From: Histomonas meleagridis 2922-C6/04-290x
Lineage: Eukaryota > Protista > Parabasalia
Reading direction: 5' to 3'
DNA: 64,000 nt
Assembly (NCBI GenBank): GCA_020184695.1
Contig: JAANOX010000039.1
Coordinates: 1 to 64,000 of the forward strand
Positions 1 to 64,000 of this stretch are shown here, one piece after another. Under the pieces are notes generated by a model that was given only the letters and a program-made list of their open reading frames with translations, had not been told where the DNA came from and did no database searches. The position numbers were made by a program, and so were the translations under genes. Within the stretch, counting starts at the first letter, position 1. Each line of letters opens with the position of its first letter.

Positions 1-179
1 ATTCCCCTGAAATGGAAATCGCAATGTAATTTGGTCAGTGATGTGATTGTTGCCCATCTGCACAATGAAAGCAGAATGCTGCAGAGCAAAGATAAAAAAA
101 ATTAACTTTGCACAGTTTTGATTTTGTGATGAAAAATTTCTCTCAAATGTCTGAAAAAAGAAAGTGAAAGTACCTTATT

Positions 180-2184
180 TTAAGAAGGTTTTGTTATATT
201 TGAACTCTTATGAGTATTTATGAATGAGTTTATGATTTTAAAATTTTTTAAATTAATGTTAATACTTTTTTGATCAAGAAGCATTCTAACTATTACTCGA
301 TGATTATTTTGGCATGCATTTATTAGTGCTGTTGTAAATTTCACAAATAAATTCCAAAAACAGATAATAAAACAAAAATATTGGAAAAAAATATCAAAAA
401 AAAATAATTTAATACTTTGAACATTGATATCTGTTCCTTCTTGTTCAATAAGTAATTTCACTATTTCCTTATGCCCATCCCAACTTGCAAGAATAAGTGC
501 TGTTTCAAAAAATTCCAACAAATTTTCAAAAATAACTTCGAACAAAACAAAATTAAATTACCAGAATTTAAATCAATTCCTTTTTGATCAAGAAGTAATT
601 TTACTATATCAAGCTCTTAACCTCCTTGTGATGCATACATAAGTGATGAAAAAAATAATGAATTTAAATATGAAGTTTAAAAGATTCGCATCAAAATAGA
701 GAAAAAATCATAGAAAACAAAGATTAAATATCTTTTGCATTTAAATCAATTCCTTTTTGTTCAAGAAGGTGTTTACAATATTAGTGTACCCCTTATAAAC
801 ATATATATACTTTTATTGAAAGGTTAAATAAATTTTAAAGATTAATAAAAAACATTTAATTGTTGATAATAACAAAAAAATAAAAAATATATCATTTTTA
901 GAATTAATATCAATTTTTCTTTGTTGAAGAAGTAATTGAGTTATTTCATATCCATATTGGGATGCAAGAATAGAGGCAGAGTATTAAATAATATAAAAAA
1001 AAATCCAAAAATAATATAGGAGGAAAAATTAAAAATATTATTATAAATTTTAAAATTAAAAATAAATATCTTTTCATTGATATCAATTCCTCCTTGTTTA
1101 AGTATATACATAACAAGATCAACATTTCCATATTTAATTGCATCAACTAAAAATCCACATGGAGCATAATTCTACAAAATATTTGTTTAATAACAAATTT
1201 CCATTTTTTATAGTTTCTTTTATTATTTCATCATTAATTTCTAAACCTTTTTCTTCTAAAAATGATAAAATTTCATAATTATTATATTTAATACATTTAA
1301 TTCCTAATTTAGTTAAATCTTTGTTTTTAATAATTTTCTTATCATAAAAATCATGAAAATATCATTTTATGAAATTTAATTGCTCTTTCATATACATCTT
1401 CAAATAATGAATTATTTTGTTCCATAAATGAATAATTTCTAAATTTTCCTCCTGCAATTGCATATTTTAATGTTTGATCTTAATCCTTTTTGGTCAATCT
1501 TTCTTAAAACAGACAAATAAATACCTAATAATGTTAATCGAACATTCTTTATTCAATAGTGTGATATCTTTCATAAAGTGATGGTTTAATAAATTGATAT
1601 TAAATTTCTTTTTAGAAGTTATTTTTTGAAATTTTTCTAAATCATCTTTTCGAATAATTTTGACAATTTTTAATAAATTAAATCCTTCTTGAACTAATTT
1701 TTTATGAAGACTCCAATCATTTTTCGATAAGTTATCAAAATTTTCAAAAAATCTTGATCAAATCGAATAGTTGGAATGGAGAGGGTTGCTTTAGTCTTTC
1801 AATTTCAAATTTTGTTTTGTAATGTGCAAAATAAAAAGTTGATTTATTTCTTATCAAATAAGGATTAATTAAACTTTGTTCAATTAGTTTTTCAAGAAGA
1901 TAATTTGATTCCTCTAAATTAGATTGCAAAGTTGTGAATATATCAATTATTTTATAAATATTTTTTTCTTTGTTAGCTTGAATTTTTTTTAATTATTTAA
2001 AGTATAAAAAGTGGTGTTTTATGCCTGTACAAAAAGATGCAAAAATCATCTGACTTATTATCAGAAAATATGAATATTCTATATTTGAATCAAATAAACT
2101 AATTGTTTCAAAAACTGATGAATTAATGTTTTGTTCACTCAAAGAAAAAACAATTTGTTCAATTTTTTGCAAAACATTCATCAA
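180..2184 (-). pseudogene. DUF3447-type ankyrin-repeat gene, fragmented (several frameshifts/stops), with spacer-interrupted C-terminal ANK repeats
   Basis: Fragments read across frames: LQKIEQIVFSLSEQNI, ESNYLLEKLIEQ, LSKNDWSLHKKLVQEG, KYAIAGG, then ANK units GIDINEK / GIDLNAKDI* / ETALILASWDGHKEIVKLLIEQEGTDINVQ. Same architecture as the loci at 20.8, 29.7 and 55.5 kb. Confidence 0.75.
333..729 (-). other. ANK-interrupting AT-rich spacers (D-to-T intervals 650-729, 80 nt; 504-555, 52 nt; 333-413, 81 nt)
   Basis: Counted between the INAKD-equivalent codon and the T of TAL on the minus strand. Confidence 0.7.
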
Positions 2185-3053
2185 AGGTTAGTGAACAGAA
2201 AAACGATCAACCAGAAAATGGGAAATTACCTCTCAAATTTATTAAACATTTTTTCAAAGGAAATGATGCTATTCTACTTTGCAATAGTTAAAAAAATTTC
2301 AAAAATTTATAAGTTATTTCTCTTTTCATCCTATCATGATGATTAATTTGTAAATGTTTTGACTTTTTAATTTTATTTGTGAGTTGGTAACTTCAAATCT
2401 GAAGATTTGTTATGATGTATACCTTCATCTCTATTTGTAAATGTGTTCTTGAGAATATTAGCATTTATGTTAAACATCATTGTAATGTTAAAAACATATG
2501 TCAGTTCAGTACAGTTCTTTTTGTAAGAAAATTTTGCAAAATTTCGTGCAAGAAGTTCTTTTCTGTCAAATCAATTTGAATAACGTTTACAATCTTTACA
2601 AAGCAAAGTTAATAAATATAATGCATAAAATTTCAATTTTTTTCTGCTTTCTCTTATAATACATAATCTTACACTAAAAATCTAAACATATTCGTTATTA
2701 ATACATCTTAAATTTATTCAATATTTTATATATTTTTTGAAGAGTAGTCGTCAATAATTTTAGCAAAGTATAAATTTTCAATAATTTTAAATGATTATTA
2801 AAATTATTGGAATATTTATTCACGTTAAAACAATATTCAAATTTTTTACTTTGATTAATGATCATCGTCAAAACCTTAACTTGACTTTATAAAGAAAAAA
2901 TGATCATTTTAGATTTTAAAAGCTATTAATTAATTGGTACTTAGCATTATTACTTTAAATTAACCAATAGATCATACCTCAGTATCTAAAACCTAAAATT
3001 TTGATTAACGGTTTTATAAACTTTTCAATTTTAAATCGGTTGAACAAATAGCT

Positions 3054-4527
3054 ATGGTTCTTCAAGATCTCGGCGAGAAAACTTTTGAAGGGTTCAACAA
3101 ATTGTAATACAAGAAAGTTGATGACACCTTTTTCCAAGCAGTTTATTCGAAATTGTTGCTGCTCTTAAAGGAAGCTGATGTTAATCAAAATGACCTAATA
3201 GTAAAATTTATGAAAGACATTACCAGCAAAGTCAAAATCAATGAACTACCGCCAGGCGTTTCTCCCCGTAACATAATTGAGCGTGAAGTATTAAATGCAC
3301 TTGTAACCATAGTTGATCCTAAAACTGAAACCTTTCCAACTGTAACCAAAGGTCGCACCAATGTATACATGATGGTTGGTCTTCAAGGTGATGGTAAGAC
3401 TACGACATGACACCAAACTCCCGGAAACTTCCTAAACGTCGAGGATGGAGAGAGTCGGTGTCATTGGAGCCGATACCTTCCGAGCTGGCGCACGTGAGCA
3501 GCTTATGCAGGGTGCGTTTACAAGCCAATATTCCATATTATCTTGATTTGAATAATAATAGTCAGTGAAATTTCCTTAGCAGGCTTAGCCAAGTTCAAAA
3601 GGAAATTTGATCTTATTTATAGTTGATACCAGTGGTCGTCACATGCAAGTCCCAACTTTTTGCCGAGAAATACAGCAACTCGAGATGCCATCAACTGACG
3701 AAGTTATCTTGTTTGGATGGCACCATTGGCTCATCAATGCGAATACAGCTCGTGCGTTCTCCAAAGCAGTTAGTGTTGGATCAATAATTGTGACCAAATT
3801 AGACTCAGATGCTAAAGGAGGCGGTGCGTTATCCGCAGTTGCAGCCACAGGTTCACCCATTTCATTTTATGGCACAGGGGAAGGCATTGATTCATTAGAA
3901 GTCTTTGATGCGAAAAGTTTCATCTCTCGAATGTTAGGCTTTGGCGATGTTATGGCATTTGCGCGGAAGATGGAAGAGATTGACATGGACAAACAAAAGG
4001 AAATTGCGCAACGAATCCTCGTGTACTTTACATTCAAAGGAAATGTATCAACAATATCAAACTGTGTTAGAAATGGGCGACTTATCGGCACAGTAGATAC
4101 TATGGGCATTTAGCATTATATGCCACGGGTGATCTCCTCGTGAGATATGTCGGACAACGTGAAGCGGATGTTGTACGTAATGGACTCAATGACGGACGAA
4201 AAGTGGAGAACCCGATTCTCCTTCGAGAAGAGAACCGAAGAAAGAATCGCACGAGGATGCGGAATGCCATTGGTCTTCGTGCAATGCAGCCAATCGAGAG
4301 CAAAAGCGTATTGCAAAGATGTTCTCAAAGATGAGCAAGCCAATGCTAGAGCAGCTGATACAAATGGACCAAAACCCCAACTCGCTAAACGAGATCAATC
4401 AAACAAACTAGGAAGCATGTCAAGGGCAATGGACCCGAAGATGCTGCAGCAGTTGAGCGGAGTGACTGGACTGTCGAACTTGATGAAGAAGAGTATGGCA
4501 GCATCGAAGATGAACACTGGGAAATAA
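3054..4527 (+). pseudogene. SRP54: Signal recognition particle 54 kDa subunit, with multiple frameshifts/stops (pseudogene or low-quality consensus)
   Basis: MVLQDLGEK start, [77 protein letters not shown], and Met-rich M-domain tail ending at TAA 4525-4527. Motifs are distributed over different frames. Confidence 0.9.
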
Positions 4528-4559
4528 TGAATTGACTAAAAAATTTATTATGAATTTAC

Positions 4560-4965
4560 AAATTTGGAATTGTGACAGAAATTAAAAATGTAATTATACA
4601 ATCAAATTGCGATTTTAATATTCGCAATGTTATCAACTTAACAATAGATTTAGGATTGGATGAATTAACACTTTGAAATTTTGGCAATTCCAATATGGAA
4701 TTCGGAATTGTGGCAGAAATTAAAAATGTAATTATACGTATCAAATTGAGATTTTAATATTCGCATCTATAGACTTAGGATTGAATTAACACTGTGAAAT
4801 TTGTATTCAAATGTAAGTTAGGGTGTGACTGAAATTAAAAATGTCATCCCATTCACATCGGGTCGCGATTATAAAAATTAAACTTTTATAAATACATTGC
4901 TCAAAATTTGAATGTTATCAAGTTCAACTAGCGGCTTAGGATTGGACGAATTAACCCTTTCCGAT
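4560..4965. repeat. Degenerate tandem repeat, ~138-nt unit, ~3 copies; possible BspA/TpLRR remnant on minus strand
   Basis: GGAATTGTGRCAGAAATTAAAAATGTAATTATAC at 4566 and 4704, degenerate at ~4821; TTAGGATTG..GAATTAAC recurs three times. Minus frame reads LISVTIPN/LISATIPNS; 138 nt = 2 x 23 codons. Confidence 0.55.
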
Positions 4966-5209
4966 TTTGGTTTTTAATTTATGGAAAACTTGGAGTATTT
5001 TGTGGTCATCCGAGCTGCCGTGATTTTTTTTTCTTAAAAGTTATAATGCAATAATACACATTGGCAAAAATTTTTACTTTCACAAAAAAAATTGGAAAAG
5101 ATGATATATATTTTTTAGAGGAATCTTATGACAAAAATTATTGTTTCAACAACCCTTTGGTTAGAGCATTTTCATTGAAATAAAAGAGACATTTGATGTA
5201 AAATAAAGG

Positions 5210-5230
5210 AGCGGTTTTGGTCGAACCTTT
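5210..5230 (+). promoter_or_regulatory. M3-like (AGCGGTTT) + TGGTC + M5-like (CCTTT) core promoter of RPS2
   Basis: AGCGGTTTTGGTCGAACCTTT ends 6 nt before ATG 5237; near-identical motif upstream of RPS26. Confidence 0.6.
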
Positions 5231-5236
5231 ACGAAG

Positions 5237-5745
5237 ATGTCTGAAGTTCAACAACAAAATGCTGAACAACGCCGTGGCGGACTGCGTGGTCGCTACAACG
5301 CGAACGTCCCACAACGTAAATACACAGAACAGAGGCGGTAAAGATAGTGGCAACCCAAAGAGAATTCAGTGGGTCGTTTAGTTGCTTCTGGTCGTAATCC
5401 ACTTTCCATCGAACAAATCTACCTTCATGCAATGCCAATTAAAGAACCAGAAATTATTGATGCACTCTCAGGTGATAGTCTCTTAAAGGATGAAAGTGAG
5501 TGAGATCATACCCAGTTCAGAAACAAACACGTGCCGGTCAACGCACACGCTTTAAGGCAGTTGTTGCTGTTGGTGATTATGATGGACATGTTGGTCTTGG
5601 TATTAAGACATCTGCCGAAGTTGCCAATGCCATCAAAGGTGCTCTTATTTATGCAAAGCTTTCTATTCTCCCAGTTCGTCGTGGTTATTGGGGTAACAAG
5701 ATCGGTCAACCACACACTGTTCCAAATACAGTTATTTTAATTTAA
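5237..5745 (+). pseudogene. RPS2: 40S ribosomal protein S2 (uS5), frameshifted and 3'-truncated
   Basis: [85 protein letters not shown]; homology then stops abruptly at AT-rich sequence ~5735. Confidence 0.88.
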
Positions 5746-6021
5746 ATTTTAATTTGTAATTATATGCAAGAATTTTAATTCGCAACTTTTTATTGAAAAT
5801 CCCAATAACCAAATAGTTGGTCGTGCAAATGTAGGCCAACATTTCGCATTGCCAGTTAAGAATTCTTATTTTTGAAAAATTTGAAAATCGTGGTATCATA
5901 AGAAGCCAGACGATGTGTGATTAAAATCCTTTTCTTTGGAACTAACCGACCCAAGAATTAACCCAAAAAGATGATTAGAATTGGCGTTAAAATTTCCACA
6001 GAAAGTTCTGATTTAGTCAAA

Positions 6022-6590
6022 TCATTTTGATTGGAATCTCAAAATAATCGTCAACGATTGAATTTTAAACGCAGGCAAAGATGTCAGGAGGGGAGCCTCT
6101 TGTAATTCTTCAGCCATTGCTTTGCGTTGGGATTGTCCCATAATAGTCTGGAGTGTACACAGATATAAGCCCATATATCTTGTTGCCATCAGCTCTGTCG
6201 ACATTAAGGTTAATCCTCCTCTCCACTCAACTTACGAAACGTATTTTGAAAAACCACTAGGCTTGCAACCAAGATGCACAGGGAAATGATCAGCACTTCT
6301 CCAGCCTCCGAAGTGATGACATAATACAATTGGTATTTGAGCTTCAGCAACTACTTGTTGAACAATATGCCAAAATTCTTGTTTATTTTCATCATTAAAA
6401 TCTTCCAAGTTGTTTGAAATAGCGTCGATTGGAATTTCTCTTCGAGTTCTGATAATAATATGTGCTCTTCCTTGATAAGCATTTGCAATGGCTATAAAAT
6501 GTTCGGATTCAAATAAAATGCAATCATCATTGTAATTTAATACGTTTCTTTTTTGATTGTTATTATTTTGTTTTTCCTGTTCATTGCTCA
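6022..6590 (-). pseudogene. Degraded ORF of unknown function (no clear start, one in-frame stop)
   Basis: Long single-frame reading (..EQEKQNNNNQKRNVLNYNDDCILFESEHF..FWHIVQQVVAEAQIPIVLCHHFGGWRSADHFPVHLG..SKYVS*VEWRGG..) continuing into ORF 6022-6204. Confidence 0.35.
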
Positions 6591-6686
6591 GAACCTGACA
6601 AACTTAGTCAAAATTTGTTTTGGAAAGTCTGTCAAAAATACAAACAGAGTTTGTTAATTCATACGAACAAAGTTTAGTCAATTTTT

Positions 6687-6702
6687 CGTTCTGGTCCCCT
6701 TT
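6687..6702 (+). promoter_or_regulatory. TGGTC + M5-like (CCTTT) element of RPS23
   Basis: CGTTCTGGTCCCCTTT ends 6 nt before ATG 6709. Confidence 0.5.
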
Positions 6703-6708
6703 CTGAAA

Positions 6709-7149
6709 ATGGGTAAATCCAAAGCCTGTGGAAGGCAAGCAGCTCGTAAACTTCGAGTTGCTCACAGAAATAACCTCTGGGCAAGTAAAAAATATCGCAA
6801 GAGGCAAAGTACAACAATCTATAAGACACCATTAGAAGGTGTTGCTATGGCTTCAGGTATTGTGACACAAAAGGTTGCTGTAGAAGCTAAACAACCAAAC
6901 TCTGCTATCCGTAAAGCAGTTCGTGTTCAACTTAAGAAAAATAGCAAAGTTATCACTGCATTTGTACCACGTGATGGTTCCCTTCGTTTGATAGATGATA
7001 ATGACCGTGTTCTTGTTGCTGGTCTTGGTCGTTCAAATCGTTCTGTTGGTGATCTTCCAGGAGTTCGTTTCCAAGTTATCAAAGTTGCTGGTTTCTCTCT
7101 TCTTGCCTTATGGCTCGGAAAGAAAGAAAAAGCCAAGGGAGCTAAATAA
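6709..7149 (+). CDS. RPS23: 40S ribosomal protein S23 (uS12)
   Basis: [41 protein letters not shown]; intact 146 aa. Confidence 0.97.
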
Positions 7150-7541
7150 ACATTTTCTTTTTCCATTCTCCTATAATAGGGAAAATTTTCGATCAGAAAA
7201 ACACATGCTTTCGATTCTTAAATGGAGGAAAACTGCGTATAAAAAGTAAACAATCCGATACAGAAATGCGCTATAATTCTATTCAAGGAATTCCTTCAGT
7301 TGAAACTTTGGAAAAAATTACTAAACCAAAAAAGTGACGCCATGTATTGTTCAAATGACCAATGACAAATTTTCCAAAAAACATGTCACAATAATGCTTT
7401 TCTGAGTTTTATGCCATGGCAACGAATCCACAGAACATGTCACTTGTTGACATTTCCACTTTTGAATGAGTGTATAATTTTCCCGATTCAATATTTCACT
7501 AGACTATATCGGTTATTTCAATTAAATTAAAATCAGAAAAC

Positions 7542-7859
7542 ATGGGAAGAAGAGGAAATAAGTGGAACCACATCAAATCGATAACAGTTACCATTGGGGA
7601 TTGTGTTGTCATAATCCCTTTGAATGATAATGAGAAAATATCTGATCGTATATCTGCAAATAGAGATTTACAAATGATGGGTAAAGCAATCAAAAATGAT
7701 AGAAATATATTGAACCAACAAACCATTCCTATAGAACAACTAGAAAACGCACCAGTTACAGAAGACCCAGATGTTAATTTTGATTTATTTGCACAAGATA
7801 TGACTCCGGCCGAATTTGTTCCTTGGGATGATGACTTTTACTTTGGTATGGATTTATAA
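7542..7859 (+). CDS. Hypothetical protein (105 aa, acidic C-terminus)
   Basis: Intact ATG ORF with coding-like composition; no recognised domain. Confidence 0.7.
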   Translation: MGRRGNKWNHIKSITVTIGDCVVIIPLNDNEKISDRISANRDLQMMGKAIKNDRNILNQQTIPIEQLENAPVTEDPDVNFDLFAQDMTPAEFVPWDDDFYFGMDL

Positions 7860-8291
7860 TTGTTATATGATAATAATTTATTAAAATTTTTCTATCCACA
7901 ACTATAGTTAATTAAAATTTGAGATATTTAATCATTTGCAATCAAAAGCAGTTGCTTAGTACTTATTTTTTTAGTTTAAGCTTTCATTTTCAAATTTTAA
8001 TTTTCATAAATATGAAATTAATCAAATACACGAATATTAATCCAATGCCTTAGGTTTCAAACGCGAGAACTATTATTAGTAAGACGAGAAATTATGAATA
8101 GATTCGGGGAAAAAAAGAAGAAAACCCAATGATTTACTCTTATTTAACCTACTTTTTGTACATGAAAACCGATAAATCATAAAACATTTGAGTTATTGAA
8201 CGATTAAATATGACGTTCAGTCAATAAAGATTTTGAGGGGAACGTTCATTCAAATTTAATCACTCATAGCACAACACAAATATCGCTTCAC

Positions 8292-9656
8292 ATGTTTCAC
8301 CGCGTATACGTCAAAGGTACACTTGGTAGAACTGAAACAGCTAACCTTTATGTTATAGTTCAGTGTAAAATTAAACACTATACTTTTTATGTCGGACAAA
8401 CACAAACTATCAAAAGTGCAAATCCAAAATGGGATGAAGATATGGAACATCCATTTATAGTGCCTTCTTACGCAGCACAAGAAATCGAATTCATATTAGT
8501 TAAGCATAATATGGTTTTAAAAGATGAAAATCTTTCAACATGTTCATTTTTCATTGGCAATAATCAACCAAATAATGATGTTGATCTCACACTTTGTGAG
8601 GGATCTCTTAGAGTTCATGTTAATGTTGGAGCTCAACCAATTAGGATCAATCAAACATTTAGTCCATCAAAAGGCAGTATTTATGCAATTTCCACCATTC
8701 CTATAGTTTTATGTGGTTTCAACAAGAAGACAGGTCTTGCTACATTTGATGATTGGGAGGATGTTTTTCAAAATACATATCGACTTTCAAAGATTAATCC
8801 CGATATTACATACCATCCAATTTTAAACATAGATCCCAACCAACCTCCATCCAATGGTTCCATTTGGCTGATCTGTTCCCCAGAATTACCCAAAGGAGAT
8901 ATTCTTTCATTTGACCCAAAGGAGAAGCCTGTCATCATTGATCAGCGTCAGCTTCAAATCCAGTTCAATCCAGACAGTCCAACCTGCACGTTTGGTTTTT
9001 CATATGAATTTACAGATAAAGAAGTTGTTGTCAAAAACGTCCCAGTTCTTTACCAAGAGCCCTACACCAAGCTTGAGCAATTTGCGCAAGTTATTTCCAA
9101 TAGTCCATTATTCCATATTCGCCAATATTTCACACCTCATCAAGTGTATCCAATAACATCCGAATGGGTCACGATCCGAACCAACTTCCAAGGCCCCATC
9201 GATTATTTATTTTTCACTGATGGCAAATGGCTTAATTCACAAGAAAGTACTCAACATACGCAATATTTAGTTTCTAATCGGATTAAAATTGTTCACAACA
9301 AAAAGAAAGATCAAAAGATATCAATTTCGCCTAATATTTTTAAGGATTTTAACAAATATGTTATGTTCATTCTTCGTTTCGAAGGAAAATTACCACAAAA
9401 CAAATTCACGTTGGTGATAAAAGGAGACAAAGATCAATCGGGCCATAAAAGAGAGTTGTTCTGCGCGCCGCCAATACCTGACACGGGGAATCAGAACCTT
9501 ATGCTGGGATACTTCACAATGAAAGACGACAAAATAATGTTCGCAGCTGAATGGGAATTCATGGACAATTTGGGATTGAAGAACAAAATGGGTATGATAT
9601 CTCTGTTCGAAATGAAGAAGATAATGGACGCATGGATGGATAAAAATGCAATTTAA
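8292..9656 (+). CDS. C2-domain-containing protein
   Basis: N-terminal YVIVQCK..QTQTIKSANPKWDE..IEFILVKHNMVLKDENLSTC is C2-like; intact 454 aa. Confidence 0.7.
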   Translation: MFHRVYVKGTLGRTETANLYVIVQCKIKHYTFYVGQTQTIKSANPKWDEDMEHPFIVPSYAAQEIEFILVKHNMVLKDENLSTCSFFIGNNQPNNDVDLTLCEGSLRVHVNVGAQPIRINQTFSPSKGSIYAISTIPIVLCGFNKKTGLATFDDWEDVFQNTYRLSKINPDITYHPILNIDPNQPPSNGSIWLICSPELPKGDILSFDPKEKPVIIDQRQLQIQFNPDSPTCTFGFSYEFTDKEVVVKNVPVLYQEPYTKLEQFAQVISNSPLFHIRQYFTPHQVYPITSEWVTIRTNFQGPIDYLFFTDGKWLNSQESTQHTQYLVSNRIKIVHNKKKDQKISISPNIFKDFNKYVMFILRFEGKLPQNKFTLVIKGDKDQSGHKRELFCAPPIPDTGNQNLMLGYFTMKDDKIMFAAEWEFMDNLGLKNKMGMISLFEMKKIMDAWMDKNAI

Positions 9657-11083
9657 GTAAATGATTTAATGTGTTTTTGATCGCAGAAAATGAGATATGA
9701 GAAAGTCGAAGAAGTAAAACATTTATGAGCGAATTATTTATGTCGCATCGCTAATGTTTTCGGATACGTTCCAATTATTATGATGATAAAGAAGCATTAA
9801 ACATCGCATTTTAGAAATATCGAAGAAGGTTTCAGCTATTCAAGCAGTAATAACATCAGTAACAGGATAATGCTTTTCTGAACACAATCAATTACATCGA
9901 AGTTATTAATTAAAGCTGTTTCACTATAGATCATCTTGTCAGCGATTTGATTAATATCATCAAATGATTAAATGCGTGAAATAGTAACCGGATTAATTAA
10001 AATGTATTATAATTCTTTGACGCGTGAACAAGGATTAGAAATAATTAATTACATCCAAAACTTGAATCGTCTTGGCTACTCATCCGGATGACTTGCAATT
10101 GGCACCTGTCTAATATGCGCCACCGCTAAACACTGCAAAAACTTGCCCTAGTGATCAAATCGCACTCAGACGTTATCCCAAATTAACATTATAGTTCATG
10201 CCATTATGCTTGTCTGAAAAAAATGTCAATTCCCATTATCGCATAATTAATTTGAAATTCCATGTGTTTGAATTAAAATATGAGTTCCCATTTAACAAAA
10301 GAAAAAATGTAAAATCATCAAGGAAATCATGCTGGCATATATTTGGTCATAAAAGATAGCTAAAATGCACAAATGAAGCAATATTGGTAGTTTTTTTGTG
10401 ATGTTTATCATCACTGAAGTCATCTTTGACTTCTTCGACATTTCCATTACCTATTGTATCAAATAGTCAACTTCTTGATTTGGTTGTCGTCCATGAACAA
10501 ATTATACGATGCCTAAATCAATTAGATCTGATATAAGATTCCATTTTATAAATAATGGCATAATTGATTAATTAAAAGGAAATGTGAATATGTTACATGA
10601 AGGTTAAAGAGCGGTATTGAATTAAATTTCAAAGTATTTAGATAGTGGTTAGATTTACATGTTTATTTTGATATTATATATTAAATTATCTGAAAATGTG
10701 GAATTGTCTGTGAAATGCATTGTGTAAATCACTTAAATAATACGTTAATCTCTCAAAAATACACCGGAAATTTATGGGTAATTATGCGTTTTTTCTCAAA
10801 ATATTTTGACATGTTGTCAATGACCATTTTCGTTCGTTTGGGATAATTTTTACAAACAATAACCGTAAGTTTACACAATGTTTATTAATGAATGTTTCCA
10901 ATTATATGTACATCATATAATCATCATATTGGAAAATATTAGTAAACATATTCCATTTTTAATAAATTATAAATTAATCTATCTTTTATTTTGATTATAT
11001 TAAGATATTATTATTTTACCAAAAAAATAAAAACATCACCAATACAACTTTTTGATAATAGGTCCCACAAATTTGAGAAGTTT

Positions 11084-11863
11084 ATGAAACTCTTGACCAC
11101 ACCCTTTCAGGAGGATCTTGTAATGTCAGTTGTTACACCTCACCCAAGTATATACCGTGTTTCTTGCTATGGTTGTGGTCAGATGTATGTAAGGCGTGCA
11201 GAAACTGATAAATGCCCATTTTGTGGACGAACTACCATCAAATACTATGAATGTAAGTGTGCAAATTGCGGCCACATCGTAACTGTCAATTCATTTGATG
11301 ATGCCTGCAAATATTGTGCAGCAAGAGGCAAATGGACACAAGGTACTTACAATGGTAAAGTATTCAAATACGCTGTTATTCCAAAACAAGTCATTCCTGA
11401 TGAAACTACGGTTATTACAACATATATAACAGAAGAGCAACCACCACCTCCACCAGTTAAAACAACCAAAACAACATATATCACAACAAAACCAGCAACA
11501 TCTACATCAACCACAAAGACAACATATGTTACCACAAAGCCAGCCACAACATCTACAACAAAGACAACATATGTAACGACAAAACCATCAACATCTACAT
11601 CAACTACAACAAGAACTTATGTTACTTCAAATCCATCAACATCTACAACAACAACGACGTATGTTACTCCAATGCCAACAAAGTCATCGACAACTAAGAC
11701 AACATATGTTACCACAACTCCAGGAACAACTACCACAACTACAAAAACCACTACAACTACTACTACTACTACAAACGGTGGAAAGCCTTCAGGTCAAAAG
11801 GTAGAATTCAAGTTTGATATGGGAGAAAGAGAAGGTCCTTCTCCAGACTGCTTCATTGCTTAA
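11084..11863 (+). CDS. Cys-rich (four CxxC) / Thr-rich repeat protein with C-terminal CaaX-like motif (CFIA)
   Basis: CYGC, CPFC, CANC, CKYC; ~13-aa TTKTTYVTTKP repeats; ends PSPDCFIA*. Start is ATG 11084 or 11123 (the ORF-track TTG start is unlikely). Confidence 0.8.
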   Translation: MKLLTTPFQEDLVMSVVTPHPSIYRVSCYGCGQMYVRRAETDKCPFCGRTTIKYYECKCANCGHIVTVNSFDDACKYCAARGKWTQGTYNGKVFKYAVIPKQVIPDETTVITTYITEEQPPPPPVKTTKTTYITTKPATSTSTTKTTYVTTKPATTSTTKTTYVTTKPSTSTSTTTRTYVTSNPSTSTTTTTYVTPMPTKSSTTKTTYVTTTPGTTTTTTKTTTTTTTTTNGGKPSGQKVEFKFDMGEREGPSPDCFIA

Positions 11864-12935
11864 ACGTATTCTATTAGAAAAAGTTTTTTTAACTTTTTTG
11901 AATAAAAAGTGTCATTTATGTTTTGACTAAACAAAATTCTATACAACGATAGAATTTTTCTGACAAACTTTTTTTTTGATGATTACCCATTTTATTCAAG
12001 TTTTGGAGGATTAGTATTATAGATACAGTTTTAATAATGACACCAATAATTTTATAACTTCGTTTTTAATGTGATTTATTTCTCCATATCATTACATAAG
12101 TAATTTCATTTCATTGATTCTTGCTTTAATATATGTAATGAAATTTTGTAAGCAAGGCTTGTTCAGACACGTAGGTCTTCCAGAATTAAGTGGAATTTTT
12201 TTATGTTATGTTAAATGATTTCTTATTATCAAATTTTGTCGGAACCTTAATTTTATAAGGTTAAATATGTTGGTATTGTTTGATTTTTCAATCTGAATTA
12301 ATTTTTGGATCAATTTCCTTTTAATTTTTTCATGTGCATCATAATTATCATGTTTATTTTTAAAACAAAAATATTTTTAACTAAAATTTAATCAATTAAA
12401 TAAATTCTTAAATGTCTTGTTTTTCTGATCCATAACATTTTATTTTCATGAAAGTATGGTGTGTCTAATTCAAAATTATGGTTTTTGAGAAACTGGGATA
12501 AATTATCAATTTAATCATCAATCTATTTACTTGTCTAATGGACACCTCAATATAAAAAAATGGCCTTTTCATTTTTTCTGGTTTTAAAAAAAAATAAACA
12601 TAAACTAGAGTTATCCACTTAATGAAAATCTTGAATATATTTCAATAGACATTAATTTCTTTATTGATAATAATACTATATATCAAAATACATTATAATC
12701 AGTATTTATTTCCATCATTTTAAACAAAAACTTTTTTTTGATGTAAATGGTTGTTGTAATATTTATCACCATCCTTTATATTATTCAATTTTACTAATAC
12801 ATATGAAAAAGTTTTATTTTTATGTTTAATTTTCTGCCTAATATATTAATTTTAATTTTCATTAAAAAATCATTTTTTTCTTTCAACTTTTATATAATCA
12901 AATATGATAAAACTAATTCTAAATTTATTCCAATT

Positions 12936-13514
12936 ATGTTAATTTTATTTTTCATTCATACACTTCAAATTTTTAATAATATAACAGAAACACATGGTGT
13001 ATCAGCTGCAAATGACAAACATGTTTAGTTTACTAAACCAAAATCAGTTCCAATTCAAATAATTAAAACATATTCTATAACTTATTTGTTAACAAATACT
13101 CGCTCATACACATTATATAAAACGCATACTTTATCTTTTTTATTAAATGTTTTAGATTCTTCTTCAAGTTATATTCAAAAAGAATTTATTTTATATGATT
13201 ATACTTTGACGTTTTATTCAACTTATCATAAAATTTATTTAAAGAAAAATACAAATCAAACATATTCATCAAATGATAAAAAAACAATTTTAATATTTGT
13301 TTCCATTTTTGTTGTTATTTTTATAGCTATAGTTTAACTACTTGTTGTACTATTAATTCGAATTAAAAATAAAAATGAAATAATAGATGAGGATGCGAAA
13401 TCAGAAAATCAAAATGAAAATAAAGTAATATATACATTTGCTACTTGTGTTCAAATGCCATATATCGATGATGATCCTTTTGCAGAGGACTTTATGGAAG
13501 AAAGCTTTCATTAA
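12936..13514 (+). pseudogene. Truncated type-I membrane surface-protein gene (same tail family as 60755-62710) with two in-frame stops
   Basis: One frame from ATG 12936: MLILFFIHTL..KHV*(TAG 13026)..hydroxyl/aromatic-rich segment..TM ILIFVSIFVVIFIAIV*(TAA 13335)LLVVLLIRIKNKN..IDDDPFAEDFMEESFH*. Confidence 0.7.
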
Positions 13515-13710
13515 AAATGCGTGTATTTAGTTTTGTTTTTTAAAAATTATGAAATTAAAAATATGTTTTTGTTTCATTCGTTGCATCATTCAATTTTCAG
13601 AACCACAGTCAAAAAATTGAGAAAATAACAGACACTTTTCAAGCAATAACCGTCATATGGGACGTTAAAACTGAAAGCGAATTCTAAACCGTTATTAAAT
13701 TTTCTTTTTA

Positions 13711-14532
13711 ATGAATGATTTAATTGCTAAAGCATGGTCAATGGCTCAATTTGATGATATTGACGGGCTTAGAGAATTAGTTCCTAGTCAAGTGAGCCCA
13801 AATGCATCAACTCATTCTGAAGAAAATCATGTACATTCTTTATTAATGTGTGCTTCTGCACATGGTTCTATTGAATGTGCAAAATATTTACTCGAAAATG
13901 GCGCTAATGTTGAACAAAAAAATTTTATGGGCTTTACAGCATTACATTGGACAGCTTTTACAGGTCGTCTTGAGTGTGTTGATCTTTTATTAGATAGTGG
14001 AGCTGACATCAATGCAAAAACAGAAGATGGAAAAACAATTGTACATATTGCTGCATCTCGTGGACACATTAATTATCTCAAATATGTTCTTGATATTGGT
14101 GCTGATTTAGATGCTGTCAATAGCCTTGGATGGACCGCCATATTTCTTGCTGTTGTAGCCAATCAAAAGGCTACTGCCAAATATCTTCTAGAAAGAGGAA
14201 TCGAATATGATTACCTGGATGCCAATCTTCAAAAGCTCACTGACATTGCTGCCAAATACAATAGGACATGGTTCAATAGTCTTTTAGAAGAAAACATTAA
14301 AACTGAACAAAAATCTGAATCTGATAGCAAATCTGAATCACAACCTCCACCAGAAAAATCAATCCCATCTTCATCACCAAAACAAAGTAAGGTTAAAAAG
14401 ATAATTAAAGCTGCGAAAGATGTTAACGAAATCATACAAAACGATTTTTTTGATTCTGATGAATCGACATCAGATGAAGAAACAAAGGCAAAAAAGACAA
14501 CTAAGAAGTCTCCAAAAAAATACAAACAATAA
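13711..14532 (+). CDS. Ankyrin-repeat protein (canonical, uninterrupted repeats) with acidic/basic tail
   Basis: GANVEQKNFMGFTALHWTA, GADINAKTEDGKTIVHIAA, GADLDAVNSLGWTAIFLAV; 4 residues between the K(N/D) position and TAL. Confidence 0.93.
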   Translation: MNDLIAKAWSMAQFDDIDGLRELVPSQVSPNASTHSEENHVHSLLMCASAHGSIECAKYLLENGANVEQKNFMGFTALHWTAFTGRLECVDLLLDSGADINAKTEDGKTIVHIAASRGHINYLKYVLDIGADLDAVNSLGWTAIFLAVVANQKATAKYLLERGIEYDYLDANLQKLTDIAAKYNRTWFNSLLEENIKTEQKSESDSKSESQPPPEKSIPSSSPKQSKVKKIIKAAKDVNEIIQNDFFDSDESTSDEETKAKKTTKKSPKKYKQ

Positions 14533-14860
14533 ATGAATAATTATTCGTTTTATTTGTTTTTGCCAAAAAGATTCTGTTCAACATGTTAACGTCTTTCTGT
14601 TTATTATTATTTGTTTCATTTTCGAAAATGAGCAATTATAATTCACTTATTTAAACATTTAAAGGTATAACAAATGAAGCAACGCAAAAAAGTTAATACA
14701 AATTTTTATATCTCAAAATAATTCATTACAAATTTCGATCATCAATTTTTCCATTGGATATAACGCAAGTAATTTTTTTGCATGTTTCCATTTCTAACTC
14801 ACAAGCTTTGATAAAAACACTTAAATTTAATGAATAATAAATTTTTACAATAACAATATC

Positions 14861-15721
14861 TCATTCGCCAACAGTTCGCGGGTTACCTTGGAATGGGTTA
14901 TGCCTATTTTCTGTTCTTGTATTTCTTTGTTGGTTTGGATTGTATTGGAATCTTTCGGTATTATTATCAATTCCATTAATGTTTGGATGTGGTTGTTGTT
15001 CACCTTCTTCATCTTCCTCATTATTATCAGAGATGAATGGAATAAGTTTCTTTAACGAAAAAGATGGGAATCCTCTTCGATTTCCGTTTTTCTTGATAAA
15101 TCGGATGTATATATATGAAAGAGCAGAACCAAATAAGGTACATACAAAGTCATCAAATGTTGTGAATAATGCCAAAATGAGGGATATGAAAAGAATTGTA
15201 AATGGAAGCATTCTTATATGAATTGGGCCGCAAAAAGAAGGAACTTGAACTGGAAAGAGTTGATGAGCTAACGCCATGGATATTGCTGCTTGACTTGATG
15301 ACCCTGTAAAAATTGGTCGACTTAATAATTCCGAATTTTTCGTAATTAGATATAGAATTAAAAAAAGTAATATCATTAGAATATTTGTATAAAATCCTGT
15401 CATATAGTATACGCGTAAAAATTCTTTGGAACCTATCATTGGTTCGATTAATTTTCCTATCATTAAAATTATAATGCCATCAAGAACACCTTTCAAAAGA
15501 GTGTCATAATAAAACATACCTGTTAGCAGAATCCATATCTTTGGAAATGGGGTCCCAAATGATTGAACAATCAAACAAACATAAGGTCTAAAATTTGGAA
15601 GGTATCCTAAAAAAGAAACAACACCCATAGCTACGCAAAGACATACTGATAATTTTGTTACTTTCTGTGGAAGAATTCTATTTGGATCGTTCATCATGAT
15701 TTTGAAATTAATATCGAACAA
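14861..15721 (-). CDS. TMEM115/DUF1751-like rhomboid-family pseudoprotease
   Basis: WILLTGMFY, GKLIEPMIGSKEFLRVY, multiple TM helices, acidic/polar C-tail. Confidence 0.7.
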   Translation of the reverse strand: MFDINFKIMMNDPNRILPQKVTKLSVCLCVAMGVVSFLGYLPNFRPYVCLIVQSFGTPFPKIWILLTGMFYYDTLLKGVLDGIIILMIGKLIEPMIGSKEFLRVYYMTGFYTNILMILLFLILYLITKNSELLSRPIFTGSSSQAAISMALAHQLFPVQVPSFCGPIHIRMLPFTILFISLILALFTTFDDFVCTLFGSALSYIYIRFIKKNGNRRGFPSFSLKKLIPFISDNNEEDEEGEQQPHPNINGIDNNTERFQYNPNQQRNTRTENRHNPFQGNPRTVGE

Positions 15722-16294
15722 ACATTGTCAAATCAAGTGTTTCTATTATGTAAAACAAGTTTTAAAATTTCAAAACCGTCAGAAATTGAATGCGATTTCA
15801 TGTATTATCTTGAAAATAATGAATGAATCAAAAACACTTAATTAAGAAAATTTAGATCATAATAAATAATTGATTTAATAATAATTAATAAAGATATTTG
15901 AATTTAAGAATTATTAAAACAGTTTTGTTTCAATGAATAGAGATTCCTTTTTCATCACTAGTGATGAAAAAATTAAAAAAAAATTTTTACATTTGGTTCG
16001 CACTGGTTCTGCTAGCCGATGCTCATTTGGGAAACCATCTTATTACAACCTCATGTTTTTGATATTTTCTTTAGAGATCTTCAAACTGAAAAATAAACAT
16101 ATTCCCTTAAAAACTTTTACAATATGAAAGCAATCATTTGTTATAAAGCTTAATTTTTCTCTGTTCTTTTTAAGATCATAAAATAAGGATGTTAAAAAAA
16201 AAAAAAATTATAACCATTTTCAATGAATTAAATGAATTCATTTTCAAATTAAATGATGTTAAAGAATGTTTTTCTTTATTTAAAAAACACTTAT

Positions 16295-17503
16295 TTATGG
16301 TGAATTCAACAAAAGTGTATTTAATTCTTGCGCTTCCTTAATCGACTTTGTTCTATTATCTTCACATAAAGAATTCAAATTTATTACCATTGGCGTACTC
16401 AATGGCCTATTATTCTGTATTATGAATCCCATCATTTTGCAGAACATTCGGGCCTTTCTAAACATAGTTTGATTGTCTCGAATTCCTAATATTGTGTTAA
16501 CGGTCGTCGATATATATTCATTTAAAAAAGCGTCTGAAGCGTGGCCAGAGAGGATATAGCTCGTAACAACATCAATAGAGGCAACAGTGAGATCCAGGTT
16601 TAACAAGATTTTGGGTATATTTTGGTTATTAGAAGATAATATATTTATCACCTCTTTGGCTACTTCTGTGTTATTTTCTATTAGAAACTGTATACCAGAT
16701 GGTTGTAAGTTGATTTCTTCTACTAATGTCGAGTCTTTTTTGAGTTCTGTGATTAATGAATCGGATTCGCCACAGCGAAGCCGAAACTCTGTGGCTTTGT
16801 TAATAAGCGCAATAGCAGCTGACCTTGATCCAACTGTAACACCTTCGTCGAAAATAAATGGTGGATTATCAAATGAATTAATTAATGATACTTCATCTTC
16901 AAAAATTGGTGATAAATTTGGAGCTGGAAGAAATAGTGGTGCTTCAAAGTTATTCCAAAATGTTTGATCTTGTAGAATTTCAATAAGAACTTGGTTATGA
17001 TCCATTACATTATCGGAATCATTTTCTTCTCGCATAACAATAACAGGGGATATTCGAATGTGTGATGTGTCGACTGATAATGTTTGCTCTTTGGGATTTG
17101 GTACTTCTGAAAATGAAAAATTTGGACTGAAAATCTGTTGTATACTTAAGGATCCAATTGATTCAATTGAAATGCTGTTTATAATACTACGAGTTAATTC
17201 TTGTAGCTGTGGAGAATAAAGATTTGGGTCTGATAAACATGAATCAGATATGTATTGAAACACTGAAAAAAATGGATGATTTGAAATATCTTTAACTTGG
17301 GATTCACGGTAGAGAAAATATGTAGCAACAACTTGCTGCTTATGATCGAGAAGTCCATCTGTTAATAAAAGAGATAATGCTGTTAAAGCAGAAACTCTTT
17401 CTCCAAAACTTAATGAAGATGTAAAGTCGGTAAATATATCTGCTAGTTTCCTGTCTTCGTTGTTTAAAATTGAAAGAATTGCATGAGTTTCCTTTGGTTC
17501 CAT
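16295..17503 (-). CDS. CNOT11: CCR4-NOT complex subunit 11 homolog
   Basis: QFLIENNTEVAKEVI, LDLTVASIDVV, FLNEYISTTV, RKARMFCKMMGFIIQN match the CNOT11 C-terminal (DUF2363) pattern; N-terminal ..VVATYFLY..NHPFFSVF. Start ATG 17503. Confidence 0.8.
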   Translation of the reverse strand: MEPKETHAILSILNNEDRKLADIFTDFTSSLSFGERVSALTALSLLLTDGLLDHKQQVVATYFLYRESQVKDISNHPFFSVFQYISDSCLSDPNLYSPQLQELTRSIINSISIESIGSLSIQQIFSPNFSFSEVPNPKEQTLSVDTSHIRISPVIVMREENDSDNVMDHNQVLIEILQDQTFWNNFEAPLFLPAPNLSPIFEDEVSLINSFDNPPFIFDEGVTVGSRSAAIALINKATEFRLRCGESDSLITELKKDSTLVEEINLQPSGIQFLIENNTEVAKEVINILSSNNQNIPKILLNLDLTVASIDVVTSYILSGHASDAFLNEYISTTVNTILGIRDNQTMFRKARMFCKMMGFIIQNNRPLSTPMVINLNSLCEDNRTKSIKEAQELNTLLLNSP

Positions 17504-18041
17504 TACAACAAATTGAATATCTTTGTTTGTTTCCAATGAAGAAATATCACTGAAACAATCTAATGCTCTAGATTTAATATGTAAATACATTATTGCCAGA
17601 AGAGAAAATTATCCTTTGAATTTAAATTTTGAAAATTGTTTTTAATTTTTTTTTCATTTCATCTACCATTATCAATAATGTGTATCATTTTCTGGGAAGT
17701 TAAAATCATGAATTTTAAGCATTTGTAATAAGCTACATATAGCAATTTGGCATTTTTGTTCAAGAACGTAATAAATCAAGATCTTGAAAAACATTTCTAA
17801 ACTTAAAACATTTCTTGAAATTTCAACATTTTAAAGAATTTAAATTAAATTAAAAAATATATATTTAAATTCCATATATTTTAAAATAAAATACAATTGC
17901 CCATTGGAAATCTATTAAAAATTTGTTTGGTTTTATTTTTAATTACGAATTTTGTTATACCAAAAACTGATTTTTACTGGTAATTGTAAAATTTTTATTT
18001 AATGTTTCGGTATAGTTTTGTAACAAAACTATATTTTGTTG

Positions 18042-19058
18042 ATGGCAAGTACGAAGTTATTTCCTCTTGCAAACATTGTTTCAGTTGAAGCATACGAACC
18101 AGTCGGATATTTATGGCATATTCCTAAAATTGGTTCAGGAATATGTCCAAGTTGTAACAATCCTGTTGATAAAACAATACTTAATTTTGGTGGGTATGAT
18201 TGGCATCCAGAATGTTTCAACTGTAGTTTATGCAATGAACCATTTACAGATGAAGGATGCGTTCATAAAGGAGATTTAATTCTTCACCAAAAGTGTTTTA
18301 AGAAATGCTTTTGTGATAGGTGTACAAAGTGCACGAAATTAATCTCACCTAGTAAGAAGGTTGAAGCAATAGGAAAATCTTTTCATAGAAAATGTTTTAT
18401 ATGTACAAAATGTGGTGAAAATAACATAGAAACAAAATTTTTTACAATATATCAAAGTCCTTTTTGTAATCATTGTTATGAAGAAATTTCTCAACATTTC
18501 CCTAAATGTATTACTTGTTCCAAGCCGATTAATCCATCTGGAAATTATAAAGAAATATTTTACCATGGTAAGAAATATTTTGTTCATTCACATGGATGTT
18601 ATATGTGCCAATTTTGCCCAAATAACTTAACTGATGGGAAATTTAATATATATAAAGGAAAGATATTATGTGGTACTTGTTACAAAAATGGTCTGACAAA
18701 AATATGTGGTGTATGTAATGAACCAATTTTCGAATATGCAAATGTAATTGAAAGTGTTTGGTTCCATCGAGAACATTTTATTTGTTCAGTTTGTAGTCAA
18801 CCAATATCACAAAACAATTGTGTTCTAATAAACGGTATACTAAAGTGTAATGCATGTGCAGCAGAACTTAGGTGCCCTGGATGCGGTGGAATCGTACAAG
18901 ATGAAGGAAGGAAATTATGCAAAGAAACTTGGCATAAAAAATGCATAAAATGCCAATTTTGCAACAAAGATTTATCTGGATCTAACTCAAGATTAGTTTT
19001 CTTCAAGAAAGGTCCGTGCTGTTTAGAATGTCATAAAAAACAAAAAGCATCAAATTAG
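18042..19058 (+). CDS. Multi-LIM-domain protein (about 5 LIM domains)
   Basis: Repeated CxxC..WHxxCFxCxxC..(H/C)xxC motifs. Confidence 0.92.
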   Translation: MASTKLFPLANIVSVEAYEPVGYLWHIPKIGSGICPSCNNPVDKTILNFGGYDWHPECFNCSLCNEPFTDEGCVHKGDLILHQKCFKKCFCDRCTKCTKLISPSKKVEAIGKSFHRKCFICTKCGENNIETKFFTIYQSPFCNHCYEEISQHFPKCITCSKPINPSGNYKEIFYHGKKYFVHSHGCYMCQFCPNNLTDGKFNIYKGKILCGTCYKNGLTKICGVCNEPIFEYANVIESVWFHREHFICSVCSQPISQNNCVLINGILKCNACAAELRCPGCGGIVQDEGRKLCKETWHKKCIKCQFCNKDLSGSNSRLVFFKKGPCCLECHKKQKASN

Positions 19059-19274
19059 TTGAAGATAAACAATTAATTGTTTTTCCAATTTTTTCTTCTT
19101 AAACATTTATTTTATTATTTATTGAATTAATTGATTTAAATCCATAATAAATAATATGTTAAAATGATATTGAATTGCATATTAATGTATTTGATGAAAA
19201 AATCATAAAAAACCGATACCATAACTGTAATGCTCTGAATTTTATGTAAAACGATATGTCGACCGTTTATCACT

Positions 19275-19934
19275 ATGACTCAGACCATCGCTTCCCTTCT
19301 TAAAAGGCCTGAAAATGAATATTGTGCAGACTGCAAAAAGAAGATTCCAACATGGGCTAGTTCAAATTTAGGTATTTTTATTTGTATTGATTGCAGTGGA
19401 ATCCATCGTTCTCTTGGTACGCACATTTCATTCGTACGTTCTTGTACTTTGGACACATGGACTACTGATCAAATTAATTTTATGGCTTCTGTTGGAAATA
19501 AGATTGGAAATGAATATTGGGAAGCAAAACTTCCTGATGACTTCAAGAGACCTGATCCAGCAAATAGTTTCCAAATGACAAACTTTATCAGACAGAAGTA
19601 TGTACAAAGAAAGTGGGCAGCAGATGGTCCACCTCCATCTCCGATTAATTCACAAAGAAACTTTCAACCGAAGCCAAAATCTGAAACGCCTGAAGAAACA
19701 AAGAACGAGCCACAAAAGATCCAAACTACCCCAGCTCATAAATCCAAAAGTCTCGAAACAATCAATCGAAATGATGTGACAATCGAAGATATATTTGGAA
19801 CAAGTACAATGTCACACCAAAGAATAACACATAACTACCAACCACAACAGCAAAGCACAGAAATTTCTGCTGCAAGAAAACCAGGTAAAAAGATACCTGA
19901 AAGACTTCTTCGCAAAATGAGAAATGACAACTAG
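19275..19934 (+). CDS. ArfGAP-domain protein (SMAP/AGD-like)
   Basis: CADC-x16[26 protein letters not shown], FIRQKY; Inr-like TCACT abuts the ATG. Confidence 0.95.
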
Positions 19935-19996
19935 TTACATTTAATATTGTATTTTGCAATACTTACAAAATGATTTTTAGAAACAAAATCGAATAA

Positions 19997-20734
19997 TTAT
20001 TGATTATTCGTATTCAAATATTCTTTCGTAAACTTAATTAATTCCTCAACTGTTGATCTTTTTAGTGTTGTGAGATCTACAACAATCTCAGTACCACTAA
20101 TGTTTTGTTTTTTTTCGTGCTTTGATATTAATTGGAGAATTTTTTCATGGTAACTGTCATCTTTAATTTCATTGGAAACACCAGAGAGCCAATGAAGATC
20201 ATCAATACTTATGAAATTATTTGGCTGTATATCCTTTGGAACTTTTTGGGAAAGATTTCGTGTATATGAAGAATATTTTTCTGGACACTTCAACATAGAA
20301 CGGCATGACTTCTCACGATACTTGAGAACTTGTTGAAACCATTCTACTGGCGAACAATTGAAAAGGAATTTTGCTTTTGCTTTTTTAAATATTTTTTGAA
20401 AATCATTTTCTATTTCTGGAATTTGCTCGCAGTAGCCTTTAATTATTGAAAAAATTGAATTTTCCCATGATTCTAATGATTCAAATTGATCATTTTTCAG
20501 ATCGCTAATAGACATATTAATTGCTTCTGTTAAACCTTGCATTAAAGGGTGATTCTTTAATTCTTCCATTGTTGAAATTGCACCATTTTTTTCTGATAGC
20601 TTCATGAAGCTGTTACCCAAACTAAACAAAGGTTCACAAAAAATCACTTCACGTCCTGAGACCGTTACACAAATTGAAAAAATTGTATCAACATTGAATC
20701 TTGTTGGAAATTTGGAGTGATTGTAAGCCGACAT
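19997..20734 (-). CDS. Degenerate bromodomain + extra-terminal (ET/NET) domain protein
   Basis: C-terminal LHWLSGVSNEI..EKILQLISKHE..EIVVDLTTLKRSTVEELIKF is ET-like; N-terminal IFCEP. Start ATG 20734. Confidence 0.65.
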   Translation of the reverse strand: MSAYNHSKFPTRFNVDTIFSICVTVSGREVIFCEPLFSLGNSFMKLSEKNGAISTMEELKNHPLMQGLTEAINMSISDLKNDQFESLESWENSIFSIIKGYCEQIPEIENDFQKIFKKAKAKFLFNCSPVEWFQQVLKYREKSCRSMLKCPEKYSSYTRNLSQKVPKDIQPNNFISIDDLHWLSGVSNEIKDDSYHEKILQLISKHEKKQNISGTEIVVDLTTLKRSTVEELIKFTKEYLNTNNQ

Positions 20735-20755
20735 ACCAAAACAAAAAAATCCAAA

Positions 20756-22679
20756 ATGAGCAATCAAAGGAAAGAAACAAAAACGAAACAAATAATTCAC
20801 AACAAATTGGAATTCCTTGTATTTGTTAAACAAATAATTTTCAATTTGAATGAAGAAAATATTATTCAATCCTTTAATTCGTTAATCACTCAATTTGATG
20901 GAAACCATTTTTACTCATTCAACCTTTATGTTAGTCAAATGATATATATACTTTTTAGTATGCGAATAAATCATTATGAAATTTATTTTGATTTTATAAA
21001 AAAAATTGAACAATATGAAGAGAATAACAACAAACCCAAAATTTTAGGAGCGTTTACAAGTTTCCTTTTGCTTGAGCACAAATTAGATCAAGAAACATAT
21101 ATATTCTTGAGTATTTGATTGAAAATAAATACATTGAACCAAAAATTGCCAAAGATATAGATATTCCATATTTTATACACTATATGTCTGAAGAAGAAAT
21201 TAATGAATTAGAAAAAGATAATTATTTTGGGCAAATCCAAGAAAATTATGATAAACTATCAAAGAATGATTGGGAACTTCATAAACGTTTCATAAAAGAA
21301 GGAAATAATAAATTTGGAATCGCAAAAATAATACGGAATGATGATGTTGAAAAACTTCAAAAAATTTCATCACAAACGAATTTTGATTTTAATCAATATA
21401 TTGAGCAATCAATGTATGAAAGATGTTCATTTATTAATCAATGGAATATTTCATTAATAGATTATGCAGCATTTTTTGGTTCAATTAAATGTTTCAAATA
21501 TTTACTTATGAATGGTGCAGATGTTTATTATACAGGTAAATATGCAATTGCAAGTGGAAATGCAGAAATCATTCATTTATGTGAACAAAATCATGCATCA
21601 TTTAAAGGTGCATATGAAACAGCAATACAATTTCATCAAAAAGATATCTTCAAATATTTATATGAATACAAAATAAGGGTAATTGATAATTTAGAAGAAT
21701 TAGGAAAGTTTTGTATTTTATATCATAACTATGAAATCTTTTTATTCTTACTTGAAAATGGATTGAAAATTGATGATGATATTATAAATGAATCAGCAAA
21801 GATCTGTAACTTGTTTTTATTCGAATATTTTCTTCTAAATTATAAAATCCGAAAAAATATTTTATCATATTCTTCAAATTCTGGAAATATTGAACTTGTC
21901 AAATATATTTTAGAGCAAAAAGGAATTGATATTAATGCTAAAAATATTTATTTGTTTTACTTGAAATTTATTTTAATAATTTTATATTTCAAAATAATAT
22001 TTGGAAATTATTTAAATTATTTGAAACAGCACTTATATATGCATCTGATGAAGGTTATACAGAAATAGTTCAATTACTTCTTGAACAAGAAGGAATTGAT
22101 ATTAATGCTAAATATATTTATTTGTTTTATTTAATGTTTATTTTAATAATTTCTTATTTCAAAATAATATTTGGAAATTATTTAAATTATTTAAAACAGC
22201 ACTTATGAAAGCATCTGAAAATGGTCATACAGAAATAGTTAAATTGCTTCTTGAACAAGAAGTAATTGATATTAATGCTAAAGATATTTATTTGTTTTAT
22301 TTATAATTTATTTAAATAATTTTATATTTCAAAATAATATTTGGAAATTATTTAAATTATTATATACAGCACTTATGTTAGCAACTAAAAATGGTTACAC
22401 AGAAATAGTTAAATTACTTCTTGATCAAAAAGGAATTGATATTAATGCTAAAAATATACATTTGTTTTATTTGAAATTTATTTCAATAATTTTATATTTC
22501 AAAATAATATTTGGAAATTATTTAAATTATTTGAAACAGCACTTATATATGCATCTGATGAAGGTTATACAGAAATAGTTCAATTACTTCTTGAACAAGA
22601 AGGAATTGATATTAATGCTAAATATATTTATTTGTTTTATTTAATGTTTATTTTAATAATTTTATATTTCAAAATAATA
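20756..22679 (+). CDS. DUF3447-type ankyrin gene; one 1-nt frameshift at ~21105; five spacer-interrupted ANK repeats; 3' end cut by mariner
   Basis: NLNEENI..LSKNDWELHKRFIKEG..IIRNDDVEKLQ..SLIDYAAFFGSIKCFKYLLMNGA..AIQFHQKDIFKYLYE, then 170-nt periodic ANK exon/spacer units from 21946. Confidence 0.85.
21946..22679 (+). other. Array of ANK-interrupting spacers: D-to-T intervals 21946-22025, 22116-22195, 22286-22365, 22456-22535 (all 80 nt) and a fifth from 22626 cut by mariner
   Basis: Direct count; exact 170-nt period; spacer ~9% GC. Confidence 0.9.
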
Positions 22680-22755
22680 TAGGATGTCCGGTAGAAGTAT
22701 TAGCATCTCAAAATAGAAAGAAAATAAATAAAAACAAAAAATATTATTTTTTTCT

Positions 22756-23763
22756 TTAGTGAATGTATTCACCTTTGGTATCAATAACTCTTTGTAATCT
22801 CTCTTCCCAGTTTAGAAAAGCTCGGTTCAATTCATCTTTTGAAATGTCATTCAAAATTCGATGAACCTGATGTCTTAACTGTTCAGGGGTTTCAAATAAA
22901 TAACCCTTGAGCTTTTCTTTGACATTACCCAAAAGATAAAAATCTGATGGTGCTACGTCAGGTGAATATGGGGGATGTGGAGCTCTTTTCATCTGGTTCG
23001 AGTCAATAAAATTTGTGGTGATGCGAGCAGTATGCGGTTTTGCATTGTCAACGTGCAAAATTAAATTTTTATCAGAACCATCATTGAATCTTTGAACAAG
23101 TTTAGATAAAATATTATTCACGTAGTAGTGTACATTAAACTTTTGATTTTTAGGAAGACAGTCAACGATGGCAAAACCATTTGGATTGAAATATATTGAC
23201 AACATGGATTTTTGAGAGGAAATTTTTTTTGATACAATTTCTTATGAATTATTACCTATTTGTACCCATCTTTCCTGATAATCATAGTTTAAATAGCACC
23301 ATTATTCATCTCCTGTAACAAAATGCCTCCAGGAATCTTTTTTTGCAGTTCTAATGACACTTAATAGTTTGATACATAATCGAACCCGCACTTTTTTTTG
23401 CTCTGGTTTAAGAGAATTGGGTATCCAATGAAGGTGTCTGCAAACGAACCCAATTTTGATTATATAATCGTAAACAGTTGACCTTGGGATATTTGTTTTA
23501 TGGGCTATTTGCCTAACTGAAAAAAAAGGGAATTCATCAAGCCCCTTAAAAATTTTTTCATCAGTGTTTGATGGTTCAGTGAAATTATTTGATTCTTTAG
23601 ACTCATTACTATTTGTTCCGATTGTTCCTAATCTAATTGCTCTAGTAATACTTTGTTATGATTTACAGGAAGCACCTAAAGTCTCTTTCATATCATTATA
23701 TATTTTAACAGCTGTCCATCCTTTTAGGCTGAGATATCTTGCGACACTATTTTGGTCAATCAT
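22756..23763 (-). pseudogene. Mariner transposase, 335 codons, three in-frame TAA stops, no frameshift
   Basis: ATG 23763; HLHWIPNSL (WVPHEL-like), VTGDE*W, HVDNAKPH-x-HPPYSPDVAPSDF (34 residues between the last two Asp); stops at 23656-58, 23302-04, 23242-44. Confidence 0.92.
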
Positions 23764-23864
23764 TTTTTGTGTGTTTGAAATGTGACAAAAATAAAATCCT
23801 CAATTTTTTTTGACAGAAAATCCAAAATTTCCCAAATTGTCTGAAATATTTAATAAATATTGTA

Positions 23865-23892
<28 letters not shown>
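23865..23892. repeat. (AT)n microsatellite inside the mariner subterminal region
   Basis: ~14 AT dinucleotides. Confidence 0.9.
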
Positions 23893-23898
<6 letters not shown>

Positions 23899-24631
23899 TG
23901 TATGCGAAGTGCTCTATTAATATCATTATAATATAATGATATTAATTAAATTCATTGTCTATATATAGAGATGCTAGCATTTCGACCGGACATCCTATAT
24001 AAGGGAATTATTTAAATCATAATAATATAGTTCAAATACTTTTAAGCAATGAGGAATTAAAATAAATGAGAAAACATCAACACATCGATTCAAACAAATG
24101 AAATAGGTGATTATTCTCAGATTCATTATTATTTAAGAATTTGATATCAATAATAATCCGATGTTGTGCTTTTCGATTATGTATTTCATTAATTGTTACA
24201 ATTCAAATTTTAAATTATAAACGGCATTATTATCAATTTGAGAAATACTTCAACTCTAAATTCTTCAATAGTTTTTCGTTGAAAATCAAAGAGTATGGAC
24301 AACTTCGGATATTGAGTTTTAATATAAATTTTTAGGCAAGATCGGATCTATAAAAATTTTTATAAACAAAATTTTGTTCATTGGCTAATCTGACAAATGT
24401 TATTCAACAAATATTTTGAGGTTAAAGTGTTCATCCAAAGGAATTAGGGTATATATGTAAATTGCATAATAAATTTGTCGAATAATTTAAATCATGAGTA
24501 CTCTAAAAATAACAGTTCCTCCTCCGCCAAACTTATCAGAATAAAGGATCTTTTCAAAAGAAATTATTACGAATGAGAAACTCATTGAATTCAATGAAAA
24601 CAATTTTTAGTTAAAAAGCAAAGTATAATTA

Positions 24632-25885
24632 TAGTGGGAGACACGTCGGTTGAACTCTTATTTTTTTAAACAGCTATTTTTCAAAATGTTTACATATATT
24701 TTCACAACTTTACATTTTTTTCGAAAGTTCAAAAGATATGTCTCATTCAAATCAAAATGGTTTTATTGAAAATCATCGAAAAAGTTATTCTGGATCTCCA
24801 TAAAGTCTAAAAATCGTTCGATCTGTGGTGGCATTTACAATTCTCAGCCTTTTTGGAATACTCATGACAAGTCCGTTTATCGTCTGTCATTGGAGGGCTT
24901 CCCAAACATCCTTTACAATTTTTATCAAATCATCAATGGTTTTGGGCTGAAGTGCTTCTACTCTGGTTTCCATAATTGCCGAGACTACTTCAATAATGTT
25001 CAAGTCTGAGCTATATGGAGGCCAATCTATCAAAATATTTATTTCCAATTCATTTAAAACGCGCATTGTTTCTTTGGAGATATGAGGACGAGCATGGTCC
25101 TGCATGAGTGTCCATTCGCTGATCCCGTACTTTTTATCTGCTTCTTCAATTAAATTAGAACCGAAAATTATTTGTTCAATATAATTCTCTGAGTTCAATG
25201 TTCCTTCAATGATTACCAAGTCCGTTTTAGATTGATATCCAATGCCACCCCATATCATAATTTTTGGTGAATGCGATTTTTGATTCGATAAAACTTCATT
25301 GGTTATCTGAGTTTTGACAACCCAAACCCAGCGTTTATTTTGTCTTAAAATAAACCACGATTCATCAGTAAACACAGTTTTTAAAAAATTTGTACTATTT
25401 TCAATATGAAATTTTGTAAATTCATATCTTTTCTGAGCTGCAGCTGGTGTGATATATACAGATCGAATTGGTAATCTGTATATTAAACCATTTCTCCTTC
25501 TATGTCTATTCACAGTTCTACCTGAAATTTTCAATCCAAAAAATTCATATAATTCATGAGCTAATTTTTCACCAGATATATGAGGATCTTCAATTGTTCT
25601 GCAGTGAATGTACACCGAATGAACATCTTTGATTTTTTTCTCATAAATTCTTTGCGTTGGCATTAGATTTGATAATGAATTATATATTGTATTTTTGGAA
25701 ATATCTAAAACTTTTTGACTCAGGTTTATATTCCCACCCAGCGTAATGTAAACGTGTCTGATGTATGCGTATCTTTGCGCAATGAGAATAGATTTTAAAA
25801 AACTTTTCATTTGACAAATGCCGTTTATTAATTTGTTTCATACAAACAGTGATTTTGTGAGGTTCAACAGCAATGTCTTCCACTA
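24632..25885 (-). mobile_element. Tc1/IS630-like (DD35E) DNA transposon, 1254 bp, imperfect 24-bp TIRs, TA duplication
   Basis: TAGTGGGAGACACGTCGGTTGAAC (24632-24655) vs reverse complement of 25862-25885 TAGTGGAAGACATTGCTGTTGAAC (19/24). TA at 24630-31 and 25886-87. Confidence 0.9.
24785..25810 (-). pseudogene. Tc1-like transposase with one in-frame TGA near the C-terminus
   Basis: VFTDESWF, IMIWGGI, LMQDHARPH, WPPYSSDLNIIE (35 residues D-to-E). After TGA 24887-89 the frame continues QTINGLVMSIPKRLRIV to TAA 24785-87. Confidence 0.9.
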
Positions 25886-25994
25886 TATATATACGCCAAT
25901 TGGCGTTGCAAATCCTGAAATTTATGTATCGGTTATTCAAAATTCTATCGTAAAGTGTGATATCACTTTTCACATCACAATTCATACAACAAAA

Positions 25995-28232
25995 ATGAAA
26001 ACAAATAATTCAAATTTAATTGTTGGTCTTGACTTTGGTACAACATGTTCTTCTATTGCTATTAAAAACAGTGAACATAATGAAATAAACCAAAATCCAT
26101 TCAGCAGTAAAACAATTCCATCTTATATTTTATTTAGTGATTCTGAACTCACAGGTTCAGAAGCAAAAAATCAAGCGGAAAGTACTGCTAGTAACACCAT
26201 TTTTGATGTAAAGCGTTTGCTTGGAATAAAATACAGCGATCTTAAATTACATGAAGATATATCTAAATGGCCATTCAAAGTTATTGAATCAAGGGAAGGT
26301 ACCCCACAGATTGAGGTTGAATTTGGTACAGAAAAAAAATTATTATCACCTGAGCAAATCTCATCCAAAATCATAAAAGGACTTAAATTGGAGCTCGAGA
26401 AAGAACTTAATTCCACAATTACAGAAGCTGTTATCACTGTACCAGCATGCTTTCATAATTCACAACGACAAGCATTAATTAAATCATGTCAACTTGCAGG
26501 TCTTAAAGTTTTACGTGCCATTAATGGTCCAACATCAGCAGCCATACGCTATGGCTTTAATAATAAGATAAGATCAGAGAATGTTTTAGTATATGATTTT
26601 GGTGGCAGTAAATTTGATGTCTCAATAATCAAAATCGAAAGCAACAAATACACTGTTTTAGCCACTGATGGTATATCTGATTTAGGCGGAGAAAGCATTG
26701 ATAATAATATAATTAAATATATTTCACAGAAAATATATGATGAATGTAAAATTGATATCCATAAAAATGTAATTTTACTGAATCGAATTCGAATGATTTG
26801 TGAAAAAGCTAAAAATAATTTATCGCATTATGAAAACACTACAATTGATTGTTCACAAGCCGATATTCAATTAAATAATCAAATATTTCAATTGAGAAGG
26901 GAAGAATTTAATCAAATGAACGAAGAAATTTTCGAAGCAACAATAAGAAAATGTCATAAAGTTCTTGACGATGTAAAAATGCAACCGAAAGATATTAGTC
27001 GAATTATTCTTGTAGGCAATTCAACTAAGATTCCATATATTCGTGAAAAGTTAAAAAAGATGTTCCAGAATGTTTTGTTAGGATGTAATGTTGTTGAAGG
27101 AGCAGCAATTATAGCAAAGATGATATCTGACTCCAGAAAAAAAGGCATTAAAGAACAAATAATAATTAATGACATTGTTACACATCCTTTCAGTATTTAT
27201 GTTGATTCTAAGAAGACTATTATTCCATATAAAACACAATTTCCATTTAAAAACACAATCGTTTATTTAGCACAAGATAATAAAGAAATTTTAGCACAAA
27301 TTTTTGAAGATGATAATGTTATTAAAGAACTTCATATTAAAGGAATTCCTTATTTAAAAAATGAAAAAAGAAAAATTTCATTTACATTTGAAGTTGATGA
27401 AAATGGAATTTTTTCATATTCTTGTGTACAGAACAATGAAAAAGTTAATGAAGATGAAACTCCATTAAACACTTTAACATCGAACAATGAACAATTTGAC
27501 ATAAATAATCAAAAAGAATATGTGAAGCATGATGATGATACAAAAGAATTAAATGATTATATAAATGAAGCTTATCAGGAAGTCGAAAATAGTGAGTAAT
27601 CAGAAGAAGATCAAGAGAAAATGAGAAAAGAAATCGACAATATCAGAGTTTGGTATAAAGACGATAGTAATGATCACAACCCAGAAGCAATTAAAGGCAA
27701 GCGTGCTGAGCTAAAAACGAAAATTGAAAGGATAAAAGATGATAAACGCGCGTTTGCTTTTAGTAACTTAATACCAAAATATAAACAAGAAGCATTGAAT
27801 ATACTGAAAGAAGCTGAAAAATGGCTGAAAGAAAACAATGGCGCTGACATAGAATTAATTAAAATAATGAAAAATAAAACAAAAGCAAAAGTCGAAGAAT
27901 TACTTAAGTTACAAGAACAAATCGTTAAAGAAACCAATGAAATTAATGAATATATTACACAAACGTTAAAATTAATCGATGAAAATTATGATAAAGATAA
28001 AATAAATATTAAAGAAATTATCAAAATAATTGATAATGCAAGAAAATGGATAAACAATGAAAATAATCATGAAAATTTGGAACTAATTGTAGAAATGAAG
28101 AACAAATTAAAACAAAAAGTAGAAGAATTGATTAGCAAACAAGAGGAAATTGATGAATTTGATGAATATATTCAAACTATGAAATCGATATTAGTGGCGG
28201 AAAATAAAAGTAAAAGTAAAAGTAAACCCTGA
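25995..28232 (+). CDS. Divergent Hsp70/DnaK-family protein with helical C-terminal repeats; single in-frame TAA at 27597-27599
   Basis: GLDFGTTCS, TIFDVKRLLG, AVITVPACF, INGPTSAAIRYG, VYDFGGSKFDVS, LGGESID. Real start ATG 25995 (the ORF-track extension from 25818 runs through the Tc1 TIR). ORF 27621-28232 is in the same frame. Confidence 0.85.
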
Positions 28233-28871
28233 GCCAGAAAATGAATTCAAATTTCCACAATAAAAAAGTTTTTTTTTATTCCATTTGGTATCAAATTTTA
28301 CTGTCTTTACGAAATTCGGACAGTAACTGTTGAAAATACTTGGAATATATATAAAAGATTTTGTAAAAACATATTCTTTATTAAAAAATTAACTAAGTGT
28401 TTTTGTCATTATCATTCGTTTAGTTCTTATTACAAGAATATTTAAATATAAAATTGTGAATGCTTTGTATGGATCAGAAAATGACTGAAAATAAATGATA
28501 TAATGTAAAAAAAAAGTTTAAAAAAGAAAATGAATAAAAAAATTATCTCTTTATTGACAAATTAATATGCAAATATAGTTTCACTTAATAGAATTCATGT
28601 AGGTAATTTATCTATTTAGAAATGATGCTTTCAAATAAAAATTTAAAGTGACTTTCAATTTTGTGTCTTGTGTATAGATAGCGCATGAGAAAATAAGATT
28701 CCTGTGTATGAAAATTTTCGGCCAATATTTAAAAAATCCTTTTATAAAATCAACCTCAAATCATAAATACCACAAAAAGTCACATGTATTTCGAATGAAG
28801 AATAATTTGCGAATTGATTTTATTTTGTTGAAAACGATGCACCAAAAATGACACTTTTTCCATAATCGATT

Positions 28872-29285
28872 ATGAGCCTCGACCCAGCAACAATAAACTC
28901 GATTGTTGAAGCACAACTTGCAGCATGCAAAGGCCAGGAAAAAATAACACTTGTAATAACTGGTCACCAAGACGACGCTGCTGAGAAAGCAACATTCTTC
29001 AATATTCAAGCAAAGAAATACGACACTTCAGGTGCTGTGGTCAAAACTGCTGAAAGTAGATATAGGTATTCACAGCTTTTCGATTTCAATGAACGCCTTA
29101 TTTTTAATTATGGTAATATTAGAATGCTCCGAGTTTTCCCGCCAAAGAAATGGGTTGGTAACAAGGCCTTGGATTTTGTTACACAAAGGCAAGAAGCTCT
29201 CCAAAAGTGGTTAAATGAATTAGTTGAAGACGAAGAAACATGTGCAGATCCAATTATATTGAAGTTTTTCAACTTAATTGAATAA
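28872..29285 (+). CDS. PX (Phox) domain protein
   Basis: RYRYSQLFDFNERL, FPPKKWVG, VTQRQEALQKWLNELV, ILKFF. Confidence 0.9.
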   Translation: MSLDPATINSIVEAQLAACKGQEKITLVITGHQDDAAEKATFFNIQAKKYDTSGAVVKTAESRYRYSQLFDFNERLIFNYGNIRMLRVFPPKKWVGNKALDFVTQRQEALQKWLNELVEDEETCADPIILKFFNLIE

Positions 29286-29588
29286 ACAAACAGCAACAAT
29301 TATTCATTTCAATAATTTTAAACACTAGTCCTTAGCCTTTATACTCAAAATTAAAATCTTAATAATTATTTAAATAACTTAAGTGTACCGATTTTGCAAA
29401 TTTATTCCTTAGCCTAACCTTCTTAATTGGTTTGATTCAAAAAATGTTCGTATTTACAAATTTGAATTCTTAAAATTTAACAGATGTCTAAGAGTTTCCC
29501 GAAATCAAATTATATTTTAATGATTTTTTTTATTGTTATATAACTTTTAACAACTATAATATGATTTGACCAACCGATTGTGAATGTT

Positions 29589-29678
29589 GTATTATAAAGT
29601 TTTTGTGGTTCAGATGAACTTTTTTGACAATAGTCTGTTCAAATAACTTTTTGATATGAAAGTGTAACTAACAAACAG
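29589..29678 (+). other. Candidate conventional parabasalid spliceosomal intron (90 nt)
   Basis: GTATT..ACTAACAAACAG (11/12 to ACTAACACACAG); removal joins ATG 29584 in frame to ORF 29683 (MLQMNEV). Confidence 0.3.
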
Positions 29679-29682
29679 ACAA

Positions 29683-31981
29683 ATGAATGAAGTCAACTTC
29701 CTGGGTAACATTCAAAAAACAATATGGGAATTAAATGAAGAAAATATTGATGAAAGCATTGAAACAATAAAAACTTTATATGATTCTAATTTTCCAATTT
29801 CTTTCAATCAAGTTCTAATGCATTTTATTTATTCAAGCATAGAATCACAAAAAAATGACTTAAACATTTATTTTGAATTTATAAAAAGACTTCAAACACC
29901 AAATGATCAATTTATAGATATTTTTTCACACTTTCTTCTACATATTTATACACAAGAATCTAATTATCTTCTAGAAAAGTTAATTGAAAATGATTTTATT
30001 AAACCTAATATTATTCGAAACAGAAAATCATTATATTTTGCACATTATAAATCCATTAACGAAATCAATAAACTAATTGAAAATTTAAGTACTCCATTCA
30101 ACACAGAGTTTCATGAAGGCATTAAAGAACTATCAAATAATGATTGGGAACTTCATAAGATACATGTTAACGAGGGACATAATCCAAATGAACTTGCAAT
30201 AATAATTAGAAATGACGAAGTTGAAAAACTTCAAAAATTGTCTTCACAAACAAATTTTGATTTTGATCAAAAAATAGAACCATCACTTTATGAAAGATGT
30301 GACTTTATAAATAAAGAAAATGTATCATTAATTGATTATGCAGCATTTTTTTCTGCTGTTAAATGTTTTAAATATTTACTTATGAATGGTGCTGATATTA
30401 TTCATACATTTAAATATGCAATTGCAGGTGGAAATATCGAAATCATTCATTTATGTGAACAAAATCATTCGTTTTATGAAAGATCAATGAAAGCAGCAAT
30501 TAAATTCCATCAAAATGATATCTTTCATTATATTCATGAAAATAATTTCGAAGTTAATAATTTGGAAGATTTAATAATGGAAAGTATTGTATCTGATAAC
30601 TATGAAATTTTATCGTTTTTGGAAGGAAAAGGAAGAAAAGTCAATAATTCTTTGATCAATTATTTAACAGAAAATGGTAATATCTTTCTTTTAAAACATT
30701 TTCTTGAAGGAAATGATTTACCAAAAGACATTTTAATTACAGCAGTAAAATCAAGAAACATTGAAATTGTTAAATATATTCTTGATCAAAGAGGAATTTA
30801 TATGAATGTTATTGATATTTTTTTAGTGTAATTAAAATTTATCTCGTGATAATGATATCTCATTTTTGATTATAAAATTTTATACATATATTTAATACCT
30901 TATTTCTAATTGCTTGTCAAGAAGGATGTTTTGAAATTGTTAAATTCCTTATTAGAAAAAAATGTGGTAGTATAAATGATGTTAATGTTTTTTTAATGAA
31001 TTTGATATTAAATATATAATTTTTCTTGTTTAAAATGCATATTTGGAATTCGTTTGAAATGTTTTATAATGGGTTTTTATTAGCATCACAAAATGGTCAT
31101 GAAAAAATTGTTGAATTCCTTCTTCAAAAAGGTAAATTTGATATTAACAATTATAAAACCATTTATTTATATTTCTTAAAGTCAATTTTCCTTTAACAAA
31201 GTTTTACATTACATTTTTGGTGTTATTTTTTCTTGTTTTGGACTGCATTAATGGAAGCATCATATTATGGTCATGTTAAAGTCGTCAAACTGTTACTCAA
31301 ACAAAAAAAATTGATGTTAATATTATTGAATTTTGTTTCTTAGATTTAATATTAATTTTAATCATATAAAATTTCAAAATATTATTTGGATTACAACATT
31401 ATACAGCATTAATGCTTGCATCTCAAAATGGCCATACTGATATTGTTAAATTACTTCTTAAGAAAAAAGGAATTAATATCAATACTAAAGATATTTTATT
31501 GTTATATTTAGAATTAATTTTAATAATTTCAATATATCATCATATTATATTCGGAATTTATTTAAATTATTTGAAACATCACTAATGGATGCATCTCGTT
31601 TTGGTTACACAGAAATAGTTAAATTGTTTCTTGCACAAAAAGGAATTGATATCAATGCTAAAGATATTTAATCATTTTATTTAAATTTAATTTTTAAAAT
31701 TTAGTATTTAAATAAAATATTTGGAAATTATTTTAACCACATAGGACAGCACTTATGTTTGCATCTGAAAATGGTCATATTAAAATCGTTAAATCACTTC
31801 TTGAACAAAAAGGAATTGATATCAATATTAAAGATATTTAAATATTTTGTTTAATATTTCTTTCATTCATTTAATATATCAAAATATTATGTGGAGTTGA
31901 TTCAAACCATTTCATACAGCACTTATATATGCATCTAGAAATTCACATGGGGAAATAATAGATTTACTTCAAAAATATTAA
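29683..31981 (+). CDS. DUF3447-type ankyrin gene with seven spacer-interrupted ANK repeats
   Basis: Uninterrupted 378-codon N-terminal part, then ANK exons (TLFLIACQEG, TALMEASYYGH, TALMLASQNGH, TSLMDASRFGY, TALMFASENGH, TALIYASRNSH..LLQKY* at 31981) separated by spacers. Confidence 0.85.
30817..31915 (+). other. Array of seven ANK-interrupting spacers (D-to-T intervals 80, 81, 81, 72, 83, 80, 80 nt)
   Basis: Intervals 30817-30896, 30987-31067, 31161-31241, 31331-31402, 31493-31575, 31666-31745, 31836-31915; sequences strongly diverged from each other. Confidence 0.88.
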
Positions 31982-32153
31982 TATCTAATACAGTAAAGAA
32001 GATCCATTTATAGAAAATTTTTTTTATATACACTTAATTTTTAAATGCAAAATACGAAAATATAAGTAACTAAAACATGAAACAGATGTTCATAATCATT
32101 TGGTATTTTCATTATGTATTGCATATTTACGACCGTTTAATTTCAGCAAATTT

Positions 32154-33701
32154 ATGTCTGATAATTCTCAACATGTTGAGATAAACTTTGATATCACATC
32201 AATTGAGTTTCCACGAGCTATGCCTTCGGTTCTTCTAATTGCTTGGAAATGTGGTTCACTTCAAGGAAAAACAAATGGAATAAAGACAAATGCACTTCTT
32301 AAACAACTTAATGAACATTTTACAATAAGCCCAAATGAACTAACAACAAGTGAAATTAATATAGCTCTACATTCTAAATCTATTAATGGTTCTATCTTTC
32401 ATGTAGGAAGAAGTACAATCAAAATTCCAACCAAATATACTATAGATAAACCCATAGAGAAACCATTTCCAATCGAAACAAAATTAGGCACGTTTACAGT
32501 TACAGTTGCTTTTTCTCTTAAACAAATCGATGGAGAAATAAATGATAATTCAATATTGCTTCAAAAAATATCTGACGTAACATTGTACTGCGAACTCGTC
32601 CAAAAAATTCCTGTTTTTGTTGATCCTCAAACAGCCAATTCAGAATTTTATCATCCCAACCTTATTCCAAAATACATAACAACATTAAACACAAAAAATC
32701 CTCAACAAAGCACAGAACTCCAAGCGTCCCTTACGATCTTGGAGTCCAAAGTTCGGCTTTCATCAAATATATCAACATTAATTCGGGAAGTTGGGATGCA
32801 GCTTATGACATTAGAGCCTTCTTTTATCACCAATGATCTTAGAATTATCCAAGATCACACGATTCTCAAGGAAACCACAGATAAAGTACCACTTGTATCT
32901 ATTTATATCGTAAAGTTCATTGAGAAGTATATAGCGCTTGGCCATCCGATTAAAGAAATAGAAGATCCATTAGTTGAAGTATTTTCGATGTTTTGCGAAA
33001 TAACACTCAACAAAAAAGTGACAAAAGATTGGATAGTTTACCTGCTATCGGCCAACATGTTTTTGTATGCATATTTCAAGAAATATTTTTCCAATGAGCT
33101 TAGTGGTGTTATAGCAATCATACCAACAACACTTCACGTTATAATAACAGAGTTTGTTAAAGTTCTAAGAAATGAAATTACGACCAAACTTAAATTTCCG
33201 TCAAATCTTAAATTTTATCTTAAGCAAACAAAATCCTTATGCTTGTTGAACTGTATGCAAATCGGAGTTTGGAATATCATTCAAGATTTTTTGTTTGATG
33301 CAATGGATTTTCTTTTAGCAAAGAAATGTGTAATTGAAGAGAGTGTGCCATTTCCAGATTTCCAGAAGTATTATGATGAGATTCCCGAATGCACTTGGAG
33401 TTTTTTAAGGGATGTTAATTTCATTGTGACAAATGCTAAGAAAATTTACAATAAAACGATAAAAATTTCGGGGCACCTTAACCCATGCTTAACGGGCGAA
33501 TGGCTGTTTCTGGTTATGAAAAAAGTGTCGGAATTCCAAAGACTCAAATTCAACCAGACCTCACTCAAAAAAATTGTGAGAAAAGACGTGGTAGCACCTG
33601 AAATAAAAGATATCGACGAATGGGAACATAGCACCAACTTTTTTGCTTCATACGTATTGCCAGATGTTATCCCGGGCTATCAAATTACAAATTTACTGTG
33701 A
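32154..33701 (+). CDS. Protein with N-terminal NT-C2 (EEIG1/EHBP1-type)-like domain
   Basis: VEINFDITSIEF..VLLIAWKCGSLQGKT..INIAL..HVGRSTI; helical C-terminal part. Start ATG 32154. Confidence 0.6.
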   Translation: MSDNSQHVEINFDITSIEFPRAMPSVLLIAWKCGSLQGKTNGIKTNALLKQLNEHFTISPNELTTSEINIALHSKSINGSIFHVGRSTIKIPTKYTIDKPIEKPFPIETKLGTFTVTVAFSLKQIDGEINDNSILLQKISDVTLYCELVQKIPVFVDPQTANSEFYHPNLIPKYITTLNTKNPQQSTELQASLTILESKVRLSSNISTLIREVGMQLMTLEPSFITNDLRIIQDHTILKETTDKVPLVSIYIVKFIEKYIALGHPIKEIEDPLVEVFSMFCEITLNKKVTKDWIVYLLSANMFLYAYFKKYFSNELSGVIAIIPTTLHVIITEFVKVLRNEITTKLKFPSNLKFYLKQTKSLCLLNCMQIGVWNIIQDFLFDAMDFLLAKKCVIEESVPFPDFQKYYDEIPECTWSFLRDVNFIVTNAKKIYNKTIKISGHLNPCLTGEWLFLVMKKVSEFQRLKFNQTSLKKIVRKDVVAPEIKDIDEWEHSTNFFASYVLPDVIPGYQITNLL

Positions 33702-34118
33702 ATATATTAAATAAAACGATTTTTTGTAATTTAACCTTTATTTTCTTTTTTTCTTCTATCAAAATACAAAAAATTCCTAAGTAGCAAAAAAATATAAAAA
33801 ACATTAATTAGATTATGAAGAAACATTTATCACATTTATATATTAAAAATTTTTTTATGATTATGTTATAAATTCAATATTTTTATTCCTCTGAGTCTAA
33901 GATTTTATATTCTACCTAAAGTAAATTATGGAAGAGCTGTGTTACTACTGAGATAATTTGCAGGATGTTTTTTACCCTCACAGACAGTTAACCGGGGTAC
34001 TCCTCAAAGTTTGAGATGAATAATTTTTTGCCATTATTTTATTCTCAAATAAAAAAATATTCAGAGCTTTGTGAATTTGGCAATAACCAATTCAAATACA
34101 GTTTCTCAAATCGCCAAG

Positions 34119-37100
34119 ATGTCAAGCAAAAAACAAAAATCTTACTTTTTCTATTTAACAAGTAGTGATCTCCAACATTATAGCAAAAACATCTGGAATC
34201 CATTTTCGAACGACACAGCTGATAATTTTTTGGATACATTTAAAGATCGTTTGATTTTTGAAAATGCAAGCTTGATAAAAGGCGTAGTGTACATTGATAG
34301 CACATTCACATTTCATTTACCTCCCAAAGTTATACCACTTCAACTCTTTCCACAATTAAAATATGAGTTAAAAGTCAAAACTAATGATGATGGGTCACTT
34401 GCTGAAGAAACTGTTCAAGATAAATCATGTATAACATTGGTTGATGGTGGTTCAGAACTTTATCAACGCATTACAATTAAATTCCAACATCTTCATGACC
34501 AATTAGGCCCAATTATTGCTCAAATTCCATTTGTCCCAGATGGAGACAACATTGTTAGTGCTATTAAGCGTTACATTGGCGATCAAACATGGGAAACTCA
34601 ATTTTTTTATTTATCTTCAGTTTTAAATTTACCTTTTGAATCCGTCATTCTTCGTTATTCAGATGATTCTAATAACACGATAATCTTTCCGTTTACTAAG
34701 ATTGTTGATATTCTTGAATTATTTTTCAATTCTGATGGAACTTGTTATAATCCTCATGGAGAATTTAAATATGATATATCATACACTCCAGGTCCAACAC
34801 CAACAGTTTTTTCAACACTTCATTTAGATGATCCTTCCAATAAAATGAAGGAATTTTCAGCATCACTTCTTCAACGAATTTCTTCAGTTCCTCCATCCAA
34901 ATACATCAGTTCCATTCTTGAAGAACTCCGTTTATTTTTTGATCGAAATGAATTACCACTTGACGTTTATGTTATTGAATCACTTAAAGATGCAATTTAC
35001 CGAACTTTACCATATCCCTTTATTAATTATTTGTCTCGTTTCTTGCTTATTGATAAGCGAACCAATTACCAATGGCATCAAATCGATCGTCAAATTATAA
35101 CCGATTACACACCTGTAAACGACGATATCACCGATAAAAACAGTTTGATTGAATTTTTGATAGCAATTTGTCTTGGCAAATGGAGCCGTTTACCGTGTGA
35201 TATCGTTGATCGTTTTCATAATGCATTAAATGCGTTTAGACAACAAACAAATCCTCAAAACAAGATGTTTTTCGGGTATATTGTCTATTCACATTTCGTA
35301 AATTTACAAGGACAAAGTTATACCATAATCTTAACAAGATCATTTATCCATTTATTTAACTTTACTCCAAAGAAAACTGATTCACATGAAGTCCTCCCTG
35401 AGACTTATAATTTTATTTGTGGTAACAAGACTCCATTATTATATGGTGCACCAATTCAATGCGTAAAGTTTACACAAGTCGAGCCAGGGAAGTCAATTGG
35501 AATCTTATCAACACCACAAGGCTATTTCACCATTGATTTTGGGCCTGTTGAAGCTTTATATGATTTTTGGCTCATGTTGGAGATCTGTCAAAATGAAACA
35601 AATCAACCAATCATACAGCCACAAATCCCCGACCTACATATTTCAATCACATTTCCAAACATTGAACCTATTGGCAAACATATTAATGCTGACATTGAAG
35701 CTGGTCAAGATAAGTGGTCAATATCATATCCATTCTTTAAGTTTGCGCATTTCATCGATGATATTTACAATAGGCTCATTAAGTTCCAAATTTTGATGCC
35801 ATTATATACACCAATGAAATTGAAGAATTGGATGTTTAACGATCAATCATTTGAATGCATGAAAAACAAATATTTGTTATCAACGATTGGCGAATATTTA
35901 TCCATTGATAATAAATTTGAAAATTTCGAAGAATTACAATCACAAATTATGTATTCGATGTGTATTGAACTGGCAACAAATCCAATTAAATTTGATCAAT
36001 TTCGTTTCTTTATATTGTTAGGAATTACTGATTTTAATAAGGCCATTACTAACAACAGCTTAACATTATTTAATTGGCAATTGAAAAATTTCGGTTCGTT
36101 AATTACAAGTTATAAAATTGAGGGCACCCCATTTTTACACTTTTCGGCGATGTTTATTGACAATTTAGAAATATTACAGTCGATCATTAACCGCTACGAT
36201 ATCAATGAAACCGACGACGATAAGCGTACGGCACTTTTCTATTCAATTCGAAGTCCAACGTTTAATTCCACACAAATGTTATTTGAAAAAGGGATTGATC
36301 CATATTTTCCAGACAACAATTTAGAGACTCCATTTTGTGAAGCAGTTGATCATAAGCTTACAGAGAAGACCATTTTTCTTATACGTAATTTCAAGAATTC
36401 CCATATGCAATCACTAGTTTATTGTTTAGAGACCAAAAACTTTGAGTTATTTAACAAGCTCTTAAAATATTGTCCATCATATTCCTTAAATAGTAAGTCC
36501 ATCAATGGCTCATATCTAATACACGTCTTAATCAAGAAGAAAGCGATTGAACAATTATATTTATTATCACAACGATGTCCGGAATTTGACCCTAATTTAT
36601 ATAGTGACAAATATCCACATGCAGTTCATTTCTATTTCGATATCAGTTCTAAGACTAAAGACTTTAATTTAGAACTATTTAATGCATTGTTATCATTACC
36701 GAATTTGGACTTAAACATTCGAAATGATAAAAACGAAACACCTCTTTGCCGATGTTTACAATATAACAACGTAAACATATTCCAAAGATTAGTATCTGAC
36801 CCACGTTGTGACTTAGATCTCCAAAATGAAAATAACCAGTCTTGTCTATACTTGGCAGTCGAAATGAGAAACGTCGAATTCATTACAATACTTCTGAAAG
36901 CTGGAGTTTTAGTGAATGCTCCGAACAATGACGAAGAGAAAAACACGCCATTGTTTTTGGCCGTGAAGAAAAACGATTTGACAATCATAGAATTGTTGGT
37001 GAATTATTCAGCAAACCCAAATAAATGGTATAACGCAGACGGTAACTTACCACAACACATCGGATCGCCAGAAGTGTTACAAAGAATGAAAGAAAAAGGT

Positions 37101-37130
37101 TTTCAACAAGTGTACGAACAAAGATCCTGA
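34119..37130 (+). CDS. Large protein (~1000 aa) with C-terminal uninterrupted ankyrin repeats
   Basis: DINETDDDKRTALFYS, DLNIRNDKNETPL, DLQNENNQSCLYLAV, EKNTPLFLAV; likely start ATG 34119. Confidence 0.88.
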   Translation: MSSKKQKSYFFYLTSSDLQHYSKNIWNPFSNDTADNFLDTFKDRLIFENASLIKGVVYIDSTFTFHLPPKVIPLQLFPQLKYELKVKTNDDGSLAEETVQDKSCITLVDGGSELYQRITIKFQHLHDQLGPIIAQIPFVPDGDNIVSAIKRYIGDQTWETQFFYLSSVLNLPFESVILRYSDDSNNTIIFPFTKIVDILELFFNSDGTCYNPHGEFKYDISYTPGPTPTVFSTLHLDDPSNKMKEFSASLLQRISSVPPSKYISSILEELRLFFDRNELPLDVYVIESLKDAIYRTLPYPFINYLSRFLLIDKRTNYQWHQIDRQIITDYTPVNDDITDKNSLIEFLIAICLGKWSRLPCDIVDRFHNALNAFRQQTNPQNKMFFGYIVYSHFVNLQGQSYTIILTRSFIHLFNFTPKKTDSHEVLPETYNFICGNKTPLLYGAPIQCVKFTQVEPGKSIGILSTPQGYFTIDFGPVEALYDFWLMLEICQNETNQPIIQPQIPDLHISITFPNIEPIGKHINADIEAGQDKWSISYPFFKFAHFIDDIYNRLIKFQILMPLYTPMKLKNWMFNDQSFECMKNKYLLSTIGEYLSIDNKFENFEELQSQIMYSMCIELATNPIKFDQFRFFILLGITDFNKAITNNSLTLFNWQLKNFGSLITSYKIEGTPFLHFSAMFIDNLEILQSIINRYDINETDDDKRTALFYSIRSPTFNSTQMLFEKGIDPYFPDNNLETPFCEAVDHKLTEKTIFLIRNFKNSHMQSLVYCLETKNFELFNKLLKYCPSYSLNSKSINGSYLIHVLIKKKAIEQLYLLSQRCPEFDPNLYSDKYPHAVHFYFDISSKTKDFNLELFNALLSLPNLDLNIRNDKNETPLCRCLQYNNVNIFQRLVSDPRCDLDLQNENNQSCLYLAVEMRNVEFITILLKAGVLVNAPNNDEEKNTPLFLAVKKNDLTIIELLVNYSANPNKWYNADGNLPQHIGSPEVLQRMKEKGFQQVYEQRS

Positions 37131-37327
37131 AATATCGACAAGTTTATTTCTATCGTCTGAGGAAAAATGTTTCTGAGTTCGAAGAGGAAATATCTGTCTA
37201 ACAAATGTTTTTTGGGTAAAATCCAAAGGCGCTTAGTAAATATATACAGAAAAAAATGTTTTTGATGGTGATTTTTACAAAAAAGAAAAATTGTTGTTGA
37301 AATCGTTCGTGTCAACGTCAATGAAAC

Positions 37328-37744
37328 CTATGGAAGCTTTTCTTCGTTCATTTGATAGATAAAATCTGGAATGGTTATCTTTTTTAGGAGATCTCCAATT
37401 ATTGGAATTTTCTTGAAACTAGATAAAACATATGGAATAAACCCACCAAATAAAATAAACCCGCCAATTAATTGAGATAAACACCCGAAAAAACCACGAT
37501 TAAAACATATTAAAATGAAACCAACGACTAAGCAAACAGTTGCTGGAATTCTCTTTTTGGAGAGAAAGAGATGCGCTGATTTTTCTGGTCTTAAAATCAT
37601 TAAGATTCCACCAAAAAATAATAAATTTGAAAAAAGTAAGAAAGTTCGATTAAAATGAATTAACATTGATAAAAAATAAGATGTGACTCCAATACCAGTC
37701 ATTACAACACCAATCTTCCTGAAGTTGAATTCGTTTTCTTCCAT
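37328..37744 (-). CDS. GOT1: Got1/Sft2-family vesicle transport membrane protein
   Basis: RKIGVVMTGIG, FNRTFLLFSNLLF, GFILFGGFIPYVLSSFKKIPIIG; four TM segments. Confidence 0.85.
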   Translation of the reverse strand: MEENEFNFRKIGVVMTGIGVTSYFLSMLIHFNRTFLLFSNLLFFGGILMILRPEKSAHLFLSKKRIPATVCLVVGFILICFNRGFFGCLSQLIGGFILFGGFIPYVLSSFKKIPIIGDLLKKITIPDFIYQMNEEKLP

Positions 37745-38642
37745 TCAACCATAGAGACATGTGATGTAAAAACTAGACAAAAGATTCTTATTCTCAAACT
37801 CAAGTGATACAAACAATAGACAAAAATTAATAATTTCTTTTTAGTGCTTTTTTATTTTAAATACTTAAACAGATCAATTCGAAAAAAGAAATTTTATATT
37901 TTATAAAATCAATGTTGAAAAGAAATTATAACATTATTTGCGGGATGCATGGATATGTGTTATTGTACAACATGTGATTTATTAAATAAATATCAAATGT
38001 TTTTTTGGATATATAGTAAATCTTCTTGAAAATGATTTGATATATTGAAATTTTCTTATTTTATGCGAACTTAGTTACGAGAATTAATTAAATGGTATAA
38101 AGGATGAATTACATAACAGCAAGCTTTTAGGAAAAAATAGCGATAATTCTAAAGTTACGTTACTCCTGTCAATTTGACAACTCAAATGACGATAATGTTC
38201 TCAATTTCATGTAACCGATGATCATCGCAAATTTGCGATGTCAAACGACATCAAAAAATATTCTATTTTAAAGAATAAAATAACTCAATTTTATTAGAAA
38301 TTAAATTTTAATTATCGAAAATCAGATAAGAAAAAACAATTTTTTTTTTGAAATCAGAAAAAAAATGAGATTATTTTGCCTATTTTTAGAGCTTTAACGA
38401 AAGAAATATATCCACATTGATTAAAACAATCATTTAATCATGCAAATACATTAAAATTATGAAGATTTTGCGTTGTAAATGGTGAAAAAATTCTTTGACT
38501 TTTTTTCCGATAATCTTGACTTGGCTCAATATTCTTTTGAGCATATTTCAGTGGAGTATTGAAAATAGTTTTCAATTTTTCTGATCATGACGGTTGTGAA
38601 AACAGTGTTTTTAAAGCAATTTTTATTTTTTGATATTGACGA

Positions 38643-38987
38643 ATGGAGTTCATCAACCAATGGCCTTCGCGATGGAGCAGAATTATCATATTAGATGACC
38701 AAGGAAAAGAATCAATGGTCTATCCTCTAGATGAAAAAGCAAAATTGATGGTAAAAATGAAAAGACAACCAAGAAGAAATTTGGACAAAATGACAGGGAA
38801 AGATGGTTTGTGTTTCCAGATGAAAGGAGAACAAAACGCAATGAGATTTGGGCAGATACAACAAGAACAAAACTTCAATAATACCTATTCAGATCTTAAC
38901 CATCAAGATCGTGTTATCCCACCCGATGACCTCACGTCCATAAGCTGGCTTTTAAACCCTGGAGCAGTTTTACCAATAACAAATTGA
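38643..38987 (+). CDS. Hypothetical protein (114 aa)
   Basis: Intact ATG ORF; C-terminal SISWLLN motif; no recognised domain. Confidence 0.65.
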   Translation: MEFINQWPSRWSRIIILDDQGKESMVYPLDEKAKLMVKMKRQPRRNLDKMTGKDGLCFQMKGEQNAMRFGQIQQEQNFNNTYSDLNHQDRVIPPDDLTSISWLLNPGAVLPITN

Positions 38988-40041
38988 TGATCATAAGGAA
39001 TTATATCAAGATTTCTCATGTAATGATATTAACCAAATCGTAAACAGCGCAGACAATGTGAATAAATACGAAAATTTAAAAGTCAAAATCTATGAAAGTT
39101 TATAACCCAATCATCTGATTCAAAATTTCTGATGAATTTTCAATGTGGTTAACATAACTCACAAAATTTATCGCGGTGTAAACTTCCCAAAAATAACGTC
39201 ATATGAAAACACGTTTGACCAAATTGACACCAACTTTTTCAATAAGAGCAAGATTAACCAAAAACAGGATTTGCGAGAAAGATCATATTTACTGTGAACT
39301 ACCACTTTTAAATCGATTTTGGCTCTTGGTTTGTTTTTCTAATTATAAGATTAACATTATAAAATACAAATACGATTGTGATACAGGAACGTTTTCTCTT
39401 TATAGGCAAAATTTATTTTTTGAATAGTTTATAGTTTTATTTAACCTTGTTTTAAAAATTTTGCACAAGCTAACATTTGGTAAAATTCTTAAATAACTAT
39501 TTTAAAGACGAATGTTTATAAAAGATATATTGTTCCACCAATCTTATTATTGATAAAGAAGAATTTAAATTTTGAATGTTGAAATCTAAAAAAATTTTTA
39601 AGTGCTTTTATATATCAAAGGAATTAAGTACCGTCTTAATTTTCATAAATCATTATTAATTCTGTTTTCTATCCCATAAAAATTTTATACTTCAGTAAGA
39701 ACAGCTTAAGCTATATTTGGTACAATCAAATAAACGCTGTAGAATTTTTAGAATGAATTCATCAAGAATTCTTGGGGATATCTACAACAAATTTTAAACA
39801 TGAAGTTCATGAAGTGAATAATTATTAAAATAGAAAAATCAAGAGAATTTTTTGAGCGTTATAAACACATTCATATTTTAACAGCCAACAGTGCTTGTTT
39901 AGTGTAAGAATGTTTCCCATTCACTCTGGAATTTATTTTTAAAAATAGCACGTTGAAAGAGTTGCCACTTTTTATTGAATAAGACTGAATCAGTATTTAA
40001 AAAGTTAAAATAAACGGCTTCTTTCCAAGGTCGATTCTAAA

Positions 40042-40353
40042 ATGCAAGGAAATAATCAACAAATCAGCAGTGCTTATGATTTCAGTGAGTTGGATGCAGC
40101 CTTGTCTGAAATTCCAGGGGTACAACATAATGAACAAGTAATACCTGATCCAAATCAAAAGAAAGCTATAAATATTCCAACAGATATACTATTAAAAGAA
40201 ATCCAAGCGAAAAAGAAAAAAACAGAGATTAGTCAAAAAACCCGAGCCAAAAAAAACAAAAAGGTTGAGCGTTCTAAAGGATACATTGATAAATTATCAA
40301 AAAAGGAAAAACAACATAAAAAAGCCAAAATCGATAAAAAGCATCGGAAGTGA
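40042..40353 (+). CDS. Hypothetical small Lys-rich protein
   Basis: Intact 103-aa ORF with highly basic C-terminal half. Confidence 0.7.
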   Translation: MQGNNQQISSAYDFSELDAALSEIPGVQHNEQVIPDPNQKKAINIPTDILLKEIQAKKKKTEISQKTRAKKNKKVERSKGYIDKLSKKEKQHKKAKIDKKHRK

Positions 40354-40680
40354 GACATTAGCATCATAATAGATGCATTTTTTCTTTTGATAAAAAATTA
40401 AATTCATTATTTTTAAATAAAAAATGAAGTCTATCCTCTGTTCCTTCGAAATTTCTTGATTTAGTTCCATTATAAAGCATTTTATCTCTTTGAAACTGTA
40501 AACGCGTAATTAGGAAATAAAGTTTATAAACAAGTTGTTTGTAGTTTTCAATGAATTATGAGCGTTAAACCATACAATTTTAAATGGGTGATAAAAGTAT
40601 TACACAAAGAAACCATGTCAAAATGGCCGGACCCCTTCCAATTTGAGCTGTGATGTTTCAGGGTGCCCCTAACCGATTTA

Positions 40681-43600
40681 ATGAGCCACCAACAGCTCCA
40701 ATTTTACTCTTATTTCAAAACAGGAATTTTACCAGAATTATCTGACTCTGTACTTGATTCTGTTGATGACTTTCTAATTTATGCACTTGATGATGAGGTT
40801 AATGAATCATTTCCTACATTAACAAATTTTTTTACAACAAATCTGAATAAATTAAATCAAAATTCTTTTGGTGAAGATTCAAAAAAAAGATACTATTATA
40901 TATGTCGTATTCTTCATTCACTTCGATTAATACGGCCTTTTTTATTTTCCCAGTCAACATCTTATTTAATTGAAACTTTAGTTTTACCATTTTTAAGGTC
41001 TTCAAATATATCCGTTCGTCGTAAAACATTTCTATTTTTAATTGATCATTTTATTTCATATCCAGATTGTTCAGAACAAATGATATTAGAATTATTCAAA
41101 CAAATTCATGACTTTCTAGATGAGTCAATACAATCAGTTTTAACCATAGATATTAAATTATTTTTCATCATCATTAATTCATATCGGTCCTTTATCAAGA
41201 CTAAATCCCTTAAATCAAATGAAGTTATATTAGTCTTAGATAAAGTCATCAAGGTTGCACATAATGGTCTTCTATGCATTAATAATCCTGATTTTTTTAA
41301 GACATTACATTTGATTGTTACTAAATCACTTAAACTTTCATATCAGTTAATTGAATATTCTCGTAATGTTAGTGATGAATCGTTTAATTTAATTTTTCGT
41401 ATGAATGATATATTACCCATTGATATTAAATATATCCATATAGCGCAAAATCTTTATGTATGTATGTGTGTTATATATGACTTAGATATTCCTAAACACA
41501 ATGAATCACTTAAAAACATATTATTTAAAATTCTTTCGACTATATTTCCAACACTTAAATATCATCCATATTTAGAAAGTCGAAGAAGTTCATATTATTT
41601 CCACACATTTAAAAAGATAATATTATCACAACAATCGAACATGAATTTATTTAGTCGAACTGTATATTTATTATGGTATTTTTTTGGTGGATTAAAAGGA
41701 CAAATTAGTTTTTTACGAAGTAGTTTAGATTTATTTAAAAGTTATATCACTAAAACTTCATTTGAACAAAACCCACATTTACAACATGATTTATTTGAAC
41801 AAGCTGTAACATCATATGAAATGTTAAAAGATGAATTTGAATCTGTTGATTTAACAAGTAAAAATAAACCTTTCGAAGCAGAATATTGGCTTGATTGTAA
41901 CATATGTATTATTAACATTATAAATTGTACATTATTCCCTGATAAACAATTATATATAGAAGGGAATTCATTCTCGAATAAGATCGAATTGTTTGTTAGA
42001 TTATTAAAATATTTTTCTTGGTTCTTAGGTATAGTATCAACTGCTGGTAATCCAAATGCACCTGATCAAACATTTAGTAATTTTATTAGACAACAAATGA
42101 GTTTTTCGATATTAAAAGAGAAGGTTAATGAAATCATTAAATATTTTGGTATAATATTTTCACAATTAACACCACAATTATTAAATTATTTGTTTTCACT
42201 CCATTTAAATATTATGATTCCGACTAAACCATATCATTTATATCATTTATTATTTCATCAAATGATGTTAAAGAATTTACATGATAATGTTCCTTATCAT
42301 ATTTATTTTTTAAGTACTATAACTAAATATTTTGATATGTTTTTCATAGATAATAAAAATATTCCTTTAGCTAAATTAACTGTATTAGTGTTTCAAAATG
42401 GATTGAAAAAATATATTGATCCTAATTCTCATCATGATAAAGAAATTCAAGATTATCTTTTAAAGATAATGTTATTAATATTAGATAAAAAGCAAAGTTA
42501 TTTAATCGAATATATTTTAATTCCAATTTTTCATTCTTTATTTAAGAATTTACAACGTTTAACTTATTTTATTGATAAAATTAAACAACAACATATATCA
42601 ATGATTTCTATTTTAAGATATTTAGTCGATGATCCACAACTTGAATTATCTGTTTCATTATTATCTTTATATCTTTTTCCTTTATGTTATACTCAACAAG
42701 AACCATTAGATAATTGGATATATCTTTTTTTGCATTCAATTGAGTCTGAAAAACATCGAAATAATGCAACGCAAATTCTTTCGGAAATAGCTTCACTTCA
42801 ATCTCAATTTTTTTTTCAAAGTTTAAGTAAAATTAGAGAAAATCTTCAATCACGTCTAATTAATGCTTTATCTAAAGATATTTATTGTATGCAAATTTTC
42901 TTGACTAAAATTCCTGATTTATTTGTGAAACATTCATTAATAAATAAAGACGATGATAAATATCATCATTATATTAATTATGAAGATAAAATTATATCAA
43001 TTGAATCAATATTTAACTCATTTAAACTAGAAAAGAATTTAAATGATGAAAAAGTATTAATTTTTTATGATTGTTTTCTGAATTTTATTTCAACATTAAA
43101 TTTTTGGGATGCATTTTCGAATCAAAATATCATTGAAATGACGAAATTTATTGTCTCAAAAAATGTTTCATTAATTGATGATGCATATAAATCATTAAAA
43201 CCTCCGCAACAATATATTTTATTAATATTAAGACAACAATTTGGTACATCGATATTAAGCATCATTAATGAAATAGAAAACATTCCCGAATTTGTTGAAT
43301 ATATAACAATATTATGTCATAATCGGAATTTTTCACATACTATTGTTGAAATCATTGATTATACAATAGATTATATACCTACGAATTCATTGTTTGTACG
43401 AATAGTTAATAGTTTAATGCATGCATCACAATATGATTATGAAAATGTATTAAAAATATTTAATAATCATATATACACTCGACGATTTACTAATGAAGAT
43501 GTAAAAGTATTAAATGATTTACGTTATACTTTTACTAAATCTTCAACAGTATATCAAAAATATATGAGAAAAATAGCATTCATTTCATTAAGATTTCTAA

Positions 43601-46600
43601 AAAATAATTTCGGAGTAATTAGTCCAATTGAACAAACTCGTATGAGAGCATTAAAAGAATTACCAAAAAAATTACAAGCGAATCCTTACTTTCGAATTAA
43701 TTCATATAATTTTATCTTTTTTCAACCATTTAATGATATCGAAGATATTTCCGATATAATTTCGGAGCTTTCAAAAGTATTAAATAATTATATATCATGT
43801 ATAGTTATAATTCAACCTATAAAAGAAGTAAAAAAACTTTTAAAAGATTCACAAACTACTAATCAATTAGTTTATGCATATTTTAATGTACGTTTTATAT
43901 TTAAAGTAATTGCAAAATTATTTCCGTTCTTAAAGAACTCAAAATTCGCACATACTCAATGGGAAAATATATTTGTTAGTTTACGAAGTAATAAATGTCG
44001 ACAATTTACAAATTATTTCTTACATAAACTTAAAAAAGAAGGTAAAAAATATGGATTTCAATCATTACCTAATGAAATGAGCATCTTTTTTCAAAGTAAA
44101 ACATTAAGTATTTATGATATTAAAATCTTACGATTTTTAATAAAATTTTATTCAATTCGTCAAATTAATAATTATGTTGAAGTAATAATTGAAGTAGTAA
44201 GTAATTTAAAATCAATGATAACACAATATAATTCATATATCGAAATTAATCGATTATTAAAACAAATATTATTATTAATAAAACAAATTAAAAAATCAGG
44301 TCAATCACAATATGATTTAACAAAATTAATTTCAAATATTATGGATTTTTTAATATATTCGAAAACTGTTTTATTTCCGATTCAAGTTCCTTATTATATT
44401 TTAGCAGAATTTTATCCTAATATAGTGTTACAATGTTTTTCGAAAATGTTTCAACTAAATTGGTCAATTGATTTGTTTTTATTCTTTACTGATATTTATG
44501 CTAATAAACATTGTCAAGAATTTCGAAATTATTGTTTTAAATCTTCAATAACTAATTTCCAAAAATATATTTTACCATATTTTAAAAACGTCATTCAAAA
44601 AGATTTTAGTTTTGTAATGGAACATTCGATTTATTCATTAGCTAAATGTATTAATGAATGTGACGACGATAATATCGAATTATTTCCAATATTCGAAATC
44701 GCTAAAGAATTATTAAGTTTCATTAAAATTAAAAAAGGTATTTATATGCCATCAATATTAGTCTGTTTCACGCAAATATTTTTACCAATAAAATATGCAA
44801 ATTTAATAAATATAAATACAAATTATTATGAATTCATTAAAAAAGAGTTTTTATTAAATTTATCAAAGTTTTCTTCATCATTTAATCATTCATATTTTAC
44901 ACGGCATTTCATTATGTTTGTAAATTTACTTGATTCAACTAAACAAAATGAAATTTATGGTATAATCCAAGAAACGTTTTTAACAGATAAATTTTTAGTT
45001 CCGAAAATATTTTATTATCAAATCTTAAATTATCGAATAAAAACTTCGAAAGAAGAAAATCAACAAACGATTACAATCAATTTTAATAACTTAATACAGC
45101 CTAATACGCCAAGTAATCCGAATATATTTGGTGTGTATTTAATACATTATACTTCTTGTAAAATAGGACTTCATAAAAATATAATAATAAAAGACTTAAA
45201 TACTTCAGTGATATTAAACACATCGCCACAAATTCAAGCGATTTCGATAAATTCCGGAATTACTGACTTAAAAGATATTAAAACGTTAAATCGATTTTGT
45301 GCAGTTACAAAATATTTAATAAGTAATTTAAATTATCAAAATGATGACTATTATGAATTACGTCTAAAAAAGTTATTAAATTCAAACCCTTTTATGATTC
45401 GAGCTTCACGAAATTTGTTTTTAATGTATCAAATGAATTTGGAGTTTAATAAAGTATCAAAAGAACAAATCGATTATATTTTATGTGTTTCGAGTTATAT
45501 ATTGTCATGTAACTCAATACAAACTATTTATCAACAACAATTAATCTTAGTTTTACCAAACGTTTTAATTAACTTAAGAAAATTTATCGACGAAAACGCG
45601 TCGTCGAGATGTTTGGAGTTGTTAATCTCTGCTTCTGTTTTAGTGTTAACGAAATTAAATGAAATGACTTCAATTGCTCATAATATACCTTTAGCAATTG
45701 AAAAATACATTAATAATAGTATTTGTTCTGAGACCTTATTAATAAAATTAAATGAAATATTAATCGAACCAATTAATAAAGATGAAAAATTAAATCAAAC
45801 AAAAACAAAATTCGTTTGTCAATTGATCGCGGTTATCGCCGGTTTATTGTATTCAAAAGATTCAGAAGAAATTCAATTCCCGACACTTTTGTTGCCTTCA
45901 ATTTTCTTTTCGGTTGATTTACAACGCGATACAATTGAATTCTATCAAAACGCTATGAAAAGTATTGTAAACAATTCAAACTTAAACGTCTCCAAATTTC
46001 TCTTACAAAATGTTCATGATAATTTTAGAAATAAAAATGAATTACTTTCTGAACCATTATCAACACCATTTTCGACATTATCAGAATGGCTAAATGAATC
46101 ACAAAGTGATACAAAACTTTTAAGCAAATTAAAATTAATGATTAAAATCTTTAAACCAGAAACAAGGCAAAATTTAAAATCTGAATTAAAAAACTTTAAG
46201 TTTCCAATTAATGACGACATATTATCAGTGATTTATGATATTTCACTTGATCATTTAGATTTTCAAGATATATTTATTCAATCACAAAATTTTATATTTT
46301 TGGCAATTACTGAAACTGAAAATTTTAATAAAGAAATTTGGAACATTAATTGGTTTGAAATTAATGAAGAATTTCATCTAAAGACATTTTTAAAATTATT
46401 ATTTCCAACGAATCTTAATTTTCTTATTAAAACATTAAGTGATAATGAAATCAATGAATATTTATCCAATAACATTATTTCAAATTTAACAACGTTTTGT
46501 AATTATTACATTTATTTATTTCCAAACAGTTCATTATCACAAATCTTATCAATGATTTATTTACCACAATCAAATCCATTACCTAATCAAACGTTATATC

Positions 46601-49095
46601 AAAACATGACATATTTAGAAATGTTAAACTTATATGATGATTCATTAGGCTTATTAAAGACGAATTTTGACGATAAGTTAAACAACGCGATTTCATTCCA
46701 ATTACTTTCACATTATAAATCATCAAAAGAATATTATTTACAATCAATGAACAAATATCCATTAAATTTATATATGCATTCATTATTACAATTACGTAAC
46801 ATTTCTATTAACTTATCATTACCTTCTATATCTATCGATAAGATTCGTGATACAATAATACCTCAAAACTCAACAATTCCACAAATAGTTTTACCGATTT
46901 TACAAGAGAAACAATTTAAAAATGAAAAAAAATTTTTGACTTCTTTTTTATCTCAATCATATTTAACGGTGTTTTTTAAGAAGGCTATACAAGAAGAGAT
47001 ACGACAAATGTTAAAAATATATTATAATTCTCATGGTAATAATCAAAATGCTTTTCGATTAAGTCAATTAATTTGGTTTAATTCACTTGACAACCAAACC
47101 GCCATGTCCTCAAATTTTGTATGGCGTTTTTCGGTTTTAAACGACTTCCGTAACAAATGTCCGGAAGACGTTAAGCAAATTCAAGAATTATTATATATTA
47201 ATCATAATTCATTATCTAATATTATGTATAAGATTCATGATTTTAAACATTCATTTTTGCATTATAAAATCTCATCCAATTTATTTAATGAGAAACCATT
47301 TCCATATATTACAATAAATACATTACCATCGATAATAAATTTTCTTAAGTCACAACCTAAAGGTAATTATCCATTATTAATGTATGAATATTTATTAAAA
47401 ATTTATGATTTCCAACAAGCTTTACAAGTCATAACTCAAAAGATGTCAACGCCAAACATAACAACACAACAATGGTTAACATTAGTTGTCACATGTATTA
47501 GACAATCATTACCAAATAATATTAATGGCGTTGAACGAATCTTTCAAAAGATTTTCGAACAAATGAATTTCTCTGATTCAGAACACATATCATTATATAT
47601 CTCATTATTATTAACATTAATCCGTAAAGAACAACAACTTTCGAATCTCTTTAATATTAACTTAAAGAACTTAAAAGATGAATCGAAAGTCGCGTTCATT
47701 AGTTGGCTCCCACAATTATTTAGTATATGTTCATATTTACCAAATGAATTCTTAATCACATTAATGGGTTCAAGTCCTTATATGTTTTTATTATGTTTAA
47801 AACATTGTCAATATTCGAACTCTTTTCATAACCCTCAAATTCTTACTGAGGTTATTAATATGTTAAAGAATAAACAAGAAAATCGTTACGTTGAAGAATT
47901 CGAATCGATTTTTAGTTTCGTTAATGAATGTGATGATGACATTAAGAAATTAGATGACGTTGTTACTGCATTAAAATATTTTTATCAATGTATAACACAA
48001 AATAAACAAAACGTAGAGTTCCCAGAAACAATTACCAATTATCATAACTATAAAGAACTAAAGAAATTTTGCAAACTAAATCCGCCGTTTTTTAAGACGG
48101 ATAAGAAATTACCAAATTATTCTTCGTTCGTAGGGTTTAGATTATATGTTAATCAATATAATATTATTCGAATTGGTTTAGAAGCAAATGGTGATAAAGA
48201 AGCAACTTTAAATTATATAAATTTTAAAGGAGAAATTAAAAATTTTTTGTTGATTTCACCACAAATTTATACATTAAATTATAAAGAATTCATTTTAATT
48301 AATTTATTAAGTTCCTTAATAAAAAATCACCCAAGTTCTTCAACTAAAAACTTTTTTTTATATTACCCTCAATCATTTTTAATACATCCAAAATTATTAT
48401 TAATAATTTCTCCGTTAATTAATTCTTATCAAGAAATTATTAGTTATAAAGATTTAAATATTATAAAACTTTTCGATAAAGCTTTCAAAAAGAACATCAA
48501 CGAAAATATTCTTTCACCAAAAACGTTTTATAATAAACGGAAAATAAATTTGGAAAACGATATACTGTTTAAATGGTTTATTAAAGGGTGTAACGGTTTT
48601 AAAACAGACTTTTTATTTAAACGGCAAAATTTTGCGGCTCATTTAGGTGCTTTTTCTTATTTACATATGGTATTAGGAACTTCTGTCTCTTTAACACCTT
48701 CAATGTTATTCTTAAATGATCGACAAAGATTTTGTATCCCAGGATTTTTTGATAACCCAAATATAATTTCACATATTCCACTTTCGAATCAATTAAATTA
48801 TTTGTTACCAAAGTTCGTGTTAAATGGATCTTTTTATTCGGCATTTAATATCTTGGCAGAATCAATGTTTATTAACATGGATAAAATCAGATTTTATTTA
48901 ACAGCTTTGATTCCAGACAAATTTAAAACAAATTACACACACATAGTGACGGACAAAGTCTCAAAGCTAGCTATCCAAACAAATGAAAATACAGATAAAA
49001 GTGATGACTATTTCCCTTTCGTTTTGTTAGATTTCTTAATAGAAAACTCAAATAACGCTTTTAACGCGCAATTTACTAAGTTCGGTTGGGTATAA
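40681..49095 (+). CDS. TRRAP/Tra1-like PIKK-family pseudokinase (~2800 aa)
   Basis: Long helical region; C-terminal FLFKRQNFAAHLGAFSYLHMVL, HIPLSNQLNYLL and terminal ..FTKFGWV resemble the TRRAP pseudokinase/FATC region; no DFG-type catalytic motif seen. Confidence 0.65.
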   Translation: MSHQQLQFYSYFKTGILPELSDSVLDSVDDFLIYALDDEVNESFPTLTNFFTTNLNKLNQNSFGEDSKKRYYYICRILHSLRLIRPFLFSQSTSYLIETLVLPFLRSSNISVRRKTFLFLIDHFISYPDCSEQMILELFKQIHDFLDESIQSVLTIDIKLFFIIINSYRSFIKTKSLKSNEVILVLDKVIKVAHNGLLCINNPDFFKTLHLIVTKSLKLSYQLIEYSRNVSDESFNLIFRMNDILPIDIKYIHIAQNLYVCMCVIYDLDIPKHNESLKNILFKILSTIFPTLKYHPYLESRRSSYYFHTFKKIILSQQSNMNLFSRTVYLLWYFFGGLKGQISFLRSSLDLFKSYITKTSFEQNPHLQHDLFEQAVTSYEMLKDEFESVDLTSKNKPFEAEYWLDCNICIINIINCTLFPDKQLYIEGNSFSNKIELFVRLLKYFSWFLGIVSTAGNPNAPDQTFSNFIRQQMSFSILKEKVNEIIKYFGIIFSQLTPQLLNYLFSLHLNIMIPTKPYHLYHLLFHQMMLKNLHDNVPYHIYFLSTITKYFDMFFIDNKNIPLAKLTVLVFQNGLKKYIDPNSHHDKEIQDYLLKIMLLILDKKQSYLIEYILIPIFHSLFKNLQRLTYFIDKIKQQHISMISILRYLVDDPQLELSVSLLSLYLFPLCYTQQEPLDNWIYLFLHSIESEKHRNNATQILSEIASLQSQFFFQSLSKIRENLQSRLINALSKDIYCMQIFLTKIPDLFVKHSLINKDDDKYHHYINYEDKIISIESIFNSFKLEKNLNDEKVLIFYDCFLNFISTLNFWDAFSNQNIIEMTKFIVSKNVSLIDDAYKSLKPPQQYILLILRQQFGTSILSIINEIENIPEFVEYITILCHNRNFSHTIVEIIDYTIDYIPTNSLFVRIVNSLMHASQYDYENVLKIFNNHIYTRRFTNEDVKVLNDLRYTFTKSSTVYQKYMRKIAFISLRFLKNNFGVISPIEQTRMRALKELPKKLQANPYFRINSYNFIFFQPFNDIEDISDIISELSKVLNNYISCIVIIQPIKEVKKLLKDSQTTNQLVYAYFNVRFIFKVIAKLFPFLKNSKFAHTQWENIFVSLRSNKCRQFTNYFLHKLKKEGKKYGFQSLPNEMSIFFQSKTLSIYDIKILRFLIKFYSIRQINNYVEVIIEVVSNLKSMITQYNSYIEINRLLKQILLLIKQIKKSGQSQYDLTKLISNIMDFLIYSKTVLFPIQVPYYILAEFYPNIVLQCFSKMFQLNWSIDLFLFFTDIYANKHCQEFRNYCFKSSITNFQKYILPYFKNVIQKDFSFVMEHSIYSLAKCINECDDDNIELFPIFEIAKELLSFIKIKKGIYMPSILVCFTQIFLPIKYANLININTNYYEFIKKEFLLNLSKFSSSFNHSYFTRHFIMFVNLLDSTKQNEIYGIIQETFLTDKFLVPKIFYYQILNYRIKTSKEENQQTITINFNNLIQPNTPSNPNIFGVYLIHYTSCKIGLHKNIIIKDLNTSVILNTSPQIQAISINSGITDLKDIKTLNRFCAVTKYLISNLNYQNDDYYELRLKKLLNSNPFMIRASRNLFLMYQMNLEFNKVSKEQIDYILCVSSYILSCNSIQTIYQQQLILVLPNVLINLRKFIDENASSRCLELLISASVLVLTKLNEMTSIAHNIPLAIEKYINNSICSETLLIKLNEILIEPINKDEKLNQTKTKFVCQLIAVIAGLLYSKDSEEIQFPTLLLPSIFFSVDLQRDTIEFYQNAMKSIVNNSNLNVSKFLLQNVHDNFRNKNELLSEPLSTPFSTLSEWLNESQSDTKLLSKLKLMIKIFKPETRQNLKSELKNFKFPINDDILSVIYDISLDHLDFQDIFIQSQNFIFLAITETENFNKEIWNINWFEINEEFHLKTFLKLLFPTNLNFLIKTLSDNEINEYLSNNIISNLTTFCNYYIYLFPNSSLSQILSMIYLPQSNPLPNQTLYQNMTYLEMLNLYDDSLGLLKTNFDDKLNNAISFQLLSHYKSSKEYYLQSMNKYPLNLYMHSLLQLRNISINLSLPSISIDKIRDTIIPQNSTIPQIVLPILQEKQFKNEKKFLTSFLSQSYLTVFFKKAIQEEIRQMLKIYYNSHGNNQNAFRLSQLIWFNSLDNQTAMSSNFVWRFSVLNDFRNKCPEDVKQIQELLYINHNSLSNIMYKIHDFKHSFLHYKISSNLFNEKPFPYITINTLPSIINFLKSQPKGNYPLLMYEYLLKIYDFQQALQVITQKMSTPNITTQQWLTLVVTCIRQSLPNNINGVERIFQKIFEQMNFSDSEHISLYISLLLTLIRKEQQLSNLFNINLKNLKDESKVAFISWLPQLFSICSYLPNEFLITLMGSSPYMFLLCLKHCQYSNSFHNPQILTEVINMLKNKQENRYVEEFESIFSFVNECDDDIKKLDDVVTALKYFYQCITQNKQNVEFPETITNYHNYKELKKFCKLNPPFFKTDKKLPNYSSFVGFRLYVNQYNIIRIGLEANGDKEATLNYINFKGEIKNFLLISPQIYTLNYKEFILINLLSSLIKNHPSSSTKNFFLYYPQSFLIHPKLLLIISPLINSYQEIISYKDLNIIKLFDKAFKKNINENILSPKTFYNKRKINLENDILFKWFIKGCNGFKTDFLFKRQNFAAHLGAFSYLHMVLGTSVSLTPSMLFLNDRQRFCIPGFFDNPNIISHIPLSNQLNYLLPKFVLNGSFYSAFNILAESMFINMDKIRFYLTALIPDKFKTNYTHIVTDKVSKLAIQTNENTDKSDDYFPFVLLDFLIENSNNAFNAQFTKFGWV

Positions 49096-49129
49096 ATAAA
49101 ATATATTGTTTATAGATAATTTATAGTTT

Positions 49130-49447
49130 TTAATGACGAGAATTGATTTCGTTTTTGTTTATTTCACGGAGTGTTTTCCTCTCTTCATTTGGCTTATTTT
49201 GAGTTTCGTTAAATTTTGGGATTACATTTTGTGACAAATTATATTCTATAGAACCATTTTCATTTTGTGACATCGAAAGCATTGTTGTTTGTAAGATAGA
49301 TTGAAATGTTTCTTCAAATTCAATCCGAGATTGATATGGATATCGATTATGAAATCGATACCATAACGCTTCTTTAGAAAAGCTTTTGGTATTAAACTCA
49401 GAACAAATAACATTTATTATTGTTTTCTTTAATGTTCGCATGTTCAT
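49130..49447 (-). CDS. Hypothetical protein (105 aa)
   Basis: Intact ATG ORF convergent with the TRRAP-like gene. Confidence 0.55.
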   Translation of the reverse strand: MNMRTLKKTIINVICSEFNTKSFSKEALWYRFHNRYPYQSRIEFEETFQSILQTTMLSMSQNENGSIEYNLSQNVIPKFNETQNKPNEERKTLREINKNEINSRH

Positions 49448-49546
49448 TAAATTATTAAATTATAACATCAAATATCACATCAAATATTTGCAACTTTTAG
49501 AATACTTTACATTCGGTTTTTTAATCGTCTTTTTTTCCCAAACAAA

Positions 49547-50521
49547 ATGAGTGGAACAAGTGAATTCCCAGATTTAATTTCCTCGTTTCATTCTAATATA
49601 AATAATTTTACAAAAATGTATAACGAAAAATCAAATGATCTTGACAATACTAAAGAAAATAGCTTTCCAGCACATTTTATATATTCAAGCCAACATAACT
49701 CAATTCTTCATAAATACATGGACGAAAAAACAATCGAAAACCCTAAAGAAAAACTTTACGAAGATTTTGCAAACTTAAAAGATGTATATAACGAATCAAA
49801 ATCAATATTTAGTCTAGCTTATAAGCCTATTAAAAACCCAAAACTATCTTCCCTTAACGCAAAAAAGAAAAAAGATATTGTTTTCTTTGATTTCTCTGGG
49901 GTTTACTTTACTGGAAATTCTTCTTTTCGACAATTTCAAAAATTTAGCAAAATAAAAATTCTCTCCCTTCGTTGCTGTGGCTTACTTGAAATACCTTCAA
50001 GTTTAAATACTCTTCCAAAACGTCTTACATCTATTGACTTATCATATAATTTTATTTCAACACTTCCAAATGAATTAAAATGGGGTCAATTAGAAGGATT
50101 AAACTTAAGCAACAATGCATTTTGTCAATGGCCCAACATTTTAGAACCTGAAAAATTTCCAAAACTTAATTTCCTTTCTTTATCTATGAATAATATCATA
50201 TCAATTCCATCATTTCCAAATGGATTTGGTGAATTGCATTCTTTGGATTTATCCTTTACTGCACTTAAAAGTTTTCCACAAATAATATTAAATTCGAATA
50301 AATTAACAGTACTATCTCTTAGGGGATGTGACTTGATGGAAGGATTTTCTTTTGAGAAAATAGCATCAATGCCCCGAATAAAGTACTTAGATATTTCCAA
50401 AATTATATTAATATCAAATGATGAAAAGCATGTCAAAGTGCCAAGCACATTAAGAATATTGGTTGCAAATGGTATGGACAAAAGCAAATTACCTAGAGGA
50501 AACTACACTGTGGTAAATTAA
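49547..50521 (+). CDS. Leucine-rich repeat protein
   Basis: LTSIDLSYNFISTLP, LEGLNLSNNAF, LNFLSLSMNNIISIP, LHSLDLSFTAL. Confidence 0.9.
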   Translation: MSGTSEFPDLISSFHSNINNFTKMYNEKSNDLDNTKENSFPAHFIYSSQHNSILHKYMDEKTIENPKEKLYEDFANLKDVYNESKSIFSLAYKPIKNPKLSSLNAKKKKDIVFFDFSGVYFTGNSSFRQFQKFSKIKILSLRCCGLLEIPSSLNTLPKRLTSIDLSYNFISTLPNELKWGQLEGLNLSNNAFCQWPNILEPEKFPKLNFLSLSMNNIISIPSFPNGFGELHSLDLSFTALKSFPQIILNSNKLTVLSLRGCDLMEGFSFEKIASMPRIKYLDISKIILISNDEKHVKVPSTLRILVANGMDKSKLPRGNYTVVN

Positions 50522-51054
50522 TTTCGCGAAGAATTTTCACTTTACTAAAAACCTTTTCACCCAGCAATTAAACTTTTTGTATGAATTATACCACAATTTT
50601 TGATTAAAACTGTATGTATACATTTCAAAAAATGTATCAGAAAAGCTTCATTTTTTAAAAACGACGATAGTTCAATCTAGATCGTTGTAAAGTTTCAGAA
50701 CGTTCTGATAGCCGATGACCGTTTTGGAAAGCATTTAATAACGACCAGATCACCCCATTTTTTGATCGTTTCTTTTATTTAAGTGTACATTGATTGTTAA
50801 AAATATACCAAACTCTATATGATCGTATGTTTCTAACACACAATATTTTTATATTTTACTCTTAACTTTTTTATAATTTTTTGTACATATCTCAATGAGT
50901 TTATTTAAAATTTCTTTTTATTTGCTTCGCATTGCTCCACAAACAACGCGAAGCGCATTTTTATTTGTGCATAAAGAATTTTTGCGAAATTAAATTTTTA
51001 AAAACATTTTATAAAAAGAATTTTTAAGTGTTTATAAGCTGACAATTAAATTTA

Positions 51055-52098
51055 CTATAAGTTCATATATCCAAATAAGCTCATTAAAGATTGGGTCAAT
51101 GTCTTTCCTTCTTCTTCAGCGTCGCCGGACATTTGTTTCCTGGCCAATTCTCTCATCTCCAAAATGTGGTTCCTAGAGAATGCCTTTATGCTGAATGCCA
51201 TTCCCATCATTTTGTCACATTCGATCGCTTCACACTGGAGTTGATTTATCAGCTCTATGAACTCTTTCCTCGTTGTGGCAGTGAGTATTTTCTCTTGGTT
51301 CATCCTGAGGAACGAAATTCCGACACGATATATTATCTTCATTCCTTCAAGGAAAAATGAATCCCAGATACGGAGTACAGTTGGTACTGGGAATGTGTTC
51401 GAATAAAATGTTAGAAGCCAACCACTGACAATAAGTATCCAATTATGACCAAGTCGATCAACTAACTTGGCTATGTCAGGTGTACGCTCCCGGATAATGA
51501 TCTCTATCATCTTGAGATCAGCTTGGAAGCTTTTCATTTGATTACAATAATAATCTGTTGGAAGATATTTTTCAATAATTACACATAACATCCAAAGAGC
51601 TGATTCCTCTCCAACAATACGGAGAAGAAGAGCTACAATGAAGTTAAGTGATTGACAGTACCCTATTTCTGGATGTGCAATGGCAAATGCTAATAATACA
51701 TTTCGAAGAGATTCTCTTGAAAATGTATTAACATTGGGAAAAGTACGTGGAACATCAGCATCAATGACACGGATGACATTCTCAGGAATAGTATCGGACA
51801 TTGATAACATTTTTTGGTAGAATCCTTGCCGTTGTTGCATTAACTCATCAACACCAGTGATTTTGAGCCATAAGAATTTGCGGTAACAATCGGGGATCCC
51901 TTTTCGTACGTGTTGTTTAAAAAGAGGGTCTTTAATATTAATTTTTTGGATTCCACCAATTGAAAAAATATATTGTTGCCATTCCTTAAGATTGGCTTCT
52001 CGGGTTGTCCTAGAATACTCTATAAATTTTCTGGTCGTTTCTTGACTCCATTTATTTGGAAATCCATATTCATCGATATAGAGTTGCTCAGTTTCCAT
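51055..52098 (-). CDS. TBC-domain Rab GTPase-activating protein
   Basis: VRKGIP..RKFLW, IDADVPRTF (R-finger), IGYCQSLNF (Q-finger), LRIWDSFFLEG. Confidence 0.95.
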   Translation of the reverse strand: METEQLYIDEYGFPNKWSQETTRKFIEYSRTTREANLKEWQQYIFSIGGIQKINIKDPLFKQHVRKGIPDCYRKFLWLKITGVDELMQQRQGFYQKMLSMSDTIPENVIRVIDADVPRTFPNVNTFSRESLRNVLLAFAIAHPEIGYCQSLNFIVALLLRIVGEESALWMLCVIIEKYLPTDYYCNQMKSFQADLKMIEIIIRERTPDIAKLVDRLGHNWILIVSGWLLTFYSNTFPVPTVLRIWDSFFLEGMKIIYRVGISFLRMNQEKILTATTRKEFIELINQLQCEAIECDKMMGMAFSIKAFSRNHILEMRELARKQMSGDAEEEGKTLTQSLMSLFGYMNL

Positions 52099-52598
52099 TT
52101 AGAACATAAACTTAAGAAATCCTAATCAGCATTCTGAATTTTCTGAAAGAATAAACAGTACACTTTTATATTTTTATATAAAGTTCACAATTTTTTGATA
52201 GCTGGTTATTCGTGCTGTAAATCCAGCAGAAGACAAGATTCGATTATTTAAGCATGTTTAATTGAAGCAGCTGTTTAAGTAAAAAAAGCCCAATATATCA
52301 CAAGCTTTTAACTAAGCCTCAGGTTTTATTGATTACAAATTCTCATTTCAATAAACACATATTTTAAAAAGCGTTACTTACTTGCTTAAAAAATTGTTTA
52401 AGCTATTTTTTTTTTCCATCCACAAGGACTTGAAAGCATGTTGAGATGTTCTTTGTTGTACTTTTGTGTAATTTTTTGAAATATTTCAACTCATACGATA
52501 GAAATTCAATCGATTCTTTGATGTAAACAATTGAAATTTTTTTGATCGTATGGTAATTTTTTACCCTTTATCATTTAAAGTATTGAAAAAGTGTCCAG

Positions 52599-53636
52599 AT
52601 GAGGAGAAGAAACCCTACGCCTCCTAAAAACATAACACCAACAGCAACACCAGCTCCTGCTTCAAACAAATGGTCAGATCTTGCAGTTCGCGTTGGTAGT
52701 TCAATTCTATTAATTGCAATAGAACTTACAATAATTGCAGCTGGGCATGTTGCAATTTTTGCTGAAATCTTTATATTACAATATGTCGTTGTATATGAAC
52801 TTATGGCTGCTGGAAGAAAACCAGAAGAAGAAAAGAAAATACCTCTTTTTACAAAAGCCTTTCCTTATATTTTAACAACTTTAATATCATATGCAGTTTC
52901 AGCTCCAGGAATTGTTGAGGAAATTATAGGTGAATGTAGTTTCATGAAATATCATGCATTGTTTTGCTTCTTCATAGGATCCATTTTATTAGTCTTATTT
53001 GTTATCAGTCTCAATCCAGTCAATCTTGCTTATTCCTTTGATCGCTTAGGGTGGTCCATTGTTAGCGTTGTTCTACTTGTTGTACCAGCAAATTTATACG
53101 TCAAAGTTTCCCGTTTCTCTTTGTTCTGGTTCTTTAACTCAGTTTGCGCGGTCGCACTGAATGATAGTTGTGCCTATTTTTGCGGACGTATCTTTGGTCA
53201 TACTCCTTTGATTGCATTATCTCCAAAAAAGACAGTCGAAGGCTTTGTTGGTGCGTTGTTTTGTTGCGTTGCCATTTCGTTCTTCCTCCCGATTCTGTTT
53301 TCCAAATTTCCATTCACATATTGTGAAAATGTAAAACCATTTGCATTTCACACTGAATGTAATCCGCCTCCGGAATTCGTGAAACAACAATACAACATCT
53401 TTGGCTTCTCGTTTGAAGCTTTCCCTGCTCAACTTCATTCCATCGTTTTTTATGTTTTCTCATCTCTGATCGCACCATTCGGAGGTTTCTTAGCCTCCGG
53501 ACTTAAGCGTGTTCATGGACTTAAAGACTTTGGTAACGTCATTCCCGGACATGGTGGAATCCTAGATAGAGTCGATTGTGAGTTTATTATGGCTACATTC
53601 GCATATCTTTATATCAAATCAGTAATTCGCAACTAA
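52599..53636 (+). CDS. Phosphatidate cytidylyltransferase (CDP-diacylglycerol synthase)
   Basis: NDSCAYFCGRIFG, LSPKKTVEGF, APFGGFLASGLKR..KDFGNVIPGHGGILDRVDC. Confidence 0.96.
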   Translation: MRRRNPTPPKNITPTATPAPASNKWSDLAVRVGSSILLIAIELTIIAAGHVAIFAEIFILQYVVVYELMAAGRKPEEEKKIPLFTKAFPYILTTLISYAVSAPGIVEEIIGECSFMKYHALFCFFIGSILLVLFVISLNPVNLAYSFDRLGWSIVSVVLLVVPANLYVKVSRFSLFWFFNSVCAVALNDSCAYFCGRIFGHTPLIALSPKKTVEGFVGALFCCVAISFFLPILFSKFPFTYCENVKPFAFHTECNPPPEFVKQQYNIFGFSFEAFPAQLHSIVFYVFSSLIAPFGGFLASGLKRVHGLKDFGNVIPGHGGILDRVDCEFIMATFAYLYIKSVIRN

Positions 53637-53975
53637 ATAAAAGATTTTAACGTATTGTACTTTTTGCAAATCATTTTAAATTTCATGATATCAAACAAAA
53701 GTAATAATGTTGGAAAAAGTTACGTTGAACAAATGCAATTGCCTAAACCTAGAAAATTTGTTAGTTGATGTGATCTGGAGAATTTTAGATATTTTCAATT
53801 TGATTCCTGAATTGTTTCATTTCCAACTGGCAAATGTAAAACATAAACACATTGGAAATTTTTAAATGAAATAATCCGTAATTTTATAAGAAATAAAGCA
53901 GCATTTAAATATTCGCAGGGTGAAAAAAAATATTGGGGTGGGTCGACCAGCGGTTATTGTTCAATTTCGGTTATT

Positions 53976-53995
53976 AACGGTTTGGTCGTTCCTTT
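53976..53995 (+). promoter_or_regulatory. M3-like (AACGGTTT) + TGGTC + M5-like (CCTTT) core promoter of RPS26
   Basis: AACGGTTTGGTCGTTCCTTT ends 5 nt before ATG 54001. Confidence 0.6.
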
Positions 53996-54000
53996 TCTTC

Positions 54001-54345
54001 ATGCCACAAAAGAGGAGAAACTGTGGACGTTCAAAGATGAACGCCGGTCGTAAGAAGATTGTTAACTGCATGAATTGCGGTCGTATGGTTCCACGTGATA
54101 AGGCTATTAAACGTTTCATGACCAAGAATATGGTTGATAGTTCATCTGCTAAAGATGTTATGGATGCATCCATCTACAAAGAATATGAATTCCCAAAGAC
54201 ATATCAAAAATGCTTCTACTGCGTTTCATGCGCATGCCACCGTCGTATTGTTCGTGTTCGTAATGCCAACCTTCGCCACGTTCGTGTACCATTTTTCTTA
54301 AAGCAACAACGCGAGAAAGCTGAATCCCGTCAACAAAAGCAATAA
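54001..54345 (+). CDS. RPS26: 40S ribosomal protein S26 (eS26)
   Basis: MPQKRRNCGRSK, VNCMNCGRMVPRDKAIKRF, YCVSCACHRRIVRVR. Confidence 0.97.
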   Translation: MPQKRRNCGRSKMNAGRKKIVNCMNCGRMVPRDKAIKRFMTKNMVDSSSAKDVMDASIYKEYEFPKTYQKCFYCVSCACHRRIVRVRNANLRHVRVPFFLKQQREKAESRQQKQ

Positions 54346-54576
54346 ATCTACTATTCGTATTTAGCCATATTTTGGGACATAAATCACATAAAAGCTCTTC
54401 TGCTTTCTCCTTTTCTATTTAATTTTGTATATTAGTGGGAAATTGTTTATTTTAGGGTTCTAAAACATGTTTTCATAATTATGAAATTGTAAACCATTTA
54501 ATACTCAACTTTTTAAAACCTTTATTTGAGATAGCGATTTTAGTTTCCACTAAATGTTAAAGAAATTATTTTTTAC

Positions 54577-55158
54577 TCAGCATTTGCAACCAGAATTAGT
54601 TGTATTTGATGTGTACTGAGTTGGTGGTGGCATTGGTGTTTTGACTCCACGCCTGAAAATTTGTGTGGCAACCCGAACGAAAGCTTCTCTAACATTTGTT
54701 CCATCAGCTGCGGATGTTTCCAAATATGTGATTTGCTGTTGTTGAGCAAGCTGTTCGGCTTCTGAGAGTGTGACAACTCTTTTATTTACCAAATCAGCCT
54801 TATTTCCGACTAAAATAACAACAGCAGTAGGATCGCAGAGTGTTCTTACATCAGCCATCCACATATTTACTTCGTCAAATGACTTTCTATCAGTAATATC
54901 AAATGCTAAAATTACACCGACTGCATTCCTAAAATACGCCTTAGCAATGGATCTGAAACGTTCTTGACCAGCTGTATCCCAAATTTGAAGTTTTACCTGT
55001 TGGTTATCAATATCAATGATTGTTGAATCAAATTCAACACCAATTGTTGATTGTGATTGTTGTTTAAAAGTGTTTTCTACAAGCCTCTTTAAGAGAGCTG
55101 TTTTACCGACACCACTTGAACCAATGATAATAAATTTGTAGCTGAGAAGGTTCGACAT
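54577..55158 (-). CDS. Rab-family small GTPase (Rab2/4/14-like)
   Basis: GSSGVGKT, TIGVEF, WDTAGQERFRS, GNKADL, ETSA, C-terminal CKC. Confidence 0.95.
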   Translation of the reverse strand: MSNLLSYKFIIIGSSGVGKTALLKRLVENTFKQQSQSTIGVEFDSTIIDIDNQQVKLQIWDTAGQERFRSIAKAYFRNAVGVILAFDITDRKSFDEVNMWMADVRTLCDPTAVVILVGNKADLVNKRVVTLSEAEQLAQQQQITYLETSAADGTNVREAFVRVATQIFRRGVKTPMPPPTQYTSNTTNSGCKC

Positions 55159-55467
55159 TTACAAATTAAGGATTTGAACAAATAAGCATTGAAATTTTGC
55201 AAAAAAAATCATTTAAACGATAGCACGATGCCAAGGGCAAAAACCGTTATCATCGTACAAAAAGTGAAAATGGATTAACCTCTTCTTTCTTTGTTTAAAA
55301 AATATCCTTGAAACTATTTATTTCTAGTAATTATAACTCAAAAAATAAATGTTTTCGACTCGAAAATTTCGAGTGATGGATTTTATTAGAGTAAACATCT
55401 ATTTAATGAAGAAGTAATTTTGTTTGAAATTTTGTCACTTTTTTGCTATCATTTCTTACATTTGCAA

Positions 55468-57379
55468 ATGGAATATTCCACAAATAGAAATCTTAACAGT
55501 AAATTTGATATATATTTTGAAGAACTAAAGTTCTCTTGAATATATAATATTTCATTTAACTGATGAAAACTTGAATTTATCAATCGAACAAACAATGAAA
55601 CTATTTGATTCAAATTCACCATATTCATATAACTTAATCATAAGTATTTTAATTTATTTTGCATTTTCTTCATCTCAAAAAATTACATGTGATTTGTATA
55701 TAAATTATTTACAAGCAATTCAAGCAAAAGAAGAAGAATTAAATAAAGATGTACCAAAAATAATTGATATTTTTTAAATTTTATATCCAAATATGATTCA
55801 AAAGAAACTTATTTTTTAATTGAGAATATGATTAGTAAAAATTTAATTGATGCAAACATAACAAAAAAATTTCAATATGGTTATTTTATGCATTATAACA
55901 AAAAAGAAGAAAATGACTTCATTGTTAATAATACCCGTTTTTTGAGTAGTTCAATCAGGCAAAGAATGAAATTAGCAGAGGAAATCATAAAAAATTATGA
56001 AGAACTTTCAAAGAATGATTGGGAACTCCACAAAAAATTAATTAAAGAAGGAGTTAATCCAAATGAAATTGCAAAAATCATTCGAAATGATGAAATCGAT
56101 AAACTTCAAGAAATATCATCACAAACAAATTTTGATTTTAATCAAAAAATAGAACCATCGCTTTATGAAAGATGTTCATTTAATAATATTAAAATTCAAC
56201 CATCACTATATGCAAATCATTCATTTATTAATGTTACATTAATTGATTATGCAGCATTTTTTTCTTCAGTAAAATGTTTTAAATATTTACTTATGAATGG
56301 AGCAAATGTAGAAAACACAGGTAAATACGCTGTTGCAGGTGGAAATGAAGAAATCATTCATTTATGTGAGCAAAATCATTCATCATTTGAAGATGCATAT
56401 GAAACAGCAATTGAATTTCATCGAAATGATATCTTTAAATATATTTATGAAAACAAATTAGAAAAAATGAAAGAAAATATAGATATTTTAGGTTATTTTT
56501 GTGTTAAAAGTGGAAATTATAAAATTCTTTCATTTTTGGAAAAAGAAATAAATATTAGTAAACATATAAATGAATCAGCAGAAATAGGAAACTTATATTT
56601 GGTTAAACATTTTCTTCTAAATAACCAAATTCCTAATAATATTTTAGTTTTCTCTGTATTATCAGGAAATTTTGAACTTGTTAAATATATTCTCGAGCAA
56701 AAAGGAATCGATATAAATGAAAATAATTTTAATTTGTTTTGTTTGGATTTTCTTTATATAATTGGAGATATTAAAATGATATTTAAAAATTATTTCAAAT
56801 ATTTAAAACAGCACTTTTGATCGCATCAGAAAAAGGTCATACAGAAATAGTTAAATTACTTCTTGAACAAAAAGGAATTGATATTAATGCTAAAAATATT
56901 TAATTGTTTTATTTTGGATTTATTTTAATAATTTTATATTTCAAAATAATATTTGGAAATTATTTAAATTATTTAATACAGCACTTATTTTAGCATCAGA
57001 AAAAGGTCATACAGAAATAGTTAAATTACTACTTGATCTAAAAATATTCAATATTAATGATCAAAATATTAATTTGTTTTATTTAAAACATGTTTTATTA
57101 ATTTTATATTTCAAAATAATATTTGGAAATTATTTAAATTATTTAATACAGCACTTATGAAAGCATCAGAAAAAGTCATACAGAAACAGTTAAATTACTT
57201 CTTGAACAAAAAGGAATTGATATTAATGCTAAAGATATGTTTTCGTTAAACTTTTTTATGTTTCAAAATTTTTTTTTTGGTAATTATTTAAATCATATCA
57301 TTCAGCACTTATGTTTGCATCTTCGAAAAATCAAACAGAAATAGTAAAATTATTACAATATTTTGAGAATAAAAAATGA
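55468..57379 (+). CDS. DUF3447-type ankyrin gene with four spacer-interrupted ANK repeats; 1-nt frameshifts at ~55530, ~55772 (T-run) and ~57175
   Basis: LSKNDWELHKKLIKEGVNPNEIAKIIRNDEIDKLQ, TLIDYAAFFSSVKCFKYLLMNGA; exons TALLIASEKGH, TALILASEKGH, TALMKASEK, SALMFASSKNQ..KK* (TGA 57377-79). Confidence 0.85.
56728..57301 (+). other. Array of four ANK-interrupting spacers (D-to-T intervals 80, 80, 80, 65 nt)
   Basis: 56728-56807, 56898-56977, 57068-57147, 57237-57301; 170-nt period. Confidence 0.88.
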
Positions 57380-57549
57380 TAACATAAAAAAAAAATTTAA
57401 CCATTTAAAAACAAACAAAATCCATATTTATATAAATTGTGCAATTTTTGTGTTCATATTTGTTAAATCCAACCATACATACAACAATATATATACATAA
57501 CATAACAATTGTATTGAAAACGACAAATGAAAATATTTATATAAAAAAT

Positions 57550-60294
57550 TTATTCATTTGACAATTTAACAATAGTTTCATTTATAAGATTTCTTAAACT
57601 CTTAATTGATTTAATTGATTTATCCTCATCTTCATCATCTATATCTTCTTCCTCTTCTTTTCTTTCTTCTTCATTTGAGAAGACATCTGTAAGTGTATCT
57701 ATTAGCCATGGCAATGATTTCTTTTTGAGTTGTATTTTAGCTAAAGAATTAATTAAATGTTTCACAATATCAATTGAAACATCAGTTTTAGCTTCATTTA
57801 CCATTTTCAAAATAATTGGATGTGCAGGATGTACTTCATCTTTAGTTTGAGGTGCATCTACAGCAATACTCAAACAGATTTTTGCTAAGCATTCATATGC
57901 AAGATTATATACATTAACTCCATAACCATTTTCTATTTCAATAGCATTTATATAAACACTTAAAATAGAGAAAAATGGTTCTCCATCATATACATGTAAA
58001 GATAACATATCCGCAAAAAGAGTCATTAAAGTTTTCAACACTTGAAAAGGTAATGATTCTTCATCATTTAATGTTTCTTCATTATATACACTTAAAATTC
58101 CTGGAACAAAAAGTTCAAATATTGATTTATGAATAATATGTATTGATGTTTCAAATAGTTCGGGATTTTTTTCTTGTAATACTTGAATTGCTAAATGGAC
58201 TCTAAGCGCAATAGATAATTCTATTATTTGTATTAAACATTGACCTGGAAGTTCATTCGCAATTCTTTCAGAGTTTTGACTAATTCTTTCGATTTCTTCT
58301 TCAGGTGAAATTTCGGAATTTTCATCATTATCAAATAAAATTGAAATATTTTCATTCCATTCGAATGGAATATTTAATTTTAATAAAAGAATAGGAACAA
58401 ACTTATTTAAACTACTTAATAATTCTTGAATTATATCTGATTGAGAAATAACAATTTTCCTAAGTTCTGAATGTGCAAAAATAAATGATAAAAATCGAAT
58501 TGAACGTATTAATTCATCGATATTTGTTTCATTTTCATTTAATGTTACAGTATCTGAAATAACTTTCACTAAATTTGGAAAATATGTTTGAATTGTTTTC
58601 CATTTAACTAAACATCTAAGTGCATCTGACCATGCATCATTATCATTCGATTGTAAATATTCAAGTACCATATTATCTTCACCAGAAGCAGGTTGAAATA
58701 ATGATAAAAACCTAAAAAGAAATGAATGTAATTCAGGATTCAACTTTGTTAATAACATTTGAGGATTTAAATTAGGAAAAGTTCGATTCCTCATTTCAGT
58801 GAGTTGTTCAGAATCTTTAACACGTGCAGCAACTGCTTCCATTGTTGATGATATAATAACCCATATTGCGCATTCTGGTTTCAATTCTTGTTTTTCTAAA
58901 TCATCAACATCTTCAAATGGAGGAAGAACCATTTCTGTATCAGTATCAACTAATTTAACACTTGGAAGTTTAGGATTTTGACCCTTCATAACTTTATCAG
59001 ACCAAAAATACGCAAAACGTAAAAAACATAAAATTTCATCAACAGAAACATATTTTGGAAGACACTTATAAAACTTTTCGGCTGCAGAAAGACTTTTTCG
59101 CATTAAAAAAAGACATCTAGCAACTCTTCTTGTATTTATAGCATGTTCTTTTTTCTTGTCTATAGGCGGAGGGAAAAGTGATGGATGTAAAAGTTGACAA
59201 ATTGCTTCGGAACATTTAGCAGTATCAAATTTCATTCTATAAATTAAATGGTCGATATGAACCAATTTAAAAATGTTAATATTATCAAATGGATTAATTG
59301 TTGTAAGTAATTTAATGAATTGAATTCTTACGGATTCAACAGGATCATGTAAAAGATATCCAAGATTTGGTAAATATTGAACAATGCTTTCAATGCTTTC
59401 AGCACGTTGTAAAAGAAAATCAAGTCCTTCTAAAACTGCGCATCGTACAGCTGATGATGACCCATCAAAACATAATTCAGTTGATAAGTATTTGATAAAT
59501 TCTGTTCGAGGTTGAGGTGGAATTAAATCCCACCATTCATAAAGTATTCGACATGTTGATTTAGCAGCTTCACAACGAACTTTCGGACTTTCATCGGATA
59601 ATGATGATTGAATTTCTTCAATTTGAGTTTCAAGAAGTGAAAGATTTTTGTCAGAAGAAAATTTTGGTGATTGAAGTGGAAATGCTGAAACAAATAACAT
59701 AAGAGTATTTTGTCGGACAATTGGATTGGCTGCATGAAGATATCGAAATACGACAGGTTCATATAGGTGTACCATTGATTTACTGAGTTGATTACGTAAT
59801 CGCCGTTTGGAATGAAAAGCATTTAAAAACATTCTACAGTTTTTGGCGAAACTTGGTGAGGCTGATAATATTGATGAGTCTATTATATCTTTTAGAAGCC
59901 CTGTTTCTATTGTGGCTTTTTCATTGGAATTTGCTGCAAGCCATGAATTAACTATAACATCACCAATTGTTGTAGATGCCTCGGTGTTAGCTACTTGAAG
60001 TGCTTGCTTTATTGCTAATGTAATTTCACTGATCCGAAATAAAGAATAAAGAACAACAGTCGAAAGAAACTTCCTTGATTTATCTGCTTTCAGAAAATTC
60101 GGAGATAAAAAACATTTGTCAATTGACTTGTTTAATGATCCTGCTTCTGGTAAATTAAGTTTTTCTCCAACATTTTTCTTATATAGTTTAATCGCATTAT
60201 TTACATCTTTTGATTTTGCTGTTTTTAGTAGGGCTGCTTTGAAGGCATTATTTGTTTCGTTGTATTTGGTTTGCTCTGTTTCTTCGGAATTCAT
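57550..60294 (-). CDS. NCAPG2: Condensin-2 complex subunit G2
   Basis: LYEPVVFRYLHAANPIVRQN..LFVSAFP, LSDESPKVR, ELCFDGSSSAVRCAV, LLHDPVESVRIQFIKLL HEAT motifs. Confidence 0.88.
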   Translation of the reverse strand: MNSEETEQTKYNETNNAFKAALLKTAKSKDVNNAIKLYKKNVGEKLNLPEAGSLNKSIDKCFLSPNFLKADKSRKFLSTVVLYSLFRISEITLAIKQALQVANTEASTTIGDVIVNSWLAANSNEKATIETGLLKDIIDSSILSASPSFAKNCRMFLNAFHSKRRLRNQLSKSMVHLYEPVVFRYLHAANPIVRQNTLMLFVSAFPLQSPKFSSDKNLSLLETQIEEIQSSLSDESPKVRCEAAKSTCRILYEWWDLIPPQPRTEFIKYLSTELCFDGSSSAVRCAVLEGLDFLLQRAESIESIVQYLPNLGYLLHDPVESVRIQFIKLLTTINPFDNINIFKLVHIDHLIYRMKFDTAKCSEAICQLLHPSLFPPPIDKKKEHAINTRRVARCLFLMRKSLSAAEKFYKCLPKYVSVDEILCFLRFAYFWSDKVMKGQNPKLPSVKLVDTDTEMVLPPFEDVDDLEKQELKPECAIWVIISSTMEAVAARVKDSEQLTEMRNRTFPNLNPQMLLTKLNPELHSFLFRFLSLFQPASGEDNMVLEYLQSNDNDAWSDALRCLVKWKTIQTYFPNLVKVISDTVTLNENETNIDELIRSIRFLSFIFAHSELRKIVISQSDIIQELLSSLNKFVPILLLKLNIPFEWNENISILFDNDENSEISPEEEIERISQNSERIANELPGQCLIQIIELSIALRVHLAIQVLQEKNPELFETSIHIIHKSIFELFVPGILSVYNEETLNDEESLPFQVLKTLMTLFADMLSLHVYDGEPFFSILSVYINAIEIENGYGVNVYNLAYECLAKICLSIAVDAPQTKDEVHPAHPIILKMVNEAKTDVSIDIVKHLINSLAKIQLKKKSLPWLIDTLTDVFSNEEERKEEEEDIDDEDEDKSIKSIKSLRNLINETIVKLSNE

Positions 60295-60754
60295 TGGTTA
60301 TTAATTAATAAACGGCCTATATCAAATTATAAACGTTCTTTGTCAAATAAACGTTTTGAATTTGAACTCACCCACAGTATATTTGAGCGCACATAGATGT
60401 AATCGTTCAATAAAAAAAGCATTTCATTAGTATCATTTTCTTCTGTTTATTTAATAAAATAAACAGAAAATGTCAATTTTTTCTCACTCTCAAATACTAT
60501 ATTTTCGTACTACAAATTCATCTATTGGTAACACTATGAAAAAAGATATAAATTTTCAATTTTTCAACTTAAAGAATCAACACCATATAATAATATTATT
60601 ATTATTTCAAACAAAATATCATATATAAATGGAATTCAAAAAATATAAATATGAAATTGTAATAGGTATATTTTTATTTATTAACAAAACGAAAGTCTTA
60701 TATTGAAATATTTTGATTTTTATACATTAACATCTTTAACAAATGAATTCTTTA

Positions 60755-62710
60755 TTAAATTCTGGTGAAAGTTTCTTCTTTGAAATCATTTGCAAATGGA
60801 TCTTCGTCAATATTCGTGATCGATATTCCATTATTAAATGAAGTTATTTCATTAGAATTTTTGTTTTCATAACTAATTACTGATTCTTCTGATAAAACTT
60901 TGTTTCGATTTCGAATATAAATGAATACAAAAATAAATATCGTAATAATAACAACAAGTCCAATGATGATGCCAATGATAATATAAATATTATTATTGTT
61001 GTTATTATTGTTAATATTCTCATCTTGATAATATATTGAAAAGAAATTAGAATAAAAACTATAATAAGAAGAATATATAACAACTGTATATTCATAAAAT
61101 ATAAGTTGTGAAACAATTATTGTACTCATTGAACCTGTTATCCATAATGTGTTTGTATTCGTTAGAAATGATAATTTAATAGATAACGTTTGCGTATATG
61201 AAAATATTAAAGTTAAAGTATAAGAATGAGAAATAGAATAATAAACAGTTAATGTGTTTTGTATAAATGTATTTGATTTAGTGAAAGTATTTGATTTAGT
61301 AAATGTATTTGACTGTGAAAATGTGTTTGATTTAGTAAATGTATTTGATTGACTAAATGTATTTGATTTAGTAAATGTATTTGACTGTGAAAATGTGTTT
61401 GATTTAGTAAATGTATTTGATTGACTAAATGTATTTGATTTAGTAAATGTATTTGACTGTGAAAATGTGTTTGATTTAGTAAATGTATTTGATTGACTAA
61501 ATGTATTTGATTTAGTGAATGTATTTGACTGTGAAAATGTGTTTGATTTAGTAAATGTATTTGATTGACTAAATGTATTTGACTGTGAAAATGTATTTGA
61601 TTTAGTAAATGTATTTGATTGACTAAATGTATTCGATTTTGGAAATGTAAGTGATGATGTAAATGGTTTAGATGGTGTTAACTCTAATGTTGGCATTGGT
61701 GAGCATCCAGCAATAATTGATCCTTTCTTAACTTGCAAATCGCAAAATGTATCATCAACATATGTCGATAATGTCATAATTGTTGTAAGTGTAGTTTCAT
61801 CAAATACTCTATCACCAATGCTAGTTGGATTTGTTTTTCCATAATAATAAAAACATTTGAGATTTGTACAGTGTGTGAACACAGTATCGCTAATCGAATC
61901 GATTCGACCTCTAATAAAAATAGTTTCTAATTTTTCACAATATATAAAAGCAGAGATCTCAATGGTATTAACTGAAGATGGAACTATGATTTCCTTTAGT
62001 GATTTGCACTGAGAAAATATACAAGCGCCAAGATTTCGTAGGTTTTCTCCAAGGTAAACATCTACTAAATTTGGACAGCTATTTAAAATATTTACGCCTA
62101 TTGTTCGAACATTTTTACCCATTTTAAATGAAATCAAATTTGGACATGAAATAAACGCATTATTGCCAATGGTTTCAACTGAGTCACCTATGACAACAGT
62201 TTCTAATAAAGGCCATTCCATAAATGAAGTAGATGGAATAGAAGTAACTGAATAAACAAGAAGATGAATCGTTGAATCACAATAATCTTGTGTGAAATCA
62301 GTCGTTTTTTGGATCGTGAGAGTATTATTATAGGAAGAAAACACTTGACATGTGTGAGAAAAAAGTAACAAAATAAATGGGAATTTTTTTATTTTAATAA
62401 TTTCTTTAATTGCTGCAAAACATGTGAACCGCTTTAATAAAATAAATTTCTTGAACAAAAAAAAGATTTCAAAAACGAAGCATGTGATACTGATTGCAAA
62501 TTGAATCAATAAAACAATCTCGATAATATAATTGGAATCTTTTTTCATATATAAATATTTGTTTTCGAATAAAGTAAGAAATGATTGAGTTTGATTTTCA
62601 ATTTGAACATTGGAATGAGTTACATTCATAGGCAAAGATACAGAAAAATTGATCTTTCTGAGATAAATACATGAAGGTATTATTAAAAATATGGAAAATG
62701 ATTGCAACAT
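60755..62710 (-). CDS. BspA-like (TpLRR) type-I surface protein with Ser/Thr stalk, TM and DEDPF cytosolic tail
   Basis: LETVVIGDSVETIGNNAFISCPNL-type 23-aa repeats; (SNTFSQ/SNTFTK)x21; TM IYIIIGIIIGLVVIITIFIFVFIYI; IDEDPFANDF. The N-terminal start is uncertain. Confidence 0.88.
   Translation of the reverse strand: MLQSFSIFLIIPSCIYLRKINFSVSLPMNVTHSNVQIENQTQSFLTLFENKYLYMKKDSNYIIEIVLLIQFAISITCFVFEIFFLFKKFILLKRFTCFAAIKEIIKIKKFPFILLLFSHTCQVFSSYNNTLTIQKTTDFTQDYCDSTIHLLVYSVTSIPSTSFMEWPLLETVVIGDSVETIGNNAFISCPNLISFKMGKNVRTIGVNILNSCPNLVDVYLGENLRNLGACIFSQCKSLKEIIVPSSVNTIEISAFIYCEKLETIFIRGRIDSISDTVFTHCTNLKCFYYYGKTNPTSIGDRVFDETTLTTIMTLSTYVDDTFCDLQVKKGSIIAGCSPMPTLELTPSKPFTSSLTFPKSNTFSQSNTFTKSNTFSQSNTFSQSNTFTKSNTFSQSNTFTKSNTFSQSNTFTKSNTFSQSNTFTKSNTFSQSNTFTKSNTFSQSNTFTKSNTFSQSNTFTKSNTFSQSNTFTKSNTFTKSNTFIQNTLTVYYSISHSYTLTLIFSYTQTLSIKLSFLTNTNTLWITGSMSTIIVSQLIFYEYTVVIYSSYYSFYSNFFSIYYQDENINNNNNNNNIYIIIGIIIGLVVIITIFIFVFIYIRNRNKVLSEESVISYENKNSNEITSFNNGISITNIDEDPFANDFKEETFTRI
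61259..61636 (-). repeat. Coding minisatellite: 21 x 18-nt units with 36-nt and 72-nt higher-order periodicity
   Basis: Units encode SNTF(SQ/TK); synonymous variants GACTGTGAAAATGTG recur every 72 nt. Confidence 0.95.
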
Positions 62711-63203
62711 GTTGCCAAAAAGGAAGTTCTGTTATGAAACTCAGTAAACTATTTAAAAACATTTTTCAGTTGTTTTTTGAATGCGGTTAATGTTGCCCAT
62801 AATTGAGAGACCAACCGTTTCCCCTCAAATAAAGCAAAAAGAGTCAAAATGCAGGTTTCATAATTGGAATCAAGGTTCATAAGTAATTGTAGTAAATAGA
62901 TACTCTACTAAATTGAGAATAAGGAATTTTTCAGCATCTTAGGAAACAAATTTGATTTCAAGTTTGAACATTATGTGGCATTTTCACAGCAGTAAAGATA
63001 TTGTTTTAGGAACTCTGATCGATTTGTGATAAATGTATGAGGATATTATCAAAATAATCGAAAATGATTGTGAACACAACAAGAATAAAACAGATATTTT
63101 TATTTATAGACAATTTATATAAAACCTTTAATGGGAAGAAATTAAACATGCTCACTTTTTAATTTTTTAACATTTTCTAATCAAACAAAACGCATTATAA
63201 TGC

Positions 63204-64000
63204 TTAACAATGTATACATTCTTGATGAGCTTGGAATCATTCAAATAAACGCCAAATATTATTTTGAAACTTGACCAAAAAATTAGAAAAAACATCAAAT
63301 TTAATAAACAAACATCTCTCATATTAATAGTAATTCCTTCTTGATCAAGAAGTAATCGCACAATTTCAACTCGTCCATTATTAGATGAAACCATTAGTGC
63401 TGACCAAAATAAAATGAATAAATTCCAAATATAATTTTGAAATTGTAAAAATTTAAGTTAAACATTATTATAACTATAAAAACATCTTTTGCATTTATAT
63501 CAATTCCTTCTTGTTCAAGAAGTAATTTAACAACTTCAGGTTGATCATTTTCAGATGCACATAAAAGAGCTGTCCGAAATCATTTAAATAATTTCCAAAA
63601 ATTTTCATAAAATTTTAAATTGTTGAATTAAATTTTAATAAATTAAAATGTACATCAACAGTATTTATATTAATTCCTTTTTGTTCTAATAATAATTTTA
63701 CTATTTCTATATGTCCTTTATAAGATGCATATAAAAGTGCTGACCAATAAAATATGAACATATTCCAAATAAAATTTATAAACCCAATATTTAAAAATTT
63801 AATATTGAAAATATATATGAAATATCTGTTTCATTTAGTTCAATTAATTTTTGGTTAACAAGTAATTTAACTATTTCATAATTACCGGATTCAGTTGCAC
63901 ACATTAAAGCTGTTTTATATCACGAAAACAAATTCCAATTCTTACAAGAAAACATCAAGATTTTGAATTAAATATTATTTTTCGCATTTATATCAATTCC
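63204..64000 (-). CDS. 3' part of another spacer-interrupted ANK gene (5' end beyond the window)
   Basis: Exons TALMCATESGNYEIVKLL, SALLYASYKGHIEIVKLLLEQKG, TALLCASENDQPEVVKLLLEQEG, SALMVSSNNGRVEIVRLLLDQEG; D-to-T intervals 63914-63976 (63), 63744-63823, 63574-63653, 63404-63483 (80 each). Confidence 0.82.

Follow-up and report, generated by a model that had tools for sequence, protein, structure and literature searches.

Ankyrin loop codons parted by putative 17-nt mini-introns in a parabasalid DUF3447-ankyrin gene family

Ankyrin (ANK) coding segments of five DUF3447+ankyrin loci recur at a period of 170 nt in the window, i.e. the whole 64-kb stretch of DNA analysed here, and the spacers between these segments shift the reading frame. 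How, then, are the ankyrin repeats of such genes expressed? The period, first described in an earlier note on this DNA, was recovered by TRF (4.5 copies with 88% match at 21916-22680, further arrays at 31344-31936 and 56680-57238) and by an nhmmer profile of the repeat unit (about 25 units at the five loci). Measured from the Asp/Asn codon to the Thr codon, 13 spacers of the window are exactly 80 nt long, the same count as in that note; the remaining measured cases span 63-83 nt (63, 64, 72, 81, 81, 83). As had been stated, the spacers are extremely AT-rich (8.4% GC outside the codons proposed below to be retained) and frame-shifting (80 = 3n+2), and the ANK gene at 13711 is uninterrupted according to Pfam.

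The window is AT-rich (22-37% GC), with few introns and long unbroken ORFs, among them HSP70, a BspA-type LRR protein, RabGAP and Tc1/mariner transposases. Pfam matches DUF3447 and Ank in the ORFs upstream of the spacers. Among named organisms, Histomonas meleagridis has the nearest relatives of the DUF3447-ankyrin ORFs (36-52% identity), followed by Tritrichomonas foetus (28-39%), which points to a parabasalid near Histomonas, perhaps Dientamoeba-like, as the source. The 64-kb window contains neither an ACTAAC-type motif, the absence of which had been noted correctly, nor an intron of the form GTAYGT...ACTAAC...AG; ACTAACAYAYAG does not occur in the window either, and the spacers qualify as trichomonad introns of neither type A nor type B.

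A register of 17 + 3 nucleotides

Internally the spacer has a 20-nt register, which the earlier note had overlooked. Statistics of this register were taken from 15 canonical spacers (60 units) of four window loci and one metagenome scaffold. Position 1 of the unit is a purine in 95% (A in 78%, G in 17% of the 60 window and metagenome units), positions 2-4 are T in 82-88% (position 2 in 82%), position 14 is A in 80% and a purine in 85%, and positions 15-17 are T in 85-93%, with T as the last base in 56 of 60 units. The unit consensus ATTTATTTAAATTATTT accordingly has A/G at position 1, T at positions 2-4, A at position 14 and T at positions 15-17, and an A-rich centre lies at positions 9-11 and 14. 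The units begin with A/G-TTT and finish with TTT, have neither a 3' AG nor ACTAAC, and look alike at their 5' and 3' ends (ATTT...ATTT). U12-type AT-AC boxes (ATATCC at the 5' end, the branch motif TCCTTAAC, 3' AC) are absent from the consensus.

Positions 18-20 resemble a codon, with GC contents of 42, 42 and 13% versus 8.4% in the 17-mers (32% GC for the retained codons overall), and none of the 60 triplets is a stop codon. Nowhere in the unit is variability higher than at triplet slots 1, 2 and 4 (entropy 1.2-1.5 bits), and slot 3 encodes Gly in 13 of the 15 spacers, by GGA as well as GGG. When joined, the triplets read D-x-x-G-x-T-A-L, the hairpin loop of an ANK repeat with its conserved Gly and variable tips (e.g. 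EYGE, NLGK, KSGR, NNGH, KKGR, NTGW). Identity between loci amounts to 25% for the triplet before Thr, 66-68% for the 17-mers and 77% for the exons.

Each 80-nt interval therefore probably consists of four times a 17-nt mini-intron plus one codon; the identity of the retained triplets is predicted from the exact fit of a simulated product (see below) together with the sequence statistics. On this basis we consider it likely that the codons of the ANK loop are parted by up to four 17-nt units that are removed from the transcript. The loop codons (D, x, x, G, x) of each repeat would be split by up to four phase-0 introns, and three loop codons per repeat would thus stand alone as 3-nt exons. The units would be removed one by one, apparently from 5' to 3', and their removal would restore the 34-residue ANK repeat with the loop D-x-x-G-x-T-A-L; Pfam matches Ank in the ORFs, and the loop pattern D-x-x-G-x-T-x-L is predicted once the units are taken out. 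There are up to four units per repeat and about 27 per gene, 17 nt long and occasionally 18-19; spacers J1 and J2 of locus 3 each require one unit of 18 nt, and their middle codon can slide by 1 nt. A loose grammar parser fitted 7% of shuffled spacers, and 13 real spacers failed owing to strict rules or coordinate slips. Because shuffled spacers parse as well, it is the fixed register and the fit to RNA, not parsing, that support this anatomy.

The resulting features are as follows (all mini-introns and retained codons are predicted).

230-1110 (-): locus 1, a badly decayed copy built like the others, its exons and spacers carrying frameshifts and deletions
21856-21945 (+): locus 2, end of the long first exon (last 30 codons, first ANK segment), ending with Asn codon 21943-21945; from translation and Pfam Ank/DUF3447 on ORF 21115-22068; frameshift near 21110
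21946-22022 (+): locus 2, spacer 1, from the 20-nt register and by analogy with RNA-supported locus 3; mini-introns 21946-62, 21966-82, 21986-22002, 22006-22; codons GAA 21963-65, TAT 21983-85, GGA 22003-05
22023-22115 (+): locus 2, ANK exon (loop codon x + TAL...INAKY)
22116-22192 (+): locus 2, spacer 2; mini-introns 22116-32, 22136-52, 22156-72, 22176-92; codons AAT 22133-35, CTT 22153-55, GGA 22173-75
22193-22285 (+): locus 2, ANK exon
22286-22362 (+): locus 2, spacer 3; mini-introns 22286-302, 22306-22, 22326-42, 22346-62; codons ATA, TAT, GGA
22363-22455 (+): locus 2, ANK exon
22456-22532 (+): locus 2, spacer 4; mini-introns 22456-72, 22476-92, 22496-512, 22516-32; codons GAA, TAT, GGA
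22533-22625 (+): locus 2, ANK exon
22626-22680 (+): locus 2, spacer 5; mini-introns 1 and 2 and codons AAT, TAT intact, mini-intron 3 cut at about 22680 by a mariner-type insertion
29683-30816 (+): locus 3, first exon (DUF3447 + first ANK), ending with GAT 30814-16
30817-30893 (+): locus 3, spacer J0; mini-introns 30817-33, 30837-53, 30857-73, 30877-93; codons AAA, GAT, AAA
30987-31064 (+): locus 3, spacer J1; mini-introns 30987-31003, 31007-24 (18 nt), 31028-44, 31048-64; codons GAT 31004-06, CTT 31025-27, GGA 31045-47; from RNA pieces 30894-30987 and 31065-31161 (8 letters between) and simulation
31161-31238 (+): locus 3, spacer J2; mini-introns 31161-77, 31181-97, 31201-18 (18 nt), 31222-38; codons AAA, AAA, GGT; from RNA pieces 31065-31161 and 31238-31330 (7 letters between) and simulation
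31331-31387 (+): locus 3, spacer J3; mini-introns 31331-47, 31351-67, 31371-87; codons AAT, AAA; fourth cut to 9 nt (31391-99) by an 8-nt deletion; from RNA pieces 31238-31330 and 31388-31493 (6 letters between) and simulation
31493-31572 (+): locus 3, spacer J4; mini-introns 31493-509, 31513-29, 31536-52, 31556-72; codons AGA, CAA TAT, GGA
31666-31742 (+): locus 3, spacer J5; four mini-introns; codons AAA, AGT, GGA
31836-31912 (+): locus 3, spacer J6; four mini-introns; codons AAT, AAT, GGA
31913-31981 (+): locus 3, last exon, ending with TAA
56728-57301 (+): locus 4; three 80-nt spacers (56728, 56898, 57068) with four mini-introns each, ANK exons between; a fourth spacer of 64 nt from 57238 with three mini-introns, the second missing; 1-nt deletion near 57175
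63197-64000 (-): locus 5, running off the window; five spacers with 3-4 mini-introns each, most beginning with GTTT; one unit missing in the first spacer

The same units occur in Histomonas meleagridis and in gut-metagenome relatives, with individual mini-introns present or absent. In one gut-metagenome sequence (L008) unit 1 is precisely missing and the other three are kept. The spacers of an H. meleagridis sequence (L007) measure 44-68 nt and comprise 2-3 units of 17-19 nt at varying codon boundaries of the same loop (e.g. D-N-R-[17]-G-[17]-W-T at 3704-3749); Histomonas units mostly begin with GT, with G at position 1 in 9 of 14. A contig of a more distant parabasalid (L004) has one frame-shifting, U-rich insert of 26 nt that starts with GT directly after the loop Gly. 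Duplication of modules of 20 nt (unit + codon) and of 170 nt apparently spread the units within the one family.

Removal of spacers from RNA

Contigs from three sequencing runs labelled "RNA?" and one labelled "DNA?", all of the same organism, were placed on 29600-32050, which covers locus 3, the only complete gene. The run type "RNA?" is a guess, and the data are assembler contigs of low depth (5-23), not reads. Record 5 of RNA run X1 matches 30894-30987, 31065-31161, 31238-31330 and 31388-31493, and record 8 of RNA run X2 matches 31065-31161, 31238-31330, 31388-31493 and 31530-31657, both with 0 mismatches. Only 8, 7, 6 and 2 letters lie between consecutive pieces, and the gap of 8 recurs in X2 record 7, a close paralog. 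What the RNA contigs give is the number of these letters and the piece boundaries, the letters themselves being predictions. The 3' pieces set in exactly 3-4 nt ahead of the Thr codon, and a spacer loses 68-69 nt net, which brings the reading frame back. The same joins are present in three runs, and in X1 the spliced form has a depth of 23 versus 1.7-5 for the retained form. One further RNA contig match stops at 30817, which fits codon AAA of J0 supplying the following A.

DNA-run contigs X6 records 21-23, on the other hand, are collinear through the spacers (30503-31005, 30977-31332, 31303-31629) and cross the exon borders without branching. In spacer-dominated bins RNA depth is about 0.4-5, whereas DNA depth is uniform there. 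Joined forms are found only in RNA-run contigs, and joined DNA of the kind known from ciliate IES was not seen among the DNA contigs. Since DNA contigs keep the spacers and RNA contigs lack them, the spacers are removed at the RNA level. Part of each spacer is kept, because a simple deletion would leave no unplaced letters. The earlier note had proposed that a surplus of about 68 nt is removed during expression by a route other than GT-AG; the RNA contigs do skip the spacers, by a route that makes no use of GT-AG or ACTAAC signals, but probably as four 17-nt units and not as one spacer.

We simulated an mRNA from which the 17-nt units are removed (18 nt once each in J1 and J2) and in which the triplets are kept, and placed it on the same stretch by BLAST. 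This predicted mRNA returns all five observed pieces and all four gaps (8, 7, 6, 2) exactly. The one-letter overhangs at 30987, 31161 and 31493, which arise because the first letter of the retained triplet equals the first letter of the unit, come out of the simulation as well, and so does the one at 31238. Simulated products of a single intron, of an 8-nt micro-exon and of a TTTGGNNN micro-exon fail to reproduce the RNA pieces and gaps. The predicted letters are GATCTTGGA between 30986 and 31065 (J1), AAAAAAGGT between 31160 and 31239 (J2), AATAAA between 31330 and 31388 (J3) and AGA between 31492 and 31530 (J4). At J3, 8 nt of the fourth unit have been lost, and the RNA retains the remaining 9 nt. 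At J4, where the match of X2 record 8 ends at 31493 and, after 2 letters, resumes at 31530 to continue unspliced, units 1 and 2 are gone, AGA is left (two of its letters being unplaced), and units 3 and 4 are present. Both special cases fit the mini-intron model, which needs no extra assumptions for them.

The units act separately, as seen from the remnant retained at J3 and from intermediates with upstream units removed and downstream units retained. The J4 intermediate, together with X3 record 17, in which J1 is processed and J2 untouched (retained forms being of low depth), suggests removal in 5'-to-3' order. A U2-type 3' AG is not found; the T end of the units is fixed by the boundaries of the RNA pieces at J1 and J2.

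Processed locus 3 is predicted to be 1838 nt long and to encode 613 codons with a terminal stop only, given one N at an A-run near 31303-31310 that is 1 nt short in the locus and in RNA too. Its predicted loops are DLGY, KKGW, NKG+LQHY, RQYGE, KSGR and NNGH; an example of a predicted loop peptide is ...INAKN-EYGE-TALIYASDEGYTEIVQ... All database gene models of the DUF3447-ANK family, including the "caskin" models of Histomonas at NCBI, end in the first unit, and the arrangement has therefore gone unrecognised in annotation. An exhaustive HMMER search returned only DNA-derived ORFs that end in the first mini-intron, the spliced protein did not turn up when exon 1 and one exon ORF (2 matches) were used in a protein word search, and a pattern scan of JGI metagenomes for the spliced form yielded only unrelated bacterial ANK genes. 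Of the five copies in the window, four have frameshifts, truncations or heavier decay, and the fifth runs off the window; from these lesions and an exon dN/dS between loci of about 0.67, much of the family may be decaying here. Locus 3 is transcribed and processed despite this decay.

Candidate machinery and alternative readings

The machinery could be a divergent, intron-defining spliceosome that works at its minimum intron length, and this is the option towards which we lean. To our knowledge, no class of spliceosomal introns ends in U or is associated with successive 3-nt exons. A spliceosome is favoured by G/A at position 1 and U at position 2, as in GU/AU introns, with G dominant in Histomonas; by the A-rich centre, a possible place for a branch point, 6-8 nt before the 3' end; and by the near-constant length, as in other minimal introns. 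Parabasalid spliceosomes handle introns of about 25 nt (PMC12316389). Against it stand the 3' end, which is U and not G/C, the lack of a branch box, and the restriction of the units to one family within the window, where a scan for 17- or 18-nt units joining two long ORFs outside this family found none. An Rfam scan of the window for snRNAs and other RNAs gave no match.

The same anatomy could also arise by non-spliceosomal removal, e.g. by a length-measuring endonuclease/ligase acting on AU-rich 17-mers, which we regard as rather unlikely. The three points just raised against a spliceosome, the nearly fixed length and the similar ends of the units (ATTT...ATTT) speak in favour of such a route. 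However, the start with G/A and then U (mostly G in Histomonas), the A-rich centre and the capacity of parabasalid spliceosomes for introns of about 25 nt (PMC12316389) argue against it, and no stable RNA structure is predicted. Eight spacers folded with their flanks gave seven z-scores between -0.8 and +1.2 and one of -2.1 relative to shuffles; these whole spacers, as distinct from lone 17-mers, hence fold no better than shuffled ones, and end pairing of the euglenid or bulge-helix-bulge kind was not found in them. Equally tentative is the broader option that the 17-mers are non-spliceosomal substrates of length-measuring RNA excision and ligation, or that, whichever machinery is at work, optional skipping of single-codon exons serves to vary the ANK binding loops of one gene in length and sequence.

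Other readings replace the 17 + 3 anatomy itself. Two introns (51-52 nt and 17 nt) around one 8-nt micro-exon ending in TTTGGN would give D-(I/V)-F-G-x-TAL; this would place the Gly rightly, contain no stops in 14 units and, with an aligner that places gaps leftmost, yield the correct gap lengths at J1 and J2. Under ordinary maximal extension, however, other piece ends are predicted, the 6 letters of J3 and the 2 letters of J4 need ad hoc cryptic sites, and the variable GC-rich triplets at 18-20 and 38-40 as well as the purine-TTT at 21 and 41 are left unexplained, which makes this arrangement very improbable. At J1 it predicts G+TATTTGGA, in contrast to GATCTTGGA under the mini-intron model. 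Micro-exon offsets were enumerated against the constraints as (44,25), (17,52), (23,46), (51,18), (52,17), (53,16) and (57,12), and each fails at J3/J4, in the coherence of J1 with J2, or by stops in canonical copies.

Artefacts such as template switching by reverse transcriptase, assembly chimeras or a processed DNA copy may be considered, as similar ATTT motifs flank the units, the contigs combine short length with low depth, and the run type RNA is only guessed. Switching between ATTT repeats would, however, leave one repeat copy, yet the whole 17 nt are gone. The identical joins in three runs, the excess of spliced over retained forms in X1, the codon-precise removal that restores the ANK consensus and the unbranched passage of DNA contigs across exon borders likewise make an artefact a slim prospect at best.

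Hardly any weight can be given to the reading that each repeat holds a single non-canonical intron of about 68 nt and keeps 12 nt beside the Thr codon. It would explain the net loss of 68-69 nt and the restored frame, and the TAL frame is indeed open for some codons upstream in many copies. The earlier note had expected on this basis a junction D-ILF(E/K/N)-TAL, which the RNA contradicts: the 8, 7, 6 and 2 extra letters fit neither flank, the 3' pieces start 3-4 nt before the Thr codon, and the simulated product yields different pieces. The 20-nt register, the GC-rich triplets and the conserved Gly codon would remain unexplained. Among all possible offsets of a single 68-nt intron, no GT-AG or AT-AC pair fits the frame.

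Dead amplification of a 170-bp pseudogene, DNA excision, ribosomal bypass and programmed truncation to a DUF3447-only protein, all raised earlier and seemingly favoured by the decay of four of five window copies and by database gene models (Histomonas included) that stop in the first spacer, can practically be dismissed: spacers are kept in the collinear DNA contigs and absent from RNA, so that bypass and regulated truncation are unnecessary, and exons, units and loop codons differ in conservation as coding predicts. A -1 frameshift or read-through in the TAL frame, which is open through some spacers, is likewise unnecessary given the RNA data.

Known systems and significance

The literature searched holds no description of an intron arrangement such as the one proposed here. 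Trichomonad introns have conserved motifs at the 5' end and at the branch/3' end (GTAYGT ... ACTAACACACAG). They resemble the mini-introns in stemming from parabasalids with intron-poor genomes, in being very short, in their intron definition and in occurring in repeat-domain genes too. Trichomonas vaginalis and T. stableri have short type B spliceosomal introns of about 23-26 nt, with about 63 active introns per genome and no multi-intron transcript in T. vaginalis (PMC12316389, PMC6260720). The units described here, in contrast, measure 17 nt, have the form RTTT...TTT without AG or ACTAAC, and number up to four per repeat.

Ultra-short introns of fixed length are known from heterotrich ciliates (Stentor, 15-16 nt) and from the nucleomorph of Bigelowiella (18-21 nt); they are of GT-AG type and lie between ordinary exons. 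Their near-constant tiny length, shared with our units, suggests a minimum size that a spliceosome can handle; unlike our units, they are neither separated by single codons nor limited to one gene family. Efficient removal without GT-AG is also known from AG-AC/AG-AT introns of Fritillaria borealis, the last base of which can be T, and from the nonconventional introns of euglenids, which rely on pairing of the intron ends. Both, however, differ from the mini-introns in terminal bases and variable length, and the spacers give no structure signal for euglenid end pairing. Micro-exons of animals and plants can be as small as 3 nt and are spliced (PMC7821500). They are isolated, flanked by long introns and in need of dedicated enhancers, whereas here three predicted 3-nt exons follow one another, 17 nt apart, in every repeat. 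Introners and repeat-derived introns likewise come in many near-identical copies with presence or absence between paralogs; our units are far shorter than any introner.

If confirmed, this would be the densest intron arrangement known to us, with four introns within 80 nt and three consecutive 3-nt exons, in every ANK repeat of a large family and in a lineage thought to be almost intron-free. The limits of splicing would be extended in three ways, namely in intron length (17 nt), in the U at the 3' end and in exon size. Standard annotation and spliced aligners based on GT-AG would be blind to the arrangement. It would offer a compact natural system for studying splice-site choice with essentially no exon. 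It would also explain why gene models of the family end after the first ANK repeat, here and in Histomonas meleagridis. The hypervariable single codons fall at ANK positions that usually contact ligands.

Presence and absence of single mini-introns

Some copies of the DUF3447-ankyrin (ANK) family lack individual mini-introns, the 17-nt AT-rich units of which up to four, with single codons between them, make up a spacer. The absence is precise in these copies:

L008 (a gut-metagenome relative), 1915-1985: unit 1 absent
Window 57238-57301: unit 2 absent
Window 63914-63976, (-) strand: unit 2 absent

Apparently, introns have been lost or gained here at individual codon boundaries. As L008 is without unit 1, the rest of its spacer is wholly in frame, and the database ORF P0012 reads through what remains. 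RNA contigs of paralogs from loci outside the window cross the ANK loop with ...GAT ATT TGG CTT GGA TGG ACA... and ...AAT GGT TGG AAT GGA ACA.... Both loop sequences may stem either from removal of mini-introns or from uninterrupted genes.

Open frames and frameshifts in the family

The frame of the Thr-Ala-Leu (TAL) motif, which lies near the start of each ANK exon after the spacer, is open across the entire spacer in 7-8 repeat units (window 21942-22575 and others), with a translation of approximately YLFVLF.IYFNNFIFQNNIWKLFKLF. Such open frames are commoner than the chance expectation of about 8%, and probably arise incidentally, since the T-rich units contain few stop codons in this frame. 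Otherwise intact family members carry single-base frameshifts, which are recent pseudogenisation or homopolymer variation:

31303-31310, locus 3: A-run short, with the same state in the RNA contigs (assembled from runs labelled 'RNA?')
57175, locus 4, repeat unit 3: one G lost
~21110, locus 2: N-terminal frameshift

Transposases and tandem repeats in the window

The ANK array of locus 2 is adjoined and cut at ~22680, after TA, by the first of two transposase features; tandem repeats lie in two other genes.

22680-23205, (-) strand: fragment of a mariner/Tc1-type transposase comprising its C-terminal DDE part, with ORF 22756-23205
24887-25810, (-) strand: separate, apparently intact Tc1-like DDE_3 transposase ORF
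61264-61649, (-) strand: 18-nt tandem repeat, 21 copies, inside ORF 60755-62710
11461-11774: nested tandem repeats of 21, 45, 48 and 93 nt, inside ORF 10991-11863

The 18-nt repeat displays a 72-nt super-period (94% match), and its host is a BspA-type LRR protein gene. The nested repeats hold many ACA/ACC codons, and this richness suggests a Thr-rich, mucin-like repeat protein as the predicted product.

Split ANK repeats in relatives

In Histomonas meleagridis JAANOX010000047.1 (L007, 3600-5100), the gene model annotated as 'caskin' stops inside the first mini-intron; beyond it follow nine more, unannotated ANK exons with 2-3 mini-introns each, up to a stop at ~5090. In L004 (1698-1745), a Logan contig of a more distant parabasalid, a U-rich, frame-shifting 26-nt insert that starts with GT interrupts a DUF3447 protein in its final ANK repeat, directly after the loop Gly codon. 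This may be a homologous mini-intron site in a lineage further removed.
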